Shown here one piece after another: positions 1-64,000 of a stretch of 64,000 nucleotides of DNA (its first letter is position 1; every line of letters starts with the position of its first letter). Where the stretch lies: the NCBI GenBank assembly GCA_044356735.1, contig JBIKVR010000001.1, forward strand, positions 145 through 64,144. The letters run 5' to 3'. Source of the stretch: Prochlorococcaceae cyanobacterium. Lineage in GTDB: Bacteria; Cyanobacteriota; Cyanobacteriia; PCC-6307; Cyanobiaceae. The notes under the pieces were generated by a model. The model saw only the letters and a list, made by a program, of their open reading frames with translations. It ran no database searches and was not told where the DNA came from. Both the position numbers and the translations under genes were made by a program.

Positions 1-612
1 AACGGTTGTTGCACACTTGGTTTCAATTTCTTCGCGGACAAGATCAGCCCCTGAAATCCAGCGCAGAAAGGAAGGCTCGGCAAGCTCCTCTGCGAGCCTA
101 ATCCGAATGAGCTTATCAGGATAAATGAATCTCTGGCGCAAATACCCCCTGAAAAGACTCAATCTGCCAACATAATCCTTATTGCCATTAAATCGGCAAG
201 CAAGAAGATCGCCTGTGCGGACTTCATATTGGTCAAGCAGCTTATCGTCAATTCCCGAGATGAGCTTGGACTCCTCCTCAGCGACCAAGCCATCTGGGCG
301 AGCTGTACCAGCGCTAATCCTCAATATCGGAACACCATCGAGGGCATCATCTGGTTTTCGGGAATAACCGTTACGAGTATCCTCGCTGAGAAGTCCAGCC
401 AATGGAACGTACAGCCAAAAGTCTGGAATGAGGTCACAAGGTTTTGCTTGAGGAGCAAGCCTGCAGAAGGTCCGCTCATCTATTTCCTCCGGATCCTGCT
501 CCACCAGCTTCCCGCGCACCGCCAGATCCAGGATGAAGCGGCGCAGGCGGGGGATGGCGTCCGGCGCATCGCTGATTCGCTCGAACTGGGCCAGCAGCCG
601 CTCAGCGTTCAT
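1..612 (-). CDS. hsdS: Type I restriction-modification specificity subunit HsdS, N-terminal part (gene runs off the window start)
   Basis: Not in the ORF track because it is truncated by the window edge. Translating from the ATG (rc of cat 610-612) gives MNAERLLAQFERISDAPDAIPRLRRFILDLAVRGKLVEQDPEE..., the conserved HsdS N-terminal helix. Same strand as hsdM/hsdR and 11 nt downstream of the antidote gene. Confidence 0.75.
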   Translation of the reverse strand, partial: MNAERLLAQFERISDAPDAIPRLRRFILDLAVRGKLVEQDPEEIDERTFCRLAPQAKPCDLIPDFWLYVPLAGLLSEDTRNGYSRKPDDALDGVPILRISAGTARPDGLVAEEESKLISGIDDKLLDQYEVRTGDLLACRFNGNKDYVGRLSLFRGYLRQRFIYPDKLIRIRLAEELAEPSFLRWISGADLVREEIETKCATTV

Positions 613-623
613 CTGAATTCATC

Positions 624-956
624 TCAGCCGTCCACAGCTACAGCTTGTACATGCAATTGCAAGCCCAGAGCCTTGATCACCTTCAGTACAGTTGCCAGGC
701 TTGGATTCCCATCGGCACTGAGCGCCCGGTACAAACTCTCACGGCTGAGGCCGGCGTCTCTGGCCACCTGGGTCATCCCCTTGGCCCTGGCGATATCCCC
801 CAGGGCACGGGCGATTCCGGCAATGTCTTCGGCTGCTTCTTCCAGCCAGGCATCGAGATAGGCCGCCATCTCCTCTGGAGTTCTCAGGTGCTCGGCAACG
901 TCATACGGAGAAAGGGTGCCGGCGGAGGGGTGGAGGGCGGCTTTGGTGTTGGTCAT
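624..956 (-). CDS. Addiction-module antidote protein (XRE/HTH antitoxin, HigA-like)
   Basis: 110 aa. The pattern ...PYDVAEHLRTPEEMAAYLDAWLEEA...GMTQVARDAGLSRESLYRALSADGNPSLATVLKVIKALGLQL is the typical probable addiction-module antidote pattern. Its start overlaps the toxin stop by ATGA (953-956). Confidence 0.85.
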   Translation of the reverse strand: MTNTKAALHPSAGTLSPYDVAEHLRTPEEMAAYLDAWLEEAAEDIAGIARALGDIARAKGMTQVARDAGLSRESLYRALSADGNPSLATVLKVIKALGLQLHVQAVAVDG

Positions 957-1255
957 TGGGAATCGCTCAGAAATGATCGGTTCAGTTCGAGAGCCCTGGC
1001 AATATCTCTGGCCTGGGTTGCTTTGCTGCCACCGGCCAGGAGCAACAGGAGTTCATCGCCTCGGATGCTGTAGTACACCCTGTAGCCAGGCCCCAAATCA
1101 ATCTTCAGTTCCGACACTCCCTCGGTGAGATTGCGGTGATTGCCAGGGTTGCCGTGAATGAGGCGGTCGACGCGCATCAGCACCCGAGCCCGGCCGGCTG
1201 AATCCTTGAGGTTGTCGATCCACTGGGCATAGGCCTCCGACCTGAGAACCTTCAC
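953..1255 (-). CDS. Addiction-module killer protein (RelE/HigB-like toxin)
   Basis: 100 aa. MKVLRSEAYAQWIDNLKDSAGRARVLMRVDRLIHGNPGNHRNLTEGVSELKIDLGPGYRVYYSIRGDELLLLLAGGSK matches the putative addiction-module killer family pattern. Lies 35 nt downstream of hsdM. Confidence 0.85.
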   Translation of the reverse strand: MKVLRSEAYAQWIDNLKDSAGRARVLMRVDRLIHGNPGNHRNLTEGVSELKIDLGPGYRVYYSIRGDELLLLLAGGSKATQARDIARALELNRSFLSDSQ

Positions 1256-1290
1256 GGCATCACTGTAGCCCCTGAGCTACGCATCGGCGT

Positions 1291-2748
1291 TCATCGCAAC
1301 AGCGCCTCCGCCAGGATCGCCTTGAGCTGGTCGCGCAGGTCGGCGGCTTTCTGCTCCGACTCCCGCAGGCTGGCCAGCACCTCTTCGGGGTCGCCGTGGT
1401 CGGCGGCCACGGTGTGGGGGTTTTTGAGGTCGAGGTTGTAGTTGCACTCCTGGATCTGGGCGATCGGCACCCGCCAGGCCTGCTCGGTTTCGGCGCGACC
1501 CTCGCGGCTGGGGCCGCCCCACCAGGCCACGCAATCGGCAAAATGCTCCTGCTTGATCGGGCGGGTCATCGAGTAGGCCTTCTGGCCCTCGGGCACGCGG
1601 TGCTCGTAGTACCAGATCTCCTGGGTGGGGGTGCCCTTCTCAAAAAACAACAGATTGGTGCCGATGCTGGCATAGGGACGGAAAACGGAATTGGGCAGCC
1701 GCACGATCGTGTGCAGGTTGCATTCAGCCAACAAGCGCTCCTTCAGCCGCGTTTTGACGCCCTCGCCGAACAAGCTGCCATCGGGCAACACAATCGCGGC
1801 CCGGCCGCCGGGCTTGAGCAGGCGGATGAACAGGGCCAGGAACAAATCAGCGGTTTCGCGGGTGCGGAACTGGGCCGGAAAATTATCCTGAATGCCGTCT
1901 TCCTCCACACCCCCAAAGGGCGGATTGGTAAGGATCAGATCCACCTGATCGGCCGTGCCGTAGCTGGTGTAGGGCCTGGCCAGGCTGTTGTCATGCAGCA
2001 CGAAGCTGGGATCCTCGATCCCATGCAGCAGCATGTTGGTAACGCAGAGCATGTGGGGCAGCTGCTTCTTCTCGGTGGCCCGCAGCCCCGCCTGCATCGC
2101 CTGTTCAGCGGCGATGGTTGTTACATGCTGCTCGCGCATGTGGCGAATGGCGCAGGTGAGGAAGCCGCCGGTGCCCACGGAGGTGTCGAGCAGCAGCTCA
2201 CCGGGTTTGGGGTCCAGCCGCTCCACCATGAAGCTGGTCACCCCGCGCGGCGTGTAGTACTCACCGGCATTGCCGGCGCTCTGCAGGTCGTTGAGCAGCT
2301 GCTCGTAGATATCGCCAAAGTTTTGCCGCTCGCTGAGATTATTGAAATCAACGCCGTTGATCTTGTTCACCACCTGCCGCAGCAGCTGGCCCGATTTCAT
2401 GTAGTTATAGGCATCGCGAAATACCTCCTGCACCACCTTGGCTCGGTTGGGATTGGAGCCCTTGAGCGGCATCTCCTTGAGATAAAGAAACAGCTCCTGG
2501 TTGATGAACTCCAGCAAGCCATCCCCCGTGATCCCCTCTTCATCGGCAGCCCAGCTGCGCCATTGCAGATGCTCCGGGATGGGGGAGCTGTAGTTGTCTT
2601 CTGTGAGTTCGAGGGCCTGGTCTTGGTCGTCGATGATCTTGAGGAAGAACAGCCAGCACAGCTGCGACAGGCGCTGGGCATCACCATCAACGCCCACGTC
2701 CTTGCGCATGATGTCCTGAATCGCCTTGACCGCCGTACGGGCCGACAT
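1291..2748 (-). CDS. hsdM: Type I R-M DNA methyltransferase subunit HsdM
   Basis: The ORF 1291..2856 contains MSARTAVKAIQDIMRKDVGVDGDAQRLSQLCWLFFLKIIDD... and the LILTNPPFGG methylase motif. I place the start at the ATG at 2746-2748, which sits 1 nt from the hsdR stop (tca 2750-2752). The 36 upstream codons look like read-through. Confidence 0.93.
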   Translation of the reverse strand: MSARTAVKAIQDIMRKDVGVDGDAQRLSQLCWLFFLKIIDDQDQALELTEDNYSSPIPEHLQWRSWAADEEGITGDGLLEFINQELFLYLKEMPLKGSNPNRAKVVQEVFRDAYNYMKSGQLLRQVVNKINGVDFNNLSERQNFGDIYEQLLNDLQSAGNAGEYYTPRGVTSFMVERLDPKPGELLLDTSVGTGGFLTCAIRHMREQHVTTIAAEQAMQAGLRATEKKQLPHMLCVTNMLLHGIEDPSFVLHDNSLARPYTSYGTADQVDLILTNPPFGGVEEDGIQDNFPAQFRTRETADLFLALFIRLLKPGGRAAIVLPDGSLFGEGVKTRLKERLLAECNLHTIVRLPNSVFRPYASIGTNLLFFEKGTPTQEIWYYEHRVPEGQKAYSMTRPIKQEHFADCVAWWGGPSREGRAETEQAWRVPIAQIQECNYNLDLKNPHTVAADHGDPEEVLASLRESEQKAADLRDQLKAILAEALLR

Positions 2749-2749
2749 C

Positions 2750-5209
2750 TCAGGCGGCCTCCCCGTAGAGGGCGGTCTGCAGGTCGTGCACCGCCCGCTC
2801 GAAACCAGCCTTCGAGCCGAAGGGACGCAGCAGCTCCAGTTGGGTGCCCATGGCACTGAACGGTGGAATCCGCAGGATTTTCACGTCGGCCAGCTCGTCC
2901 ACCACGCCGCCATCCTGGTACTTGGCCAGCAGGGCCTCCAGCACTGCCCGGGCCTGGGGGCCATAGCGGCTGTACACCCCTTGCTTTTGCACCCGTGCGG
3001 CGCGCTCGCGGCGGGATAGGGGCGGCTGGTCGTAGGCGATGTGGCAGATCAAATCAAAAGGATCGAGCTCCAGGCCCAGCTCCTCCTGCAGCGGCTCCAG
3101 CAGCAGCCCCTCCTCCGCCAGCTCCTGGATGATCGTGGCCTTGCGCTGCTCCCCCCGCCAGCGACGCAGGAAGACATCGAGGCTGGCGTACTGCTCGCGC
3201 ACCGTCTTGCGGCTGTAATCGCGTAGAGATTCCGTCACCAGCTTGCCGTTTTCATCCAGGTATTCGATCCGCTCGGTGAGCACGCGCACCGGCTTGCCCT
3301 TGATGTAGTACTTCTGACGTGGCTCGCCGGGAGGCTGAGGGTCTGGGGGATTGGGATTCACCAGAATGGACTCTTCCCCGTTGTCGCCGCAGTCCTCTTC
3401 GTCCGGATCCTCATTCAGCGGATCCGTCTCGCCGGTGGATTGCTCCGGCGGCAGCGGTGGATCATCTTCGCCTGGCTCGTAGATCTGTACCGGCTCGCCA
3501 TCAAACCCCGGATCCGCAAAATGCTTGCTGGCTTTGCGGAAATCCACCAGGGTGAAGTAAAACTTCTGGCTGTCGGCATGCACCCGCGTGCCGCGTCCCA
3601 CGATCTGCTTGAACTCGGTCATCGAGCCCACCTCCCGATCGAGCACGATCAGCCGGCAGGTCTGGGCGTCCACGCCCGTGGAGAGCAAGCGCGAGGTGGT
3701 GACAAGCACCGGCCAAGGATTCATCGGATCGATGAAGTCATCGAGGGCCTTCATGCCCTCCTCATCGTTGCCAGTGATGCGCATCACATAGCGGCCGTTG
3801 GCCTGCACCAGATCCTGGTTTTCATTGATCAGCGCCTGGCGCATCATCAGGGCGTGCTCGGTGTCCACACAGAACACGATCGTTTTCTGCATCCGATCGC
3901 CGCTGGCCTTGAGGTAATCGCTGATCCACTTCGCCACCCGGAGGGTGCGTGCATCGATCACCAGCAAGCGATCAAAATCCTTCTGGTTGTAGAGGCGATC
4001 CTCGATCTCCATACCGCGATCATCCACCTCTCCAGGCTTCGGGCGATAGCCCTCCACATCAATATCGAGATGCACGCGGATCACCTTGTAGGGCGCCAGG
4101 AAGCCATCGCGTATGCCCTGCTTTAGCGAATAGGTGTAGAGCGGTTCGCCAAAATAATCGATATTCGACACATACTTGGTTTCCTTCGGCGTTGCGGTAA
4201 GGCCGATCTGGGTGGCGGCGCTGAAATACTCCAGGATCTCGCGCCAGGCCGAATCCTCCGCCGCGCTGCCGCGGTGGCATTCATCCACCACGATCAGATC
4301 GAAGAAGCCCGGTGAGAATTCTTTGTAGAGCTTCTGGCGCTCCTCCGGCCCGGTGAGCGCCTGGTAGAGACCCAGATAGACCTCATAGGAGGTGTCGATG
4401 CGGCGCTGCTTATTCAACGCCAGCGCGATCGTTTCCAGGCTGCCATCAGTCCGCTCAATGGTTTTTGAGGCCGTGCTCAACTTGGCCATCGCCGGCCCAA
4501 ATGGCCGGAAGTCGTTGACCATCGTCTGGTTCACCAGCACGTTGCGATCTGCCAGAAACAGGATTCGCTTCTTTTGCCCCGCCTTCCAAAGCCGCCAGAT
4601 GATCTGAAAGGCGGTGAATGTTTTGCCCGTTCCGGTGGCCATCACCAGCAGAATGCGCTGCTGGCCTTTGGTGATCGCCTCCACCGTGGCCTGGATGGCA
4701 TTTATCTGGTAATAGCGCGGGTCTTTCCTTTTGCCACCGACGTAATAGGGATGCAGCACCACCTTCTCCTGTTGGGGCGTGAAGCCCTTCCAGCGGCTAT
4801 AGCGGCGCCAGAGATCCTCGGGGCTGGGGAAGGCCTTAAGGGCCAGGGTGGTTTCGCGTTCTTCGCTCTGGCCGGTGCGGTCGTGGAAAACGAAGCCATC
4901 GCCGTTGGAGGCAAACACAAACGGCGTGTTCAAGGCCTTGGCATAGGCCAGGGCCTGCTGCAGGCCGTCGCCGATGGCGTGGCTGTTGTCCTTGGCCTCG
5001 ATCACCGCCAGGGGCACACCCTCGTACACCAGCAGGTAGTCGGCCCGCTTGCACCGGCCCCGGCTCACCAGCCGCCCGCGCACGATGATGCGGCCATCGG
5101 TGAACGAATACTCGCGCCGCATTCGCTCCAACAGCCAGCCGGCCTGCTGCAGCGCCGGTGTGATGAAGCGATCGCAGATCTCGGTTTCGCTGAGGGCGCG
5201 CTTGGTCAT
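2750..5209 (-). CDS. hsdR: Type I restriction endonuclease subunit HsdR
   Basis: 819 aa. N-terminal nuclease region (ADYLLVYEG...IEAKD), helicase motifs LLVMATGTGKT and VVDECHRGSA, and the typical HsdR C-terminal domain. Confidence 0.95.
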   Translation of the reverse strand: MTKRALSETEICDRFITPALQQAGWLLERMRREYSFTDGRIIVRGRLVSRGRCKRADYLLVYEGVPLAVIEAKDNSHAIGDGLQQALAYAKALNTPFVFASNGDGFVFHDRTGQSEERETTLALKAFPSPEDLWRRYSRWKGFTPQQEKVVLHPYYVGGKRKDPRYYQINAIQATVEAITKGQQRILLVMATGTGKTFTAFQIIWRLWKAGQKKRILFLADRNVLVNQTMVNDFRPFGPAMAKLSTASKTIERTDGSLETIALALNKQRRIDTSYEVYLGLYQALTGPEERQKLYKEFSPGFFDLIVVDECHRGSAAEDSAWREILEYFSAATQIGLTATPKETKYVSNIDYFGEPLYTYSLKQGIRDGFLAPYKVIRVHLDIDVEGYRPKPGEVDDRGMEIEDRLYNQKDFDRLLVIDARTLRVAKWISDYLKASGDRMQKTIVFCVDTEHALMMRQALINENQDLVQANGRYVMRITGNDEEGMKALDDFIDPMNPWPVLVTTSRLLSTGVDAQTCRLIVLDREVGSMTEFKQIVGRGTRVHADSQKFYFTLVDFRKASKHFADPGFDGEPVQIYEPGEDDPPLPPEQSTGETDPLNEDPDEEDCGDNGEESILVNPNPPDPQPPGEPRQKYYIKGKPVRVLTERIEYLDENGKLVTESLRDYSRKTVREQYASLDVFLRRWRGEQRKATIIQELAEEGLLLEPLQEELGLELDPFDLICHIAYDQPPLSRRERAARVQKQGVYSRYGPQARAVLEALLAKYQDGGVVDELADVKILRIPPFSAMGTQLELLRPFGSKAGFERAVHDLQTALYGEAA

Positions 5210-5655
5210 CGGCTGGCGGGTAGCGGACGGACCCGCGCAAAAGCTAGAAGGGATCGTGCCATTCGCGAATTCGGGAGCTAACCAAGCGGCTTAGCTAGAG
5301 CGTACAAAAATTGACAAAAGTCTGGGCGCGGCTCTGGGCCCCAAATCGGCTCCATCCGGAGCTCCACCAGCTGGGTGAACATTCCTCGAAGCTGGTCATT
5401 CACGCAGCCACGCGTGAATTGCTGCCGCTGGTGGCGCTTCGATGAGCACGCTCCCATCAACGGCGTTCGCGACCGCTGGCAGCAACTCCTGCTCGCCGGC
5501 CGCCCCGAGGAGGCAAGGGAAGTGGCCCTGCACCGCCTGCACGTGGCCGAGGTGGTGAGGTGTGAGGTGGTCCTCCTGGCCTGCCTTCACCCGGCCATGC
5601 CCCCTGGGCCGCCAAGCCGCCTAAGTAATCTCGGCCCAGGGCTTTCCCGGTGTGC

Positions 5656-5817
5656 ATGGACTGGCAACCAGAAGCAGAGCAGCAACTCAAGGAAGTGCCT
5701 TTTTTTGTGCGGCCGATCGTGCGCAAGCGGATCGAGAAATTGGCCGAGGAGGCCGGGCTATCGAGCGTGGATACAGCCTTCTACCAGCAGTCGAAGGCCA
5801 AGTTCGGGGAAAAGTGA
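5656..5817 (+). CDS. Small PCP-reductase-family protein (53 aa, below the ORF-track cutoff)
   Basis: My translation is MDWQPEAEQQLKEVPFFVRPIVRKRIEKLAEEAGLSSVDTAFYQQSKAKFGEK*. This matches the small cyanobacterial protein resembling the C-terminal domain of protochlorophyllide reductase subunit B. Confidence 0.7.
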   Translation: MDWQPEAEQQLKEVPFFVRPIVRKRIEKLAEEAGLSSVDTAFYQQSKAKFGEK

Positions 5818-5881
5818 GCAACTGCTGACATCCCCCAGGCGGTGATGGGGTAAAAGGGGGGTAAGGTTTTGTTTAGAACTG

Positions 5882-6079
5882 ATGTCGCAGTCGAAGCGCG
5901 AACAGGTGGTCAGCCACCTGCGCTACATCCGCCAGGAACTGCGAGAAATGCACCAAGGCGTTATGGATGACGGCCTGTTGCCGGAAGCCGGCGAAGTTCG
6001 CGGCGTCATGGCCCAGATGGAGGCACTGCTGGAGTTGTTGGAGGGCAAGACCTCCCGGAAGAAAGATCCAGAGGCCTAA
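5882..6079 (+). CDS. Hypothetical small protein (65 aa)
   Basis: ATG-initiated ORF with protein-like helical composition (MSQSKREQVVSHLRYIRQELREMHQGV...). No family recognised. Confidence 0.35.
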   Translation: MSQSKREQVVSHLRYIRQELREMHQGVMDDGLLPEAGEVRGVMAQMEALLELLEGKTSRKKDPEA

Positions 6080-6180
6080 CCAGCGCAGCCAGGTCACCCC
6101 TGAACCATCAATTCCAGCAAGTGAAGGTCAGGCAAGTGGCCTAAGCGGCCAAGGGAGCAGTTTGGAGACTGAAACGAAAT

Positions 6181-6210
6181 TTTGATTTAAATCTCTCTTT
6201 GATTTAAATC
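6181..6210. promoter_or_regulatory. Two copies of the AT-rich perfect palindrome GATTTAAATC (candidate operator)
   Basis: TTTGATTTAAATC occurs at 6181-6193 and again at 6198-6210, 17 bp apart. Each copy contains the 10-bp palindrome GATTTAAATC. The site is in an intergenic region about 130 bp upstream of the ycf20-like gene and stands out against the high-GC background. Confidence 0.3.
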
Positions 6211-6337
6211 CCCTATGGATGGGGGCTAAAGGGCTTGCATGACACCAGAGATGGTGTAGACCAGGTGCGGCAGGGCCAGGCCGGGTGATGGGTACCACCA
6301 GCCATCTATTGCGTCCTGCCAACCCTTTTTTCACGTC

Positions 6338-6667
6338 GTGCCGCAAACCCGCTTCCAACGTCAGGTGATTGGGGCGGCCAGCAACCTGGTGCGCTGGGCG
6401 GCCAACCCCTGGCGGAGGCTCTCCCTGCTCGTGATCGTGCTGCTGGCCAGCTTCAGCATCGGCGGTGCCCTGGGCTCGATCACCGGCGCCCTGGCCAAGC
6501 TGGATCCCCTCTCCGCCGGTTTCAGCGTGGCCCTGATGGAGCTGGCGATCCGGGCCCGGGGCCCCCTGCAAAGCCAACCGGGCGATCGGCTCGGCCTGCA
6601 ACTGCTGGACATGGCCCGCATCGGCCTGCTCTACGGCCTGCTGATCGATGGCTTCAAATTGGTGTGA
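6338..6667 (+). CDS. Ycf20-like / DUF565 membrane protein
   Basis: 109 aa. The pattern ...NPWRRLSLLVIVLLASFSIGGALGSITGALAKLDPLSAGF...LLDMARIGLLYGLLIDGFKLV is the typical Ycf20/DUF565 pattern. Confidence 0.75.
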   Translation: MPQTRFQRQVIGAASNLVRWAANPWRRLSLLVIVLLASFSIGGALGSITGALAKLDPLSAGFSVALMELAIRARGPLQSQPGDRLGLQLLDMARIGLLYGLLIDGFKLV

Positions 6668-6670
6668 GCC

Positions 6671-7702
6671 TCAGCTGGCTTCGCCGGCAGCCAGCAGGTA
6701 CAGCAGCGCCATGCGCACGGGAATGCCATTGGTCACCTGCTCGTCCACCAGGGAGATGGCCGGATCATCGAGCAGTTCCCCCGCCAGTTCCACGCCCCGA
6801 TTCACCGGCCCCGGATGCAGCACCGGCACGTGTTTACCGCAGTGGGCCAAACGCCGGTGGCTGAGGCCGTACTGGCGGTGATAGGCATCGAGGCTGGTGA
6901 TCATCTGCTGCTGCATGCGCTCCTTCTGCAGCCGCAGGGTCATCACCGCATCCACCCCCTCAAGGGCCCGATCCAGCTGGCGCTCAATCGCAATCCGGCC
7001 CCGCTGGGGCACCGGATCCACGGCCTGGCCCGGCGGCGGCCCGTCCACAAAGGCGGCGAAGGCCTCGGGCAGCAGCGTGGCGGGACCGCAGAGCACCACA
7101 TCAGCCCCACAGGCGGTTAGGGCCCAGAGGTTGGAGCGAGCCACCCGGGAATGCAGCACATCGCCCACGATGGCAATGCGCCGGCCGGCCAGGGCAGCGG
7201 GGCTGGGGGCATCGGGCGCGAAATAACGCGCCAGGGTGAACAGATCCAGCAGGCCCTGGCTGGGATGGCTATGCAGGCCATCGCCGGCATTGAGCACCGC
7301 CACCCGCTCGCCGTCTCGATCAAGCTCCGCCGCCAACTGCTGGGGTACCCCGGCGCAGCGATGACGCACCACCAGCAGGTTCGCCCCCATCGCCAGATAG
7401 GTGCGGGCCGTATCCAGCAGGCTCTCGCCCTTGCTCAGGGAACTGGAGGCCGGCGAAAAACTCTGCACATCCGCCGAAAGTCGCTTGGCGGCAATTTCAA
7501 AAGAGCTGCGGGTGCGGGTGCTGGGCTCAAAGAACAAACTGGTCACCAAGCGGCCCTGCAGGGCCGGCAATTTGCGCGCCCCCGCCACCGGCAGGCAGCG
7601 AAACCGCTGGGCCAGTTCCAGCACGGTGGCGAAATCCTGCCGCGAAAAGGCCGCCAGATCGATCACGTGGCGGTGATGCCAGCCGCTCAAACCGCTTCCC
7701 AC
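6671..7702 (-). CDS. pyrB: Aspartate carbamoyltransferase catalytic subunit
   Basis: 343 aa with [21 protein letters not shown] and [11 protein letters not shown] motifs. Confidence 0.95.
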
Positions 7703-7829
7703 AGCCAGAGCACCAACCTAGGGGCTCGCCCGGGGGCATCCCCAGCTGTCAGCGCCCCAAAGCCAAAACCGATCAGCTCAAAGACCGATCAGTTCAAAAA
7801 CCGGCCAGCTCAAAAACCCACCAGCCAAC

Positions 7830-8492
7830 TCAAAACGGGCGACTGAGGCTGGCCGAGCCCGCCAAGCCCCAGCGCCAGGCCAGCTGGCCGCCGCGGCTGA
7901 TGCCGATGCGACCACCACGGCTCAAAGCGGAAACGGGCAGGGGTTGGCTGCCTGCGGGCCTGGCGATCCACAGGCCCGATGCATGGCTCACCGGCCGGCC
8001 ATCATCGCCGCGATCGATGCCAAAGCGGCGGGCCAGCAGGCCCGGACCGGCCGCCAGCCGCGGCGGCGCATCGGCCAGGGCCAGCGCCCGCAGCAGCACA
8101 CCATTGGCCCATTCCGCCCGCCCAGTAACCACGTTTACGCAGTGGTGAATGCCATAGCTCACATACACATAAAACCGTCCGGGTTCTCCGAACAGCGTTT
8201 CGTTGCTGGGGCTGCGGCGGCGATGGCCGTGGCAGGCGGGCTCCGATTGGCAATAGGCCTCCGTTTCCACAATCACGCCCCACAACAACTCGCCATTGGC
8301 TTGGCGTTTCAGCAGCAGGCAGCCAATCAGCTCAGGGGCGACGGCTTGGGCGGGGCGAGCGAAAAAGGATTGGGGGAGGGCTGAGAGGGGCTGGATGGGC
8401 GTGGTGGCTATGGCAGTGGCTGGGGGATGGTGCCTTCTTAGATTGGGGCAAAGCAGGTGGTTTGACGTGGGCAAGCCCAAGCGGAGTGGCAT
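7830..8492 (-). CDS. mpg: DNA-3-methyladenine glycosylase (Mpg family)
   Basis: [22 protein letters not shown]...[49 protein letters not shown]. The start is uncertain (ATG at 8492 or 8543). The N-terminal leader before FFARP is unusually long; see the finding on the flanking repeats. Confidence 0.85.
8315..8368. repeat. Direct repeat copy A (mpg 5' coding segment), partner at 10445-10498
   Basis: gcaggcagccaatcagctcaggggcgacggcttgggcggggcgagcgaaaaagg versus gcaggcagccaatcagctcatgggcgacggctggggctgggcgggcaaaaaaag. The first 20 nt are identical and overall identity is about 85% by eye. Confidence 0.8.
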
Positions 8493-10362
8493 TGGGTTTT
8501 CAGCTGCCACACCAGTACCAGCGCCAAAGCAGCAGGTCGTCAAGGGTTCTGCAGATCACGCCGCCAAGGAGCAACTGGCTGTCGCACTGATCAATCAAGG
8601 GAAACTGCAAGAGGCAGAAGCGCTCTACAGAGAGCTGATCACAGCGGGAACAAACAATCACATTATTTATGGCAATCTGGCGGCAATCTGCGGGATGCAA
8701 GGCAGATTTGACGAGCTCATAGAACTGCTCAGAAAAACTCTACAGCTCAATCCCAACTACCCAGACGCTCATAACAACTTGGGCATTGCTCTCAAGGGGC
8801 AGGGCGAGCTAACCGCTGCCATCGCCTCCTACAAGAAAGCACTGGAACTCAAGCCCAACTACCCGGAAGCTCACAACAACCTGGGCAATGCCCTCAAGGA
8901 GCAGGGCGATCTAACCGCTGCCATTGCCGCCTATAAGCAAGCACTGGCACTCAATCCCAACTATCCAGATGCTCACAACAACCTGGGCATTGCTCTCAAG
9001 GAGCAGGGCGATCTAACCGCTGCCATCGCCGCCTATAAGCAAGCACTGGCACTCAATCCCAACTACCCAGATGCCCACAACAACCTGGGCGTTGCTCTCA
9101 AGGAGCAGGGCGACCTGGATGCTGCCATTGCCCGCTACAACACCGCCATCCATCTCAAGCCCAACTACCCGGAAGCTCACAACAACCTGGGCAATGCTCT
9201 CAAGGAGCAGGGCGACCTAGATGCTGCCATTGCCTCCTACAACACCGCCATCCATCTCAATCCCAATTACCCGGAAGCTTACAACAACCTGGGCAATGCG
9301 CTCGAGGAGCAGGGCGACCTAGATGCTGCCATCGCCCAATACAACACCGCCGTAGAGATAAATCCCAACCACCCAGAAGCTCATTGGAATGCTTCGCTGA
9401 CAATGCTTCTTAGTGGCGACTACAAAAACGGCTGGAGGCAATACGAATGGCGCTTCAGAAAGGAGAAAGACGTATTAAAACCACACGCCTTGCCCAAATG
9501 CAGCCGCTGGCGTGGAGGAGCGTTGCCCGACAAAAACGAGCAGTTGATGGTCGTAACCGAACAAGGCCTTGGCGACACGCTGCTGTTTATGCGCTATGCC
9601 ATCGCCCTACGAAACCAGGGGATTGCGGTTTCACTCTGCGCTCAGGCCAATCTGCACACCCTGATCCAGGCATCTGGCATTGACCCATCACCACTCACTC
9701 CGCAGCAAGGCGATCAGGTAACGGATGGTCTATGGATCCCTTTGCTTTCCGTTCCTCAGCATTTAAAGGTAAGCCCAGGCAACCCGATCATCACTGAGCC
9801 CTACATCAAAACCACCGATGAACTCTCCGTCAAGTGGAAAGGCATCCTTTCAGCAGCAGAGCGCCCGATCATCGGCATCAACTGGCAGGGCAACCCGAAA
9901 GCTGAAAAAACAGGGCTGCGTGGGCGATCTCTGCAGCTAGAAGCATTTGCGCCAATCGCATCCAGCAGCCAGACATCCTTGCTCTCCCTCCAGAAGGGCT
10001 TTGGCAGTGAGCAGCTGGAAACTTGTTCCTTCAAGGATCGTTTCGTGAGTTGCCAGGATCAAATCAATGACACCTGGGATTTTCTAGAAACCGCAGCCAT
10101 CATCGCCAACTGCGATCTAGTGATTACCAGCGACACCTCTGTGGCTCACCTGGCAGGGGGAATGGGAAAGGCAACCTGGTTGCTGATCAAAAAAGTTCCT
10201 GAATGGCGTTGGGGCTTAGCAGGCAATACCAGCTTCTGGTATCCCTCGATGCGCCTGTTCCGCCAGCAGGAGCATGGAAACTGGGATCAGGTGATCGAAC
10301 GGGTGGCAGTAGAGCTCCAACAGCAGTTTGGGGGTGCATCAAGCACCACTCAACCAATTTGA
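8395..10362 (+). CDS. TPR-repeat protein with C-terminal glycosyltransferase family 9-like domain
   Basis: At least 7 consecutive 34-aa TPR units ([34 protein letters not shown]...). The C-terminal part carries [14 protein letters not shown] and [21 protein letters not shown], which are heptosyltransferase-like GT9 motifs. The start is uncertain: ATG at 8395 or 8410, GTG at 8467, and the ORF is open from 8296. GC is visibly lower than in the neighbours. Confidence 0.85.
8749..9360 (+). repeat. Six tandem 102-bp near-identical repeats encoding TPR units
   Basis: Units start at 8749, 8851, 8953, 9055, 9157 and 9259. Adjacent units are nearly identical at the DNA level, for example aatcccaactatccagatgctcacaacaacctgggcattgctctcaaggagcagggcgatctaaccgctgcc.... 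Confidence 0.9.
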
Positions 10363-10444
10363 CCCCCTCCACTAACAACGCAGTCAGAGAAGATCCCGCA
10401 AAACCTTGCACCCTGGGGGCCTGATGGTGGTCGCCAGCTCACCT

Positions 10445-10518
10445 GCAGGCAGCCAATCAGCTCATGGGCGACGGCTGGGGCTGGGCGGGCAAAAAAAGCT
10501 GAGGCAGACTGGTGGCAT
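10445..10518 (-). pseudogene. Relic of the ancestral mpg 5' end (start codon plus about 24 codons); direct repeat copy B
   Basis: The minus strand reads ATG (rc of cat 10516-10518) CCA CCA GTC TGC CTC AGC then a T7 run, then GCC CGC CCA GCC CCA GCC GTC GCC CAT GAG CTG ATT GGC TGC CTG. This gives MPPVCLS(FF)ARPAPAVAHELIGCL if the T run is read as T6. It is homologous to the live mpg segment [19 protein letters not shown]. Confidence 0.6.
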
Positions 10519-10532
10519 TAAGTGGTTCCGCC

Positions 10533-10670
10533 ATGGACGCCTCCAGCTTCAATCTCGGCACGGTGCTGTTCGCCACCTGCGGCCTGTTCTGCCTGGCCAC
10601 GCTCTTTTTCGGCACCAAGGGCGGCTACTACGACAGCGACGACTACGACGGCAACGGCACCGCCCACTGA
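10533..10670 (+). CDS. Small membrane protein (45 aa, below the ORF-track cutoff)
   Basis: MDASSFNLGTVLFATCGLFCLATLFFGTKGGYYDSDDYDGNGTAH*. It has one hydrophobic helix and an acidic tail, with an ATG start, and resembles small conserved picocyanobacterial peptides. Family not identified. Confidence 0.5.
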   Translation: MDASSFNLGTVLFATCGLFCLATLFFGTKGGYYDSDDYDGNGTAH

Positions 10671-10737
10671 GCTGGCCAGTCGGCTGGCCACTGAGCCGGC
10701 TACTAAGAGCTGCCAAATGAATGGGCCCCCTGGCCCC

Positions 10738-11031
10738 TCAGCTGCCCAGGCGTTCGGCCTCTGGGCAATCGCCGGTGGTGAGCAGCTCGTCCGCCTGGGT
10801 GCTGCGGCACACGTAGGCCAGGCGGGTGCTGACGGCACCGATCGATTCGAGCCGCACGCTCTCCTCCCAGCTGTGCAGCTCGTCGTCGTCTTCGGAGTCG
10901 TAGCGGAGGGTGACCAGATCGCCCTCGATCTCGGCCACGATCGCCTCCTCAATCCAGCGCTGCTGGTCTCGCAGGAACACCCACACCGGGCGCTTTTCGG
11001 CACAAAACTGATAGAGCTTGCGATGCAGCAT
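10738..11031 (-). CDS. Conserved hypothetical protein (97 aa)
   Basis: Only the C-terminal part of ORF 10738..11823 looks real: MLHRKLYQFCAEKRPVWVFLRDQQRWIEEAIVAEIEGDLVTLRYDSEDDDELHSWEESVRLESIG.... The upstream 264 codons are antisense to the creatininase gene and are Gly/Ala/Gln-rich junk. Confidence 0.6.
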   Translation of the reverse strand: MLHRKLYQFCAEKRPVWVFLRDQQRWIEEAIVAEIEGDLVTLRYDSEDDDELHSWEESVRLESIGAVSTRLAYVCRSTQADELLTTGDCPEAERLGS

Positions 11032-11094
11032 GGCCGCGGGGCTCTGCAGGCCCCTAAACCCTAGGCAAGCCAACCTGGTTCGCCGCTGTTCACC

Positions 11095-11889
11095 ATGACC
11101 CAAAACCCCTATCCAGGCCCCGTGCCCTCCACGGCCGACATCCGCCTGCAGCTGCGCAGCTGGCCCGAGGTGGAGAGCTATCTGGAGCGCTGCAAGGGGG
11201 TGATCGTGCCCCTGGGCTCCACCGAACAACACGGCCCCACGGGCGCTATCGGCACAGATGCCCTCACCGCCGAGGCGGTGGCCCTGGAGGTGGGCCGCCG
11301 CAGTGGCGTGTTGGTGACCCCGGTGCAGGCCTTCGGGATGGCCGAACACCACCTGGGCTTTGCCGGCACCGTGAGCCTGCAGCCGGCCACCCTGCTGGCG
11401 GTGCTCCACGACCTGGTGCTCTCCCTGGCCCGCCACGGCTTCGAGCGCATCTTCGTGATCAACGGCCATGGCGGCAACATCGCCACCAGCCGCGCCGCCT
11501 TTGCCCAGGCCCATGCCACCGCCAGCAGCCGCGGCTTGGCCAACGCCCCGCAGCTGCGCTGCCGCCTGGCCAATTGGTTCACGGCCGGGCCGGTGATGCG
11601 CCAGGCAAGGGAGCTCTACGGCAACCGGGAGGGCCAGCACGCCACCCCCAGCGAGATCGCCCTCACCCTGCACCTGGAGCCCTCGCTGCTGGCCAAGCAG
11701 CGCCCCCTGCCAGAGGCGGCCCCCGCCGGTCCGATTCACGGTCCAGACGACTTTCGTCGCCGTCACCCCGATGGCCGCATGGGTTCCGACCCCTACCTGG
11801 CCAGCGCCGAGCATGGCGCCCAATTTCTGGAACTGGCCGCCGCCGACCTGCTGCTGCAGCTGCGGGAATTCCTGGAGGAGCCCAACTGA
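11095..11889 (+). CDS. Creatininase (creatinine amidohydrolase) family protein
   Basis: 264 aa. VIVPLGSTEQHGPTGAIGTDALTAEAVA...FVINGHGGN is the family signature. Confidence 0.88.
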   Translation: MTQNPYPGPVPSTADIRLQLRSWPEVESYLERCKGVIVPLGSTEQHGPTGAIGTDALTAEAVALEVGRRSGVLVTPVQAFGMAEHHLGFAGTVSLQPATLLAVLHDLVLSLARHGFERIFVINGHGGNIATSRAAFAQAHATASSRGLANAPQLRCRLANWFTAGPVMRQARELYGNREGQHATPSEIALTLHLEPSLLAKQRPLPEAAPAGPIHGPDDFRRRHPDGRMGSDPYLASAEHGAQFLELAAADLLLQLREFLEEPN

Positions 11890-11920
11890 GCGCTAGCTTC
11901 GCCCCAGCCCCAGCGATCCG

Positions 11921-12226
11921 ATGAGCCGCATCACCGCCGACGACGTGCGCAAGGTGGCCGCCCTGGCCCGTCTGGATCTACCGGAGGCCAAGATCGCCAC
12001 CTACACCGGCCAGCTGGAGCGGATTCTCGACTACGTCGCCCAGCTGGAAGCCGTAGACACCGAGGGGGTGCCGGCCACCACCCGCGCTGTGGAAGTGGTC
12101 AATGTCTGCCGCCCAGACCAGGTGGAGCCCACCGCCGTGCGCCAGGAGCTGCTGGATCTGGCACCCCAGCGGGAGGGCGACTTCTTCCGGGTGCCCAAGA
12201 TCCTGGGCGACGCCGCCGGCAGCTGA
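11921..12226 (+). CDS. gatC: Asp-tRNA(Asn)/Glu-tRNA(Gln) amidotransferase subunit C
   Basis: [51 protein letters not shown]..., 101 aa. Confidence 0.93.
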
Positions 12227-12303
12227 GCCGCAGCCAGCTGAGCCGCCGCTCTTGCCCAAGCGTCCTACCAGCTCTCAAAAAGGGGCAAAGCCAGGCGCCA
12301 AAT

Positions 12304-13422
12304 TCAACGCTTGGGCGAAACCGCCGTGCGATGCAGCAGCTCGATCACCCGCCGCCGGGCATGGCGGGTGGGCATCAAGGCCGCCAGGGGCCTTAACTTG
12401 CTGCGCCACTTGCGGTGGCTGCGCACACCCAGAAATATGTCATAAATAAAGTTATAAAAATCGGCCTTGGTTTCAAACATCCCTAGCCTTTGGGGGGAGC
12501 TCCTGGCGTCGAGGATATGCTTGGTTGCCCAGTAGGCCTGCTGATACTCGAACCAAGGAATGGAAGGCCAGAGGTGATGAACAAGGTGATAATTCTGCCC
12601 CATGATCAACCAATTCATCAATCTGCCCGGATAGATGCGGGCGTTATGCCAGCGGCTGCGCGATTGAAAGGGGCGATGGGGAAGGTAGTCAAAGAACAGC
12701 CCCAGGGTGACACCCACCATCAGGGCTGGCGCAAACCAGCAGTTAAAGATGAAAGGCAGAAACTGATAGTGAGCCGCAGCCAACACAATCGAGAAAAATA
12801 CGCCACGGGCTATACCCCACTCCAGCAACTCATAGCGCCGCCAGAGGCGCCGCTGAAAAAAGAAAAACTCGTGATAGAAAAATCGCGGCGCAATCAGCCA
12901 CAGCGGCCCGAAAGTGCTAACGATGTGATCCGGATCATGCTTGGGATCATTGACATGGGCGTGGTGCTGCAGGTGCACCCGCGTGAACACCGGAAAGCTG
13001 AAGCCCAGCAACAGCGCCGCCCCATGGCCCATCACCGCGTTCCAGATGCGGTTGGGGTGGGCGGCGTTATGGCAGGCGTCGTGGATCACCGTGCCCTCCA
13101 GATGCAGGGCCAGGAAGCCCAGCAACAGCAGCTGCCACAGGGGCCACTGGCCCACAAACCAGCCGTAGATCGTGAGCGCCGCCAGGGCGTAGCCGCCTAA
13201 AAACAGCCCCACGCTGGGGTTCCAGGCCGCGGGCGGATCGAGATACTGTCTCGGCACCGAGCGCGGCAGCCGGGCATCCACCAGCTGGGCTGCGCCCTGG
13301 CTGGACTCAGCCTGACTAGAGGGGGCCTGACTGGCAGGCGCATCGCTGCCACCAGGGCCGATTCCCGGCTGGCCAACAGTGGCAGAAAAGTCAGGTGTTG
13401 CGGCAGCCATGGCCTTAGTCAT
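12304..13422 (-). CDS. crtR: Beta-carotene hydroxylase (fatty-acid-desaturase-type, CrtR)
   Basis: Histidine boxes HDACHNAAHP, HLQHHAHVNDPKHDPDH and NYHLVHHLWPSIPW, with multiple TM segments. The N-terminal Ser/Gln/Ala-rich extension makes the start uncertain. Confidence 0.85.
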   Translation of the reverse strand: MTKAMAAATPDFSATVGQPGIGPGGSDAPASQAPSSQAESSQGAAQLVDARLPRSVPRQYLDPPAAWNPSVGLFLGGYALAALTIYGWFVGQWPLWQLLLLGFLALHLEGTVIHDACHNAAHPNRIWNAVMGHGAALLLGFSFPVFTRVHLQHHAHVNDPKHDPDHIVSTFGPLWLIAPRFFYHEFFFFQRRLWRRYELLEWGIARGVFFSIVLAAAHYQFLPFIFNCWFAPALMVGVTLGLFFDYLPHRPFQSRSRWHNARIYPGRLMNWLIMGQNYHLVHHLWPSIPWFEYQQAYWATKHILDARSSPQRLGMFETKADFYNFIYDIFLGVRSHRKWRSKLRPLAALMPTRHARRRVIELLHRTAVSPKR

Positions 13423-13476
13423 TGCTGCGCGACTCGCCCCATGCGATTGCTGAACAGCAACTTAAGCAATGAATGA

Positions 13477-13558
13477 TGCCCACCGGGGGACTTGAACCCC
13501 CACAGCCGAAGCCACTGGAACCTAAACCCAGCGCGTCTACCAATTCCGCCAGGTGGGC
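13477..13558 (-). tRNA. tRNA-Leu (anticodon UAG)
   Basis: The rc reads GCCCACCTGGCGGAATTGGTAGACGCGCTGGGTTTAGGTTCCAGTGGCTTCGGCTGTGGGGGTTCAAGTCCCCCGGTGGGCA. It has a 7-bp acceptor stem, anticodon stem CTGGG/TCCAG with loop TTTAGGT (anticodon TAG), a long variable arm, and a GGTTCAAGTCC T-arm. No encoded CCA. Confidence 0.9.
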
Positions 13559-13609
13559 ATTGCATCCACATTATCCAATCCACAATGGGGGGCCCTCGAC
13601 CCGCCGGCC

Positions 13610-14440
13610 ATGCTCGCCAGCTTGGGTGGAGCCCTGGCATTGCTGCTGGGCCTCGCCGTGCTGCTTTTGCCCCTGCTCACCCCCGAGCTGAGCCGCCCCC
13701 GCGACGCCCTCTGGGGGGCGGTGGTGCTGCTGCTGGGGCTGGTGCTGGTGACCAGTGCCGATCGGCTCACCGGCGCGCCGATGCTCGGCGTGCTCTGCGG
13801 TGGACTGCTGATCGGCCGGCTGGGGCTGGAGGTGGCCCAGGCCCGCTGGTTTCGGCTGCTGCCGGAGGAGCGCCAACAGCTCTGGTCGGCCAAGCGCTGG
13901 CAGGCGACCTGGGCCCAACTCAGCCAGGCCAGCGCCAAGCTGCTGGCCCTGGTGAGCCAGTCCCTGGCGGGGCTGGTGGCCTGGATCGGCGAGCGCCGCC
14001 AACCCCGCAGCGGCAAGCGCTGGGTGAGGCCAGAACAGGCCGGATCAGAAACTGGCGCCAAGCCAGGGGCCGAGCCCGAAGCTGAGCCAGCGGCTGAGAC
14101 CTCGACTGAGCCCCAATCGGAGCCCCATCCAGATCGGGCCCCCGACAGGGAGGCGGCCCTAGAGGCCCCGCTGGAAGACGCCCCAGACACTCCCCTAGCC
14201 GCCCCGGAGGCTGAGTCCATGGCGGCGCCTGAGCCTGCGCCCACCACCTGGATCAGCTCGCTGGCGGAGCTGGATCAACTGCTCGATCAGGCCGAACAAA
14301 CGCCCGCCATCGCTGAGGCGACCAACAGCGCCCCCGCAGGCAGCGACGAGGCAGCGGCACTGACTGAGCCAGCGGCGGCGAGCGCCAATGCCGCTGCAAA
14401 CCCGCCAGAGCCCCCCGCCGCCAGCGACCAGGCGGGATAA
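13610..14440 (+). CDS. ycf66: Ycf66 family protein
   Basis: MLASLGGALALLLGLAVLLLPLLTPELSRPRDALWGAVVLLLGLVLVTSADRLTGAPMLGVLCGGLLIGRLGLEV is the Ycf66 N-terminal domain, followed by a Pro/Glu/Ala-rich tail. I chose the ATG at 13610 because the longer ORF start (13553) overlaps the tRNA. Confidence 0.75.
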   Translation: MLASLGGALALLLGLAVLLLPLLTPELSRPRDALWGAVVLLLGLVLVTSADRLTGAPMLGVLCGGLLIGRLGLEVAQARWFRLLPEERQQLWSAKRWQATWAQLSQASAKLLALVSQSLAGLVAWIGERRQPRSGKRWVRPEQAGSETGAKPGAEPEAEPAAETSTEPQSEPHPDRAPDREAALEAPLEDAPDTPLAAPEAESMAAPEPAPTTWISSLAELDQLLDQAEQTPAIAEATNSAPAGSDEAAALTEPAAASANAAANPPEPPAASDQAG

Positions 14441-14464
14441 TCGCCGATTGTTGCCCCAGGCGAC

Positions 14465-17400
14465 GTGACCGCCAGCCCGGCTCCCTCGGACGCTTCCGCC
14501 TACAAGGACACCCTCAACCTGCTGGAGACGCCCTTCAACATGAGGGCGAACGCCAAGGTGCGGGAGCCGGAACTGCAGGCCTTCTGGGCTGAGCAGCAGA
14601 TTTATCAGCGCCTCTGCCGCGACAACCCCGGAGAGCCTTTCACCCTGCACGACGGGCCGCCCTACGCCAACGGCGCCCTGCATGTGGGCCACGCCCTCAA
14701 CAAGATCCTCAAGGACATCATCAACAAGCACGCCCTGCTCCAGGGGCGCAGGGCGCGGTTTGTGCCGGGCTGGGACTGCCACGGCCTGCCGATCGAACTG
14801 AAGGTGTTGCAGGGGCTGAGTAGCGCTGAACGGGCCGCCCTCACCCCCGTGAGCCTGCGCCAGAAGGCCCATACCTACGCGCTGGAGCAGGTGGAGTTGC
14901 AAAAGAGCGGCTTCCGCCGCTGGGGCATCTGGGCCGACTGGGATCAGCCCTACCTGACACTGCAAAAAAGCTACGAATCCGCCCAGATCGGTGTTTTCGG
15001 GGCCATGGTGCTGGCCGGGCACATCTACCGGGGTCTGAAGCCGGTGCATTGGAGCCCCAGCTCCCGCACCGCCCTGGCGGAGGCGGAGCTGGAATACCCC
15101 GATGGCCATAGCTCCCCCAGCATCTACGCGGCCTTCCCGACGGTGCAACTGCCCGAGGCCCTGGCCGCCAAGCTGGCCGCCGCCGGCCTGAGCGCCGCAG
15201 CGGCCACCGCCAGCGGCGGCCTGGCGGTGGCGATCTGGACCACCACCCCCTGGACCCTGCCGGCCAACCTGGCGGTGTCGGTGAATGGGCGGCTCGACTA
15301 CAGCGTCTGCGCCGTGGCCGGCCGCGGCGAAACGCCGGCCCCCGCCGCGAGCCACCTGCTGGTGGCCGCCGAGCTGCGCGAAAGCCTGGAGACCAGCCTC
15401 GGCCTGCGGCTCACCCCCCTGTTGACGGTGAAGGGAGCCGAGCTGGAGGGGATCGTCTACCGCCATCCGCTGCTGGAGCGCACCAGCCCGGTGGTGATCG
15501 GCGGCGATTACATCACCACCGAGGCCGGCACGGGCCTGGTGCACACCGCCCCCGGCCACGGCGTGGACGATTTCAACACCGGCCGCAAATACAACCTGCC
15601 GGTGCTCTGCCCGGTGGACGAGGCGGGCAACCTCACCGCCGATGCGGGCCCCTTCGCGGGCACCAATGTGCTCAAGGATGCCAATCCCACGATCATCGCC
15701 GCCCTTGAGGGCACCGGCCTGCTGCTCAAGCAGGAGCGCTACGAGCACCGCTACCCCTACGACTGGCGCACCAAAAAACCCACCATCTTCCGGGCCACCG
15801 AACAGTGGTTCGCCTCGGTGGAGCGCTTCCGCGACCAGGCCCTGGCGGCGATCGCTTCGGTTACCTGGCTGCCCGAGAGCGGCCGCAACCGGATCGAGGC
15901 GATGGTGAGAGACCGGGGCGACTGGTGCATCTCCCGCCAGCGCACCTGGGGGGTGCCGATCCCGGTTTTTTACCACCGCGAAACCGGCGAGGTGCTGCTC
16001 AACGCCGACACCCTCGCCCACATCCAGACCCTGATCGCCGAGCAGGGATCCGACGTGTGGTGGCAGCGCGAGGAGGCCGATCTGCTGCCGCCCGCCTACG
16101 CCGACCAGGCCAGCCAGTGGCGCAAGGGCAGCGACACCATGGACGTGTGGTTCGACTCCGGCTCCTCCTGGGCGGGGGTGCTGGGGGGCTTGAAAAGGGG
16201 GATCACTCCCGCCGGCCCGGCTACCAGCGACGGGGCGTTGACGAATCCCGAACATGGGGCCGCAGCGGCGCTACCCCCGCAGGCCACCCCGCTCAATTTC
16301 CCCGCCGATCTCTACCTGGAAGGCAGCGATCAACACCGCGGCTGGTTCCAGAGCAGCCTGCTCACCTCGGTGGCCGTCAACGGCCACGCCCCCTACAAGC
16401 GGGTGCTCACCCACGGCTTTGCCCTTGATGAGAAGGGCCGCAAGATGAGCAAATCCCTGGGCAATGTGGTAGATCCGGCGGTGCTGGTGGAGGGCGGCAA
16501 AAACGAGAAGCAGGAGCCCGCCTATGGCGCAGACGTGCTGAGACTGTGGGTGAGTTCGGTGGATTACTCCGCCGATGTGCCCCTCGGGCCGGGCATCGTG
16601 AAGCAACTGGCGGACGTATACCGCAAAGTGCGCAACACGGCCCGCTACCTGCTGGGCAACCTGCACGACTTCGATCCGCGGACCCAAACAGAAGGTGGCA
16701 ACGCCATCGCCATAGAAGATCTGCCGCTACTGGATCGCTGGATGCTGCAGCGCACGGCCTTGCTTATCGATGCTGTGAGCGTCGATTTCGACGCATACGA
16801 GTTTTATCGCTTCTTCCAGGCCCTGCAGAACTTCTGTGTGGTGGATCTCTCCAATTTCTACCTCGACATCGCCAAGGACCGCCTCTACGTAAGCGCGGCC
16901 AATTCCTTCCGCCGCCGCAGCTGCCAAACGGTGTTAAGCCTGGTGGTGGAGCGGCTGGCAGTACTGATCGCTCCGGTGCTCTGCCACATGGCAGAAGACA
17001 TCTGGCAAAACCTGCCTTACCAGGTGGCGGAGAAATCGGTGTTTGAACGGGGCTGGCCCAAGACTGAGGCAGACTGGAAAACCACGCCACTCAACCTCAA
17101 TCAAACCAGCCTGGAAGATCCAGAGATGCAAGAAAGAATATCCTCTTTTCTAAACTGCGACCAGTTAGACGACGAGGGGCCAATTGGCGAAATCAAAGGC
17201 CTGAGAAGACTCGTCAATCGACAACTGGAAATCTGCCGTTCTCAATCGATCATCGGCTCCTCTCTCGAGGCGCATTTGCATCTTGACTTGAGCGAAGACA
17301 AAGTATCGCAAGGGCTAAGGCAAGTTCTAGTGCTTATCAAGAAATCAACCCAGCCTGAGGTTGACAACCTCAAGGACTGGCTGCTGGTTTCCTCACTGTC

Positions 17401-17728
17401 TTGGACTTTCCAGGGCGATGCCAATCCGGCGCCAGATGCCGATATCAATGCCGATACCAAAGCCAATGCTGATACCAATGCCAATGCCGATACCAAGCAG
17501 TTGTTAATTCCCCCAAGCACGGAACTTGGCATCACAATTGGCATCGCCAAAGCCGCAGGCCAGAAGTGCGAGCGCTGCTGGCACTACGAAACCGACATCG
17601 GCCAGCACGCCGCCCACCCCAGCCTCTGCGGCCGCTGCGTGGCGGTGCTGGCCCAGAACCCGCTTAACTCAAGCCCAGAGCCGGCCCCCTGCATAGACGC
17701 ATCGGCGGCCAGGGCTGTCCAGGGCTGA
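14465..17728 (+). CDS. ileS: Isoleucine--tRNA ligase
   Basis: 1087 aa with a GTG start. Motifs include [16 protein letters not shown] (HIGH), KMSKSLGN (KMSKS) and the C-terminal Zn motif KCERCWHY...CGRC. It is longer than usual because of inserts; see the finding. Confidence 0.95.
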
Positions 17729-17733
17729 ACGCC

Positions 17734-18275
17734 ATGCCCCAGCCCGAATCGCAGGCCCAGATGCTGATCGAGCGGCTGGGGCTCCTGCCCCACCCGGAGG
17801 GGGGCCACTACCGCGAGACCTATCGGTCCACCACAAAGGTGGCCACCCCCGGGGGGAGCGCTGCGCCAGCACAGCCATTCTGTTTCTGCTCACGGTCGGC
17901 CAGTGCTCCCACTGGCATCGAATCTGCGCCGACGAGCTCTGGCTCCACCAGGGCGGCGGCAGCCTGCTCATCCATGAACTCTCCCCGGCCGGCGCCTACC
18001 GCCGCACGCGGCTGGGCCTGGATCTGGCAGCGGGGGAGACCCCCCAACACCTGGTGCCCGCCGGCCACTGGTTTGGCTCAGAACCGGCCGCTGGCGTGGG
18101 CTGGAGCCTGGTGGGCCGCACCGTGGCGCCGGGCTTTGAGTTCGTTGATTTCAGCCTGGCCCGGCCGGAGGATCTGGCTCCCATCGCCACTGAATTCCCC
18201 GATTGGCGCCGGCTCTGCCTGGCAACGGAGCCCCAGGTTCTGCCAAGGCTTAGCCCACCTGCAACCCAGGCTTAG
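17734..18275 (+). pseudogene. Cupin DUF985-family gene interrupted by a frameshift in a C5G6 homopolymer tract
   Basis: Frame 1 reads MPQPESQAQMLIERLGLLPHPEGGHYRETYRST.... After 17844-17856 (cacccccgggggg) the homologous reading continues in another frame: ...ERCASTAILFLLTVGQCSHWHRICADELWLHQGGGSLLIHELSPAGAYRRTRLGLDLAAGETPQHLVPAGHWFGSEP...LVGRTVAPGFEFVDFSL. Joining the frames requires +1 or -2 nt. Confidence 0.8.
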
Positions 18276-19234
18276 GGAGGCTCTGGAAAACCCGAGCCAT
18301 CCGCACGAATACACCCGTGTAATCGCTGGTACCCACTGGGTTCATGGGCAGCAAGCAGCTCGGATTCGGTGATTACGAGCAGTCCACTGCCAAAAAGCGC
18401 ACCAGGCGGGAGCGATTTCTGGGCGAGATGGAAAGTGTTGTGCCGTGGAAAGCACTGATTGATCTGATCGAGCCCCACTATCCCTAGACCAGCTCCAAGG
18501 GTGGTCGCCCGCCCTATCGGCTCGCGACCATGCTGAGCATCCATCTGCTGCAGCAGTGGTACTTCGGGATGTAGCCGCGGGCCCGCGTAGCGGTAGGTCC
18601 ACATCGGCGTGGATAGCGAGAGCGGCCTCATCCACTCAGTGGAAACCACGGCTGCTCATGTGCATGACCTCACCCCAGTTGCTGATCTCCTGCACGGCGA
18701 GGAAAGCGTGGTCTATGCGGATGCTGGCTACCAGGGAATTGAGAAGCGAGAAGAGATGCAAGGCCGGGGGATCGGCTTCCGCATTGCCATGCGACCAGGG
18801 AAGCGTCGAGTACTGCCTGACACGCCGGAGGGCCGATTGGATGATCTGGTCGAAACAGCCAAAGCGCCTATCCGCGCCAAAGGAGAGCATCCGTTTCGGG
18901 TAATCAAACAGCAGTTCGACTTTCAGAAGACCCGACTGCGGGGAATGCTCTTACCGAGGCCGCAGGCCGAGCGTGGCGGAGCCACTAGAATAGCTGCAAA
19001 GTGAATGAGCTGGCCGCTCTCTCGAACCTATTCATGGCACGTCGCAGGTTGCTATACAGTTCGTGATCGGAGGATAACGTGCCCATTGCGGGCAAGAATT
19101 CCCCCAAATAAACCAATTTTAGTTGTCGTGAAGGTGAAATCAGGCCTATCAAGCCTCAGATCCCCCAGAAATTGCTCATTCCGAGTAGATCGCAAGCTTG
19201 GACAATCTTTGAGGGCTCGTTGCCCAGAGGTTCC
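18276..19234 (+). mobile_element. Degenerate IS5-family insertion sequence (transposase pseudogene)
   Basis: Imperfect terminal inverted repeats: GGAGGCTCTGGAAAACCCGAGCC at 18276 versus the rc of the right end, GGAACCTCTGGGCAACGAGCCC, ending at 19234. Reading frames give MGSKQLGFGDYEQSTAKKRTRRERFLGEMESVVPWKALIDLIEPHYP*TSSKGGRPPYRLATML.IHLLQQWYFGM, then VHIGVDSESGLIHSVETTAAHVHDLTPVADLLHGEESVVYADAGYQG...RPGKRRVLPDTPEGRLDDLVETAKAPIRAKGEHPFRVIKQQFDFQKTRLRG, then NELAALSNLFMARRRLL. This is the IS5-group DDE transposase pattern, broken by a TAG, an internal deletion and frame shifts. Ends are accurate to +/-1 nt. Confidence 0.85.
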
Positions 19235-19242
19235 CTAAGAGA

Positions 19243-19570
19243 TCAGCACACACTCATCTGGGTTAAACAGGTCCACCGCCTCACCGCCATAGCCAATGAC
19301 GGCAGCGGTAAGACTGACAGCAGGCTGCCGCCCACCAGAGCTGCTCCCACTTGCGGCGACATCAGCCCGGCCTGTACCTCGAGATAGGCGACAACAATCG
19401 GCAAATTGAGTGACTGTGACACCAGCAGCGAAAAGCACAGTCGTTCGATCAGATCAGGCAGCGCCTGGCGATAAAGCAGCCACTGGGGCAGACCTCGTAT
19501 CAAGAGAATCCCCACAAACAGCAACAATCGCAACGATTGTCAGCAGTGCCTGTAGACCAACACTCATGGG
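19243..19570 (-). pseudogene. Fragment of a cation:proton antiporter-like membrane protein (C-terminal TM segments only, frameshifted)
   Basis: The minus strand reads MSVGLQALLTIVAIVAV... in one frame. A second frame reads LLLFVGILLIRGLPQWLLYRQALPDLIERLCFSLLVSQSLNLPIVVAYLEVQAGLMSPQVGAALVGGSLLSVLPLPSLA. There is no N-terminal continuation. The fragment abuts the IS right end. Confidence 0.3.
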
Positions 19571-20077
19571 CTGCGGAAAAATCAAACCACCATCCTGCTC
19601 CAGCAGAGCTGGAACTTTGAGGTGGGGCCTTGCCTTCCTCTTGATCCGCTCCAGGGCAGGCGCGCTGGTGCCGATGTGGGAAGCCAGTGATCGGCTGAGG
19701 TGGTTTTTATCCGGCTGTTACCGCGTCAAGAGCCGGTGATAACAATGTGCGAAGCCCCTCGTCTGGAACAGCTAGGCCGCTTTCTGTTGCGGGGCCTGCG
19801 CATCGGCGCCAGCACCGTGTCGATCGTGGAGTTGCTGCGTAGCGAATCGTGCCGATCAATCTCTTGTCGTTGCTGCGCTGACTGCTGCAGCAGCGATGGT
19901 TCCGAGAATCAACAGGTCCTCGTAGCCGCCTCCATTGAAATCCACTCTTGGCCTGGATGGGATCAGTGGTCTGGCGAGTCCTGGGCCAGCTGGTGATGGT
20001 GAGCACCAAGATGGCGAGAAGTGGGCTTTCCCTTAACCCAGGTACAGCAGATTTAAACCAGCTTCCGCTCCCTGGCC

Positions 20078-22600
20078 ATGAGCAGCACCTTCACCGACGC
20101 TCCCGAACTGCCCCTCCCCTCCAGCTACGGGGATCCCGAGCGGACTGGCCTCGGTGCGAACGATCTCTTCGAGGGCATCACCGAACACCTCTTCTTCACC
20201 CTCGGCCGCCGGGTGGACAACGCTAGCCCCCACGATTTCTACCTGGCGCTGAGTTATGCCGTGAGGGATCGGCTGATGTGCCGACAGCTGGCCTCCCAGG
20301 ATGCGCTGCGGGCGCACGAGAGGCCTCGGGCGGTGACCTACCTCTCGGCAGAGTTCCTCATCGGCCCCCAGCTTGGCAACAACCTGCTGATGCTCGGCAT
20401 CCAGGCGGAGGCCGCAACAGCCCTGCAACGCTTCGGTATCCAGGACATCGAGCAGATCCTCGCCCTTGAGGAGGAGCCGGGTCTTGGCAATGGAGGGCTC
20501 GGCCGTCTGGCCGCCTGCTTCCTCGAATCCCTTGCCACTCTTGAGATCCCTGCAATCGGCTACGGCATCCGCTACGAATTCGGCATCTTCGACCAAGCGA
20601 TCCGGGACGGCTGGCAGGTGGAGATCACTGACAAGTGGCTCCGGGGCGGCTGGCCTTGGGAGTTGGTCCAGCCGTCGATGAGCTGCCGGGTCGGCTTCGG
20701 GGGGTACACGGAGGTCTGGCACGACGACCACGGTCACCACCGGGTGCGCTGGATTCCCTCCGAACAGGCCATCGGCATCCCCCATGACGTGCCGGTGCTC
20801 GGTTATCGCGTTAATACCTGCAACCGGCTGCGTCTTTGGAAGGCGGAGGCGGCTGAGGCGTTCGATTTCCATGCCTTCAACAGAGGCGATTTCTACGGCG
20901 CTGTGGAGCAGAAAGTGAGCAGCGAAACCCTCTCCAAGGTTCTCTACCCGAACGATGGCAACGATGCCGGCCGCAGGCTGCGGCTGATGCAGCAGTTCTT
21001 CTTCGTGAGCTGCTCGCTACAGGACATGCTGCGCAACCTCCGCAATCGTGGCCTCGCCGCTCAGGAGTTTGCGACCCACTGGGCGGTTCAGCTCAATGAC
21101 ACCCATCCGGCCATTGCCGTGGCCGAACTGATGCGTCTTCTGGTGGACGAGCATCATCTCGAATGGGATCAGGCCTGGGACATCACCTGCCACTCGATTG
21201 CCTACACCAATCACACCCTGCTCCCCGAAGCGCTCGAGACCTGGGATCTCGGCCTATTCGCCTCGCTGCTGCCACGCCATCTCGAACTGATCTATGAGAT
21301 CAATGCCCGCTTCCTGCAACAGGTGCGGATGCGGTTCCCCGGCGATGGCGAACTGCTCGCCCGAGTTTCGATCATTGCTGACCAGGGAGGCAAAGCCGTC
21401 CGCATGGCCCACCTCGCCACCGTTGCCGCCCATCACGTCAATGGAGTGGCGGCCCTGCACAGTGATCTGGTCCGCACGGATCTGCTGGCCGATTTCGCCC
21501 GGCTCCAGCCGGAGCGGTTCACCAATGTCACCAACGGCGTCACGCCCCGCCGCTGGGTGGCCCTGGCCAACCCAGCGCTGAACGAACTCTTGCGGGAGAC
21601 GCTCGGCCCTGACTGGCCCGCCCGGGAGCAGGAATGGCCGAGGCTTGAAGCCCTCCAGGCCGACTCGGCCTTCCTAGCCCGCTGGGAGGCCAGCAAACTG
21701 GAAGCCAAGCGGCGGCTGGCCGCCCTGATTGCTGAGCGCACCGATCAGTTGGTGGATCCAACCAGCCTCTTCGACGTGCAGGTGAAACGCATCCACGAGT
21801 ACAAGCGCCAGCACCTCAATGCCCTGCGGCTCGTCGTCCAGTATCTGCGCATCAAGCAGGGCGACACCGCGGGGATGGTGCCCCGCACCTTTGTCTTCGG
21901 CGGGAAGGCCGCCCCCGGCTATGCCATGGCCAAGCTGATCATCCGCTTCATCAATGGGATCGCGGCGGTTATCAACAATGACCCGGATTGCAAAGATCTG
22001 CTTAAGGTGATTTTCTTGCCGGATTACAATGTCAAGCTTGGCGAGAAAGTGTACCCAGCCGCCGATCTCTCCGAACAAATCTCCACGGCCGGCCTGGAAG
22101 CTTCCGGCACCGGCAACATGAAGTTCACCATGAATGGGGCACTCACTATTGGCACCCTGGATGGGGCGAACGTCGAGATCCGGCAGCAGGTTGGGGCCGA
22201 CAACTTCTTCCTCTTCGGCAAAACAGTCGAGGAGATACGCCACCTCCGCGGCCACTATCGTCCCTGGGAGTGGCTGGAGCACCTTCCAGCTCTGCAGGAG
22301 GCCTTCGCCCTGATCGAACGAGGTCACTTCAGCGGCGGGGAACGAGATCTGTTTCGGCCCCTGCTGGACCAACTGCGAGGCCAGGATCCATTCTTCGTGC
22401 TTGCCGATTTCGATGACTACGATCAGGCCCAGAGCCGGGTCGACGAAGTGTGGCTCGATCGTCGGCGCTGGACGACGATGTCTCTCCTCAACACCGCGCG
22501 CAGCGGCTTTTTCTCCTCCGACCGCTCTATCAGGGACTACTCCACCTCGATCTGGAAGGTTGATCCCCTGAAATTCTCGATCACCAGCGACAACGTTTAA
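20078..22600 (+). CDS. glgP: Glycogen/alpha-glucan phosphorylase
   Basis: 840 aa. Motifs include LGNGGLGRLAACFLESLATLEIPA, HEYKRQHLN and EASGTGNMKFTMNGALTIGTLDGANVE (the PLP lysine region). Confidence 0.95.
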   Translation: MSSTFTDAPELPLPSSYGDPERTGLGANDLFEGITEHLFFTLGRRVDNASPHDFYLALSYAVRDRLMCRQLASQDALRAHERPRAVTYLSAEFLIGPQLGNNLLMLGIQAEAATALQRFGIQDIEQILALEEEPGLGNGGLGRLAACFLESLATLEIPAIGYGIRYEFGIFDQAIRDGWQVEITDKWLRGGWPWELVQPSMSCRVGFGGYTEVWHDDHGHHRVRWIPSEQAIGIPHDVPVLGYRVNTCNRLRLWKAEAAEAFDFHAFNRGDFYGAVEQKVSSETLSKVLYPNDGNDAGRRLRLMQQFFFVSCSLQDMLRNLRNRGLAAQEFATHWAVQLNDTHPAIAVAELMRLLVDEHHLEWDQAWDITCHSIAYTNHTLLPEALETWDLGLFASLLPRHLELIYEINARFLQQVRMRFPGDGELLARVSIIADQGGKAVRMAHLATVAAHHVNGVAALHSDLVRTDLLADFARLQPERFTNVTNGVTPRRWVALANPALNELLRETLGPDWPAREQEWPRLEALQADSAFLARWEASKLEAKRRLAALIAERTDQLVDPTSLFDVQVKRIHEYKRQHLNALRLVVQYLRIKQGDTAGMVPRTFVFGGKAAPGYAMAKLIIRFINGIAAVINNDPDCKDLLKVIFLPDYNVKLGEKVYPAADLSEQISTAGLEASGTGNMKFTMNGALTIGTLDGANVEIRQQVGADNFFLFGKTVEEIRHLRGHYRPWEWLEHLPALQEAFALIERGHFSGGERDLFRPLLDQLRGQDPFFVLADFDDYDQAQSRVDEVWLDRRRWTTMSLLNTARSGFFSSDRSIRDYSTSIWKVDPLKFSITSDNV

Positions 22601-22649
22601 TCAATTAACACCACCACTATCACTACCACCTCCTGAACGTGTGGCCACC

Positions 22650-23243
22650 ATGCATAACAGCGATGTTCCCACCGGTGAGGTCTTGCTGATTCGCCACGGC
22701 GAGACGGAATGGAGCATCTCGGGTCAGCACACCGGCAGCACCGACATCCCCCTCACCGACCATGGCGAAGCGGTGGCCCGCCTGCTCGCCCCGGTGCTGG
22801 CGGACCGCAATTTTTCCCTGGTGTTGTGCAGCCCCCTGCAGCGGGCCCGCCGCACCTGTGAACTGGCTGGCCTGGGCGAGCAGGCCAGCATCGATCCTGA
22901 TCTGGCTGAGTGGAACTACGGCAGCTACGAAGGCCTCAAGACCTCGGCGATTCGCGAGCAGCATTCTGGTTGGTTGGTGTTTCGCGATGGCTGTCCAGAA
23001 GGGGAAAGCCCCGCCGAGGTGGGGGAACGGGTCGACCGCGTGATCCGTCGGGTGCGGGAGAACGGGGGCAGGGTGGCACTCTTCGCCCACGGACACGTGT
23101 TACGGGTGTTCGTAGCACGCTGGATCGAGCTGTCGCCAAGCCACGGCGCCCATTTCCTGCTCGACACCTCGACCCTCACGATCCTTTCCTATTACAGAGG
23201 CATCCCTGCTGTGAAGTGCTGGAATGCACCCCTGGCAGCGTGA
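22650..23243 (+). CDS. Histidine phosphatase (phosphoglycerate-mutase-like) family protein
   Basis: VLLIRHGETEWSISGQHTGSTDIPLTDHGE (RHG motif) and ALFAHGHVLR. ATG at 22650; the ORF is open from a GTG at 22641. Confidence 0.85.
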   Translation: MHNSDVPTGEVLLIRHGETEWSISGQHTGSTDIPLTDHGEAVARLLAPVLADRNFSLVLCSPLQRARRTCELAGLGEQASIDPDLAEWNYGSYEGLKTSAIREQHSGWLVFRDGCPEGESPAEVGERVDRVIRRVRENGGRVALFAHGHVLRVFVARWIELSPSHGAHFLLDTSTLTILSYYRGIPAVKCWNAPLAA

Positions 23244-23267
23244 GCCTGATACCCAGGGCCAGCCGGC

Positions 23268-25103
23268 CTACTGGCGGTCCCAATCCAGATCCAGCTTCAC
23301 CGAGCCGCTGTCTGGCAGCAGGAAAGTGCGACAGACCAGATTCTCGTAAACGGGCTCCAGACCAGAAGAGCGCAGCACCACGAACTTGAAACGAATTGGC
23401 CTTCCCGCCGATTCATCAAAACCCACTTCGGCGAACCAGACGTCCCCATTGATAAATTCCAGATGGGGACACCGATTCACATCCCAGGCCCCTAGTTCAG
23501 GGGCATTACCGCAGACGGCCATCACTTCGCCGGGACGGGTGATATAGTCGTTAATTTGAAATTTAACCACCGTGGTGGCCCTTAACGGTTCTCCCTGCAC
23601 CGCGAGAATAACAGCACCCTTGGCTGGAATGGAGAGTTTTTGGATCGCCCCTGCAGCCACCACAAAGCTATTACCCGTGAGCAGACAGCTGTGGGGCCCT
23701 TCGGGGAGCCCGGTGTTGTCAATGGTGCAGCAAGCGTAATCACCCTTGTTCACGACCACGAACACCCGGTTGTCGCGATACATGCGGGTGTATGCATAGA
23801 TCGTTTCCGAGATGTATTTCTGTCCGTGCCGTCCGTAGGCAAGGGCGCGATTTGTCTTGCGCAGCCAGGCCAGTCGGCGGATGATCTCCGAAAGCCTTGA
23901 GCCGGTCTCCCAGGACTCCATCATCGGGCGGTTGTAGGGATCATTGCCGCCATCGGTGTCGTTCACCAGATACTGCTCGGTTCCATAGAACAGGCAGGGA
24001 ATGCCACGCAGCGTCAGCAGCAGCACCGTGGCCAGCTCAAGATCCCCGTGGCTGGAGCAAATCGAGAGGAAGCGGGGCATGTCGTGGTTCTCGATGAAGG
24101 TCACCAGCGCGGTGGAGCGCCGATACACCGGATCCATCGCCAACACCCGCTCAATGAGGTGGAAGCCCCCTGGCTCCTGGCCGCTGAAGGCGGAGCGGAT
24201 CGCCCCGGCAAGAGCGAAGTCCAGCACCGACACTCCAGTGTCATTGGCATAGTGCAGATAACGCCCATCCCAGGGCGAGCCGAAGCCATACTCCCCGAAG
24301 AGAAACGTATCGGGCTTGCTGGCCTGAATGTCCGCCACAAACTCCTGCCAGAACCACACCGGCATGTGCTTGAGAGTATCGATGCGCAGGGCATCGAAGC
24401 CAAGGTCAAGCCAGGCGTTAATGGCGCTTTTAATATAATTCCTGAAATCAATATTTCGCTCGTTAAAGGTGGCAAGTCCGAGCATTTCATGATGTATCAA
24501 CTGAAATTCATTTTCCCAATCTGAAATTTCAGGATAGTGATAGTAAAAGCAATTGCTATCATCCTGAAAGTCAGCTAGTGGCTGGCCATCATCCGTGACA
24601 ACTCCCTTGCGACCATGTAGCAGAGGAGAGCTATGGTTGCAGACGATATCTAGGACGATCTTGATGTTCCGTTCATGCAGGGCCTCGATCATTCTGCGCA
24701 GGGTGACGCAGGTCTTCAGCGAGGTCGAATCCCCCTCGCTGACGAAATGGGGATTGACGCGCTTAAAGTCCTTAGTCCAGTAGCCGTGCATGGGACCATG
24801 GCCATTCTCAATGTCATCGACCTGCTCAAACAGAGGGGAGAGCCAGACGGCTGTGATTCCAAGCTGCTTGAGGTAGTCGGCCTTCTCTATGATGCCTTCT
24901 AGATCACCACCCCAATAATGTCCCCAATGGGTGAGACTCGGATCGTGGACTCCCTGCTTGCTAATCCCGTCATTGGCTCTGTTGCCATTAAAAAAGCGAT
25001 CGATCACGATAAAGTAGATAGTCTCCTTCCGGAATTCCGCCTCCTTCTCGAACAGCTGGTTGGCTGATGCTTGCTTGGATGCACCCGAAACAAATGTGTC
25101 CAT
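23268..25103 (-). CDS. GH13 alpha-amylase-family glycosidase with C-terminal CBM20 starch-binding domain
   Basis: GH13 regions VLDIVCNHSS, GFDALRIDTLKHM, FLFGEY and FIENHDMPRF. The C-terminus VKFQINDYITRPGEVMAVCGNAPELGAWD...IRFKFVVL...YENLVCRTFLLP is CBM20-like. No obvious signal peptide. GC is lower than in the neighbours by eye. Confidence 0.88.
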   Translation of the reverse strand: MDTFVSGASKQASANQLFEKEAEFRKETIYFIVIDRFFNGNRANDGISKQGVHDPSLTHWGHYWGGDLEGIIEKADYLKQLGITAVWLSPLFEQVDDIENGHGPMHGYWTKDFKRVNPHFVSEGDSTSLKTCVTLRRMIEALHERNIKIVLDIVCNHSSPLLHGRKGVVTDDGQPLADFQDDSNCFYYHYPEISDWENEFQLIHHEMLGLATFNERNIDFRNYIKSAINAWLDLGFDALRIDTLKHMPVWFWQEFVADIQASKPDTFLFGEYGFGSPWDGRYLHYANDTGVSVLDFALAGAIRSAFSGQEPGGFHLIERVLAMDPVYRRSTALVTFIENHDMPRFLSICSSHGDLELATVLLLTLRGIPCLFYGTEQYLVNDTDGGNDPYNRPMMESWETGSRLSEIIRRLAWLRKTNRALAYGRHGQKYISETIYAYTRMYRDNRVFVVVNKGDYACCTIDNTGLPEGPHSCLLTGNSFVVAAGAIQKLSIPAKGAVILAVQGEPLRATTVVKFQINDYITRPGEVMAVCGNAPELGAWDVNRCPHLEFINGDVWFAEVGFDESAGRPIRFKFVVLRSSGLEPVYENLVCRTFLLPDSGSVKLDLDWDRQ

Positions 25104-25368
25104 GATTCTGATGGCCTAGTTCAACCGGCAAAGCCACCTTGCTCCACTAGGGAGAACAGGTGGTTAAGAGAGGAGCTGCCAGACGTGACACATCAAATCA
25201 ATATCCATCCCAACGGTTGTATTCAGCCATGGGTCCCACTGCGATTGTTTCGAAAGCCCTTGGCTGAAGATGCTGGATCCCTGACTTGCGCCCCCAGGGC
25301 GGCTGCCTTAGCGCCTTCTTAATGACCGCAGGCAAGCATTGAGCAAATTCCTGACGCAGCTGAAGGCA

Positions 25369-27801
25369 ATGATCGCTTCCTCTATGCCCCCTTATGAGGC
25401 TCAATTCTCCAGCCCTGATCATGAGCAGGAGTTGCAGCGAATCGATGCATGGTGGCGCGCCGCCAACTACCTGGCTGTGGGGATGATCTACCTGCGCGAT
25501 AACCCTCTGCTGGCCGAACCCCTGCGCTTTGAGCACATCAAGCCGCGGCTGCTGGGCCACTGGGGCTCTTCACCGGGCCAGGCCTTCATCTGGGCCCACG
25601 CCAACCGGGTGATTCGCCGCCACGACCTCGACATGATCTACCTGTCGGGCCCCGGCCATGGCGCCCCAGGGGTGCTGGGCCCCACATACCTGGACGGAAG
25701 TTACAGCGAGGTTTATCCCGACAAGAGCCAGGACAGCGCGGGGATGCGCCGCTTCTTCAAGCAGTTCTCCTTCCCCGGGCACATCGGCAGCCACTGCACC
25801 CCGGAAACCCCCGGCTCGATCCACGAGGGGGGCGAACTGGGTTACGTGCTCTCCCACGCCTGCGGAGCAGTCTTCGACAACCCCGACCTAATCGCCCTGG
25901 CCTGTGTGGGTGATGGGGAAGCCGAAACCGGTCCCCTGGCCACCTCGTGGCACATCAACAAGTTCCTCAACCCGATCAGCGATGGGGCGGTGTTGCCGGT
26001 GCTGCACCTGAATGGCTACAAGATCGCCAACCCCACCCTGCTAGCCCGAGTCCCGCATGACGAGCTGGCGAGCCTGATGCGCGGCTATGGCTGGGAGCCG
26101 ATTTTCGTGGAAGGCAGCGAACCGAAGGCCATGCACGAAGCCATGGCAGCCGCCATGGATCGGGCGATCGGGCGCATTCTTGAGATCCGCGCCGAAGGAC
26201 GTACAAGCGGTGAAGCGGTGCGGCCGGCCTGGCCGATGATCGTGCTGCGCTCCCCAAAGGGCTGGACCGGCCCGACTGCGTTGCATGGCAAGAAACTGGA
26301 GGGCTTCTGGAGGGCCCACCAGGTGCCCCTGGCTGCGCCGAACACCGATCCGGAGCAACTTGCTCTGTTGGAGGACTGGCTGAAGAGCTACCGCCCCTGG
26401 GAGCTCTTTGATGCCAACGGCACCCTGATTCCCGAACTGCGGGCCCTCTCCCCCGTCGGCCTGCGCCGCATGGGTTCCAACTCCCATGCCAACGGCGGTT
26501 TGCTGCGCCGCAACCTTCAGTTCCCCCCGTTGGCGGACTATGCGGTGGCGGTGGATGTTCCTGGCACCACTGAGGCGGAGAACACCTACCCCCTCGGGGA
26601 GCTGCTGCGCGACATCATTCGCAGCAATCCCGATTCGATGCGGGTGTTCGGTCCGGATGAAACTGCCTCCAACCGCCTGCAGGCGATCTACGAGGTGAGC
26701 AAGAAAGTGTGGATGGAAGATTTCTTGCCGGAGGACCTCAACGGCAGTGAACTGGGCCGCAACGGCCGGGTGGTGGAGATGCTCAGCGAGCACACCCTGG
26801 TGGGGATGATGGAGGGTTATCTGCTCACCGGTCGCTATGGCTTCTTCCACACCTACGAGGCCTTCGCCCATGTGATCGCCTCGATGTTCAACCAGCACGC
26901 CAAGTGGCTGGAATCCTGCATTCACCATGCTCCCTGGCGCTCGCCGATCGGTGCCTGGAATTGCCTGATCTCCTCCACGGTGTGGCGGCAGGATCACAAT
27001 GGCTTCACCCACCAGGATCCGGGCTTCATCGACCTGGCCGGCAACAAGAGCGGCGAGGTGGTGCGGGTGTACATGCCGGCCGACGCCAACTGCCTGCTGG
27101 CGGTGGCCGAGGAGGCTCTGCAGGAAACCAACGTCTGCAACATCATCGTTTCCGACAAGCAGAAGCACCTCCAGTACTACTCGCTAGAGCAGGCCAGGCG
27201 CCATGTGGCCAAGGGGATCAGCATCGTCCGCTGGGCCAGCAACGACGACCAAGGCATCGAACCGGATGAGCCCGAGGTGGTGATGGCCTGCGCCGGCGAC
27301 ATTCCCACCAAGGAGACTCTGGCCGCTGTCGAGATCCTGCGTCGCGAGATCCCCAGCCTGCGGATCCGGGTGATCAACGTGGTCAAGCTGTTCGCCCTCA
27401 CCGAACCCAAGGAACATCCCCATGGGCTGAGCGACCGGGATTTCGACACCCTGTTCACCACCGACCGGCCGGTGATCTTCAACTTCCACGGCTACCCCTG
27501 GCTGATTCACCGCCTCACCTACCGCCGCACCAATCACGCCAACTTCCACGTGCGCGGTTACAAGGAGAAGGGCAACATCAACACGCCTTTGGAGCTGGCG
27601 ATGAACAACCAGATCGACCGCTTCAACCTGGTGATCGATGTGATCGACCGCCTGCCGCGCCTCGGCTCCCGCGCCGCCCATGTGAAGGAGCGGATGCAAG
27701 AAGAGATCCTGTCCCACCGGGAGTACGCCCATACCCACGGCATGGACGCGCCGGAAATCACCGACTGGCGCTGGTCGCTGTCGATGGCCGAACAAGGATG
27801 A
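25369..27801 (+). CDS. xfp: Phosphoketolase (xylulose-5-P/fructose-6-P phosphoketolase)
   Basis: About 810 aa. Motifs include [41 protein letters not shown], and the TPP-binding and C-terminal domains. ATG at 25369; the ORF is open from a TTG at 25339. Confidence 0.94.
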
Positions 27802-28901
27802 CCGACCTGACCAACACAGCAGCGCCTGGTGCCGGGCTGGTCCTGGTGCTCAATGCCGGCAGTTCCAGTCTCAAGGCCTCCCTGCTAGATGAGCGTGGCA
27901 GCCGGCTCTGGCAGGGGCAACGGGGTTGCCCCATGGCCGAGGGAGCCTCCCCTGAGGCGGTGCTCGAGGAGTGGCTGCCGGCGGTTCTGGCCCCATGGAG
28001 CGATGCCATCGTCTTGGCCGGGCACCGGGTGGTCCATGGGGGCGAACGCTTCACCGCTCCGGTCCGGCTGGAGCCGACGGTCCTGGCGGCTTTGGGGGAT
28101 CTGGTGCCCCTTGCTCCTCTGCACAATGGCCCGGCCCTTCGGGTGATGCGCTGGCTGGCGGCCCAGCAGCCGGAGCTGGAGCAGTGGGCCTGCTTCGACA
28201 CCGCCTTCCACGCCACCCTGCCGGCCGAGGCCGCCACCTATGCCATCCCCGCCGACTGGCGTCGCCAGGGCCTGCGGCGCTTCGGGTTCCATGGCCTGAG
28301 CCACCAGCATGTCGCCGATGCGGTTGCCGCCCGCAAGACTCCGGCCGACTCGGCAAATCCCCTGCGGTTGATCAGCTGCCACCTGGGCGCTGGCTGCTCC
28401 CTGTGCGCCATCACGGGGGGACGAAGCGTGGACACCACCATGGGCTTCACCCCGCTGGAGGGGCTGGTGATGGCCACCCGCTGCGGTTCTGTCGACCCCG
28501 GATTGCTGCTGCATCAGCTGCGCCGGGGCCTTTCGGTGGAGGAGCTGGACCAGGCCCTCAACGGACAAAGCGGCTTGATGGCGCTCTCCGAGCTCAGCGG
28601 CAGCATGCAGGAACTCCGGGCGGCGGCAGCGGCTGGGCACGGGGGAGCCCAGCTGGCAATCGCCGTGTTCCGCCACCGGCTTCTACGGGAGATTGGGGCC
28701 ATGGCCGCCAGCCTCGGCGGGGTCGACGTGCTCGCCTTCACCGGCGGCATCGGCGAGCACGATGGCGCGCTCAGGGAGGAGGTGGTGTCTGCCCTGAGCT
28801 GGCTCACACCCTTCGAGGTGATGGTGATTGCGGCCGATGAGGAACAGGTGATCGCCAAGGCCTGCTGGCAGAGCGCCGCCGCAGAAGCTGTTTCGCTCTG
28901 A
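27798..28901 (+). CDS. ackA: Acetate kinase
   Basis: [62 protein letters not shown] and [12 protein letters not shown] overlap with the xfp stop. Somewhat short at 367 aa. Confidence 0.9.
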
Positions 28902-28982
28902 TCCAGAGTCCATGTGTCCTGCCATACCGACTCTTTTTGGGGTTTCCCCTTGGACTGGTATAGCAAACAAACTATCAGACCC

Positions 28983-29267
28983 ATGGCTGACACTTACACC
29001 ATCACAACTGAGAACGGCAAGTCATTTACCTGTGCTTCTGACACCTACATCCTCGATGCTGCTGAGGATCAGGGCATTGACCTCCCCTACTCCTGTAGGG
29101 CTGGTGCTTGTAGCACCTGTGCAGGCAAAATTGTGAGCGGCGGTGTCGACCAATCTGATCAAAGCTTCCTGGACGATGATCAAATCGCCTCGGGTTTTGC
29201 CCTGCTTTGCGTGAGCTACCCCACGAGCGACTGCACCATCACCACCGGTGTGGAGGATGATCTCTGA
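28983..29267 (+). CDS. Plant-type [2Fe-2S] ferredoxin
   Basis: [67 protein letters not shown]...[13 protein letters not shown] has the CRAGACSTC...C cluster motif. I use the internal ATG of ORF 28914..29267. Confidence 0.9.
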
Positions 29268-29285
29268 AACCGGCGGCCCCGGACG

Positions 29286-31205
29286 TTGAGTGCCCATCCC
29301 GCCGATCCCCTGAGCCCTCCCCCCGTCCTGGTCTGTGGTCTTGGCTCCTTGGGGCAGGCCTGTCTTCAGCGCCTCCTGGCCTTTGATCTGCCCCTCCACG
29401 GCGTCGATCTGCGGCAGCCCAACTGGAGAGATCCCGAGCTGGAGTCCCGTCTGGCGGCAACGCTCACCCAAGGAGACATGCGCCTGGCCCACGTGTTGCG
29501 CCAAGCCGGTGCCGAGCGAGCCAGTGCCGTTCTGCTTCTGAGTTCCGACAGCACGATCAACTTTGAGGCTGCCCTCCAGGTACGGCTCCTCAATCCCACT
29601 GCGGAGATCGTGGTGCGTTCCAACAACCGTCGCGCCGATCTCGGCGCCCTGCTGGAGCATCGCCTGCCCGGGGTAGCGGTGGTCGATCCCATCCTTCTCT
29701 GTGCTGATGCGATCAGCACCGCCCTAAGACCTGCATCGATGCGGGCGAGAGTGGAGGTGGATGGCCAGATCATTCAGGTAATGGAGGGTCCTGGTGAGGT
29801 CCTTCGCCAACAGAAGCAAGTCCGGCTTCCCGGGTCATCCTCCGAATCCCCGCCGGTATGGTTGACAGCCCGGTCACCGCTCATCAACCAGGGCCCTCTG
29901 GCCCCTGGCCAAAACCGCCGCCATCGCGTCCAGGCCTGGCTGCGGAGCAAAATTCAAAAGCTGCGCGCCCGGCTGCGGGCGCGGACACGGCTCCAGCGGT
30001 GGGGATTCGCTCTGCTGATGCTATTGGTGCTGGTCGGCGTGCGGACCTTCTCACAAGTGGGGGGATGGAAGCAGGGGGTGTTTGTCACCCTCGGCTTGCT
30101 CAAAGGGGAGTACGTCGACCCGGTGAACCTCCTCCTCTCCGACATCACCGGGATAGAGGAGGTCAGCGCTTGGCTGATCGTTGGCACCCTCCTCTATTCC
30201 TTGGTTGGCACGCTGCTGACCTCGGCCCTGGTGGCCGTGATCCTGGAACGTTTGCTGCGGGAGCGCCTGGGTGTGGAACGGATCCGGCTGCCCCGGCGGG
30301 GCCCGGCGCCGGTGCTGTTAGTGGAGGGATCCGCGCTTGCTCAGCGCATCGCCCAGCGGCTGCGGCGTCACCAGCAGCTGGTGGTGAGGGTCGAGCCGGG
30401 GGGCAGCGATGGCTCCCAGGACAAGGGAATCGTTCAATTCGTAGAACTGGAGGAGGCGCTCCAGGCGCTTGAGGGTCGTCCTGTTGCCGCCGTTGGCCTG
30501 CTCTCCACCGATCTGCTGGCCAATCTAGAGTCCGCCATGGCGCTGCAAAAACGCTGGCCCGAGGCTGGTGTCGCGGTGCTGGCCCATGACTTTGGGGCCG
30601 CCGAACCCCTGGGGGACCTGCTGGGAGGGCTGGCTGTGATTTCCACCGTCGACCTCGTCGCTGATGCGGTGGTGGCGGCCGCCTTTGGGGAGAGGGTGGA
30701 GGGAGTCTTGCAACTGCAGGGCACCCACCTACTGATCGTGCGCTACCGCCTTCAGGAGCAGAACAATCTTTGCGGTCTGAATATCTCCAGGCTGGAGAAT
30801 GGCTATGGCGTGACAGGCGTTTCTCTGCGCCGGTCCCGCTATCGCGAGCCCATTCTTTTGCCGCCGCCAGACCTGGTGCTGGCCGCCGGAGACCAGTTGG
30901 TGGTGCTGGCGACGGCGGCCAGCCTGCGTAGCATCGAATTGGACCATCCAGTGCCCCCCCGCTATCGTCTGCAGATCCAATTTCAGGGGGCGCTCTCGCC
31001 AGAGCGTCGCTTTCAGGCGCAGCAAAGCTTGGCTCGCTGGATCGGTTGCCTCCCAGGGGAGGTGGTCCATCTACTTGATGGAGAGAAGCATCTCACTCCT
31101 CCGGTGGATCGGGAAATCTGTGATCTGTTGGTGGAAGATCTCCGGCGGCAGGGTGTGGAATGCACCCTGATTCAAGACGGTGGCTTGGGCCGGGCCAGCG
31201 GATGA
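29286..31205 (+). CDS. TrkA/RCK-domain membrane protein (putative K+ channel or transport-related)
   Basis: N-terminal Rossmann VLVCGLGSLGQACLQRLL (TrkA-N), a central pair of TM helices (ALLMLLVLVGV..., AWLIVGTLLYSLVGTLLTSALVAVIL), a second RCK-like region, and TrkA-C-like LAAGDQLVVLA. TTG start, so the start is uncertain. No canonical TVGYG filter seen. Confidence 0.65.
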   Translation: MSAHPADPLSPPPVLVCGLGSLGQACLQRLLAFDLPLHGVDLRQPNWRDPELESRLAATLTQGDMRLAHVLRQAGAERASAVLLLSSDSTINFEAALQVRLLNPTAEIVVRSNNRRADLGALLEHRLPGVAVVDPILLCADAISTALRPASMRARVEVDGQIIQVMEGPGEVLRQQKQVRLPGSSSESPPVWLTARSPLINQGPLAPGQNRRHRVQAWLRSKIQKLRARLRARTRLQRWGFALLMLLVLVGVRTFSQVGGWKQGVFVTLGLLKGEYVDPVNLLLSDITGIEEVSAWLIVGTLLYSLVGTLLTSALVAVILERLLRERLGVERIRLPRRGPAPVLLVEGSALAQRIAQRLRRHQQLVVRVEPGGSDGSQDKGIVQFVELEEALQALEGRPVAAVGLLSTDLLANLESAMALQKRWPEAGVAVLAHDFGAAEPLGDLLGGLAVISTVDLVADAVVAAAFGERVEGVLQLQGTHLLIVRYRLQEQNNLCGLNISRLENGYGVTGVSLRRSRYREPILLPPPDLVLAAGDQLVVLATAASLRSIELDHPVPPRYRLQIQFQGALSPERRFQAQQSLARWIGCLPGEVVHLLDGEKHLTPPVDREICDLLVEDLRRQGVECTLIQDGGLGRASG

Positions 31206-31379
31206 GAATCCGAGTTGAGAATCCGATCAGCCACGACGGCGGTAGAGGGGAGAGTGGTTAGAAAATGGCTACTGATACGAAGACTACGACGGGCCCGCTG
31301 GGTGAACGGGACCGTTCGCTTGGTCTGAGCTTGAACAAACCTTAACGAGACCCTTGCGGACTGCCGGCAGGCTGGAGAG

Positions 31380-31829
31380 GTGCGTTCACTGCCGCCCGCC
31401 ATGACCCTCCCGATGACCACGCTTGAAGCCTTTGCCGCCATCCCCCTGGCGGCGGTGTGCTGCGACCAGACCTTCGGCAAGGACGAAGCCCGCGTGATCC
31501 GGGAGCAGCTGCTGGTACGTACGGCCTACCAGGAGATGGAGCCCTACGCCTTCGCTCTGTTGATCTCGGGTCTGCTCAAGCGCTTCCGGGAGGAGTCGTG
31601 GCAGGGGCTGATCGCCAGCGCGGCCCCGCTGCTCAGTCCGGAGCAGCGGGAGATGGCCTTCGCCCTGGCCTGCCAGCTGATCCACTGCGATCGGATCGTG
31701 GCTCCTCAGGAGCAACAGTTCCTGGCGGTCCTGGCGCAGCAACTGCAGTTCACCACAGACCGTGCCGAGCAGATCTTTGAGGTCTGCGATCTGCTGAACC
31801 GCGATTTCGTCAATAACCAGTCGACTTAA
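31380..31829 (+). CDS. TerB-like (tellurite-resistance TerB family) protein
   Basis: EAFAAIPLAAVCCDQTFGKDEARVIREQL...EQREMAFALACQLIHCDRIVAPQEQQFLAVLAQQLQF is a TerB-type helical pattern. The start is uncertain (GTG 31380, ATG 31401 or 31413). Confidence 0.55.
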   Translation: MRSLPPAMTLPMTTLEAFAAIPLAAVCCDQTFGKDEARVIREQLLVRTAYQEMEPYAFALLISGLLKRFREESWQGLIASAAPLLSPEQREMAFALACQLIHCDRIVAPQEQQFLAVLAQQLQFTTDRAEQIFEVCDLLNRDFVNNQST

Positions 31830-31994
31830 GCCCAGAATCCAACCGCCTCTCACTGTCAGCCGACATCGAAAACTGGACCAGCACCGAATCGAGTACAGCG
31901 TCTCTACAGACCATATTCGGCTCTCATAAGTACAGGAGCAGGAAAGGGGGGGCAGTTCATTCCCCAAGCACCAGCCCCCCTGCTGGTAACGCTG

Positions 31995-32446
31995 TTGCCA
32001 TGCGACCAGGGAAGCGTCGAGTACTGCCTGACACGCCGGAGGGCCGATTGGATGATCTGGTTGAAACCGCCAAAGCGCCTATCCGCGCCAAAAGAGAGCA
32101 TCCGTTTCGGGTAATCAAACAGCAGTTCGACTTTCAGAAGACCCGACTGCGGGGAATGCTCTTACCGAGGCCGCAGGCCGAGCGTGGCGGAGCCACTAGA
32201 ACAGCTGCAAAGTGATTGTGCTGGCCGCTCTCTCGAACCTATTCATGGCACGTCGCAGGTTGCTATACAGTTCGTGATCGGAGGATTGGTGTGCCCGTTG
32301 CGGGCAAGAATTCCCCCAAACAAACCAATTTTAGCTGCCGCGAAGGTGAAATCAGGCCTATCAAGCCTCAGATCCCCCAGAAATTGTTCATCCCGAGCAA
32401 ATCGCAAGCTTAAACACTCTTTGAGGGCTCGTTGCCCAGAGGTTCC
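31995..32446 (+). mobile_element. 3' remnant (about 450 bp) of the same IS5-family element, same orientation as the copy at 18276-19234
   Basis: Near-identical to 18784-19234, from ttgccatgcgaccagggaagcgtcgag to gagggctcgttgcccagaggttcc. It encodes MRPGKRRVLPDTPEGRLDDLVETAKAPIRAKREHPFRVIKQQFDFQKTRLRG and, out of frame, NSCKVIVLAALSNLFMARRRLL. The left two-thirds of the IS are absent. Confidence 0.85.
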
Positions 32447-32505
32447 CTAGGCAAAGTTCTGCACAGGCCTATACAAAATGAAGCGATTCAGCTTCAGACC
32501 CAGAT

Positions 32506-32826
32506 TCAGCACCAGGCCGCTGGATCCAGATAGATATCGGCGGGCTGGGGAGCGGCCAGGGGCCTTTCCGCCGCCGGGTTGAGCGGTGCGGCCAGCAATT
32601 CGGCGCTGGCGACGCTGGCGCTGGCTGGCAGGGCCGGCTGGTCGGGATCAAAGCTTGTGGGATGGCTGACGCTGCTCGAAAAACCGCGAAAGATCAGCAG
32701 TTCAAACGGCTCCAACTCGCCACTGGCCCCCGCCAGCTCTCCCCGCAGCCGCAGCACCCGATCGGGCCTGGTGCGGCTAATGGCCTCCAGGGCTTCCAGC
32801 AGGCAGGCCACCGCCATGGAACTCAA
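32506..32826 (-). CDS. Conserved hypothetical protein
   Basis: 106 aa. MAVACLLEALEAISRTRPDRVLRLRGELAGASGELEPFELLIFRGFSSSVSHPTSFDPD... is protein-like and resembles a conserved cyanobacterial ORF. Family not identified. Confidence 0.5.
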   Translation of the reverse strand: MSSMAVACLLEALEAISRTRPDRVLRLRGELAGASGELEPFELLIFRGFSSSVSHPTSFDPDQPALPASASVASAELLAAPLNPAAERPLAAPQPADIYLDPAAWC

Positions 32827-32877
32827 TTACTCCTGGCCACATCCACCAGCTTGGCAGGCCCGCAAACCATGGGGCGC

Positions 32878-33528
32878 TCAAAAGCCACCGGCCACCCGGC
32901 CCAGCTTCGGCAGGCGCACCAGCAGCCACTGGAGCAGGCCCACCCCGTAGGCCACCAGGCCCAAGTAGCCGAGGAAAGCGGCCAGGGATGGCGTCCAGTC
33001 AGCGCCGAAAACAAAACCAAACAAGCCGGCGATCGGGCCGTGCAAATGCAGGGGCGGTTGCAGCCACACCGCGCATTTGGTCTGCAGCATCGACGCCTTA
33101 TCCATGCAGCTGAGGGCCGTGGCACTGAGGCCGGCGCCCAGCAGCGCCCAAATGGAGAAGCTCCAGCGCCAGATGCGCAGGCTGAGGGGCAGGGCCCGCC
33201 AGGGGGGCAGATCGTTGATTTCCTCGTTGATATCCACCCAGAACCACAGGCCAATCACCAAGATCAACTGGGCGGCAATCACCAACCAAAAGCCCAGGGG
33301 GCGCTGGTCGGTGAGTAACAGGATGGCGATCAGCAACAGGCTGGCCAGCTTCCAGTAGATGCCCATCAGCCGCAGCAGGGCGCCCTGGCGCTTCACGGAA
33401 GACCACACCAGCAGCACCAGCGGCAGGCCCACGGCAAGCGACACCGCCAGCCTGAAATCGAGCCACACCAAGGTGCGATAGAGCGCGTCCGGCACGGGAC
33501 AGGTTCGGTAAGGAGCCATTATCCGCAC
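32878..33528 (-). CDS. Multi-pass membrane protein (DUF3177-like)
   Basis: 216 aa with 5-6 hydrophobic helices (LAVSLAVGLPLVLLVW, LASLLLIAILLL, FWLVIAAQLILVIGLWFW ...). The DUF3177 assignment is from memory of cyanobacterial annotations. Confidence 0.6.
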   Translation of the reverse strand: MRIMAPYRTCPVPDALYRTLVWLDFRLAVSLAVGLPLVLLVWSSVKRQGALLRLMGIYWKLASLLLIAILLLTDQRPLGFWLVIAAQLILVIGLWFWVDINEEINDLPPWRALPLSLRIWRWSFSIWALLGAGLSATALSCMDKASMLQTKCAVWLQPPLHLHGPIAGLFGFVFGADWTPSLAAFLGYLGLVAYGVGLLQWLLVRLPKLGRVAGGF

Positions 33529-33555
33529 CTACCCTGGACGATAGGTTCGAGGGCA

Positions 33556-34914
33556 ATGGCAGGCTTCTCACTTCCTATCTGGTGGCCCGGCCGACAAGCG
33601 GCCCCTTGGTGCCGCACCGCCCTGGTCACCGATGCGTCGCTGCAGGGGGCTGTCGAGGCCGTCGCCCTGCAGCTGCGCGGTTGCGGCCCGGCCGATTTGG
33701 CCCTGGTATTCGCCTCGGCCAGCTATGCCAGCGACCTGCCGCGACTACTGCCGCTGCTGCGCCAAAAGCTCAATGCCAAACATTGGCTGGGCTGCCTCAG
33801 CTCCGGCGTGGTGGGCACTGGCGCCGACGGCGTACCCCATGAACTGGAACAGGAGCCCGGCCTGAGCGTCACCCTGCTGCACCTGCCGGGGGCCCGCTTG
33901 CATCCCTTCGTGATCGAGCCAGGCCCGCTGCCCGACCTGGACGGTCCCGCCCAGCCCTGGTTGGATCAGCTCGGCGGCGCCGGCAACCGGGAACTGAGCG
34001 CCCAGCTGGCCGCCAGCCGCTCGATGCTGCTGCTATTGGATCCCACCTGCTCGTCGATCAGCGATCTGATCAGCGGTCTCGACTTCGCCTGCCCCCAGGC
34101 CCACAAGGTGGGCGGCATTGCCGGCCAGCACAGCGCCCCCCACGGCTCGCTGCTATTTGACCAGCGGGTGGTGGGCGGCGCCATCGGCTGCCTGATCGAC
34201 GGCGACTGGACGCTGGCACCGGTGGTGGCCCAGGGCTGCCGCCCGATCGGCCCGGTGCTGGAGGTGGAGCAAGCCCAGCGCAACGTGCTGCTGGAGGTGA
34301 GTGAGGGCAATGGGCGGCGCAACACGCCAGTGGCGGCGCTGCAGGAGATCCTCAGCGGCCTCAGTGCCGCAGATCGAGACCTGGTCAAAACCTCGCTGTT
34401 TCTCGGTGTGGCGCGCCGCAACTTCAGCCTGGCCGCCATGGGAGCAGAAGCGCCATCGGCCTTCCTGGTGCGCAACTTGATCGGCGTCGATCCCCGCAAT
34501 GGCGCCGTCGCCGTGGCCGAACGGATGCGGGTGGGCCAGCAGGTGCAGTTCCAATTGCGCGATGGCGACACCTCCCGCCAGGAACTGCGGGAGTTGTTGC
34601 AAAGCCAGGCCAGCGGCGGCAAGCAGCCGCTGCTGGGGCTGCTGTTCGCCTGTCTGGGCCGGGGCCAGGGGCTCTACGGGGTGCCAGACGGCGATGTGAA
34701 CTCCTGTGCGGCTGTTTATCCGGGCCTGCCGGTGGCCGGGGCCTTTTGCAATGGCGAGATCGGCCCGGTGGCCGGCACCACCCACCTGCACGGCTACACC
34801 GCCTGCTGGGGCTTGCTGGTGCCTAGCCCCCAAAAGGTGAAAGCCCAGCAGGGCGAGCCAGCGGCCGAGCAACCGCCAGATCAAGGCCGCCCAGACCTGC
34901 CATCACGCAACTAA
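33556..34914 (+). CDS. FIST-domain signal-transduction protein
   Basis: 452 aa. FIST_N-like [21 protein letters not shown]...GCLSSGVVG and FIST_C-like [19 protein letters not shown]...[15 protein letters not shown]. Confidence 0.8.
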
Positions 34915-35678
34915 TGGTGCGCCAACACGTCAATCCGCTCAGCCGCTTCTTCCAGCTGCCCCGGCCCCTGCCGCCGCCGGAGCAGCTGTTCGCCCAGCCG
35001 CAGCGGCCGATCCACCTGGACATCGGTTGCGCCCGCGGCCGCTTTCTGCTGGCCATGGCCCAGCTGGAAGCCGATCGCAATTACCTGGGCGTGGAGATCC
35101 GCCGCCCCCTGGTGACCGCCGCGGAGGCCGACCGCCAGGCCCTGGAGCTCACCAACCTGCACTATCTGTTCTGCAACGCCAATGTGAGCCTGGAAAACTG
35201 GCTGCTGGCGCTGCCGGCCGGTCTGCTGGAGCGGGTATCAATTCAATTTCCCGATCCCTGGTTCAAGGCAAAACACCACAAGCGGCGGGTATTGCAACCG
35301 GAGCTGCTGCGGGCCCTGGCCGCGGCCCTGGCCCCGGGCCGGGAACTGTTCATCCAGAGCGATGTGCTGGAGGTGATCGAGCCGATGCGGGCCTTGATCG
35401 AAACCAGCGGCCAGTTCGCGGCCCAAACCCCCAGCAACCCTCCAGCCAATGCTGAGCGCTGGTTTGGCGCCAATCCCCTGCCGCTGCCCACGGAGCGAGA
35501 AACCCTGGTGCTGCGCCAGGGCCTGCCTGTTTATCGGCTGCTCTACCGGCGCAACGCCCTGGCCACCAGCGCCAGCGGCAGGTCGGCAGAGGCCGGCAGA
35601 CCAGAAGCCACCGATAATCCGGCCACGGCAGCGGCTCCGGCCCCTGCATCTGCCCAAACCAGGGCCATGGCTCGATGA
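34914..35678 (+). CDS. trmB: tRNA (guanine-N7)-methyltransferase
   Basis: [13 protein letters not shown]...[16 protein letters not shown]...YLGVEIR...[18 protein letters not shown]. The start overlaps the FIST stop by 1 nt (TAATG). Ala/Pro-rich C-terminal tail. Confidence 0.9.
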
Positions 35679-37222
35679 CTTCCACCTCCGCCTCCCCTCC
35701 CTGGCTGCTGCGCTGGCAGGGTTTGCTGGCGGCCAGCGGCGGCCCCCTGGCCCAGCGCCTGGAGCCGATCAGCGGCCTGGTGGTCTGCGCGCTGATGGCG
35801 GGGCTGCCGCTGGTAACCCGCGCCGGCCTCAGCCTGCTGATTACCGCGGCGGGTCTGCTGTGGCTGCTCTGGGCCCTGCGCACCCCCGCCGGCCGCATCG
35901 GACCGATCAGCGGCTGGTTGCTGGTGATCCTGGGAATAATGCTGCTGGCCAGCGGCACCTCGCCCGTACCGGTGGCGGCCGCCAAGGGGCTGGCCAAACT
36001 GGTGAGCTACCTGGGCGTCTATGCCCTGATGCGCCAGTTGCTGGCCCGATCCCCCGCCTGGTGGGATCGGATCGTGGCGGCGCTGCTGGCCGGTGAACTG
36101 GCAAGCAGCGTGATCGCCATCCGCCAGCTCTACGGCGACACCTCGGAGTTGGCCCGCTGGGCCGATCCAAATTCCGTGGCCGATGGCACGATCCGGGTCT
36201 ACGGACCGCTGGAAAATCCCAACCTGCTGGCGGGCTATCTGATTCCAATCCTGCCGCTGGCCGTGGTGGCCCTGTTGCGCTGGTCGCCCTGGCCCCAAAA
36301 GCTTTATGCCGCCACCGCCCTGCTGCTGGGCAGCACTGCCCTGTTCTTGAGCTACAGCCGTGGCGGCTGGCTGGGGATGGTGGCGGCGCTGGCCAGCACC
36401 GGCCTGTTGCTGGTGTTGCGCCAGACCCGCAGCTGGCCGCCCCTGGCCCGGCGGCTGTTTCCGCTGCTGCTGGCGGTTTTCGGCGCGGCGCTGCTGGTGG
36501 TGGCGATCACCCAGGTGGAGCCGCTGCGCATCCGGGCGATGAGCCTGCTGGCGGGCCGCCAGGACAGCTCCAACAACTTCCGCATCAACGTTTGGCTGGC
36601 GGCGCTGCAGATGGTGCAGGACCGCCCCTGGCTTGGGATTGGACCTGGCAACACCGCCTTCAATCTGATCTATCCCCTCTACCAACAGCCGAAGTTCAAC
36701 GCCCTCAGCGCCTACTCCGTGCCCCTGGAACTGCTGGTGGAAGGCGGCATTCCCGCGCTGCTAGCGGGGCTCGGGCTATTGCAGGCGTCGCTGCGGCGGG
36801 GCCTGGCCCAACTGCGGGGCGAGTCCAGCTGGGCCCTGCCGGCCCTGGGCGCCGTCGCCGCCATCGCCGGTCTCTGCGTTCAAGGCGCCACCGACACGAT
36901 CTTCTTCCGACCGGAAGTGCAGCTGATCGGCTGGTTCTGCCTGGCCACCCTGGCGGTGAGCGAGCCGCGATCGGCCAGCGGCCAGCCAGCTGCCGCCAAT
37001 GGCCAACAGCCCATAGCCCATCCACAGCCAGCCAGCGGCCAACCCATCGCCCAGGGGCCACAGCCCATAGCCAGCGACCCACAGCCAGCCAACGAGCCGC
37101 AAGCGGCCAACATCGCCACGATCCCCGGCCAGCCTGGGGCCAGCGGCCCACAGCCAGCAAGCAACCAGCCTGGGGCCAGCGGGCCAAAGCCCAGTGTGAT
37201 CCTTCCAGACCCTTGGGCCTGA
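35675..37222 (+). CDS. ictB: IctB-family / O-antigen-ligase-like membrane protein
   Basis: 515 aa, polytopic, with the Wzy_C-like core ([17 protein letters not shown]...). The N-terminus [21 protein letters not shown] is typical of cyanobacterial IctB. ATGA overlap with the trmB stop. Repetitive Pro/Gln/Ala tail (36970-37195). Confidence 0.8.
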
Positions 37223-37251
37223 TTAAGCCACCAGCTCCGCCCAGTGCCGGA

Positions 37252-38226
37252 ATGCCCCAACTGATCGCCGGCTTTGATGCCGGCCAAACCCACAGCCGCT
37301 GCCGCCTCGCCCTGGTGCGGGCCGCTGGCTCCAGCACCAGCTATCAGCCGCTGGCGGAAGGCAGCGGCAGCGGCGTCAGCCACCTGGCCGCCGCCGACGG
37401 CCCGGCGCGCTTCCAGGCGGCCCTCACCAGCAGCCTGGCCGCCGCTCGCGCCCAGTTGAGCGCATCCAACCTGCCCCCCCTGGAAGCCCTGCCGCCCCTG
37501 GCGGCCGCGGCGGTGGGGGCCAGCGGTGTGGAACAGGGCAGCGAGCTGCAGGGCCGCGGCCAAAGCCTGGCCGCCGCGGCCCTGGGCCTGGCGCCAGCGA
37601 TGGTGGCCGTTACCGGCGACGAGCGCACGGCCCTGGCGGGGGCCTTTGGCGCTGGAGCTGGAGTGCTGGTGATCAGCGGCACCGGCGCTATCGCCGTCGG
37701 GCGAGATGGGGCTGGCCACAGCCATCGCTGCGGTGGCTGGGGCTGGCTGCTGGATGGGGCCGGCTCCGCCATGGACATCGGCCGCGATGGTCTGGCGGCC
37801 AGTGTGGCCATGGCGGACGGCCGCAGGGCCGAAACCCCCCTGCGCTCAGCCCTCTGGCAGGCCCTGGGCGCCGAATCGGCCCAGGCGGTGAAGGCGGCGG
37901 TGGTGGCCAGTGATTTCGGTGCCGCCGGCTTTGCGCGGCTGGCCCCGGTGGTGGATCGCCTCGCCGACGCCGGCGATCCAGAGGCGATCGTGATCGTGCG
38001 GCGCTCGGCCACGGCCCTCGCCGAGCTGGTGGTTGGGGTGGCCACAGCCCTGGCCATGCCGGCGGCTCCCGTGTGTCCGGTGGGGGGAGCGCTGACGCAC
38101 CTGCGGCAACTGCGGCGCCACTTTGAGCAAAGCCTGCAGCTGTCGCTGCCCGGGGCGAGCCTGGTGAGCCCTGGCGGCGATGCCTGCTCCGGCGCCCTGG
38201 CCCTGGCGGCCGCGCTGCTGGATTGA
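37252..38226 (+). CDS. BadF/BadG/BcrA/BcrD-type ATPase (N-acetylglucosamine-kinase-like)
   Basis: MPQLIAGFDAGQTHSRCRL..., VLVISGTGAIAVG, GGWGWLLDGAGSAMDIGRDGL. I use the internal ATG at 37252 of ORF 36592..38226. The upstream part overlaps ictB out of frame. Confidence 0.75.
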   Translation: MPQLIAGFDAGQTHSRCRLALVRAAGSSTSYQPLAEGSGSGVSHLAAADGPARFQAALTSSLAAARAQLSASNLPPLEALPPLAAAAVGASGVEQGSELQGRGQSLAAAALGLAPAMVAVTGDERTALAGAFGAGAGVLVISGTGAIAVGRDGAGHSHRCGGWGWLLDGAGSAMDIGRDGLAASVAMADGRRAETPLRSALWQALGAESAQAVKAAVVASDFGAAGFARLAPVVDRLADAGDPEAIVIVRRSATALAELVVGVATALAMPAAPVCPVGGALTHLRQLRRHFEQSLQLSLPGASLVSPGGDACSGALALAAALLD

Positions 38227-38262
38227 GCCACGCCCCAGGCTGGTGCGATCTGGCCGAGTTGA

Positions 38263-39702
38263 TTAGGCGGCGTTGAGGTGTTGATCCGCCAGGGTTGCCA
38301 GGTGGGCGCACCAGTGGTCCACGTCCGCCTGGTGGGCTGCCTCCACCATCACCCGCAACAGCGGTTCGGTGCCGCTGGCCCGCACCAGCACCCGGCCGCT
38401 GCCGGCCATCGCCGCCTCAGCCGCCAGCACGGCCTCTTGCAGGGGCTGGCACTGGGCCCAGCCGCTGCGGCGCAACTTATCGGCCACGGTGACATTCACC
38501 AACTTCTGGGGATAGGGCGAAAAGCTTTCATCCATCCAATCGGCCAAGGAGCCCCCCTGGCGCGCCACCAGGGTGGCCACCTGCAGGGCGGTGAGCAGCC
38601 CGTCGCCACTCATGCCGTAGTCCGCCGCCAGGATGTGACCAGACTGCTCTCCCCCCAGGGCGGCGCCGTGCTCCTCCATGGCGGCGTAGACGTACTGATC
38701 GCCCACGGCGGTGCGCTCCAACAGGCCACCGCGCCGCTGCCAGGCCCGTTCAAAGCCCAGGTTGCTCATCACCGTGGCCACAATGCGGTTTTGGGGCAGG
38801 CGATCCCGGGCCATCAGCTCCTGGCCCCAGAGGTAGAGCACCTGATCTCCGTCCACCACCCGGCCTTTGCCGTCCACCGCCAGCATGCGGTCGGCGTCGC
38901 CATCAAAGGCAAAGCCCATGGCGGCACCCCGCTCCAGCACCGCGGCCCGCAGCGGTTCCAGGTGGGTGCTGCCACAGGCCTGGTTGATGCGGCTGCCATC
39001 GGGGCTGCCGTGCAACACGGTGAGCTCGGCACCCAACTGGCGGAACAGCTCCTCGCCGCAGCTGGTGGCTGAACCCCAGCAGAGGTCGAGCACCAATTTG
39101 ACGCCATCGAGGCGGGCCCCCTGGACACTGTCCAAAAGCGACTGGCGATAGTCGGCCAGCAAATCGCTGCGCTCGTACCAGCGGCCATCGCCGGCAAGCT
39201 GCTGCGGCAGCTGAGCGCCACTGCCCTGCGGGCCGGCACTGCTCTGCTGGCCGGCACTGCCCTGCAGGCCGGCCTCGATCGCCGCTTGTTGGGCCTTGGC
39301 CAGCTTGGCGCCACAGGCCCCAAAGGCCTTGATGCCGTTGTCGCCGGGAGGGTTGTGGCTGGCCGAAACCATCAGGCCGCCACTGGCCCCGAGCCGCCGG
39401 ATCGCACCGGGCACCGCCGGGGTGGGGCAGAGACCCAGGTCGAAAACCTCGCGGCCAGCGGCGGTGAGACCAGCCGCCAGGGCCGCCACCAGCATCGGGC
39501 CGCTGGCACGGGAATCGCGGCCGATCACCACCGGCCCGCCAGCGGTAAACACCTGGCCGCTCCAGTAACCCAACTGCAGGGCCAGCAGGGGCGTGATCAG
39601 CTCCCCCACCCGGCCGCGGATGCCATCGGTGCCGAAGTGGGCCTGGCCCGGCGCCAGCGGTTGGCCGATCGGAAAGCGGGCCCAGTCCGCCATGCGCCGC
39701 AA
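38263..39702 (-). CDS. glmM: Phosphoglucosamine mutase
   Basis: FGTDGIRG, MVSASHNPPGDNGIK, FDGDADR, GGEQSGH. Contains a Gln/Ser/Gly-rich insert (QGSAGQQSSAGPQGSGAQ). Confidence 0.95.
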   Translation of the reverse strand: MRRMADWARFPIGQPLAPGQAHFGTDGIRGRVGELITPLLALQLGYWSGQVFTAGGPVVIGRDSRASGPMLVAALAAGLTAAGREVFDLGLCPTPAVPGAIRRLGASGGLMVSASHNPPGDNGIKAFGACGAKLAKAQQAAIEAGLQGSAGQQSSAGPQGSGAQLPQQLAGDGRWYERSDLLADYRQSLLDSVQGARLDGVKLVLDLCWGSATSCGEELFRQLGAELTVLHGSPDGSRINQACGSTHLEPLRAAVLERGAAMGFAFDGDADRMLAVDGKGRVVDGDQVLYLWGQELMARDRLPQNRIVATVMSNLGFERAWQRRGGLLERTAVGDQYVYAAMEEHGAALGGEQSGHILAADYGMSGDGLLTALQVATLVARQGGSLADWMDESFSPYPQKLVNVTVADKLRRSGWAQCQPLQEAVLAAEAAMAGSGRVLVRASGTEPLLRVMVEAAHQADVDHWCAHLATLADQHLNAA

Positions 39703-39749
39703 TGCCTGCTGAAGACGCTCAGGTTATCGACGTGCCGCAAACTTGCCCC

Positions 39750-40001
39750 TCATCGCCAGCGGCGCGGCCACCAGGCCCAGCAGAGCAGCTCCCACACCCC
39801 CCACAACAGCAGCGCTCCCACCAGCCAACCGGGCAGCAACACCAGCGGGCCATAGGGCCGCAACAGCATCACCATGGCCCCCAGGGCCAGCACCGCCAGG
39901 GCGCGGCGGCGCTGCTGCCAGCCCGGCAAGCTGCTCAACCAGGGGGGCAGCTGGGGCAGCCGGGGCAGTGTGGACAGCAGCCAGGGGGGCAAAGGAGACA
40001 T
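39750..40001 (-). CDS. Possible small membrane protein (83 aa)
   Basis: The ORF has two hydrophobic stretches (ALAVLALGAMVMLL, LVGALLLWGVWELLCWAWW). No family recognised. Competing ORFs exist in other frames. Confidence 0.3.
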   Translation of the reverse strand: MSPLPPWLLSTLPRLPQLPPWLSSLPGWQQRRRALAVLALGAMVMLLRPYGPLVLLPGWLVGALLLWGVWELLCWAWWPRRWR

Positions 40002-40058
40002 CTGGAGAGGGGCAGGTCAGGTCGATGAGAACTTGAGCCCGCTCAGATTCTCTCCAGA

Positions 40059-42098
40059 ATGCTGGCCTGTGCCAGGGGCGGCGGGCCGCCAGTAGCCGTG
40101 ATCCGCTTGCCATTGATCCTGGCTGGAACCTGCCTGGGCACCGGCCTGGCGCTGCTGGGGGGCCGATACCTGCTGCGGCAACTACCCCAGCCCCAGCCGC
40201 TGCTGGCCAGCCCCCAGCTGGAGCTGATGCTGCACCTGGCTCCCGATCCTTCCCTGCGCCGCCAGGCGGCCCTGTTGCTGCTGGGTAGGGCCGGCGAGGA
40301 TCCCCGCCGGCAACGGGCGCTACTGGCGGGCCAGGGCTGGGGATTCGATCCCCTGGCGGCGGTGGTGCTCAAGCGCGATGCCCTGGCCGCCGCCAAGCTC
40401 GGCCAGGTGGACGGCGCCGAGCGGCTCTGGCAACAGCTGCTGCGGCGCTTTACCAACGAGCCCGCCGCCGCCGATGGCCTTTATGCCCTCGGCGGCCAGC
40501 AGCCGGCCCTGCGCCAACAACTGCTCCGCCGATTTGCCGCCCATCCGGCCGCCCTGGCGGCGGCGGTGGAGGCCGGCGATGCGCTGCACCTGGCCCGCTG
40601 GGGGGTGCGCTGGCCAGGCGCCCGCAGCCTGCTGCGGCGCAACTGCGAGCGGCGGGGGCCGATACCTACAGCGGCGGATCGCGATCAACTGGCTAGCGGC
40701 CTGGCCCAACTGGGGGATGTCGAGGCCGCCCAGAGCTGCCTGCGGGGCCGGGCGGCCTCGCCCGCCGGCCAACTGGCCATCGCCCGGGCCCTGATCAAGG
40801 GCGACGCGAGCGAAACCGAGCGGGGCGAGATCCTGCTGCTCCAGCTGGCCCAGCGCCAACCGACCACCCCCTTGGGCCGGGAGGCGGCGCGACTTTTGTG
40901 CGAAGGGCGCGGGCCCGTCAATCTCCAGCTGGTGCGGCAACTGCCGGCCTCGCTGCGGGCCGGCGGCGCGGTGCGGGCTCGCCTGGCCCTGGAACCAGGG
41001 CTGGCCGGCCAGGGGGCCGCGGCCCTGGGGGTATTGCGGCGTTGGCCGGCGGAGCCGGCGGCCTGGCAACTGCAGTGGGAACTGGCCCGGGCGGCGCTGC
41101 TGGCCCAGCGGTGGCGTGATGCCGAAACCCTGCTGGCCCCGGAGCTCAGCCGGTCCCTGCCCGGCGCCCTGGCGGCCAGGCAGCTGTTCTGGCTCGGCTT
41201 CAGCCAGGGGCAATTGGGCCGGCAGCAGGCCGCCCGCCGCAACTGGCAAGCGGTGCTGAGCCAACACCCCTGGGGCTATTACGGCTGGCGGTCGGCCATG
41301 CGCCTGGGCCAGGGGCGGCTGGCGCTGACGGCGGCGGCGGATCGCCCCCTGCCCCGGCCCCAGTGGCGCCCCCTGAACAGTGGCCAGCACAGTGGCCACT
41401 CAGCTGGCCAGCTGGCCGTGGATCGCCTCTGGCGGCTGGATCAACCGCTGGAGGCCTGGGAGCAGTGGCGGCTCCAGAGCGGCGGCCAGGCCCCGGAAAC
41501 GCCGCGGCAATTGATCGTGGAGGGGCGGCTGCGCCGCGGCGTGGGCGACCACTGGATCGGCCTGGGGCAATTGGAGCAGGCGGAACTGCGCCTGCCAATG
41601 GGAAACTGCCAGCTCACGGCCGCACTGCAGGCCAGCCTGGCCGCTGTGCCAATGGCCGCCGACCTGGAGCGGGCCGGCCGGGGGGCGGGCCTGGCCCCCT
41701 CGCTGCTGGCGGCGGTGGCCCGGCAGGAATCGCGCTTCAGTGCGGCCGTGCACTCCCCAGCTGGGGCCGTTGGGCTGCTGCAGCTGATGCCCGAAACCGC
41801 AGCGGAGCTGGCCGGCCGCCCCCTGGCGAACAATGAGCTGGAGGATCCAGAACGCAACGCCAGCCTGGGGGCCAGCTACCTGAGCCAACTGCTGCGCCAG
41901 TGGCGGGGCAACCCGCTGCTGGCGGTGGCCAGCTACAACGCCGGCCCCGGGGCGGTGGCCGGCTGGCGGCAGCCCGACCCCCAGCGCTGGCCGGAACTGT
42001 GGGTGGAAGCGATCCCCTATCCAGAAACGCGGCTCTACGTGAAAAAGGTGCTGGGCAACCTCTGGAGCCTGCAGTTGGCGCGACAGCCCCACTGCTGA
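40059..42098 (+). CDS. Soluble lytic murein transglycosylase (Slt family)
   Basis: 679 aa. A helical superhelix N-domain and a C-terminal SLT domain with AVARQESRFSAAVHSPAGAVGLLQLMPETA...ASYNAGPGAV. Confidence 0.85.
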   Translation: MLACARGGGPPVAVIRLPLILAGTCLGTGLALLGGRYLLRQLPQPQPLLASPQLELMLHLAPDPSLRRQAALLLLGRAGEDPRRQRALLAGQGWGFDPLAAVVLKRDALAAAKLGQVDGAERLWQQLLRRFTNEPAAADGLYALGGQQPALRQQLLRRFAAHPAALAAAVEAGDALHLARWGVRWPGARSLLRRNCERRGPIPTAADRDQLASGLAQLGDVEAAQSCLRGRAASPAGQLAIARALIKGDASETERGEILLLQLAQRQPTTPLGREAARLLCEGRGPVNLQLVRQLPASLRAGGAVRARLALEPGLAGQGAAALGVLRRWPAEPAAWQLQWELARAALLAQRWRDAETLLAPELSRSLPGALAARQLFWLGFSQGQLGRQQAARRNWQAVLSQHPWGYYGWRSAMRLGQGRLALTAAADRPLPRPQWRPLNSGQHSGHSAGQLAVDRLWRLDQPLEAWEQWRLQSGGQAPETPRQLIVEGRLRRGVGDHWIGLGQLEQAELRLPMGNCQLTAALQASLAAVPMAADLERAGRGAGLAPSLLAAVARQESRFSAAVHSPAGAVGLLQLMPETAAELAGRPLANNELEDPERNASLGASYLSQLLRQWRGNPLLAVASYNAGPGAVAGWRQPDPQRWPELWVEAIPYPETRLYVKKVLGNLWSLQLARQPHC

Positions 42099-42141
42099 GG
42101 CCTTTTCCCCACTGCTGCTTAAGCCCTGCCACTGGTAGGGC

Positions 42142-42609
42142 TTAAGCAGCCAGCCAGCGACCGACGCTGGCGCTGATCAGCACCAGGGCGGAGAAAGCCA
42201 CCAGCTGCTTTAACGGTGGTGGACTGATACGGATGCGGGCCAGATCCAGCCGCGCCAACAAAACGGCACTGGCCAGGATCAGCAAATTGGAGAGCACCTT
42301 GAGGTGCAGCAGGTAGAGGCCCCCCAGGGTGACGAGCAGCAGGGTGATCACCAGGCTCATCACCCGACTGGTGGCCATCACAATCGAGATTCGGCGCAGC
42401 AAGATGTCGGGCATCGTGCATACCAGCACCACCAGCAGGGCGTGCAGACAGTCGAGCGACCAGAGCAGCGAGGGCAGGTTGGCCAGGGGACGGCTGGAGA
42501 GCAGCTTCGGGGTGCTCCAGTGCAGGCCCTCATAGAGGGATACCGCCACCAGCACCAGCAGGAAGGGCGCCCGCAACGGCAGGCTGAACAGACGAATCAG
42601 GCGCCTCAT
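42142..42609 (-). CDS. Membrane protein, translationally coupled to the NIL-ferredoxin gene
   Basis: MRRLIRLFSLPLRAPFLLVLVAVSLYEGL... with about 4 TM helices. The ATG at 42607-42609 overlaps the upstream stop (ATGA). Confidence 0.6.
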   Translation of the reverse strand: MRRLIRLFSLPLRAPFLLVLVAVSLYEGLHWSTPKLLSSRPLANLPSLLWSLDCLHALLVVLVCTMPDILLRRISIVMATSRVMSLVITLLLVTLGGLYLLHLKVLSNLLILASAVLLARLDLARIRISPPPLKQLVAFSALVLISASVGRWLAA

Positions 42610-43019
42610 GCCGCCTCCAGCTCCAAAGAAATGGCGTCCAGGGGGCAGCTGGGGATGCACTGCTCGCATACCAGGCAGCGCTGGGCATCGAACTGCAGCA
42701 GCCCCAGAGGTACATCAAACCGTAGGGCGCCGCTGGGGCAAACACTGGAGCAGATGCCGCAATCGACGCAGGCCCGAGGATCTATATGAATTTGGCCAGG
42801 GGCGCGGTTGATCTGCAGCCCCCGGGATTCCAGCCATTCCTCGGCGGCCTGCAGCTCATCGATGTCGCCCGATAGCTCCACCACCATGGTGCCGCTCTGG
42901 TTGGGAGCGATCTGGGCCCGCAGGATCTTGGCGGCGATGTCGAAATCCACCGCCAGCCGATAGGTGATCGGCTCGTGGACCGCCTCGCGGGGGAAATGCA
43001 GAGTGAGCCGACGCTTCAT
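42606..43019 (-). CDS. NIL-domain 4Fe-4S ferredoxin
   Basis: MKRRLTLHFPREAVHEPITYRLAVDFDIAAKILRAQIAPNQSGTMVVELSGD (NIL domain) followed by CVDCGICSSVCP and CLVCEQCIPSCP (two 4Fe-4S motifs). I use the internal start of ORF 42606..43346. Confidence 0.8.
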   Translation of the reverse strand: MKRRLTLHFPREAVHEPITYRLAVDFDIAAKILRAQIAPNQSGTMVVELSGDIDELQAAEEWLESRGLQINRAPGQIHIDPRACVDCGICSSVCPSGALRFDVPLGLLQFDAQRCLVCEQCIPSCPLDAISLELEAA

Positions 43020-43111
43020 GGGTCCCCCCGGCTGCCCCTTCTGGCGCTCAGGGCGCTGATCGCAGACGCTAGCAAGGGTTGCCAGAGTGCCCACCTCGCC
43101 GCCAACCCGCC

Positions 43112-43717
43112 ATGGCCCCCCAGCCAGAGTCCCCCACCACCAGCGGCCGCGAACGCTGGATCCTGCTGGTGCTGGCGACGCTGCTGGCGGTGACGCTGCT
43201 ATGGCTGCGGGGGGGCCTGCATCCCCAGGCGCCGCTGGAAAAGCTGGCGCGCCAGTCGCTGGACCTGCCGGTCGCCCTGGCCAATGGCCGCCCCACCATC
43301 GTGGAGTTCTACGCCGATTGGTGCCAGGCCTGCCAGGCGATGGCACCGGCGATGGACGCCCTGGCCGAGCGCCGCCAGGGCCAACTGAACGTGGTGTTGC
43401 TGAACGTGGACAATCCCCGCTGGCAGGCGGAGATCGAGCGCTTCCAGGTGAATGGCATCCCCCAGTTGGATCTGTTCAGTGCCAGCGGCCAGCAGGTGGG
43501 TAGGGCGATCGGTGCCCGCAGCGCCACCGAGCTGGCCGCCATCAGCGATGCCCTGCTGGCCGGCGCACCGCTACCCAAGCTGGCGGGGGTGGGCGAGCTG
43601 AGTCGCCTGAATGGGGCCATCGCCGAGCAGAGCGGTGGCAGTGCCGCCAGCACCGCCACCGGGGCTGGAACCAGAGCTGGCAGTAGTGCTGGAGCTGGCC
43701 CCCGCAGCCATGGCTGA
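43112..43717 (+). CDS. txlA: Thioredoxin-like membrane-anchored protein (TxlA-like)
   Basis: N-terminal TM helix WILLVLATLLAVTLLW, then TIVEFYADWCQACQAMAP (CxxC) and FQVNGIPQLDLF. Confidence 0.8.
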   Translation: MAPQPESPTTSGRERWILLVLATLLAVTLLWLRGGLHPQAPLEKLARQSLDLPVALANGRPTIVEFYADWCQACQAMAPAMDALAERRQGQLNVVLLNVDNPRWQAEIERFQVNGIPQLDLFSASGQQVGRAIGARSATELAAISDALLAGAPLPKLAGVGELSRLNGAIAEQSGGSAASTATGAGTRAGSSAGAGPRSHG

Positions 43718-44025
43718 CAGCTGCAATCAGCAGACAGGCCAGGGGCCGCCAGCGGCCGTAATTATTAGCGGCTGGCACCGGGAGTGGTTGCTGGCACTTG
43801 ACTGGCAGCAGGCGAATGCTCTTCCGGGCAGGGAATGCCCGGAAACCAGTAGAGCTCTTGCCTAGCAGCGCTGCTCGCCGCTGCCAGGCGAACCACTGAA
43901 TGACGAACTGCTGCCTGGCGAGTTTTTGAAGGGCGAATTTTCGGTGGGCGGCCCTGGGATTGGCGAACTGTTGACTGGTGAGCCTCAGACTGGGTCTCAG
44001 TGATTACCGCCCCTGGCCGGAACCG

Positions 44026-46116
44026 ATGGACCCTCGCTTCCGGGTTGACCTGATCGCCGCCACCCCCCACCCCCAACAGTGCGTCTACGCGGCGATGCAC
44101 CAGGACTACAGCGAGGGCTACGTGGTGGACGATCGCGCCAACTGGCCCGAGGAAAGCCGTGCCGGCGAGATCTGCGTCAAGCGGCTTTTGGCGGGGGAGC
44201 GGGGCCATTACGGCCCCCTGGAACACGGCCAGATCGTGCTCAATGTGGGCTGGTTTCCCCATTCCGTTATGCAGCAGGCCCGCACCCATCGGGTGGGAGT
44301 TAGTTTTGATGTGCAATGTCTAGCTGGAAATACTGAAATCACCTTCCTTAATGCCGGAGGGGGCTTAAAGAAAATCAGGATCGATGCACTGCACGACCTC
44401 TGGACCCACGGAGAGCGGGCGACCCGGCAACGGCAGATCCGAGGCCGCCATGGCGAAGCGCCGGGCACCTACCGGCGCGATTGTCGCCAGCGGCTGCAAA
44501 AGATGAAGCTACGGGTACTAAATGAGACCACGAAAGTCTTCGAGACGAGCCAGCTCACTGATGTGATCTGCAGCGGGCTGCAACCTGTCTATCGGCTCAC
44601 CATGGAGGATGGCCGCAGCCTGGACTGCACCGCCAACCATCGCCTGTTCACGCCCCAGGGTTGGCAGACCATGGCGGAGGCGCTCTCCCTCCGGGTGGGG
44701 CGAGATGGTGGTGTGCAGAGCTTCCGCCGCACCGCCCAGGTGCTGGCGAACGGCAACGTGGCTGTGGGTAGCGGAGCCTACCGGGATTCGGGCTGGCTGC
44801 GGCAACAGGTGGAAGCCGGGGCTACCCCGGGGGAGATGGCAGACCGAGCGGGCTGCTCGATCACCACAATCCGGGACTGGGCCCGTCGCCATCAGATCCA
44901 ACTGAAGGAAAACAGCAGATGCTTTCAACCTGGAGACAAGCCTTGGAACCACAACCCATCAGCGCTGTATCGGCAGCAGGAATGGCTCCGGCAAAGGCTG
45001 GAGGAGGGACTGCATGTCAACGAAATGGCTGAACTCGCAGGCTGCTCAGGGGAAGCAATCAAGAAGTGGGTCTATCACTACGGCCTGACCCTGAATCGTC
45101 GTCCAACCGGTTTCCAGAAGGGCACACAACCCTGGAACAAAGCGCGCGGTGGTTACAGCCTGCAGCTGTCGGAGTCGTCGCGAGAAGCGCGGTGTGCCCA
45201 CGGTAAACGAATCACCCGACGGGGCTCCGAGTCAAACTTTTGGAAAGGCGGTGTTTCTTCTGAACGCGAGTTAATTGGTGCCTGGACGCGGCAGATTGCG
45301 CCCCAGGTTCATAGACGCTTCGATTACACCTGCCAACGCTGTGGCCTGCGAGGTAGCGACCAGCAACTGCATGCCCACCACCTGGTGCCGGTTTATGCGG
45401 ATCCAAGCCTGGGCTGCGAGATGGACAATCTCGTAACCCTTTGCCAACCATGTCACGCTTTTATTCATAAGCACCAGCAGGAGGCCGACTTTGCCGCAAC
45501 GTTCAGCCCGAGGAAACCGGTCACAGATTGGCCTGAAAAGCATCACCCTCAAGGCCGGAGATTGATGGCCCATCCACTCACCGTGGTGAACGTGGAGTTC
45601 CTGGGAACTCAGATGACCTACGACCTGGAGGTGCAGGGGCCGTGGCACAACTTCGTGGCCAATGGGCTGGTGGTGCACAACTCGATGCGCTATACGGGCG
45701 AACGCATAGTTCGCGCCGCCAACGGACATACAGATCTAGAGGAAGTGTTCTACCTGCGACCGGTGGGTAACTACAGCGATCGGCAGGGCAAAAAGTATTT
45801 TTACTCGCCAGAAGAAAGGGCAAAAGATCTGGAACTTTGTCTTGCCGCCGCTAAACGCTACTCCGACATGATGGATGCGGGCTTTGCGGAAGAACATGCC
45901 CGCGGCATTCTGCCCTTTGACTACCGCCAGCATTTTGTGGTGAGCTTCAGCCTGCGGGCCTTCCTGCACTTTCTAGACCTGCGGGCCAAGCTCGATGCCC
46001 AGGACGAAATTCGCCATCTCTGCGATTTGATGTGGCCCCACCTGCAGAACTGGGCCCCTGAAATCGCCGCCTGGTATGAAAAGAGCCGCCTGCATAAAGC
46101 CCGCCTAGCCCCCTAA
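44026..46116 (+). CDS. thyX: FAD-dependent thymidylate synthase ThyX, interrupted by an intein
   Basis: Exteins: MDPRFRVDLIAATPHPQQCVYAAMHQDYSE...HGPLEHGQIVLNVGWFPHSVMQQARTHRVGVSFDVQ | SMRYTGERIV...FSLRAFLHFLDLRAKLDAQDEIR. The ORF is open from a GTG at 43978. The spliced length is about 241-257 aa. Confidence 0.9.
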   Translation: MDPRFRVDLIAATPHPQQCVYAAMHQDYSEGYVVDDRANWPEESRAGEICVKRLLAGERGHYGPLEHGQIVLNVGWFPHSVMQQARTHRVGVSFDVQCLAGNTEITFLNAGGGLKKIRIDALHDLWTHGERATRQRQIRGRHGEAPGTYRRDCRQRLQKMKLRVLNETTKVFETSQLTDVICSGLQPVYRLTMEDGRSLDCTANHRLFTPQGWQTMAEALSLRVGRDGGVQSFRRTAQVLANGNVAVGSGAYRDSGWLRQQVEAGATPGEMADRAGCSITTIRDWARRHQIQLKENSRCFQPGDKPWNHNPSALYRQQEWLRQRLEEGLHVNEMAELAGCSGEAIKKWVYHYGLTLNRRPTGFQKGTQPWNKARGGYSLQLSESSREARCAHGKRITRRGSESNFWKGGVSSERELIGAWTRQIAPQVHRRFDYTCQRCGLRGSDQQLHAHHLVPVYADPSLGCEMDNLVTLCQPCHAFIHKHQQEADFAATFSPRKPVTDWPEKHHPQGRRLMAHPLTVVNVEFLGTQMTYDLEVQGPWHNFVANGLVVHNSMRYTGERIVRAANGHTDLEEVFYLRPVGNYSDRQGKKYFYSPEERAKDLELCLAAAKRYSDMMDAGFAEEHARGILPFDYRQHFVVSFSLRAFLHFLDLRAKLDAQDEIRHLCDLMWPHLQNWAPEIAAWYEKSRLHKARLAP
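44317..45681 (+). mobile_element. Intein (455 aa) with HNH homing-endonuclease domain, inserted in the ThyX RHR...S motif
   Basis: Starts with CLAGNTEITF (block A Cys1). Block B is DCTANHRLFTPQGW. The C-terminal blocks are MTYDLEVQGPWHNFVANGLVVHN followed by the +1 Ser (SMRY). Internally there are YTCQRCG...HAHHLVPVYADPSLGCEMDNLVTLCQPCHAFIH (HNH with CxxC pairs) and two HTH-like repeats (GEMADRAGCSITTIRDWARRH / NEMAELAGCSGEAIKKWVYHY). Confidence 0.85.
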
Positions 46117-46208
46117 ATCTGCCCAGGCCCCTAGCCCCTAAAACGCTAGAGACCTAGATAAGCTCGACGCCAAGCCAGACAAAGACAAATATAAGTAATC
46201 GTAAAAAT

Positions 46209-46243
46209 GGCCCCGGCTGAATGGGCAACCGGGGCCTGCTTTT
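46209..46243. terminator. Candidate bidirectional rho-independent terminator between convergent thyX and thiC
   Basis: GGCCCCGG-ctgaatgggcaa-CCGGGGCC hairpin (46209-46236), followed by TGCTTTTG and preceded by an A-run (gtaaaaat). Confidence 0.5.
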
Positions 46244-46312
46244 GCTTAGCCAGCCAATGGGGCTGGCAGCACGGCTGTTAGCTAGGCAGCAAGGCTGTTA
46301 ACTAGGCAGTAG

Positions 46313-47725
<1,413 letters not shown>

Positions 47726-47789
47726 CTATGGCGAAGGGGGTGCCGTGACGGCAACAGTGCCGACGCGGTGGAGGGGCGCAGCTGGAGTT

Positions 47790-47880
47790 CCTTCTCACTT
47801 CCCTGCGCCGGCATGACCCGGATCAGGTTCGGAGGGTGTGATCTCAGCCCTAGGCCCTGGCGGGCCGGGCACCCCTAGTG
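47790..47880 (-). promoter_or_regulatory. TPP (THI-box) riboswitch in the thiC leader
   Basis: The rc reads CTAGGGGTGCCCGGCCCGCCAGGGCCTAGGGCTGAGATCACACCCTCCGAACCTGATCCGGGTCATGCCGGCGCAGGGAAGTGAG. The conserved elements GGGGTGC, CTGAGA, ACCC, GAACCTGATCCGG.T.ATGCCGGCG.AGGGA are all present, about 70 nt upstream of the thiC ATG. Confidence 0.9.
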
Positions 47881-48265
47881 ACCATGGCAACCTAGCAACA
47901 GCCAACCAAGCTGCGGCAAGCTGATCTGGAGGCCCATTGAATCGCCTGGTCGTCTGGGGCGCCAAAGACACCAAGCTGCCACGGCGAAGTTCCCCCGGGC
48001 AGCGGCGGAGCAACCCCCCAGCCAGAGGCTCCTAGATACGCCCAAGGCCCCATGCCAGCAGCGCGCCCCTAGCCCCCAAGAGGCCCAGAGCAACCAAGGG
48101 GCCGTTGGGGTTGTCATGCCCCTGACCTTTAGGACTGGAAATTCCAGCCAGGCCAAAGCAACCTGAACGGAGCTTTCTTGCGATTATCCAGGCATCGCCG
48201 CCGCTGGTGGTTGGCCGGGGCAGTTCGCCCATAGGCTGGGTGGATGTGATGAGGCAGGGTTTTTG

Positions 48266-49258
48266 ATGGAAACCAGCCTGGTGTTGCAAAACCTGCTCTC
48301 CCCGCCGGTTCTGTTTTTCTTTCTCGGGGTGATCGCCGTATTGGTGGGTTCGGATCTGGAAATTCCAGCACCGCTACCCAAACTGTTTTCGCTCTACCTG
48401 CTGCTGTCGATCGGCTTTCGCGGTGGCCTGGAGCTGGCCCACAGCGGCCTGGGGGGCCAGGTGCTGCCCACGATCATCGCGGCGGTATTGATGTCGATGA
48501 TAGTGCCGCTCTACAGCTTTGCCGCCCTAAGGCTAAAGCTCGATGCCTTCAATGCCTCCGCCATCGCCGCCACCTACGGCTCCATCAGTGCGGTGACCTT
48601 CATCACTGCCCAGAGCTTTTTAGAGAGCCAAAAGCTCTCATTTGATGGCTTCATGGTGGCGGCCCTGGCCTTGATGGAATCGCCGGCGATCATCGTCGGC
48701 CTGCTGATGGTGAAGTTGGCCACCGCTCAGAAGCGTCCCGATGAAAAGGGAATGCGCTGGGGCGCGGTGCTGCACGAGGCCTTCTTGAACAGCTCGGTAT
48801 TCCTGCTGCTGGGCAGCCTGGTAATCGGCATCCTGGTGGCCCTGAACAGCCCTAGCAATGTGGAAAAGATGGCGCCTTTCACCGAAAAGCTATTTTACGG
48901 CGCCCTTAGCTTCTTCCTGCTCGACATGGGCATTGTGGCCGCCCAACGGCTCAGCGACCTGCGCAAAGCCGGGGCATTTTTGATCGGCTTCTCAATAATC
49001 ATGCCCCTATTCAATGCCGTGATCGGCGTGCTGATTGCCAGCGCCATTGGCCTGCCGTCGGGAGATGCGCTGCTGTTCGTGGTGCTCTGCGCCAGCGCTT
49101 CTTACATCGCTGTGCCGGCGGCCATGCGCATGACGGTGCCCGAGGCCAACCCCAGCCTCTATATCTCCACGGCGTTGGGGGTAACCTTCCCCTTCAACAT
49201 CATTGTGGGTATCCCCATCTACATGGCCCTAGTAAACAAACTTATCCCCGCCTCTTAA
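48266..49258 (+). CDS. sbtA: Sodium-dependent bicarbonate transport family permease (SbtA-like)
   Basis: METSLVLQNLLSPPVLFFFLGVIAVLVGSDLEIPAPLPKLFSLYLLLSIGFRGGLEL... is the typical SbtA N-terminus, and the protein is polytopic. It is followed by the PII-like partner gene. Confidence 0.85.
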   Translation: METSLVLQNLLSPPVLFFFLGVIAVLVGSDLEIPAPLPKLFSLYLLLSIGFRGGLELAHSGLGGQVLPTIIAAVLMSMIVPLYSFAALRLKLDAFNASAIAATYGSISAVTFITAQSFLESQKLSFDGFMVAALALMESPAIIVGLLMVKLATAQKRPDEKGMRWGAVLHEAFLNSSVFLLLGSLVIGILVALNSPSNVEKMAPFTEKLFYGALSFFLLDMGIVAAQRLSDLRKAGAFLIGFSIIMPLFNAVIGVLIASAIGLPSGDALLFVVLCASASYIAVPAAMRMTVPEANPSLYISTALGVTFPFNIIVGIPIYMALVNKLIPAS

Positions 49259-49272
49259 AACCAGATTCAGCT

Positions 49273-49554
49273 ATGAAACGTCTTGATCTGATTCTCAGCG
49301 AACGCGAACTAGACAGCATCCTCAAGGTGATAGATGCCGCCGGTGCGCCTGGCTATTCGGTAATCAAGCACGTTACCGGCAGGGGCCCCCATGGGGCGGT
49401 TTCCGATTCGATGGACTTCAGCGGCCTAGGCGCCAATGCCCACGTGATCGTATTTTGCAAACCCGAAATCCTGCCAGCCATCCGAGAAAAGGTGCAGCCG
49501 CTGCTCGATTACTACGGTGGTGTGGCCTTTGTTAGCGATGCTGAGCCGCTATAA
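49273..49554 (+). CDS. sbtB: PII-like signalling protein SbtB
   Basis: 93 aa. MKRLDLILSERELDSILKVIDAAGAPGYSVIKHVTGRGPHG... Lies immediately downstream of sbtA. Confidence 0.85.
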   Translation: MKRLDLILSERELDSILKVIDAAGAPGYSVIKHVTGRGPHGAVSDSMDFSGLGANAHVIVFCKPEILPAIREKVQPLLDYYGGVAFVSDAEPL

Positions 49555-49662
49555 GCCGAGCAGCTGTGATCCGAGCCGCTGTAAATGATTAGGCCCAGAG
49601 CCAACAGCATTGCAATCACCCTGACACTGGGCCAGCGTTTTTATTCAATGCCGCTGGCGGCC

Positions 49663-50100
49663 CTACTGGGCCAGCATTGCCTGCAGCGCATCAATCAAAC
49701 CAGTGATCGCCGAACTAGCGGCGGCGGCATCGGCTTTGGTGCCGGCCGCGAAGCTGCCGATCACGGCGTTGGCGGCCTTCTCGATAGCGGGCCAGCTGTC
49801 GCCAGCCAGGGGCTGGATCAGCGGGGCCGCCTTGGCCCAGAGGGGTTGGAAGCCAGCCATGCTGGCGGCGGCGGTGGCCCAGTTGCCCGCCTTCAGTTGA
49901 GCCTTACCTTGCTGGAGCAGCTCGAGTAAAGGAGCCAGGGCTGGCGCCAGGGCCGCCCGGGCAGCATCTTGGGCCGCGATCTTGGCGGATTCAGTTACAC
50001 CGTTGACGGCATTTTGGCCGATGGAGCAGCCGCTGAGGCCCAGGGCGGCGGTGGCGGCCACCAGGGCCATGCTGGCGCTGAGCAGGCGTGGGATCCGCAT
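49663..50100 (-). CDS. Putative lipoprotein (hypothetical)
   Basis: MRIPRLLSASMALVAATAALGLSGCS is a lipobox-type signal peptide, followed by an Ala-rich helical body. No family recognised. Confidence 0.5.
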   Translation of the reverse strand: MRIPRLLSASMALVAATAALGLSGCSIGQNAVNGVTESAKIAAQDAARAALAPALAPLLELLQQGKAQLKAGNWATAAASMAGFQPLWAKAAPLIQPLAGDSWPAIEKAANAVIGSFAAGTKADAAAASSAITGLIDALQAMLAQ

Positions 50101-50223
50101 GGGAGCAGAGGGGAGGATCTCCCCCAAAGCCTATGCAGCCAAGCGCTGGTTGGGGTTTTTTACAGATTTTCGCAAGCCTTGTTAGCCAAGGGCGGCCAGG
50201 GATGCCGGCCTTGGCCCTGGGGC

Positions 50224-52866
50224 TCACACTCCCGCCAGCACCTGCGCCTCCGCCTCGGCGCTCACCACCCGGCCCTGCTCCTCAAAACCCTCGATCTGAT
50301 CGAAGTTGAGGTAGCGATAAAGCCGTTCGCCGTTGGGGTCGATCTTGGCGGCGGCGATCGCCAGGTATTGCTGCTTGGAGGGAATACGCCCCAGCTGGGC
50401 GCAGACAGCCGCCAGTTCGGCGCTGCCCAGATACACCTGGGCGCCATTACCGAGGCGATTATTAAAATTACGGGTGCTGGTGGAAAACACGCTGGTGTTG
50501 TCCTCAACCCGCGCCTGGTTGCCCATGCACAGGGAACAGCCAGGCATCTCCATGCGACTGCCAGCCGCCTCAAAGATGGCGTAGTAACCCTCCTCCTTGA
50601 GCTTCTGCTCATCCATGCGGGTGGGCGGGCACACCCACAGCCGCGCCTGATTGGCCCCCTGGCCCTCCAAAACGGTGGCGGCGGCGCGGTAGTGGCCGAT
50701 GTTGGTCATACAGGAGCCGATGAACACCTCATCGATCCGCTCACCGGCCACATCGCTTAGCAGTTTTACGTTGTCTGGATCATTGGGGCAGGCCAGGATC
50801 GGTTCGGTGAGCTGATCGAGGTCAATCTCGATCACAGCGGCATACTCTGCATCGGCGTCAGCCTCCATCAGCACTGGCTTATCCAGCCAGGCCTGCATCG
50901 CCTTGATGCGGCGGGCCAGGGTGCGGGCATCGCTGTAACCACGGGCGATCATGTTTTTCATCAGCGCCACATTGCTGCGCAGGTATTCACTCACCGTTTC
51001 CACCGAAAGCTTGATCGTGCTGCCGGCGCAACTGCGCTCGGCGGTGGCGTCGGTGAGTTCAAAAGCCTGCTCAAGTTTGAGATCTGGCAAGCCTTCTATC
51101 TCCATGATCCGGCCAGAGAAGATATTCTTTTTGTTCGCTTTTTCCACCGTGAGCAGCCCCTGCTGAATTGCCACATAGGGGATGGCATTCACCACATCCC
51201 GCAGGGTGACGCCGGGTTGCAGTGCACCGGAAAAGCGCACCAGCACCGATTCGGGCATGTCCAGGGGCATGGCGCCGATGGCCGCCGCGAAGGCCACCAG
51301 GCCGGAGCCGGCCGGGAAGGAGATGCCGAGCGGAAAGCGGGTGTGGCTATCGCCGCCGGTGCCAACGGTATCGGGCAGCAGCAGGCGATTCAGCCAGCTG
51401 TGAATGATGCCATCGCCGGGCCGCAGGGCTACGCCACCGCGGGAGCTGATGAAATCGGGCAGTTCGACGTGGGTTTTGAGATCCACCGGCTTGGGGTAGG
51501 CGGCGGTGTGACAGAAGCTCTGCATCACCAGATCGGCCGAGAAGCCAAGGCAGGCCAGTTCCTTCATCTCATCGCGGGTCATCGGCCCGGTGGTGTCCTG
51601 GCTGCCAACGGTGGTCATCAAGGGCTCGCAGCTGCTGCCGGGGCGCACGCCGACCAGGCCGCAGGCCTTGCCCACCATCTTCTGGGCCAGGGTGTAGCCC
51701 TTGCCGCTGTCGGCGGGGGCGACGGGACGGATGAACAGCTCGCTGGCCGGTAGACCCAGCTGGGCGCGCACCTTGTCGGTGAGGGAGCGGCCAATCAACA
51801 GAGGAATGCGGCCGCCGGCGCGCACCTCATCGGCGATGGTGCTGGGCTTGAGCTGGAACCGGGCCAGGATTTCACCGGCGCCGGGCTGGCCGGCGGCTCG
51901 CTCGATCGTGCCGGCATAGGGGCGAATGGTGATTACATCGCCGGAAGCCAAGGCCGAAACGTCGCATTCAACCGGCAGGGCGCCAGAATCTTCCGCCGTA
52001 TTAAAAAAGATCGGCGCAATTTTGCCACCGAGGATCACCCCGCCGCTGCGCTTATTCGGCACATGGGGAATATCGCTGCCGATATGCCATAGCACCGAAT
52101 TGATCGCCGATTTACGCGAGCTGCCGGTACCCACCACATCGCCCACATAGGCCAGCGGATGGCCCTTTTGCTTCAGTTCAGCGATCAGGGCCAGGCCCGC
52201 CGGCATGCGGGTTTCCAGCATGGCGTTGGCATGCAGGGGAATATCGGGGCGGGTGGTGGCGTGGGTGGCGGGGGAGAGGTCGTCGGTGTTGGTTTCGCCC
52301 TCCACCTTGAACACCGTCACGGTGATCTCGGCTGGCAGTTCCGGCTTGGCGGTGAACCAGTCGGCGGCGGCCCAGCTGTCCACCACCCGCTGGGCGTAGG
52401 GGTTGGTGGCCGCCAGCTCGATCACGTCGTGGAAGGCGTCGTAGACCAGCAGCGTGCGGCTGAGGCCCGCTGCGGCCTGGCTGGCGATGGCGGCATCGCC
52501 GTGGGCCAGCAGGGCGATCAGGGCGGAGACGTTGTAGCCACCGATCATCGTGGCCAGCAGGTTTACGGCCTCCAATGGGCTCACCAGCGGACTGCTGACG
52601 GTGCCCTGGGCGATGGCGCTCAACCAGCCGGCCTTCACATAGGCGGCCTCATCCACCCCCGGCGGGATGCGCTCGCTGAGCAACTCCAACAAAAAGGCCT
52701 CCTCCCCGGCGGGGGGCTGCCGCAACAGCTCGGTGAGGGCCTGGGCCTGGGGGGCACTCAGGGGCAGGGGCGGCACCCCCAGGGCCTGGCGCTCGGCGGC
52801 GGCGGCCCGGTAGCTGGGCAGCAACTCAGCTGGGGCAAGGGGAGTGGCTAGGGGGGCGACGCTCAT
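50224..52866 (-). CDS. acnB: Aconitate hydratase 2 / 2-methylisocitrate dehydratase (AcnB)
   Basis: About 880 aa. The AcnB N-terminal HEAT-like domain ([25 protein letters not shown]) and the Fe-S ligand regions IGSCMTN and [13 protein letters not shown] use the ATG at 52866 (MSVAPL...); the ORF is open to 52935. Confidence 0.94.
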
Positions 52867-52998
52867 CTCGGGCTTGCCAGCGGTATTTGTCCCCATTTTC
52901 AGGGCTGGGGGAGCCAACTCCCGTGTAGATGGCAACGGTTGGAGCGAACAGCCGCCACTAAATGCTGGTGAGAGCTGGAGATGCCGGCGGCAGCATGA

Positions 52999-53298
52999 TC
53001 AGGGGGCCAGCTGCCGCCGATAGATCCGCTCCACTTCAGCCACCGCCTTGAGGATCGGGGCATCGAGGGAATCGATCCAATCCGCCACTCCCCGGGTCAG
53101 CCCCAGGCTGGAGCCCCCCCGGGAAGCTTCCAGGGTGCCGGAGAGGGCCTGCTGGCGCACGGCCAACAGCGCCGCCAGCAGCTGATCAACATCACTTGCC
53201 CGGGGGCCGGAAGACATGGCTCGGGCAATGGCCAGGGCTTCGTCAATGCGCTGGATCAGCTCAACGGGGGGTGACTGCATTTTGGTCGGGACAGACAA
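52999..53298 (-). CDS. Small all-helical hypothetical protein (candidate immunity partner of the upstream secreted protein)
   Basis: 99 aa. ...PVELIQRIDEALAIARAMSS...QLLAALLAVRQQALSG...ILKAVAEVERIYRRQL. Its 5' end overlaps the upstream ORF stop by 20-38 nt depending on which Met is used. Confidence 0.45.
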   Translation of the reverse strand: MSVPTKMQSPPVELIQRIDEALAIARAMSSGPRASDVDQLLAALLAVRQQALSGTLEASRGGSSLGLTRGVADWIDSLDAPILKAVAEVERIYRRQLAP

Positions 53299-53770
53299 AG
53301 GGGTTTACGGCCAGATCTGGGCCATCCACCCAGACAAAAGCGGTCTGGCTACGGATGTTGTCAATGTTCAGATAGGTCTGCTGACCACCACCCGGGTAAC
53401 AGGAGACAGGCGCCTGGGGGCCAGCAATTCCCTGGTAGATCACGGTGCCAGCCGGCAGGGTTACCGATAGCATTTTCTTGGCGCTGTTACCCCAAGCCTG
53501 ATTGAGCGCCAATCGCTTAATCACCGTAGTATTGAGATCGAACTGATCGGTGGTCAGGTAACGTCCTTGATTATACTTTGGATCACTGTAATAGCGAAAG
53601 AATGTCTGGGGCATCCTCAGGGTTGTTTTTATACACTTGGAATCGAGAAAGGTGGCGGCAATATCTGGCGGGAGCGGGCAAGCCGCCGCATCCTGAGCCC
53701 GTAGCGGCAAGGGCGCCAGGGCAAGACCTAGGCAGAAAAACTGGGCGGCACTCAGGGCGCGAAAGTTCAT
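53261..53770 (-). CDS. Secreted protein with TNT/DUF4237-like toxin-domain pattern
   Basis: Signal peptide MNFRALSAAQFFCLGLALAPLPLRAQDA. The body is FFRYYSDPKYNQGRYLTTDQF...RLALNQAW...VTLPAGTVIYQGIAGPQAPVSCYPGGGQQTYL. This resembles, from memory, the (Y/F)RY..x..GR(F/Y)L...LP.GT....G.......PGGGxQ layout of TNT-type NAD+ glycohydrolase domains. The region is lower in GC. Confidence 0.5.
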   Translation of the reverse strand: MNFRALSAAQFFCLGLALAPLPLRAQDAAACPLPPDIAATFLDSKCIKTTLRMPQTFFRYYSDPKYNQGRYLTTDQFDLNTTVIKRLALNQAWGNSAKKMLSVTLPAGTVIYQGIAGPQAPVSCYPGGGQQTYLNIDNIRSQTAFVWVDGPDLAVNPFVCPDQNAVTPR

Positions 53771-53975
53771 GGCGGCAATCAACCGAGCTGTGGTACGGGC
53801 GACCCAGGGCACAGCGGCCAACCAGATCGTGGCCAGAGACTATTAACGAGGCCACATCTTTTGAATTTCAGGATACAAACTGTTGCAGTGGCCAACGGCC
53901 TGATGCCAGCCTGCTCAAAGTTCAGTTACAGAGTGCAAGCGGACGCCGCAACTGCCGGATGCAACTGCCAGCCGC

Positions 53976-54407
53976 TCAATCTGCGGCTCCAGGCTTGGCG
54001 CCCCCGCAGTCCTGCCAGCTCTGCAACAGTCGCGCCAGCTCTGCTTTCATGGCGATGAGCTCTTGGATGCGCTCATCAATGGAGGCCACTTTAGTGGCGA
54101 TGCTGTCTTTCAATACGGAACAATTGCAGACCCCTGCCCGGCGTACTTCCAGGATTCGAGCCAATTCAGAGATTGATACATCCATCGCCCTAAGCGCACG
54201 GATGATCACCAGCTCGGCAAGGCTCTCTGCACTGAACAAGCGGTAGCCGCCCTCGGAACGACCAGTGGGCAGCAGCAGCCCCTGGTCGCAATAGAAGCGA
54301 ATCGTTTTCACCGAAAGGCCTGTGAGCTTGGCCACCTCACCGATACGAAAAACGGGAGCCTGGCCAGGCGAGCCAGATGGCTGGCGAGCCATCGGCAAAC
54401 ACTCCAT
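53976..54407 (-). CDS. MerR-family transcriptional regulator
   Basis: FRIGEVAKLTGLSVKTIRFYCDQGLLLPTGRSEGGYRLFSAESLAELVIIRALRAMDVSISEL is a MerR HTH plus coiled coil. The Cys pair CNC and the C-terminal Cys suggest a metal or redox sensor. Confidence 0.85.
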   Translation of the reverse strand: MECLPMARQPSGSPGQAPVFRIGEVAKLTGLSVKTIRFYCDQGLLLPTGRSEGGYRLFSAESLAELVIIRALRAMDVSISELARILEVRRAGVCNCSVLKDSIATKVASIDERIQELIAMKAELARLLQSWQDCGGAKPGAAD

Positions 54408-54638
54408 CTGATCAACACTCTCGAACTATAGGCAGTGCCGCGCAAAAGCCGTCAAACCCATGGGCAAGAACAATCCGCACAGCTGAAATTTCTTCACTTG
54501 ATCGATTTGCCTCACTTGATAGCGAACCGCTGAGCACCGGGAAGTGCAGAAAATGCCACGACACCCAGAGAAAGGTGAACAGAAACGCCATCCCTACAGC
54601 GGGGAGAAGGGATCGATTGGGGCAGCGAAATCAGATAT

Positions 54639-57515
54639 CTAACCCACAGGCTTTGCCGGTAACTTCCGGGTGATCCGCTGTAATTGGCGCGTTTCCAGGG
54701 CCAGCACCCGGCGGGCGAAATCGGGATCCTGCTCCAGGGTGGCGTCAAATGAATCCACCGGCACCGCCAGCACGCGGGTGCCAGCTGTCTCGGCCACGAT
54801 GGTGTTCTCTGAGGCGCTTTGGGTTAGCACCTCCAGTTCGTCGAGCACTTGACCCGGTTGCATCTGGCTGACCCGCAGCTGGTCGCCGCTGCGATCTTCC
54901 ACTCGGGCAGCCCCTTCGATCAGCAGCAGCAGCTCACGGCAGGTGTCCCCCGGCTCCGTGATCAAAGCTTCCGCCCCATAGACACGGATCTCGGCCCGTT
55001 CCGCCAACAGATCGAGGGTGTCGGCCCAGGTGCGGCGGAAAAAGTCGCTGGTGGCGAGCACCACGCGTTTTTCCAGTTCCGGCAGAGCCTCCAAAGCCAC
55101 TGGTCCCGCCAGTTTCAGCAGCCGCTCGGCTGTGGTCAGCACCCAGGCGGGCCGGCCGGCCTGGCTCAGATTTGCCCTCCAGGCCAAGCCCAGTTCAGGA
55201 TCCAGGCCGGCAGTCAGCACTACGGCCGCCGTGGCCACGGTGGGGTCGGGGTCCTGGGCCAGCCGCTCCAGATGCATCAGCGTCGCTTCCCTTGGCAGTG
55301 GGGGGCGGGAGTCTGCTGACCCCGCCGCCGAGCTGAGCAGCTGCTCCACCAGTTGGGCAGGAAGTTGGGCGGGCAGTTGGGCGGGCCAGGGTTGCCGCTC
55401 CAGCAGATTTGTCAGCGCCGGCAATGCCAGGGCCCGCAGCCGGGCCCGCAGCGGCTCGCGGGCCGGGTTGGTTTCCAGCTGGGGCAGGCAATCCAGGATC
55501 GCCCGCAACACCAGCTCCTGGCGATGCCGCAACCGGTCGTCGAGCAGGGCAACCAGCTGGGGCTGCTCCCGCAAGCAGGGTTGATGCAGGGCTTGCACCG
55601 CGGCGGTGAGCTCCCCCAGCCTGTCCAGCAGCAGCGCGGCTCTGCGAGCGGCCCCCTCGGCTGGAGACAGCTTCTCGCGGGCCTGGGCCTCCTCCAAGGG
55701 GCTGATCGAGTACTCACTGCCCAGGGCAGCCAACACCGCGGCCTCGCCACTTCCATCTCCACCTCCATCTCCATCTCCAGCGCCCCGGCCAGCGCCAGCG
55801 CCACCTCCCGCCCCTGTCCCGAGCTGACCCTGCAACCGCAGCAGCCGTTCCAGCGAGCGGCGGTATCCGCTGAGCCGAACCTGGTCCTCCAAGCTGCGGC
55901 GCCGTTCGGGATCCAGCAGGGTCGGATCCTCCACCCCCAGCTCCTCCAGCAGCTGGCGGTGCTCATCGTCTGAGATGCCCAGCTCCTGGCGCATGCGCCG
56001 CAACACCTCCAGGCTGCTGGCGGCATTTACATAGCCTTCCGCCAGGGCATCGCGCACCACTCCCTTATAGGCATCGTGTCGCTGCTCGTTACCAAATCCC
56101 GGCAAAATCCGGGCTAATACGTAAACCTCATCGGGGTTGAGATCCCCCAGGCTGCGGCCCTCAAGGAACCTTGCCACATCGAGGCCCAGCTTCTGCAGCT
56201 GGCGCCGGAACCGCTCCGCCAGATTCTCCCTGCCATAAAGAGCCGGATTGCGGTGCCAGTTGCGCACCAGCCACAGGGAGCTGGTGGCCACCAGGGCCAT
56301 ATCGAACAGGTATTGCAGCCAGGCCGGAGCCAATTGCAGCAGGGGCCTGCCCGCAAACAGAAAGAAGAAATTGAACACCAGGAAAGTTGCCGCCAGAAAC
56401 ACCCGGTGACGAATCAATGCCTTGTCTGGCTCAGCCCCCTGCCGCCGCACCCGGCGCCGCATCCAGGCCTCGATGGCCCTGCCGGCCAGCCAACCCAGCC
56501 AGGTGCAGAGCCCCAGTACCAGGGGCACGGCCACAATCCGGGGCAGATTGATCGCCTGGCCCCCCAGGTACAGGCCGGGGCTGAACAGCAGCGATAACTG
56601 ATCCGGTTGGCGCACCCAGGCACCGGAGAAGTAGTACTGCCAATTGCCGGCATAGAGATAGTAATAGAGGAAATAACCCACCACCAGGCCCACATAGCCG
56701 TAGCGCTCGAAAGCGAAGGCCGGCGTCTCGATGCGCGCCCAATACATGCGCTCGGAGTCGATATCTATGCAGGGTTGCTGGCAGGCCACGCAGGCGCTCT
56801 GCTCTTCGCCGTTGGCATCTGTGCTGCGACACATCGACTGGGTGATCGTTGTGGGGCTCAGATGGGCTCTGCTGCCCAGCAGCCCGGCCGGAGCCGAATA
56901 GATCGACTGCACCGGTGCCATCGGACAGAAGTATTGACACCAGGCCTTGCCGCCATATAACCAACCCACCGCGACTGCGGCGACGATCGTGAACAGCAGC
57001 CAAGCCGCCAACACCAGCCGGTCGGCATTGAAAAACAGGATTCGACCGCACAGCCCAACGTACAGCCAGCCGAACTGCAAGGCCGAGTAATGCTTAGCCA
57101 ACCAGGAATCGGGTGACACCCGGGCAAGTTGGCGGCGAAACTCGCCGGTTTTCGGGTTGCGCTTGGCGGTCTGTCGCTGCCAGCCGAGCGCCCTGGGGAT
57201 CTGGGAGATGAAGGAAAGGGGACAGATTCGCCGCCATAGTTCGTGGCCGAATACCAGCAGCACAAAAATGGCCGCCGGCACCACCGCACCCCAGAAAATT
57301 GTGGTGCCCAGGGGATAGGGCATCTCCACAAGACAGCGGCCCTGCACCTCCACGCAGGTGCCTGGAAGCCGCAGCGGACTCCAGGGGTGATCGGCTGCCG
57401 TGAAGCGAGCCGTGAATGGATCGAAGAACAGGGAGCCGATGATCAGCAACCAGCCGGTGGTGAGTAGCCATCTCAGCCAGTGCATTTGGATCTCGCTCAC
57501 CCGCGAGCCGGCCAT
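54639..57515 (-). CDS. Large multidomain membrane protein: NapH/4Fe-4S-like polytopic N-domain, helical middle, C-terminal cyclic-nucleotide-binding domain
   Basis: 958 aa. The N-terminus has RICPLSF, WCQYFCPMAP and CVACQQPCIDID within TM segments. There is a Gly/Asp-rich linker. The C-terminus ...GDTCRELLLLIEGAARVEDRSGDQLRVSQMQPGQVLDELEVL...TIVAETAGTRVLAVP is cNMP-binding (CAP-like). Confidence 0.8.
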   Translation of the reverse strand: MAGSRVSEIQMHWLRWLLTTGWLLIIGSLFFDPFTARFTAADHPWSPLRLPGTCVEVQGRCLVEMPYPLGTTIFWGAVVPAAIFVLLVFGHELWRRICPLSFISQIPRALGWQRQTAKRNPKTGEFRRQLARVSPDSWLAKHYSALQFGWLYVGLCGRILFFNADRLVLAAWLLFTIVAAVAVGWLYGGKAWCQYFCPMAPVQSIYSAPAGLLGSRAHLSPTTITQSMCRSTDANGEEQSACVACQQPCIDIDSERMYWARIETPAFAFERYGYVGLVVGYFLYYYLYAGNWQYYFSGAWVRQPDQLSLLFSPGLYLGGQAINLPRIVAVPLVLGLCTWLGWLAGRAIEAWMRRRVRRQGAEPDKALIRHRVFLAATFLVFNFFFLFAGRPLLQLAPAWLQYLFDMALVATSSLWLVRNWHRNPALYGRENLAERFRRQLQKLGLDVARFLEGRSLGDLNPDEVYVLARILPGFGNEQRHDAYKGVVRDALAEGYVNAASSLEVLRRMRQELGISDDEHRQLLEELGVEDPTLLDPERRRSLEDQVRLSGYRRSLERLLRLQGQLGTGAGGGAGAGRGAGDGDGGGDGSGEAAVLAALGSEYSISPLEEAQAREKLSPAEGAARRAALLLDRLGELTAAVQALHQPCLREQPQLVALLDDRLRHRQELVLRAILDCLPQLETNPAREPLRARLRALALPALTNLLERQPWPAQLPAQLPAQLVEQLLSSAAGSADSRPPLPREATLMHLERLAQDPDPTVATAAVVLTAGLDPELGLAWRANLSQAGRPAWVLTTAERLLKLAGPVALEALPELEKRVVLATSDFFRRTWADTLDLLAERAEIRVYGAEALITEPGDTCRELLLLIEGAARVEDRSGDQLRVSQMQPGQVLDELEVLTQSASENTIVAETAGTRVLAVPVDSFDATLEQDPDFARRVLALETRQLQRITRKLPAKPVG

Positions 57516-57649
57516 TTCCAGGATTCACAACAGGGCCGAAACACTAACCAGCCCCATCGGCCGCTAGGTAAAAAGCAGCTGCCTGAGCCCCCACCGGGGC
57601 GCCTTGGCTATGAAGTCACGCCGCTTTTAGGCAGAGATGCCGCGTACAG

Positions 57650-57862
57650 CGGTGCCGCCCTTGGGCGGTGGTGGCCCGGCTGAGTTCAAAACCGGGACCC
57701 TGGCCCCACAATGGAAGGGCGGTTCCAGCGGGTCATTCCCTGGAGGCAAGGAGGAAAATCCGGTGGGGTTGCAGGTTCGTCCTGAACCGATTCCGGCGCT
57801 GTCCCGCAGCTGTGATGGGGGTTCCGGCTCCCTCAGTCAGAACGCTCGCCGTGTTCCACCAA
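57650..57862 (+). promoter_or_regulatory. Cobalamin (B12) riboswitch in the hupE leader
   Basis: Contains AATGGAAGGGCGG, GGAAAATCCGGTGG, CCGGCGCTGTCCCGCAGCTGTGA (compare the conserved GCC.CTG.CCCGCAACTGTA core) and the B12 box AGTCAGAACGCTCGCC. It ends about 30 nt before the hupE ATG. The boundaries are approximate. Confidence 0.75.
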
Positions 57863-57892
57863 CCCATTGCCGGCGCGGACCGGATTGCCCCG

Positions 57893-58510
57893 ATGAACAA
57901 CTCTGTCTCCACCAGATCCCTGGCCCTGCTGGCCGGCTTCTCCTTGCTGGCCACCCTGCTGCTGGATCAACCGGCCCATGCCCATGGCATCGCCCAGGGC
58001 TTGGGCTTGGGCGGCGGCCTCGCCGGCTTCCTGCATCCGATCACCGGCGCCGACCACCTGCTGCTGCTGATCGGCGTGGGGGCGGCCGGCGCTTGCATCT
58101 CCCCCCAGCTGCTGCTCTGGGCGCTGGCCGGTGCCCTCGGCGGTGGGATCTACGGCGCAATCGGCGGCAGCCTGCCGGGCCAGGAGTTGCTGGCGGCCCT
58201 GGCGATCACGGCCCTGGCGGTGCTGGTGCTGCGCAGCCTGCAGCCAAAACAGAGCCCGCAATTGGGCTTCTGCGCCGCCCTGGTGGCCACGGCCGTGGCG
58301 GTGCACGCCATGCTCCACGGCCTGGAGGCCCCAGCCGATGCTGCCGCCGCCCTCTGGTGGCTGGGGGCCTTCGCGGGCTCAGCTCTGGTGAGCGGCGGCA
58401 GTTTCCTGTTGCTGCGGCGCCTGCCCCTGGCCTGGAACCGGGGCTTGGCCCTGCTGCTGGCCCTCTCCGGTGGGGTGGCGGCCCTGGCGCCGATCGGGCT
58501 GCTGCGCTGA
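57893..58510 (+). CDS. hupE: HupE/UreJ family metal (Ni/Co) transporter
   Basis: MNNSVSTRSLALLAGFSLLATLLLDQPAHAHG...GFLHPITGADHLLLLIGVGAAG... I use the internal ATG at 57893 of ORF 57668..58510; the upstream part covers the riboswitch. Confidence 0.85.
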   Translation: MNNSVSTRSLALLAGFSLLATLLLDQPAHAHGIAQGLGLGGGLAGFLHPITGADHLLLLIGVGAAGACISPQLLLWALAGALGGGIYGAIGGSLPGQELLAALAITALAVLVLRSLQPKQSPQLGFCAALVATAVAVHAMLHGLEAPADAAAALWWLGAFAGSALVSGGSFLLLRRLPLAWNRGLALLLALSGGVAALAPIGLLR

Positions 58511-58623
58511 CGCTGCAGTGGGGTGAGGGGACTGGCAGCGTCCGCATCAACGATCGGTTTCGGCTCTGCTTTCGCTGGAGCGACAGCGGCCCGGAAGACG
58601 TTGAAATCGTTGATTACCACTGA
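58510..58623 (+). pseudogene. higB: 5'-truncated higB toxin remnant (last ~37 codons only)
   Basis: The frame ending at TGA 58621-58623 reads ...LQWGEGTGSVRINDRFRLCFRWSDSGPEDVEIVDYH*. This matches the C-terminal third of HigB/plasmid-maintenance-killer proteins (...W.v.in..wRl.F.......v....DYH). The expected roughly 55 N-terminal residues are missing, and the remnant starts at the hupE stop codon. Confidence 0.7.
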
Positions 58624-58632
58624 AACCTACCC

Positions 58633-58926
58633 ATGCCCCGCATCGATCCCATCACCCCCGGTGAACTTTTCCAGGAGGAGTTCCTCGAACCCCTGGGCAT
58701 CAGTCAATACCGCCTGGCAAAAGCCATCGGCGTGCCCGCCTCCCGCATCAGCGAGATCATCACCGGCCAGCGGGCAATCACCGCCGATACCGATCTGCGC
58801 CTCTGCCGCGTTCTGGGTCTCAGTCCGGGGTACTGGTTGTGCGCCCAGGCCGCCCACGACACAGAGGTGGCCAGCGCCTTGCTGGAGGAAGAGCTGGAGC
58901 GCATCCAGCCGTTGGTGAGCTGCTAA
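58633..58926 (+). CDS. higA: HigA-family antitoxin (XRE HTH)
   Basis: MPRIDPITPGELFQEEFLEPLGISQYRLAKAIGVPASRISEIITGQRAITADTDLRLCRVLGLSPGYWL.AQAAHD is the canonical HigA pattern. Confidence 0.85.
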   Translation: MPRIDPITPGELFQEEFLEPLGISQYRLAKAIGVPASRISEIITGQRAITADTDLRLCRVLGLSPGYWLCAQAAHDTEVASALLEEELERIQPLVSC

Positions 58927-59309
58927 GGCCCATGACCCGCCTGAACGACCAGCTGTTCCAGCAGATGGCCGCCGAGATCCGCGAGGAGATCCCGAGAGCT
59001 GAGGTGCAGTTGTACTCCTGCGGGGAAGCCTTCTGCTACAGCTCCCATGGCCGCTGGGAGGTCAGGCCCAGTCCGATGTGGCCCTCATGATCCTGGCCAG
59101 CGACGACTGGTACGCCAATCAAAACCGGATTAAGGCCCTCGGACAGCTGTAAAACAAGTCTCCCGCCATCGCGTTCCTGTGGACCTGCTGCTCTCCCCCC
59201 ACAGCCAGGCGGAGGAGCGGCACCACTGACTCAGCCATGAGATCGGCCAACTGCAGTCATCACCGCTCATGCTGGGCAATCTGGAGGTCATCCTCGATCG
59301 CTCCGAATT

Positions 59310-59573
59310 TTGCCACCCGGCTGCAGCTCCACCCGAATCGGCAAGTGCGACTTCGAGTGGACCCAGCCCGGCCTGGATCAGGAAGCGCGAATCACCTGCG
59401 ACTTCAGCTACTACGAAGACAACAGCGCCAGCATTAAGCTTTGGGTGCAGGGAAGCCAATTGTTTACGATGCATGAGGTGACCGAAGCTGTCGGGCACTC
59501 TCAAATTCAGGCCCACAGAAGTAAGCTTGATACCACTCTCGGCACGAACCCAGGAGCCAATCAGCATCGATGA
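59310..59573 (+). CDS. Hypothetical ORF whose stop overlaps the start of the STAND NTPase gene (ATGA)
   Basis: 87 codons open from a TTG: ...KCDFEWTQPGLDQEARITCDFSYYEDNSASIKLWVQGSQLFTMHEVTEAV.... There is no in-frame ATG before codon 54, and an adjacent frame (MLGNLEVILDRSEF, from 59269) may be its disrupted N-terminus. Coding status is uncertain. Confidence 0.3.
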   Translation: MPPGCSSTRIGKCDFEWTQPGLDQEARITCDFSYYEDNSASIKLWVQGSQLFTMHEVTEAVGHSQIQAHRSKLDTTLGTNPGANQHR

Positions 59574-62500
59574 ATCACCTCCTTGATGTCACGGGTGCAG
59601 ACATCGGTCTCCTCAGTGATGCTGATCTGCGGGTACTCACTGGGAAGCTCTGTGAGGCCGACTACCTTCAAGCAGGCTTGCCCACGTATGGGATCAGATG
59701 GGGTGGCCATCAAGATGCAGCAGATGGTGGTGTTGACGTTCAAGTCAGCAGACCTCCTGAATCGGATTGCACCATTTTCTCACCACCATCGGATAGCCAA
59801 ATTCCACGAGCTGATACTGTTTTTCAAGCCAAGCAGTGCAAGATGCCTAGGAGTTCAATCCTTGCGGAGATGGGCAAGGCTGGTGTTGTTCAACTTCTGG
59901 GCGAGCTGGCCTCTGTTGACGGAGCATATGTGATCGTCAGCGGAGAATCAACAACAAAGACGATGTTGGAAGATCGCATTGCAGCGATGCGGCAGGCCGT
60001 TGGATTAATCAGCAATAGTCATCGCCTTGCTCTTGACTTTTACGATCAGACCACAATTGCTAGCTGGGTCCGGCGACACGATACATTGATTCACTGGGTA
60101 CTTGAGAGGGTTGGCAGGCCGTCCTCCGGATGGCGCACTTATGGTTACTGGGCCAGCGGCAGGGGAACAGTTGAAGATTGCTATTTGCTTGATACGCGGG
60201 CAAAATTGATACCTCCCGGATCAACAGGTGAACCTGTGCCGATTGTCGAGGGCATACAACAGCTTCGCAGCCGCCTATCAAACTCACAGCGTGCGGTGCG
60301 ACTTGTTGGTCTGTCTGGGGTTGGCAAGACACGCTTAGTACAAGCACTATTTGATCCCCGGATAGGCAGTGAAGCACTAAATAAACATCAGGTCTATTAC
60401 GCTGATGGCTCATTAGCAACCCAGCCCGATCCCGTTCAACGTGCCGATCAACTGATCGCGGGAAGGCACTCAGCATTTCTCGTTATCGACAACTGCAGCG
60501 AGGAACTTCATCGAGCCATCAACCAACGATGTTGCCAGGAGAACAGCAATGTTAGATTGCTCACTGTTGAGTATGACATCAAAGAAGATGCTCCAACGGA
60601 AACGGATGTTTACCGACTGCAGCCATCAGACGATCAATTGATCAAAGAGCTGATCAGCCAGCGTTACCCAGAAGTCAGCCAGATCGACCGCTCAACGATC
60701 GCGAGATTTTCGGAAGGAAACACAAGAGTGGCGCTGGCGCTCGCTGATTCAGTTATGCACGATGGCAGCCTGGCTGGTCTTGGCGACTACGAGCTGTTTA
60801 AACGTCTCTTCTATCAGCGCAATGGAGAAGATAGGGGTTTGCTGGAAGCGGCCAAAGCGGCTTCATTGGTTTACTCATTCAGCATTGATGAAAATTCAGT
60901 AGCTGGATCAGAACACTCCGTTTTAGCAAATCTCTACGAGCAAACCGCAAAAACAATGCTTAGAATGCTCTCAGAGCTAAAAAGGCGAGAACTACTCCAG
61001 GCCCGCGGCCCATGGAGAGCCGTGCTTCCTCAAGCCATATCCAACAGACTTGCCAATGAGGCTTTACAAGAGCTTCCAGTACAGCAGATTCTACAAGCTT
61101 TTGATCCCACAGAAAATCAAAGGCTGCTTAAGTCATTCTGTCACCGAATAGGCTTTCTTCACGATGAGTCTGTTGCTGTACAATGCGCAAGTGAATTTCT
61201 ATCACCGGTCGGTCCCATCGGCTCCAGGCTTTTGAGAAGTGAAACATGGCACAAAGAAGCATTCTATCGTGAGCACTGGGATATAGACTGCCTTGTTTAT
61301 CTTGCGCCTGCTGATCCCAATGCGGCTCTACAGCTTATCGAAACTCTAAGCAATGGCACGGAAGGCGAACACTTCACATCAAGAGATAATCCACACTTTT
61401 CAAGAGTTGTAGGGCTCCTGTGCAAAATTGCTTATTCCGCAGATCTTTTTCCCCGAGCCATAGCGATCTTATTGCGGTTTGCACTAACTGAACAGCCAGG
61501 CGAGAACAACAACTCCATTCGCCATCAGATCAAGCCTCTCTTTCAGCGGCACCTATCTGGAACAATGGCACCTCAAGCTTTAAGGCTGGAAGTTGTCGAA
61601 AGCCTTTTGGATGCGCAGGATGCCAGCAGGAACGGGCTTGGTTTCTATTTACTGGAGGCCATGCTGAAGTCATCAGGTTTCATGTCGTACAATACCTTTG
61701 ACTTTGGCTCACGATCGCGAGGTTTTGGATACATTCCACCCACAGTTAAAGACGCCCAGCATTGGCATGAGACTGCCCTCAGTTATTGCGTGAATCTGGC
61801 AGTTTTCGATGATCCACGCTCGATTGAAGCTAGAGCCTTGCTTGCTCGTCAATGGAGATCACTCTGGCTGAATGTCAAACTTTACGATTTCATAGAAAAG
61901 ATCACTCGTGATCTTCATGCCCATCAGCCATGGATTGATGGTTGGCTGGCAATCAAGCAAACAATCAGACTCGATGGCAACGACGTAGCCGCAGAGATTA
62001 AAGTCAGACTTGAAAAACTTGCCATAGATCTTGCCCCAGCAGGGCTAGTTGAGAATGTGCTCCTTTATTTGTGCAGAGATCAATTCCACTTGATAAATAT
62101 CGTGGACGATGAGAACACAGAGAAGAGTGCCAATCAAGCTTTTTTACTAATGGAGTCAACCGCCTTAAGACTCGGCGTTGAAGCAAGTCACAACAAAGAT
62201 CTAATCAAGCAACTACTTCCTATATTGGTCAAATCTCAGAGTATGCTTATCAATAAGTTTTGCGAAGGCTTGATCACAAAACTTATTGATGCAACTTGGC
62301 TCGTCGAAAGCTGTTGCTCTGCCTGGAAACAGGCTGATCCATCCAGCAGAACCGTGGATATGCTGATTGGAGTCCTGAAACAGTGTGCCGATTTAGATCG
62401 CAAATCATATGAACAATTCCTTGATAGGTTAATGATTGAGCCTGATGTTGAAGCCGTATTTCCTTGCATTCAACTAGGTCTAGATATTGACGATCAAGCA

Positions 62501-63469
62501 GTAGAGAGATTAATTGCCTGCATCTATTCAGGGAGTGCACCGCTCCAAAGCTATCAGAAACTCGGCAATGCTTCTGTCGTCCGCAGAATAGACAATCATA
62601 CACTTCTTCGCCTACTTACTGCACTCAGGGATACAGAAAACGGTGATAGTTTCATCATTACATCCTTGTGTCTTGTAGTTTATCTCTCTGAATCGGATCA
62701 GTTACCAATCTCGTTTGTCGATTTTGCAAGAGAGAGTTTGGTGAGGCAAGCCTTTTCTCGTTCTCTAGGAATGCTACCAAACTTGGACTATGAGCTTCAG
62801 CAGATTTCCCAAGCATGCCTGTGTGGAGAACAGGGTGCCGAAGCGGCAAAAATAGTCGCAACCAATCTTCTTGTGAAAATCCTCGACAATTCAGTTACTG
62901 GATATCAAGATTATCCGATGCTGATGGACTCGCTGGCAACGTGTCAGCCCGCCATTTTCCTCGATGTATTTATCGGAAGCTTATCCAGCCATCGCGAGGA
63001 GATTGATAATATTTTTGATTCCGCATCTTGGCACGATGATCTTGGTTATAGGCATAACTCGCTTGACTTGATCGATCATGAGGTTCTTTTAGACTGGTGC
63101 GAGCATGATTCCGATCATCGCTTCTCGGCTCTTGCCCAGGCAGTTCAACTTTGTTGCTCCAAGCCTGATCAGAATGGGCGGCCTGAATTAGTATGGAGTC
63201 CAATTGCCTTAGAGCTTCTTTCTAGAGCGCCAAAAATTCATGATGTACTCATTTCATTTAGCTCTGTATTCTTCCCGCGATCTTGGACGGGATCAAGAGC
63301 AGATATGATTGCCGATAGATTACCACTTCTAGATATTCTACAGCAGCATCTCAATCCCTACGTCGCCACTTGGGCCTCAGCAAAGCGCATCGAATTAATA
63401 AATTACGTGGCCAATTTGCGCACGAAAGAGAAGCAAGAAAAAGACGCAATGTTTCAAAAATTCGAATGA
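59570..63469 (+). CDS. STAND-type P-loop NTPase with N-terminal Mrr-like PD-(D/E)xK nuclease domain and about 850-aa helical-repeat C-terminus (Avs-like antiviral candidate)
   Basis: 1299 aa. Nuclease-like motif AADGGVDVQVS(x25)VFQAKQCK (aa 50-91). Walker A LVGLSGVGKTRLVQAL (60308-60331). Walker B SAFLVIDNCSEE (D307). NB-ARC-like helical/winged-helix signature YRLQPSDDQLIKELI...ARFSEGNTRVALALA. The rest is a long Leu-rich helical region. GC is about 45% by eye, against more than 60% in the flanking core genes. Confidence 0.8.
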   Translation: MNHLLDVTGADIGLLSDADLRVLTGKLCEADYLQAGLPTYGIRWGGHQDAADGGVDVQVSRPPESDCTIFSPPSDSQIPRADTVFQAKQCKMPRSSILAEMGKAGVVQLLGELASVDGAYVIVSGESTTKTMLEDRIAAMRQAVGLISNSHRLALDFYDQTTIASWVRRHDTLIHWVLERVGRPSSGWRTYGYWASGRGTVEDCYLLDTRAKLIPPGSTGEPVPIVEGIQQLRSRLSNSQRAVRLVGLSGVGKTRLVQALFDPRIGSEALNKHQVYYADGSLATQPDPVQRADQLIAGRHSAFLVIDNCSEELHRAINQRCCQENSNVRLLTVEYDIKEDAPTETDVYRLQPSDDQLIKELISQRYPEVSQIDRSTIARFSEGNTRVALALADSVMHDGSLAGLGDYELFKRLFYQRNGEDRGLLEAAKAASLVYSFSIDENSVAGSEHSVLANLYEQTAKTMLRMLSELKRRELLQARGPWRAVLPQAISNRLANEALQELPVQQILQAFDPTENQRLLKSFCHRIGFLHDESVAVQCASEFLSPVGPIGSRLLRSETWHKEAFYREHWDIDCLVYLAPADPNAALQLIETLSNGTEGEHFTSRDNPHFSRVVGLLCKIAYSADLFPRAIAILLRFALTEQPGENNNSIRHQIKPLFQRHLSGTMAPQALRLEVVESLLDAQDASRNGLGFYLLEAMLKSSGFMSYNTFDFGSRSRGFGYIPPTVKDAQHWHETALSYCVNLAVFDDPRSIEARALLARQWRSLWLNVKLYDFIEKITRDLHAHQPWIDGWLAIKQTIRLDGNDVAAEIKVRLEKLAIDLAPAGLVENVLLYLCRDQFHLINIVDDENTEKSANQAFLLMESTALRLGVEASHNKDLIKQLLPILVKSQSMLINKFCEGLITKLIDATWLVESCCSAWKQADPSSRTVDMLIGVLKQCADLDRKSYEQFLDRLMIEPDVEAVFPCIQLGLDIDDQAVERLIACIYSGSAPLQSYQKLGNASVVRRIDNHTLLRLLTALRDTENGDSFIITSLCLVVYLSESDQLPISFVDFARESLVRQAFSRSLGMLPNLDYELQQISQACLCGEQGAEAAKIVATNLLVKILDNSVTGYQDYPMLMDSLATCQPAIFLDVFIGSLSSHREEIDNIFDSASWHDDLGYRHNSLDLIDHEVLLDWCEHDSDHRFSALAQAVQLCCSKPDQNGRPELVWSPIALELLSRAPKIHDVLISFSSVFFPRSWTGSRADMIADRLPLLDILQQHLNPYVATWASAKRIELINYVANLRTKEKQEKDAMFQKFE

Positions 63470-63767
63470 ATTGGGTTAATCAATTTGCATAGAATATTCT
63501 GTGTAATTTCTTCGTCGAATACAAGATGCGGCTCTAGATAGCAAAGCCTAGGACTGAATGTATTGCAGCCAGATCTTGGGGGCTTCCAGGCAAATTAGAT
63601 CCGCCGGCTATATTCACTCACCAAGCACCTACAACAGCACCTTAGCTGATTCCTTGAGCAGATCGATCCAATGTCATGGGCGTGCTGGCCGAGAAGGAGG
63701 CCAGCTACCAGATCCTCTGGGAAAGCTTCACCCGCGCCAGCAAGGGCAAGCTCGACACCCATCCTCA

Positions 63768-64000
63768 GATTACGCCACCTCGCTAAATGCCATGAAGTTA
63801 ATCATTAAATCCGCACGGGTTGCAGCGGCGCACGCGGCGAAGCGTGAACTTATCCTGCTCTACCGGGACATGGGGCATGAGATCTTGGAGAAGCAGGAGA
63901 CCATGGGCTAGGGAAAGTCGGTTGTTGAGCGGCTTTCCTCCGACCTAAAGGCGGAGCTTCCAGGAATCAAAGGATTATCCGCCAATAACCCATGGTTCAT
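63768..64000 (+). pseudogene. DUF1016 (YhcG-like PD-(D/E)xK) family gene with an in-frame nonsense codon; runs off the window end
   Basis: DYATSLNAMKLIIKSARVAAAHAAKRELILLYRDMGHEILEKQETMG*GKSVVERLSSDLKAELPGIKGLSANNPWF. This matches the DUF1016 N-terminal pattern (..AR......N.ELv.LYw.iG..I...Q...GWG.kvie.LS.DL..efPg.kGfS..N). The conserved Trp codon reads TAG at 63909-63911. No clear start codon. Confidence 0.65.

What the first reader, a model, noticed from the sequence alone, without database searches (positions are those of the whole stretch)
44317..45681. HNH-type intein splitting the ThyX active-site motif
- The thyX ORF is about 455 aa too long.
- The insert begins with Cys (CLAGNTEI) immediately after ...RTHRVGVSFDVQ. 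It ends ...NFVANGLVVHN immediately before SMRY. Removing it restores the contiguous ThyX signature RTHRVGVSFDVQ-SMRY, with the +1 Ser being the conserved motif serine.
- Splicing blocks A, B (TANH) and F/G are recognisable.
- The homing endonuclease is HNH with Zn-finger CxxC pairs rather than LAGLIDADG. It is preceded by a duplicated module: an HTH-like segment plus a (F)Q(P/K)G..PWN(H/K) motif.
- The insert DNA looks lower in GC than the exteins.
- thyX is the only thymidylate synthase gene visible in this window. Whether a thyA gene exists elsewhere in the genome cannot be judged from here. If there is none, splicing would have to be efficient.
- HNH inteins in thyX are uncommon to my knowledge.
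Basis: partly seen in the sequence, partly recalled or inferred. Interest (0 to 1): 0.6.

Follow-up and report, generated by a model that had tools for sequence, protein, structure and literature searches.

The report
HNH homing intein inside cyanobacterial thyX
The only thymidylate synthase gene (thyX) of this Cyanobium-like picocyanobacterium is interrupted at its active-site serine by an intact 455-residue self-splicing intein carrying an HNH nuclease, a real element that belongs to a family already common in cyanobacteria.

Summary
thyX (ATG 44026 to stop 46116, + strand) carries a 455-codon in-frame insert at 44317-45681. It begins with Cys, has a TANH block B, ends in His-Asn and is followed by Ser.

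Twelve relatives have the uninterrupted site RTHRVGVSFDVQ|SMRYTG. The +1 Ser aligns with the serine of the ThyX RHR-x7-S motif. Models and a predicted fold identify a HINT splicing domain, two tandem HTH modules and a CxxC/H-N-H/CxxCH HNH nuclease.

The genome, and all 10 genomes of its genus, lack thyA; this genome also lacks thymidine kinase, so splicing must work.

The element is not rare. The family occurs in 58 of 401 sampled genomes of the window's class, taken to be cyanobacteria (40 of 170 genera), and in 250 species representatives. A ThyX intein of Trichodesmium was published in 2004 and splices in E. coli. Within the genus there are full-length, endonuclease-deleted and empty alleles. 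The nuclease is under purifying selection (dN/dS about 0.11). Some family pairs share near-identical inteins between diverged exteins, the mark of homing.

Two side claims fail: the intein is not lower in GC than both exteins, and HNH inteins in thyX are common.

Verdict: a real, ordinary new member of a known kind.

The parts
44026..46116 (+). thyX precursor gene. It encodes 696 aa (79.6 kDa) from the likely ATG start. The open frame extends upstream to GTG 43978.
   Evidence: The ORF is listed. Thy1/TIGR02170 match in two pieces. Homologues of 693-696 aa start at MD(P)RF.
44026..44316 (+). N-extein, 97 aa, ending ...RTHRVGVSFDVQ.
   Evidence: Thy1 profile positions 2-85 match here. This part is contiguous with the C-extein in intein-less relatives.
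44317..45681 (+). Intein: 455 aa, 51.6 kDa, pI 9.5.
   Evidence: Boundaries were computed. The empty site lies exactly at 44316|45682 in 12 relatives. The fold is HINT.
44317..44355 (+). Splicing block A (CLAGNTEITFLNA), with the Cys1 nucleophile.
   Evidence: C1 and L2 are invariant in 121/121 sequences. TIGR01445 aligns from residue 1.
44392..44526 (+). A 45-residue Arg/Lys-rich insertion in the N-terminal splicing domain (HDLW...YRRDC...MKLRVLNE). It may be an extra DNA-contact region; this is inferred.
   Evidence: TIGR01445 (83 positions) is stretched over residues 1-112. The segment is strongly conserved in the family. It has 12 R+K in 45 residues. It also aligns with the phage Gizmo ThyX intein.
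44611..44652 (+). Splicing block B (GRSLDCTANHRLFT), with T105 and H108.
   Evidence: T105, N107 and H108 are invariant. Pfam Intein_splicing and DnaB-intein matches cover this stretch.
44779..44949 (+). HTH module 1 with a C-terminal FQPGDKPWN motif.
   Evidence: The internal duplication scores z = 24. There are weak MerR/HTH_17/HTH_31 matches. phrog_8446, a phage family annotated HNH endonuclease, covers intein aa 153-381. The model shows three helices.
44968..45138 (+). HTH module 2 with a C-terminal FQKGTQPWN motif.
   Evidence: Some homologues lack exactly one module, a gap of 62-63 aa.
45331..45468 (+). HNH nuclease core: CQRC ... HAHH ... N ... CQPCH...H.
   Evidence: Pfam HNH scores 29.8 bits against a 21.4 cut-off. 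PHROG HNH families match. C339, C342, H355, N371, C376, H380 and H384 are invariant in the family. dN/dS is 0.11.
45604..45681 (+). Splicing blocks F and G (TYDLEV..WHNFVANGLVVHN), with the terminal His-Asn.
   Evidence: TIGR01443 scores 23.5 bits against a 15.6 cut-off. H454 and N455 are invariant.
45682..46116 (+). C-extein, 144 aa plus the stop codon. It starts SMRY; Ser+1 is the ThyX motif serine.
   Evidence: Thy1 profile positions 86-191 match here. The alignment to M. tuberculosis ThyX (3gwc) places the Ser at the motif serine.

Best explanation
**What it is**
- A class-1, bifunctional intein sits in the dUMP-binding ThyX motif of the cell's only thymidylate synthase.

**Splicing (inferred from the conserved residues)**
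- The 79.6-kDa precursor is translated whole.
- Cys1 makes a thioester. Ser+1 attacks it. Asn455 cyclises to release the 51.6-kDa intein. An O-to-N shift then leaves a 28-kDa ThyX with the motif RTHRVGVSFDVQ-SMRY restored.

**Homing (inferred)**
- The intein's middle part is a homing endonuclease: two tandem HTH modules and a zinc-ribbon HNH nuclease, probably helped by a basic insertion in the splicing domain.
- It is expected to cut or nick intein-less thyX alleles at or near the Q|S codon junction. Repair from the intein-bearing copy then spreads the element.

**Placement**
- This copy is an intact member of a large cyanobacterial ThyX-intein family, the kind first described in Trichodesmium.
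- In this genus the family shows every stage of the homing cycle: empty, full and nuclease-deleted alleles.

**Shown versus inferred**
- Shown here: the anatomy, the boundaries, the empty sites, the fold, the conservation, the selection, and the family-level transfer signatures.
- Inferred: actual splicing and DNA cleavage by this copy.
For: **Boundaries and empty sites**
- Boundaries are exact, and 12 relatives have empty sites.

**Conservation and models**
- Catalytic residues are invariant in 121 homologues.
- This copy departs at only 2 of 179 strongly conserved columns, against a family median of 5.
- Pfam and NCBIfam intein and HNH models match.
- The AlphaFold model (pLDDT 75.9) matches the Ssp DnaB mini-intein (TM 0.79 on the target) and the NpuDnaB and RecA inteins, then T. 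maritima ThyX.
- DnaB inteins are the best PDB sequence hits.
- phrog_8446, a phage family annotated HNH endonuclease, matches the HTH plus HNH part at E = 1.6e-26.

**Dependence on splicing**
- There is no thyA, no thymidine kinase and only one thyX. No thyA is found in the genus.

**Selection**
- dN/dS in the Cyanobium clade is 0.13 for the N-splice region, 0.22 for the HTH modules, 0.11 for HNH and 0.12 for the C-splice region. The exteins give 0.07-0.11.

**Mobility in the family**
- L058 against L059: the intein is 99.9% identical at nucleotide level and the exteins 84-88%, with the switch at the intein borders.
- L087 against L102: 92% against 76%.
- L044 against L045: 93% against 82-84%.

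**Homing-cycle stages in the genus**
- G009 has the full intein. G002 lacks precursor residues 309-507. G004 and G006 lack about 280-459. G001, G003, G007 and G008 are empty.

**Literature**
- The Ter ThyX mini-intein splices at about 100% in E. coli (PMC3620165).
Against: - No experiment on this copy shows splicing or cleavage.
- TIGR01445 (intein N-terminus) is below its cut-off, 20.5 against 24.5 bits. The cause is probably the 45-residue insertion.
- The structure model is only moderately confident in the HNH and linker region, with pLDDT 40-70.
- Across the family, intein identity broadly tracks extein identity (r = 0.78), so much of the distribution could be vertical.
- Intein-bearing genomes of the genus are simply the closest relatives: flank identity is 90-96%, against 70-76% for the empty ones. 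There is therefore no direct sign that this particular copy moved recently.
- Two independent nuclease deletions in close relatives show that the nuclease is dispensable once the element is fixed.
Confidence: 0.82

Rival explanations
1. The intein splices, but its nuclease no longer homes. It would be a vertically inherited passenger kept only because precise splicing is needed for ThyX.
For: - Intein and extein identities correlate (r = 0.78).
- In the genus the intein is confined to one close subclade.
- Close relatives have lost the nuclease by in-frame deletions without losing thyX.
- Window-versus-G009 divergence in the intein is about that of the flanking genes.
Against: - The HNH and HTH parts are under purifying selection as strong as the C-extein (dN/dS 0.11-0.22).
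- All invariant HNH residues are present.
- Clear intein-only near-identity between diverged exteins exists in the family, including in the Cyanobium clade.
Confidence: 0.13
2. The intein acts as a conditional switch, sensitive to redox state or metal, on dTMP supply. ThyX is inactive until splicing. Conserved cysteines, Cys1 with Cys104 next to block B or Cys56, could trap the precursor.
For: - The insertion lies in the substrate-binding motif, so the precursor cannot be active.
- C56 and C104 are nearly invariant.
- The whole element is under purifying selection.
Against: - Many close relatives do well with no intein at all.
- Nothing was done here to test cysteine geometry or conditional splicing.
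- Conservation of the nuclease is explained more simply by homing.
Confidence: 0.04
3. The insert is a non-splicing insertion and thyX is a pseudogene or assembly chimera.
For: The genome is a fragmented assembly of 194 contigs at 92% completeness.
Against: - The frame is open over 712 codons.
- The same arrangement is found in an independent assembly at 97% identity (G009) and in hundreds of other assemblies.
- thyX is the only route to dTMP found in this genome.
- The exteins are under strong purifying selection.
Confidence: 0.01

Closest known systems
Ter ThyX intein of Trichodesmium erythraeum IMS101. Source: Liu & Yang 2004, J Bacteriol 186:6316, cited in PMC4143802 and PMC4649490. The mini-intein splices at about 100% in E. 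coli (PMC3620165).
   Same: It is an intein in the ThyX of a cyanobacterium. It has a putative endonuclease domain that can be deleted without loss of splicing. The natural deletions in G002, G004 and G006 mirror this.
   Different: I could not obtain the Ter ThyX sequence, so the same insertion point and sequence homology are not tested here. The Trichodesmium gene also carries a group II intron, according to the paper's title. The window's gene shows no such interruption, since its frame is continuous.
Unnamed cyanobacterial ThyX + HTH + HNH intein family, annotated in databases only as 'FAD-dependent thymidylate synthase'. Examples: Cyanobium gracile UHCC 0281, Synechococcus sp. RedBA-s, Halomicronema hongdechloris, Nostoc linckia NIES-25, Microcoleus, Leptolyngbya.
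   Same: The insertion point (Q|S) is the same, C1, HN and S+1 are invariant, and the domain order is the same. Intein identity is 53-97%.
   Different: Nothing essential differs. The window's copy has two HTH modules, like most members. Some members have one module or have lost the nuclease.
ThyX ('TdS') inteins of cluster C1 mycobacteriophages (Gizmo gp97, ZygoTaiga, Cane17) and of Streptomyces. Sources: Kelley et al. 2016, PMC5050341; the in-frame HNH type is also noted in bioRxiv 10.1101/2025.01.02.630785.
   Same: The host protein and motif are the same, and these are also in-frame HNH inteins. Identity is 36-38% over the HNH plus C-terminal splicing region (E about 4e-15). The N-terminal splicing domain, including the basic insertion, also aligns.
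   Different: The insertion point differs. The phage has RHRSGF|SYNEESGRY, five codons upstream of the cyanobacterial ...SFDVQ|SMRY site. The phage intein lacks the HTH modules: Gizmo gp97 is 492 aa in all.
DnaB mini-inteins (Ssp DnaB 1mi8/6frg, Npu DnaB 4o1r).
   Same: They are the closest solved splicing domains by sequence (E about 8e-10) and by fold.
   Different: The host protein is different. The crystallised forms are engineered or natural mini-inteins without a nuclease.

Membership tests
Class 1 intein (HINT splicing domain) | Cys/Ser/Thr nucleophile as first residue | tested here: met
   The first residue is Cys at nt 44317-44319. It is invariant in 121/121 homologues.
Class 1 intein (HINT splicing domain) | Block B Thr-x-x-His | tested here: met
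   The motif is T105-A-N-H108. T105, N107 and H108 are invariant.
Class 1 intein (HINT splicing domain) | C-terminal His-Asn followed by a Cys/Ser/Thr +1 residue | tested here: met
   The sequence is ...VVHN|S. H, N and S are invariant in 121/121.
Class 1 intein (HINT splicing domain) | Curated sequence models above threshold | tested here: inconclusive
   PF14890 scores 36.9 against 35.8 and TIGR01443 scores 23.5 against 15.6, so both are met. TIGR01445 scores 20.5 against 24.5 and is not met, because it is stretched by a 45-aa insertion.
Class 1 intein (HINT splicing domain) | HINT fold formed by the N- and C-terminal parts around the inserted domain | tested here: met
   Foldseek gives the Ssp DnaB mini-intein 6frg at E = 2e-7 and target TM 0.79, with the alignment spanning 458 columns. 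NpuDnaB and Mtu RecA inteins also match. The model's mean pLDDT is 75.9.
Class 1 intein (HINT splicing domain) | Precise absence from orthologues (empty site in a conserved host motif) | tested here: met
   Twelve intein-less relatives read RTHRVGVSFDVQ|SMRYTG without a gap. DNA breakpoints lie at 44315-44317 and 45682.
Class 1 intein (HINT splicing domain) | Protein splicing demonstrated | not testable with these tools
   The support is indirect only. thyX is the sole thymidylate synthase gene and there is no tdk. The exteins are under purifying selection.
HNH homing endonuclease | beta-beta-alpha-metal core with His...Asn...His and zinc-binding CxxC pairs | tested here: met
   The sequence is CQRC...HAHH...N...CQPCH...H. 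Pfam HNH scores 29.8 against 21.4. C339, C342, H355, N371, C376, H380 and H384 are invariant.
HNH homing endonuclease | Site-specific cleavage of the element-free allele | not testable with these tools
   This needs a purified protein and an empty-site substrate.
HNH homing endonuclease | Evidence of element-specific horizontal movement | tested here: met
   This is met at family level only. L058/L059 have the intein at 99.9% nt identity against exteins at 84-88%. L087/L102 show 92% against 76%, and L044/L045 93% against 82-84%. It is not shown for the window's own copy.
Ter ThyX intein allele (Trichodesmium) | Same host protein in a cyanobacterium | tested here: met
   The host protein is ThyX (TIGR02170, 165.6 bits). 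The closest genomes are Cyanobium and related cyanobacteria.
Ter ThyX intein allele (Trichodesmium) | Same insertion point and recognisable sequence homology to Ter ThyX | not tested
   The sequence was not obtainable: PMC515151 is not held and there is no sequence text in PMC3620165 or PMC10127266.
Mycobacteriophage/Streptomyces ThyX inteins represented by Gizmo gp97 | Same insertion point | tested here: not met
   Gizmo gp97 reads RHRSGF|C...HN|SYNEESGRY, five codons upstream of the window's site.
Mycobacteriophage/Streptomyces ThyX inteins represented by Gizmo gp97 | Sequence homology of the intein | tested here: met
   Identity is 36-38% over intein aa 317-455, at E = 4e-15 in a 2.3-Gb database. 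The N-terminal splicing part also aligns.

The most novel reading that the evidence does not exclude
One lineage of HNH inteins may be specialised on the ThyX RHR...S motif and may have shifted its insertion point between neighbouring Ser codons. The cyanobacterial family sits at the motif serine (position 0). The homologous mycobacteriophage intein sits five codons upstream.

The cyanobacterial branch has in addition gained, and then duplicated, an HTH DNA-binding module like that of phage proteins annotated as HNH endonucleases. It is still moving between cyanobacterial lineages. That would make it a natural series for studying how a homing enzyme retargets within one essential motif.
Probability: 0.4. 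Interest if true: 0.35.

Novelty: new member of a known kind. Interest (0 to 1): 0.18.

Why it matters
**For annotation**
- The gene should be called thyX with an intein, not a 712-aa 'thymidylate synthase' or an HNH endonuclease.
- The organism's DNA synthesis depends on protein splicing.

**Beyond annotation**
- This copy adds little on its own, because the family is large and a relative has already been used as a splicing tool.
- The modest wider value is the data set around it. One genus shows empty, full and nuclease-deleted alleles. Family pairs have 99.9% identical inteins between 84-88% identical exteins. A related phage intein sits five codons away.
- Together these make a convenient natural system for studying the homing cycle and target-site shifts of HNH inteins in an essential gene.

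Tried and rejected
**Ter ThyX sequence**
- I tried to obtain it for a direct allele test. PMC515151 is not held. There is no sequence text in PMC3620165 or PMC10127266, or in the latter's supplement.

**Co-conversion in the genus**
- I tested whether intein-bearing genomes of the genus owe their higher extein identity to co-conversion. This is rejected: their flanking genes are equally closer (90-96% against 70-76%).

**Recent transfer of the window's own copy**
- Against its nearest relative, the window's intein has three times fewer synonymous differences than the exteins (24 in 455 codons against 34 in 241, Fisher p = 1e-4).
- The intein's mismatch density equals that of the flanking genes, so I do not read this as a recent transfer.

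**Artefact**
- An apparent 200-nt insertion in the relative's thiC is a masked run of N.

**Models that did not match**
- No NUMOD-type Pfam model matched the HTH/PWN modules at E <= 0.1.

**Other inteins in the genome**
- The PF14890 scan found no other intein. In six-frame mode the thyX intein itself scored only about 20 bits, so this negative is weak.
Full report
**Observation**

The + strand ORF 43978..46116 is 712 codons. CLAGNTEI begins at nt 44317 and ...GLVVHN ends at nt 45681.

Pfam Thy1 and NCBIfam TIGR02170 (165.6 bits, cut-off 87.9) match in two pieces that abut at profile position 85/86.

Inside the insert:
- Pfam Intein_splicing scores 36.9 bits (cut-off 35.8).
- Pfam HNH scores 29.8 bits (cut-off 21.4).
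- TIGR01443 (intein C-terminus) scores 23.5 bits (cut-off 15.6).
- TIGR01445 (intein N-terminus) aligns from residue 1 to 112 but stays below its cut-off (20.5 against 24.5). It is stretched by a 45-residue basic insertion.

Homologues of 693-696 aa begin at MD(P)RF. The real start is therefore probably ATG 44026, which gives a 696-aa precursor.

**It is an insertion, not a ThyX domain**

In a search of 60 relatives, four genomes of the same genus and many of the family match the N-extein and C-extein back to back. At DNA level their alignments break at window positions 44315-44317 and 45682. Twelve of them read RTHRVGVSFDVQ|SMRYTG without a gap.

A phmmer alignment of the joined exteins to M. 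tuberculosis ThyX (3gwc) pairs thrvgvsfdvqSmry with rhrh-fsysqlSqry. The +1 Ser is therefore the serine of the RHR-x7-S ThyX motif.

**It is an intein**

In 121 aligned family members Cys1, Leu2, the penultimate His, the terminal Asn and Ser+1 are invariant. So are T105, N107 and H108 of block B and the WHNFVANG..VVHN block F/G.

The closest solved sequences are DnaB inteins (1mi8, 4o1r, E about 8e-10).

An AlphaFold model built on a 79-sequence alignment has mean pLDDT 75.9. Its best Foldseek matches are:
- the Ssp DnaB mini-intein (E = 2e-7, target TM 0.79, with the alignment spanning both halves of the intein);
- the NpuDnaB and Mtu RecA inteins;
- then T. maritima and T. thermophilus ThyX.

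The window's copy differs from the family consensus at only 2 of 179 columns that are at least 90% conserved. The family median is 5.

**The middle part**

- Residues 155-211 and 218-274 are a tandem duplication of an HTH module ending in F-Q-x-G-x-x-P-W-N. The alignment score is 128, against 24 +/- 4 for shuffles. Each module is modelled as three helices.
- Some homologues carry only one module.
- The HNH core (339-384) has CQRC, HAHH, N371 and CQPCH..H, all invariant in the family.
- A PHROG family annotated HNH endonuclease (phrog_8446) matches residues 153-381 at E = 1.6e-26. The HTH plus HNH unit therefore looks like a captured phage-type endonuclease.

**Dependence on splicing**

The 92%-complete genome has no thyA (PF00303), no thymidine kinase (PF00265) and a single thyX. 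None of the 10 genomes of the genus, four of them 99% complete, nor any sampled genome of the family has thyA. So the absence is real. Active ThyX can arise only by splicing, because the insert lies in the substrate-binding motif.

**Distribution**

The first 120 protein-cluster hits are all ThyX + intein + HNH proteins; every hit that carries an organism name is from a cyanobacterium. Intein identity is 53-93% for the full-coverage hits, with one at 49%.

A scan of species-representative genomes found 250 with a relative. The nearest are 'Cyanobacteria bacterium UBA5018' (97%) and Cyanobium gracile UHCC 0281 (84%).

In an even sample of 401 genomes of the window's class, taken to be cyanobacteria, 58 genomes (40 of 170 genera) carry the family at E <= 1e-20:
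- about 30 are full length;
- the rest have one HTH module or a truncated nuclease.

The literature already holds the following:
- the Trichodesmium ThyX intein (Liu & Yang 2004, cited);
- its mini-intein, which splices at about 100% in E. coli (PMC3620165);
- ThyX inteins in mycobacteriophages and Streptomyces (PMC5050341);
- in-frame HNH inteins in actinophage thymidylate synthases (bioRxiv 10.1101/2025.01.02.630785).

**Homing cycle and mobility**

In the genus:
- G009 has the full intein (97% identical).
- G002 has an in-frame deletion of precursor residues 309-507.
- G004 and G006 have a different in-frame deletion, of about 280-459.
- Four more distant genomes are empty.

The intein-bearing genomes are simply the nearest relatives. 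Their flanks are 90-96% identical, against 70-76% for the empty ones. The window's copy therefore shows no sign of recent arrival.

Pairwise Nei-Gojobori estimates among 21 Cyanobium-clade sequences give these median dN/dS values:
- N-splice domain 0.13
- HTH modules 0.22
- HNH 0.11
- C-splice domain 0.12
- N-extein 0.07
- C-extein 0.11

The nuclease is therefore maintained by selection.

Across 76 sequences, intein identity tracks extein identity (r = 0.78). Some pairs break the rule sharply:
- L058 and L059, from separate assemblies, have inteins 99.9% identical over 1359 nt but exteins only 84-88% identical. The change falls at the intein borders.
- L087/L102 show 92% against 76%.
- L044/L045, in the Cyanobium clade, show 93% against 82-84%.

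This is the expected trace of homing.

**Relation to the phage inteins**

The best phage matches to the intein are ThyX genes of cluster C1 mycobacteriophages, at 36-38% identity over residues 317-455 and E about 4e-15. In Gizmo gp97 the intein lies at RHRSGF|SYNEESGRY, five codons upstream of the cyanobacterial site, and it lacks the HTH modules. The two are related inteins at different points of one motif.

**Side claims**

GC is 60.1% in the intein, 64.3% in the N-extein and 56.1% in the C-extein. There is thus no compositional signal.

**Verdict**

This is a real, intact bifunctional intein and an ordinary new member of a known, widespread family. Splicing and cleavage by this copy are inferred, not shown.

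Noticed in passing
window 47783-47886 (-): A TPP riboswitch (RF00059, 74 bits against a gathering score of 54.3) lies upstream of thiC (46313-47719, minus strand), the gene next to thyX. This is ordinary.
   Followed up: yes
window 43978-44026: The longest ORF starts at GTG 43978. The 693-696-aa homologues begin at MD(P)RFRV, which corresponds to ATG 44026, so the upstream 16 codons are probably not translated.
   Followed up: partly
window 44392-44526 (intein aa 26-70): A conserved 45-residue Arg/Lys-rich insertion (YRRDC, MxLRVLNE) sits between splicing blocks A and B. It also aligns with the mycobacteriophage Gizmo ThyX intein. It could be an extra DNA-contact region of the splicing domain.
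   Followed up: partly
window 44482-44484 and 44626-44628 (intein C56, C104): Two nearly invariant cysteines were noted, one directly before the block B threonine (DCTxNH). A disulfide with Cys1 (redox control of splicing) is conceivable but was not examined.
   Followed up: no
L058 vs L059; L087 vs L102; L044 vs L045 (thyX loci of other cyanobacteria): The inteins are 92-99.9% identical at nucleotide level between exteins only 76-88% identical, with the switch at the intein borders. This signals recent intein-specific transfer within the family.
   Followed up: partly
window 44026-46113 vs L033/L004 (nearest relative): Synonymous differences are three times denser in the exteins (34 in 241 codons) than in the intein (24 in 455 codons), p = 1e-4. 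The intein's density equals that of the neighbouring genes, so the exteins rather than the intein are the odd part. This is unexplained.
   Followed up: partly
genomes G010, G015, G020-G030, G036 (small genomes of the same family): These 1.3-1.8-Mb relatives give only weak matches (E about 1e-4, 30-37% identity) to the C-extein of this ThyX. Their thyX, if present, is very divergent from that of the Cyanobium-like genera.
   Followed up: no
L004 positions about 4218-4403 (thiC of G009): An apparent 185-200-nt insertion relative to the window is a run of 184 masked N, not a real insert.
   Followed up: yes

Follow-up and report, generated by a model that had tools for sequence, protein, structure and literature searches.

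The locus and its genes

Near the right-hand end of the 64,000-nucleotide stretch of cyanobacterial DNA analysed here (the window) lies an intact forward-strand ORF of 1299 codons with an ATG start, matching exactly the ORF given in the initial annotation. It is bordered by fragments of other genes, and the features of the locus are collected in Table 1.

Table 1 Features of the Avs8-like locus, in window coordinates.
Feature	Position	Strand	Evidence
Left copy of ~87-nt imperfect direct repeat, 3' end of HupE/UreJ gene	58348..58434	+	Repeat search, blastn
HigB-like C-terminal tail, upstream of HTH antitoxin gene	~58543-58623	+	...RINDRFRLCFRWSDSGPEDVEIVDYH*, recognised by eye
HigA-like HTH antitoxin gene, intact	58633..58926	+	Pfam HTH_3 E=1.3e-11
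PLD-SNF2 helicase pseudogene stump, last ~93 codons	59295..59573	+	blastp, tblastn, blastn
Avs8A-like gene (PD-lambda-4A family)	59570..63469	+	ORF, PADLOC, E. coli homology, selection
N-terminal effector, Mrr-like PD-(D/E)xK nuclease, aa 1-185	59570..60124	+	Invariant residues, AF2 model, Foldseek
STAND-type NTPase, aa 226-530: nucleotide-binding domain, then helical domain, winged helix	60245..61159	+	Motifs, AF2, Foldseek
C-terminal helical sensor, aa 531-1299	61160..63466	+	Whole-length alignment to E. coli Avs8 sensor
DUF1156 N6-methyltransferase fragment, aa 856-885 of 993	63661..63753	+	tblastn 71% identity, E=1.2e-6
DUF1016/YhcG-type nuclease N-terminal fragment, ~50 aa	63756..63908	+	PADLOC PDC-S02, Pfam

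The ORF directly upstream (59310..59573, 87 aa) is 59% identical to residues 992-1078 of the 1078-residue helicase of a related cyanobacterial locus, L001 (BLASTP, E=6e-35). The tblastn match covers helicase aa 987-1079, and blastn homology to the intact operon begins at 59251. The TGA of this ORF does overlap the ATG of the Avs8-like gene (ATGA), as had been noted, but it belongs to a helicase pseudogene stump and not to a partner gene; in the sister genome L007, the stump contains two in-frame stops. On the other side, a methyltransferase remnant is also found by blastn (63671-63760 against L001 4356-4445, 86% identity). Methyltransferase and helicase are reduced in the window to fragments of 31 and 93 codons, respectively. 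The initial annotation had placed the gene between toxin–antitoxin debris and a decayed DUF1016 gene. The latter is borne out by PADLOC (PDC-S02, E=1.9e-9; aa 68-117 align to positions 8-57 of the profile), with a sub-threshold Pfam match to DUF1016_N (E=0.013). The antitoxin gene is intact, and a Pfam search of the HigB-like tail gave no confirmation of that feature.

In related cyanobacteria, the Avs8-like gene closes a four-gene operon in the order g1 (an uncharacterised gene), DUF1156 methyltransferase, PLD-SNF2 helicase, Avs8-like gene. The helicase stop and the Avs8-like start overlap by 4 bp in L001, L003, L008 and L009, and the complete array is seen in L001 and L003. In the window, this operon has decayed and the Avs8-like gene is all that survives of it intact. 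The promoter that once served the operon has been lost, and no recognisable promoter was found upstream of the gene on the forward strand. The locus lies inside a ~7-kb island that has the 3' end of a hupE/ureJ gene as its insertion site. The second copy of the 87-nt direct repeat sits ~7.03 kb downstream, beyond the window (L005 12583-12665), and the two direct-repeat families, D1 and D3, show 89-90% identity at a spacing of 7028-7032 nt; these repeats are likely the island boundaries.

The gene has a GC content of 0.474. This is 15-23 points below the window as a whole (0.624) and its immediate upstream neighbours (0.64-0.71). The low GC reported earlier is therefore real, but the term "low-GC island" overstates it: the co-operonic genes of relatives are host-like in GC, and the drop is confined to this gene. 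At third codon positions, the value is 0.45, against 0.67-0.82 for the operon partners.

Domain architecture

All sequence motifs that had been proposed were found at their claimed positions: DGGVDV (aa 52-57, nt 59723-59740) and FQAKQ (aa 85-89, nt 59822-59836) in the nuclease domain, Walker A GLSGVGKT (aa 247-254, nt 60308-60331), Walker B FLVIDN (aa 303-308, nt 60476-60493), and the NB-ARC-like helical signature RFSEGNTRVALALA (aa 379-392). Because D52, D56, Q86, K88, G247/S249-T254, D307, N308, G383, N384 and R386 are invariant in 22 homologues down to 35% identity, these motifs are not chance occurrences. E29, a further candidate nuclease residue, is invariant in 22 sequences as well.

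The AlphaFold2 (AF2) model of the N-terminal domain (pLDDT 78, pTM 0.76) has the order H17-34, E42-44, E57-59, E83-88, H94-115, E119-124, which is the α-β-β-β-α-β topology of PD-(D/E)xK nucleases as far as the prediction goes. The best Foldseek match is a weak one to the PD-(D/E)xK restriction endonuclease EcoO109I (E=0.07, prob 0.8-0.87). The literature names the Avs8A head an Mrr-family nuclease, and our protein resembles Mrr_cat (Pfam PF04471) in the D-G-G-x-D ... Q-x-K motif pair and the α-β-β-β-α-β core, but differs in its longer inter-motif spacer of ~25-28 residues. Pfam Mrr_cat does not match it at E<=5; when 19 N-domains of the family were searched, a single one was matched, at E=0.049.

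For the NTPase module, an AF2 model of aa 1-530 (pLDDT 77) retrieves Apaf-1, Avs4, NRC2/4, NOD2 and CED-4 from the PDB by Foldseek at E=4e-7 to 1e-5, although clamp loaders and ORC are among the matches too, and STAND proteins cannot be told apart from ORC/clamp-loader AAA+ ATPases by this search. Pfam matches to AAA_16 (E=2.6e-4) and nSTAND1 (E=9.5e-4) are sub-threshold, as are those to NACHT and NB-ARC. What supports the nuclease and STAND assignments of the initial annotation are family-invariant catalytic motifs in canonical positions, weak-to-moderate fold matches and homology to the E. coli protein, and not by the Pfam models. The C-terminal region, in which the initial annotation saw no enzymatic motif, is Leu-rich (13.7% Leu) and has no match in Pfam or NCBIfam profile searches.

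A divergent member of the Avs8 family

The PADLOC model PD-Lambda-4_A covers aa 4-1299 of the protein at profile positions 3-1283 of 1283, with E=3.8e-250; no other PADLOC model matched at E<=1, and a PDB sequence search found nothing. An E. coli protein (L088:8001-11849), which itself matches PD-Lambda-4_A with E=0, aligns with our protein from end to end at 29% identity (E=2e-176). PD-lambda-4 has since been renamed Avs8. Judged by these alignments, the 1299-aa protein is a divergent, full-length cyanobacterial member of the already described Avs8 (PD-lambda-4A) family. The Avs-like antiviral architecture that had been proposed is thereby upheld, but the suggestion of a new sensor and family is not, since the sensor alone retrieves 1,713 representative protein clusters, nearly all of the same architecture. 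In some proteins this sensor sits behind a different N-terminal head, an instance of the effector swapping typical of Avs families.

Two preprints (bioRxiv 10.1101/2025.07.02.662641; 10.64898/2026.01.04.697583) place Avs8 among the STAND/AVAST families, assign its head to the Mrr-type nucleases and show that the major capsid protein is its trigger. According to these preprints, E. coli Avs8A alone suffices for defence against lambda, with Avs8B dispensable, and binds major capsid proteins of the HK97 fold: lambda gpE with a KD of 127 nM and the Bas21 capsid protein with a KD of 14 nM. The capsid protein turns it into a dsDNase that requires Mg2+ and ATP, and mutants of the nuclease active site lose defence. 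Capsid proteins less than 15% identical are recognised at the level of the fold, and an independent screen likewise identified Avs8 as capsid-sensing. This characterisation of the E. coli homologue lends support to the nuclease–STAND–sensor architecture proposed for our protein.

The resemblance to E. coli ECOR07 Avs8A (WP_000963924.1; Vassallo et al. 2022 screen) extends to length (1299 versus 1283 aa), an identical domain order, the DGG-x-D ... Q-x-K, Walker A and Walker B (hhhhDN) motifs, a shared C-terminal ...FE end, and an accessory, island-borne distribution. The two differ in that the cyanobacterial clade has insertions of ~7 aa after aa 60, in the nuclease loop, and of ~10 residues near aa 564-573, and its gene is, or was, coupled to a methyltransferase–helicase operon. 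Neither the window nor any of the 86 other loci examined contains an Avs8B gene. EcAvs4 (PDB 8DGF) and the other Avs1-5 proteins share the combination of nuclease effector, STAND NTPase and TPR-like C-terminal sensor, as well as the logic by which a conserved phage protein, once bound by the sensor, causes the protein to form tetramers. Avs4 chain 8dgf_B matches the N-terminal half of our protein by Foldseek (E=3.8e-6), but there is no sequence-level match, and Avs4 has a sensor of another family that binds the portal protein instead of the capsid protein.

Distribution and selection

A survey of homologues shows an accessory, mobile distribution. They occur in at least 282 of 185,579 species-representative genomes from many phyla and in 43 plasmid records, 21 of which are predicted to be conjugative. 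With the DNA of an Enterobacter homologue as query, 176 of 5,426 complete E. coli genomes gave a partial match, covering 42% of it at 65% identity, and the sole E. coli locus inspected adjoins integrases. As distant loci carry the gene with no conserved partner, it stands alone in most genomes.

The ORF is under purifying selection: dN/dS is 0.21-0.25 when it is compared with clade members, and 0.44 when it is compared with the sister genome. The two sister sequences differ at 446 nucleotides with no stop, where 19.6 stops would be expected under neutrality (P~3e-9); even outside a highly divergent mosaic tract in the sensor (codons 801-1100, dS 0.73-0.94), 172 differences would have been expected to give 7.6 stops (P~5e-4). 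The divergent tract suggests allele exchange in an arms race.

Weighing the alternatives

We estimate a probability of roughly 0.65 that the gene encodes a divergent cyanobacterial Avs8 (PD-lambda-4A) antiviral STAND NTPase that is most likely self-sufficient and acts by the mechanism proposed below. With only 29% identity to the characterised E. coli protein, trigger specificity could differ: family and architecture would be the same, but the sensor of this clade might respond to a different conserved protein of the phage, or to a further factor from the host, instead of the HK97-fold major capsid protein. The sensor is only ~25-30% identical to non-cyanobacterial homologues, it carries clade-specific insertions, such as the one near aa 564-573, and the mosaic tract described above, and alternative activators are noted in the literature for other Avs proteins such as Avs2. 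However, its alignments with the E. coli sensor and with the PADLOC sub-models PDLC03990 and PDLC03989 run from one end to the other with no domain replaced, and given fold-level capsid recognition, sequence divergence in the sensor need not alter the target class. All tailed cyanophages are known to have an HK97-fold capsid. A different trigger therefore seems to us rather unlikely.

The helicase overlap seen in the closest well-preserved relatives raises the possibility that Avs8-like proteins of the cyanobacterial clade act together with partners since lost from this genome. Taken furthest, a BREX-related or Hma-like restriction-modification module of DUF1156 methyltransferase, PLD-SNF2 helicase and g1 would include the protein as an obligate subunit in place of the DUF499/HmaC ATPase, and without these partners it would here be inactive or act in another way. 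Two of the three core genes of the DUF499-centred BREX-related (BR) type-2 and Hma-like systems (PMC12839542; PMC8565338), the DUF1156 N6-methyltransferase and the PLD/HKD-SNF2 helicase, are present in the relatives' operon and match DUF1156_MTase/HmaB and PLD_Helicase/BrxH/DrmD/HmaA models. Canonical BR systems pair both with the large STAND/ORC-like ATPase DUF499, which was not seen in the relatives' methyltransferase–helicase loci, and the Avs8-like protein occupies the position of that ATPase. Yet it has no similarity to DUF499 or HmaC models, and no such partners were found at 76 of 80 genome loci, nor beside clade member L010 (53% identity). In two genomes, the decay of the partners left the ORF intact and under selection; L009, too, keeps an intact ORF next to a decayed methyltransferase, and E. 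coli Avs8A is self-sufficient. The sharp GC3 difference from the partners also suggests that the gene was acquired as a cassette of its own and did not co-evolve with them as a subunit. Taken together, we regard an obligate subunit as improbable.

It is very improbable, in our judgement, that the gene is a silent relic, still intact owing to its recent history but unexpressed or non-functional since loss of the operon promoter and heading for decay. Pseudogene debris surrounds it (helicase stump, methyltransferase and DUF1016 fragments, HigB remnant), the forward strand upstream has no promoter-like site, and dN/dS reaches 0.44 on the most recent branch. Against this, 1299 codons have accumulated neither stop nor frameshift, while over the same period two stops arose in the sister genome's copy of the 87-codon helicase stump. 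No catalytic or Walker residue has been lost, and several metagenome contigs carry full-length, near-identical copies. That dN/dS against the sister genome lies above the deeper branches nonetheless counts against the main reading, as do the missing promoter, the sub-threshold Pfam models and the Foldseek matches to ORC and clamp loaders.

Proposed mechanism

By homology with E. coli Avs8A, we infer that a self-sufficient cyanobacterial Avs8 protein would be auto-inhibited at rest. In a cyanobacterial host, it is presumably directed at cyanophages. Upon infection by a tailed cyanophage, the sensor would wrap a newly made HK97-fold major capsid protein monomer, its likely ligand. This would free the NTPase module, whose Walker A and Walker B residues are K253 and D307, respectively; with ATP, the module may then make the protein oligomerise, probably to a tetramer. 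Oligomerisation would bring together the Mrr-like PD-(D/E)xK domains (E29, D52/D56, Q86, K88), and the clustered nucleases would cut dsDNA indiscriminately, stopping phage replication at the expense of the cell in an abortive infection.

Family assignment of the 1299-aa protein

The reading frame of the Avs8-like gene runs from 59570 to 63469 on the plus strand, begins with ATG and encodes 1299 aa, exactly as in the initial annotation, and every motif quoted there was found in the protein (see the table of features). In an alignment of 22 homologues, with identities as low as 35%, D52, D56, Q86, K88, the Walker A residues, D307/N308 and G383/N384/R386 are all invariant, so these motifs are not chance matches. 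A cluster look-up places the protein sequence in both NCBI and JGI, and in the sources examined the protein and its named cyanobacterial relatives are annotated just as 'hypothetical protein'.

The PADLOC model PD-Lambda-4_A (PDLC03991) matches aa 4–1299 against profile positions 3–1283 of 1283 (E=3.8e-250); at E<=1 it is the sole PADLOC model to match. Searched separately, the protein's three segments match this model too (E=8e-47, 1.4e-89 and 3.4e-102). In Pfam, NACHT and NB-ARC have no match in the protein, and Mrr_cat (PF04471) has none in the N-domain at E<=5. An E. coli protein (locus L088, 8001–11849), reached via a homologue on an Enterobacter plasmid, aligns collinearly in BLASTP at 29% identity (E=2e-176, aa 4–1299 against 3–1283). 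This 1283-aa protein itself matches PDLC03991 at E=0, and its gene has a 303-aa PD-Lambda-4_B gene downstream. Together, the full-length PADLOC match and the collinear E. coli homologue support the proposed Avs-like nuclease-STAND-sensor architecture. They also mean that the family, which had been hoped to be new, is the one already described as PD-lambda-4 or Avs8. Other resources contributed little. With the whole protein and the three segments as queries, Pfam gave only sub-threshold AAA_16 and nSTAND1 matches around the P-loop, with nothing for the N- and C-terminal regions, and NCBIfam gave nothing. PDB sequence searches with family profiles yielded nothing meaningful, and a phage genome collection contained no homologue.

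PD-lambda-4 originates from the functional screen of Vassallo et al. (2022), and has since been renamed Avs8 and classed as a STAND/AVAST family. In E. coli ECOR07, full defence against lambda is provided by Avs8A alone; because Avs8B is dispensable there, we do not treat it as defining. Purified Avs8A from this strain binds lambda gpE with a KD of 127 nM and the Bas21 capsid protein with a KD of 14 nM. Its dsDNase activity requires Mg2+ and ATP and is switched on by capsid monomers, not by assembled virions, and mutants of the nuclease active site lose defence. For EcAvs8A, reported ipTM values exceed 0.6 with capsids and stay below 0.3 with controls. A second, independent large screen likewise found Avs8 to be capsid-sensing, and activation by and binding of HK97-fold major capsid proteins are known for E. 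coli and Klebsiella Avs8 proteins only (bioRxiv 10.1101/2025.07.02.662641; 10.64898/2026.01.04.697583). The motifs are degenerate in certain homologues, KpAvs8 among them, whereas the protein studied here keeps GLSGVGKT and FLVIDN, which are invariant in the family alignment. It also differs from the E. coli system in that no Avs8B gene lies beside it: tblastn and phmmer searches with E. coli Avs8B found none in the window or in 86 other loci, except in the source locus itself, and no ORF neighbouring the gene matches PD-Lambda-4_B in PADLOC.

Nuclease, NTPase and sensor regions

In a comparison of family N-domains, E29, D52, D56, Q86 and K88 are all invariant. The AF2 model of aa 1–215 (pLDDT 78, pTM 0.76) has the element order alpha-beta-beta-beta-alpha-beta, as in PD-(D/E)xK nucleases, with E29 in the first helix, D52/D56 just ahead of the second strand, and Q86-x-K88 in the third strand. 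The anticipated topology is thus seen in the model, but a strong fold match is not: the best PDB match for the isolated domain in Foldseek is the restriction enzyme EcoO109I (E=0.07), weak though in the expected direction, with SgrAI, Mus81 and XPF ranking lower. As no match reached E<=0.001, structure comparison supports the nuclease fold weakly. Mrr_cat matches one of 19 family N-domains (E=0.049), missing the gathering threshold. With this curated profile silent, it is the motifs, the modelled topology and the E. coli mutants that support a predicted Mrr-like PD-(D/E)xK nuclease.

The NTPase module was examined in an AF2 model of aa 1–530 (pLDDT 77). A five-stranded P-loop core (strands 242–246, 275–279, 302–307, 328–333 and 346–350) is followed by helices spanning 355–396, and these in turn by a helical bundle that includes a beta-hairpin at 476–484. 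Beyond the core, the model has a helical domain as well as an element resembling a winged helix. Foldseek matches to this model in the PDB include Apaf-1, CED-4, NOD2, the NRC resistosomes and Avs4 (8dgf_B); clamp loaders and ORC score equal to the STAND chains, all at E of about 1e-6 to 1e-5, and the fold is therefore AAA+/STAND, with the two classes unseparated by Foldseek. The Pfam nSTAND1 match (E=9.5e-4) reaches 19.3 bits, short of the cut-off at 27.1. The putative placement of the module among STAND NTPases relies on the published phylogeny.

The sensor region (aa 531–1299), searched alone against 1.84 billion representative proteins, retrieved 1,713 clusters, of which 555 have E<=1e-30. 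In almost all matches listed it occupies the same position in proteins of ~1250–1290 aa, and the hope of a new sensor is not borne out. Three family proteins from this search (P0159, P0178 and P0197) carry a different head on an Avs8-type sensor, either a DUF676/PGAP1-like alpha/beta-hydrolase or an added LexA-type HTH (DNA-binding) domain, which indicates that proteins sharing the Avs8 sensor have swapped effectors. Such swapping is typical of Avs families.

Selection and composition

Between the window gene and those of clade members, dN/dS is 0.21–0.25, and against the sister genome (L007) it is 0.44. The two last-named copies differ at 446 nucleotides with no stop codon in the window ORF relative to the sister copy, where neutrality predicts 19.6 (P about 3e-9). 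In that time the adjoining helicase stump of 87 codons acquired two in-frame stops in the sister genome. This internal control is a stronger argument than dN/dS that the gene is alive. Divergence between the two copies is a mosaic: dS is at most 0.06 over codons 1–400 and reaches 0.73–0.94 over codons 801–1100 (window ~61970–62869), which suggests that this sensor segment was replaced via recombination with a divergent allele. A promoter and terminator scan was uninformative.

The low GC reported for the gene holds (0.474, against 0.624 for the window and 0.64–0.71 for the genes just upstream), but it does not extend to an island, as the operon partners found in relatives have GC3 of 0.67–0.82. 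Composition was compared across the window, L001, L003, L007, L009 and L010 (loci of the cyanobacterial clade). The Avs8-like gene has a GC3 of about 0.41–0.46 in every clade member, and the contrast with its partners persists through a dS of about 0.8–0.9 between members. Across the family, gene GC lies below that of the flanks in 52 of 64 loci.

A four-gene operon in relatives and its decay

The four-base ATGA overlap between ORF 59310–59573 and the Avs8-like gene was confirmed, but the upstream ORF is not a separate gene: it corresponds to the C-terminal 87 residues of a PLD-SNF2 helicase (59% identity to helicase residues 992–1078 of 1078, E=6e-35). In the clade loci L001 and L003, where the Avs8-like proteins are 67–71% identical to that of the window, the gene stands last in an operon comprising a gene here called g1, a DUF1156 N6-methyltransferase, the PLD-SNF2 helicase and the Avs8-like gene. 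Overlaps of 4 bp occur at the g1/methyltransferase and helicase/Avs8 junctions. The g1 product of the operon (393 aa) has no Pfam match and a weak similarity to JukB; PADLOC assigns the methyltransferase to HmaB/DUF1156_MTase and the helicase to PLD_Helicase/BrxH/DrmD/HmaA. When neighbours in 80 genome loci were clustered de novo, no partner proved to be conserved outside the clade, and the methylase-helicase partnership was seen in 0 of 76 more distant genome loci.

Decay has proceeded to different degrees. A 99.8%-identical contig (L005) was used to view 2.3 kb past the window end. The window and this contig retain remnants corresponding to helicase aa 987–1079 and methyltransferase aa 856–885 and 1–39; in L005, g1 survives adjoining the Avs8-like gene (64% identity to the g1 of L001) and is followed by the 39-codon 5' stump of the methyltransferase, which like the helicase has decayed. 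In the sister genome (~92% identical in nucleotide sequence), the locus is arranged as in the window genome. Of two Cyanobium MAGs, one (L009) keeps the helicase and has a methyltransferase reduced to its last 129 codons, and the other (L010) has the Avs8-like gene without operon partners. The sister contig (CALRTY020000020.1) carries the label of a Chitinophaga pinensis MAG, yet it is collinear with the cyanobacterial window over ~11 kb at ~92% identity and has a GC content of 60%; it has probably been mis-binned or mislabelled.

Imperfect direct repeats of ~87 nt (89–90% identity), 7.03 kb apart, bracket the whole stretch of defence debris. The bracketed ~7.0 kb is a likely integrated island, and the repeats look like attachment-site remnants; no integrase lies between them. 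Of the toxin-antitoxin debris and decayed DUF1016 gene reported nearby, the island contains an intact HigA-like gene, a tail resembling HigB and an N-terminal fragment of DUF1016.

Coordinates of the motifs, operon, remnants and repeats
Feature	Position	Location or remark
DGGVDV	aa 52–57	window protein
FQAKQ	aa 85–89	window protein
Walker A GLSGVGKT	aa 247–254	window protein
Walker B FLVIDN	aa 303–308	window protein
RFSEGNTRVALALA	aa 379–392	window protein
Four-gene operon	L001 606–11909; L003 1–11912	also seen in L008, L009
Helicase 3' end	homology to intact operon from 59251	window
Methyltransferase fragment, 31 codons	63661–63753	window
g1, intact, 388 aa	L005 11334–12500 (~window-equivalent 64131–65297)	outside window
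Left repeat	58348–58434	window; 3' end of hupE/ureJ gene
Right repeat	L005 12583–12665 (~window-equivalent 65380–65462)	just past methyltransferase stump, outside window

Other genes near the island and in the window

Past the right repeat and outside the window, L005 12752–13540 covers the first part of a gene for an AAA_15/AAA_21 ATPase whose N-terminal region resembles OLD/AriA/GajA (PADLOC AriA, E=6e-10); it may be a further defence gene adjoining the island. Within the window, a second defence gene lies ~55 kb from the Avs8-like gene, at 2750–5209 (minus strand); its product is the R subunit of a type I restriction enzyme in the EcoAI/FtnUII family (NCBIfam equivalog, E=0, above cut-off). 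A 712-aa ORF at 43978–46116 (plus strand) shows similarity to ThyX, the FAD-dependent thymidylate synthase, in two stretches, with intein-like and HNH/IscB-like similarity in the middle, and may be an intein-containing thyX. At 54639–57515 (minus strand), a 958-aa protein conserved in sister contigs has an N-terminal region that appears hydrophobic by eye, followed by a long acidic Gly-rich middle, and ends in a cyclic-nucleotide-binding (CRP-like) domain. A beta-carotene hydroxylase CrtR of cyanobacterial type is also encoded in the window (equivalog-level match, E=3e-153).

Interpretation

By homology at 29% identity, the window protein most likely works by the Avs8 mechanism: it would bind a capsid monomer, then undergo ATP-dependent oligomerisation, and then cleave DNA indiscriminately.

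The operon calls for separate consideration. The methyltransferase and helicase of the relatives resemble those of published DUF499-centred BREX-related systems (PMC12839542, PMC8565338), and an Avs8-type STAND protein seems to sit in the slot that DUF499/HmaC occupies in Hma/BR systems. The window locus differs from those systems in having no intact methyltransferase or helicase gene. We considered whether the window protein might itself be an HmaC/DUF499 homologue, and rejected this, as it has no such PADLOC or Pfam match at E<=1. The 388-aa g1 product was likewise rejected as a divergent Avs8B, since in PADLOC it matches JukB weakly (E~1e-7 to 1e-8) and PD-Lambda-4_B not at all. A simple tandem duplication does not fit the scrambled order of the fragments, as the 3' fragment of the methyltransferase precedes g1. 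A more far-reaching reading, to which we give roughly one chance in five, is that an Avs8-type sensor was recruited as the translationally coupled fourth gene of a BREX-related module, in the DUF499/HmaC slot, and that the window shows the aftermath. The module partners would be g1, the DUF1156 methyltransferase and the PLD-SNF2 helicase, and the hosts picocyanobacteria. On this reading the modification/restriction part would then have decayed, with the sensor-nuclease (and g1) kept under selection as an autonomous defence gene, whose anomalously low GC3 (0.45, its partners having 0.67–0.82) would have persisted through a dS of about 0.8–0.9. If this recruitment did occur, protein-pattern sensing would be linked to DNA-modification-based defence in one system.

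The current picture of Avs protein action is unchanged by the window protein, and the operon coupling, intact in relatives only, is potentially the sole new aspect. The 'hypothetical protein' entries of the cyanobacterial clade can now take the label Avs8/PD-lambda-4A-like. A capsid-sensing immune receptor characterised so far in Enterobacteriaceae would thereby be extended to freshwater picocyanobacteria, whose phage defence influences bloom and carbon-cycle dynamics. The locus also illustrates defence-island turnover, in which a methylase-helicase module decays around an intact sensor-nuclease, and the intact four-gene operon of the relatives offers a way to ask whether Avs-type sensors cooperate with BREX-related modules.
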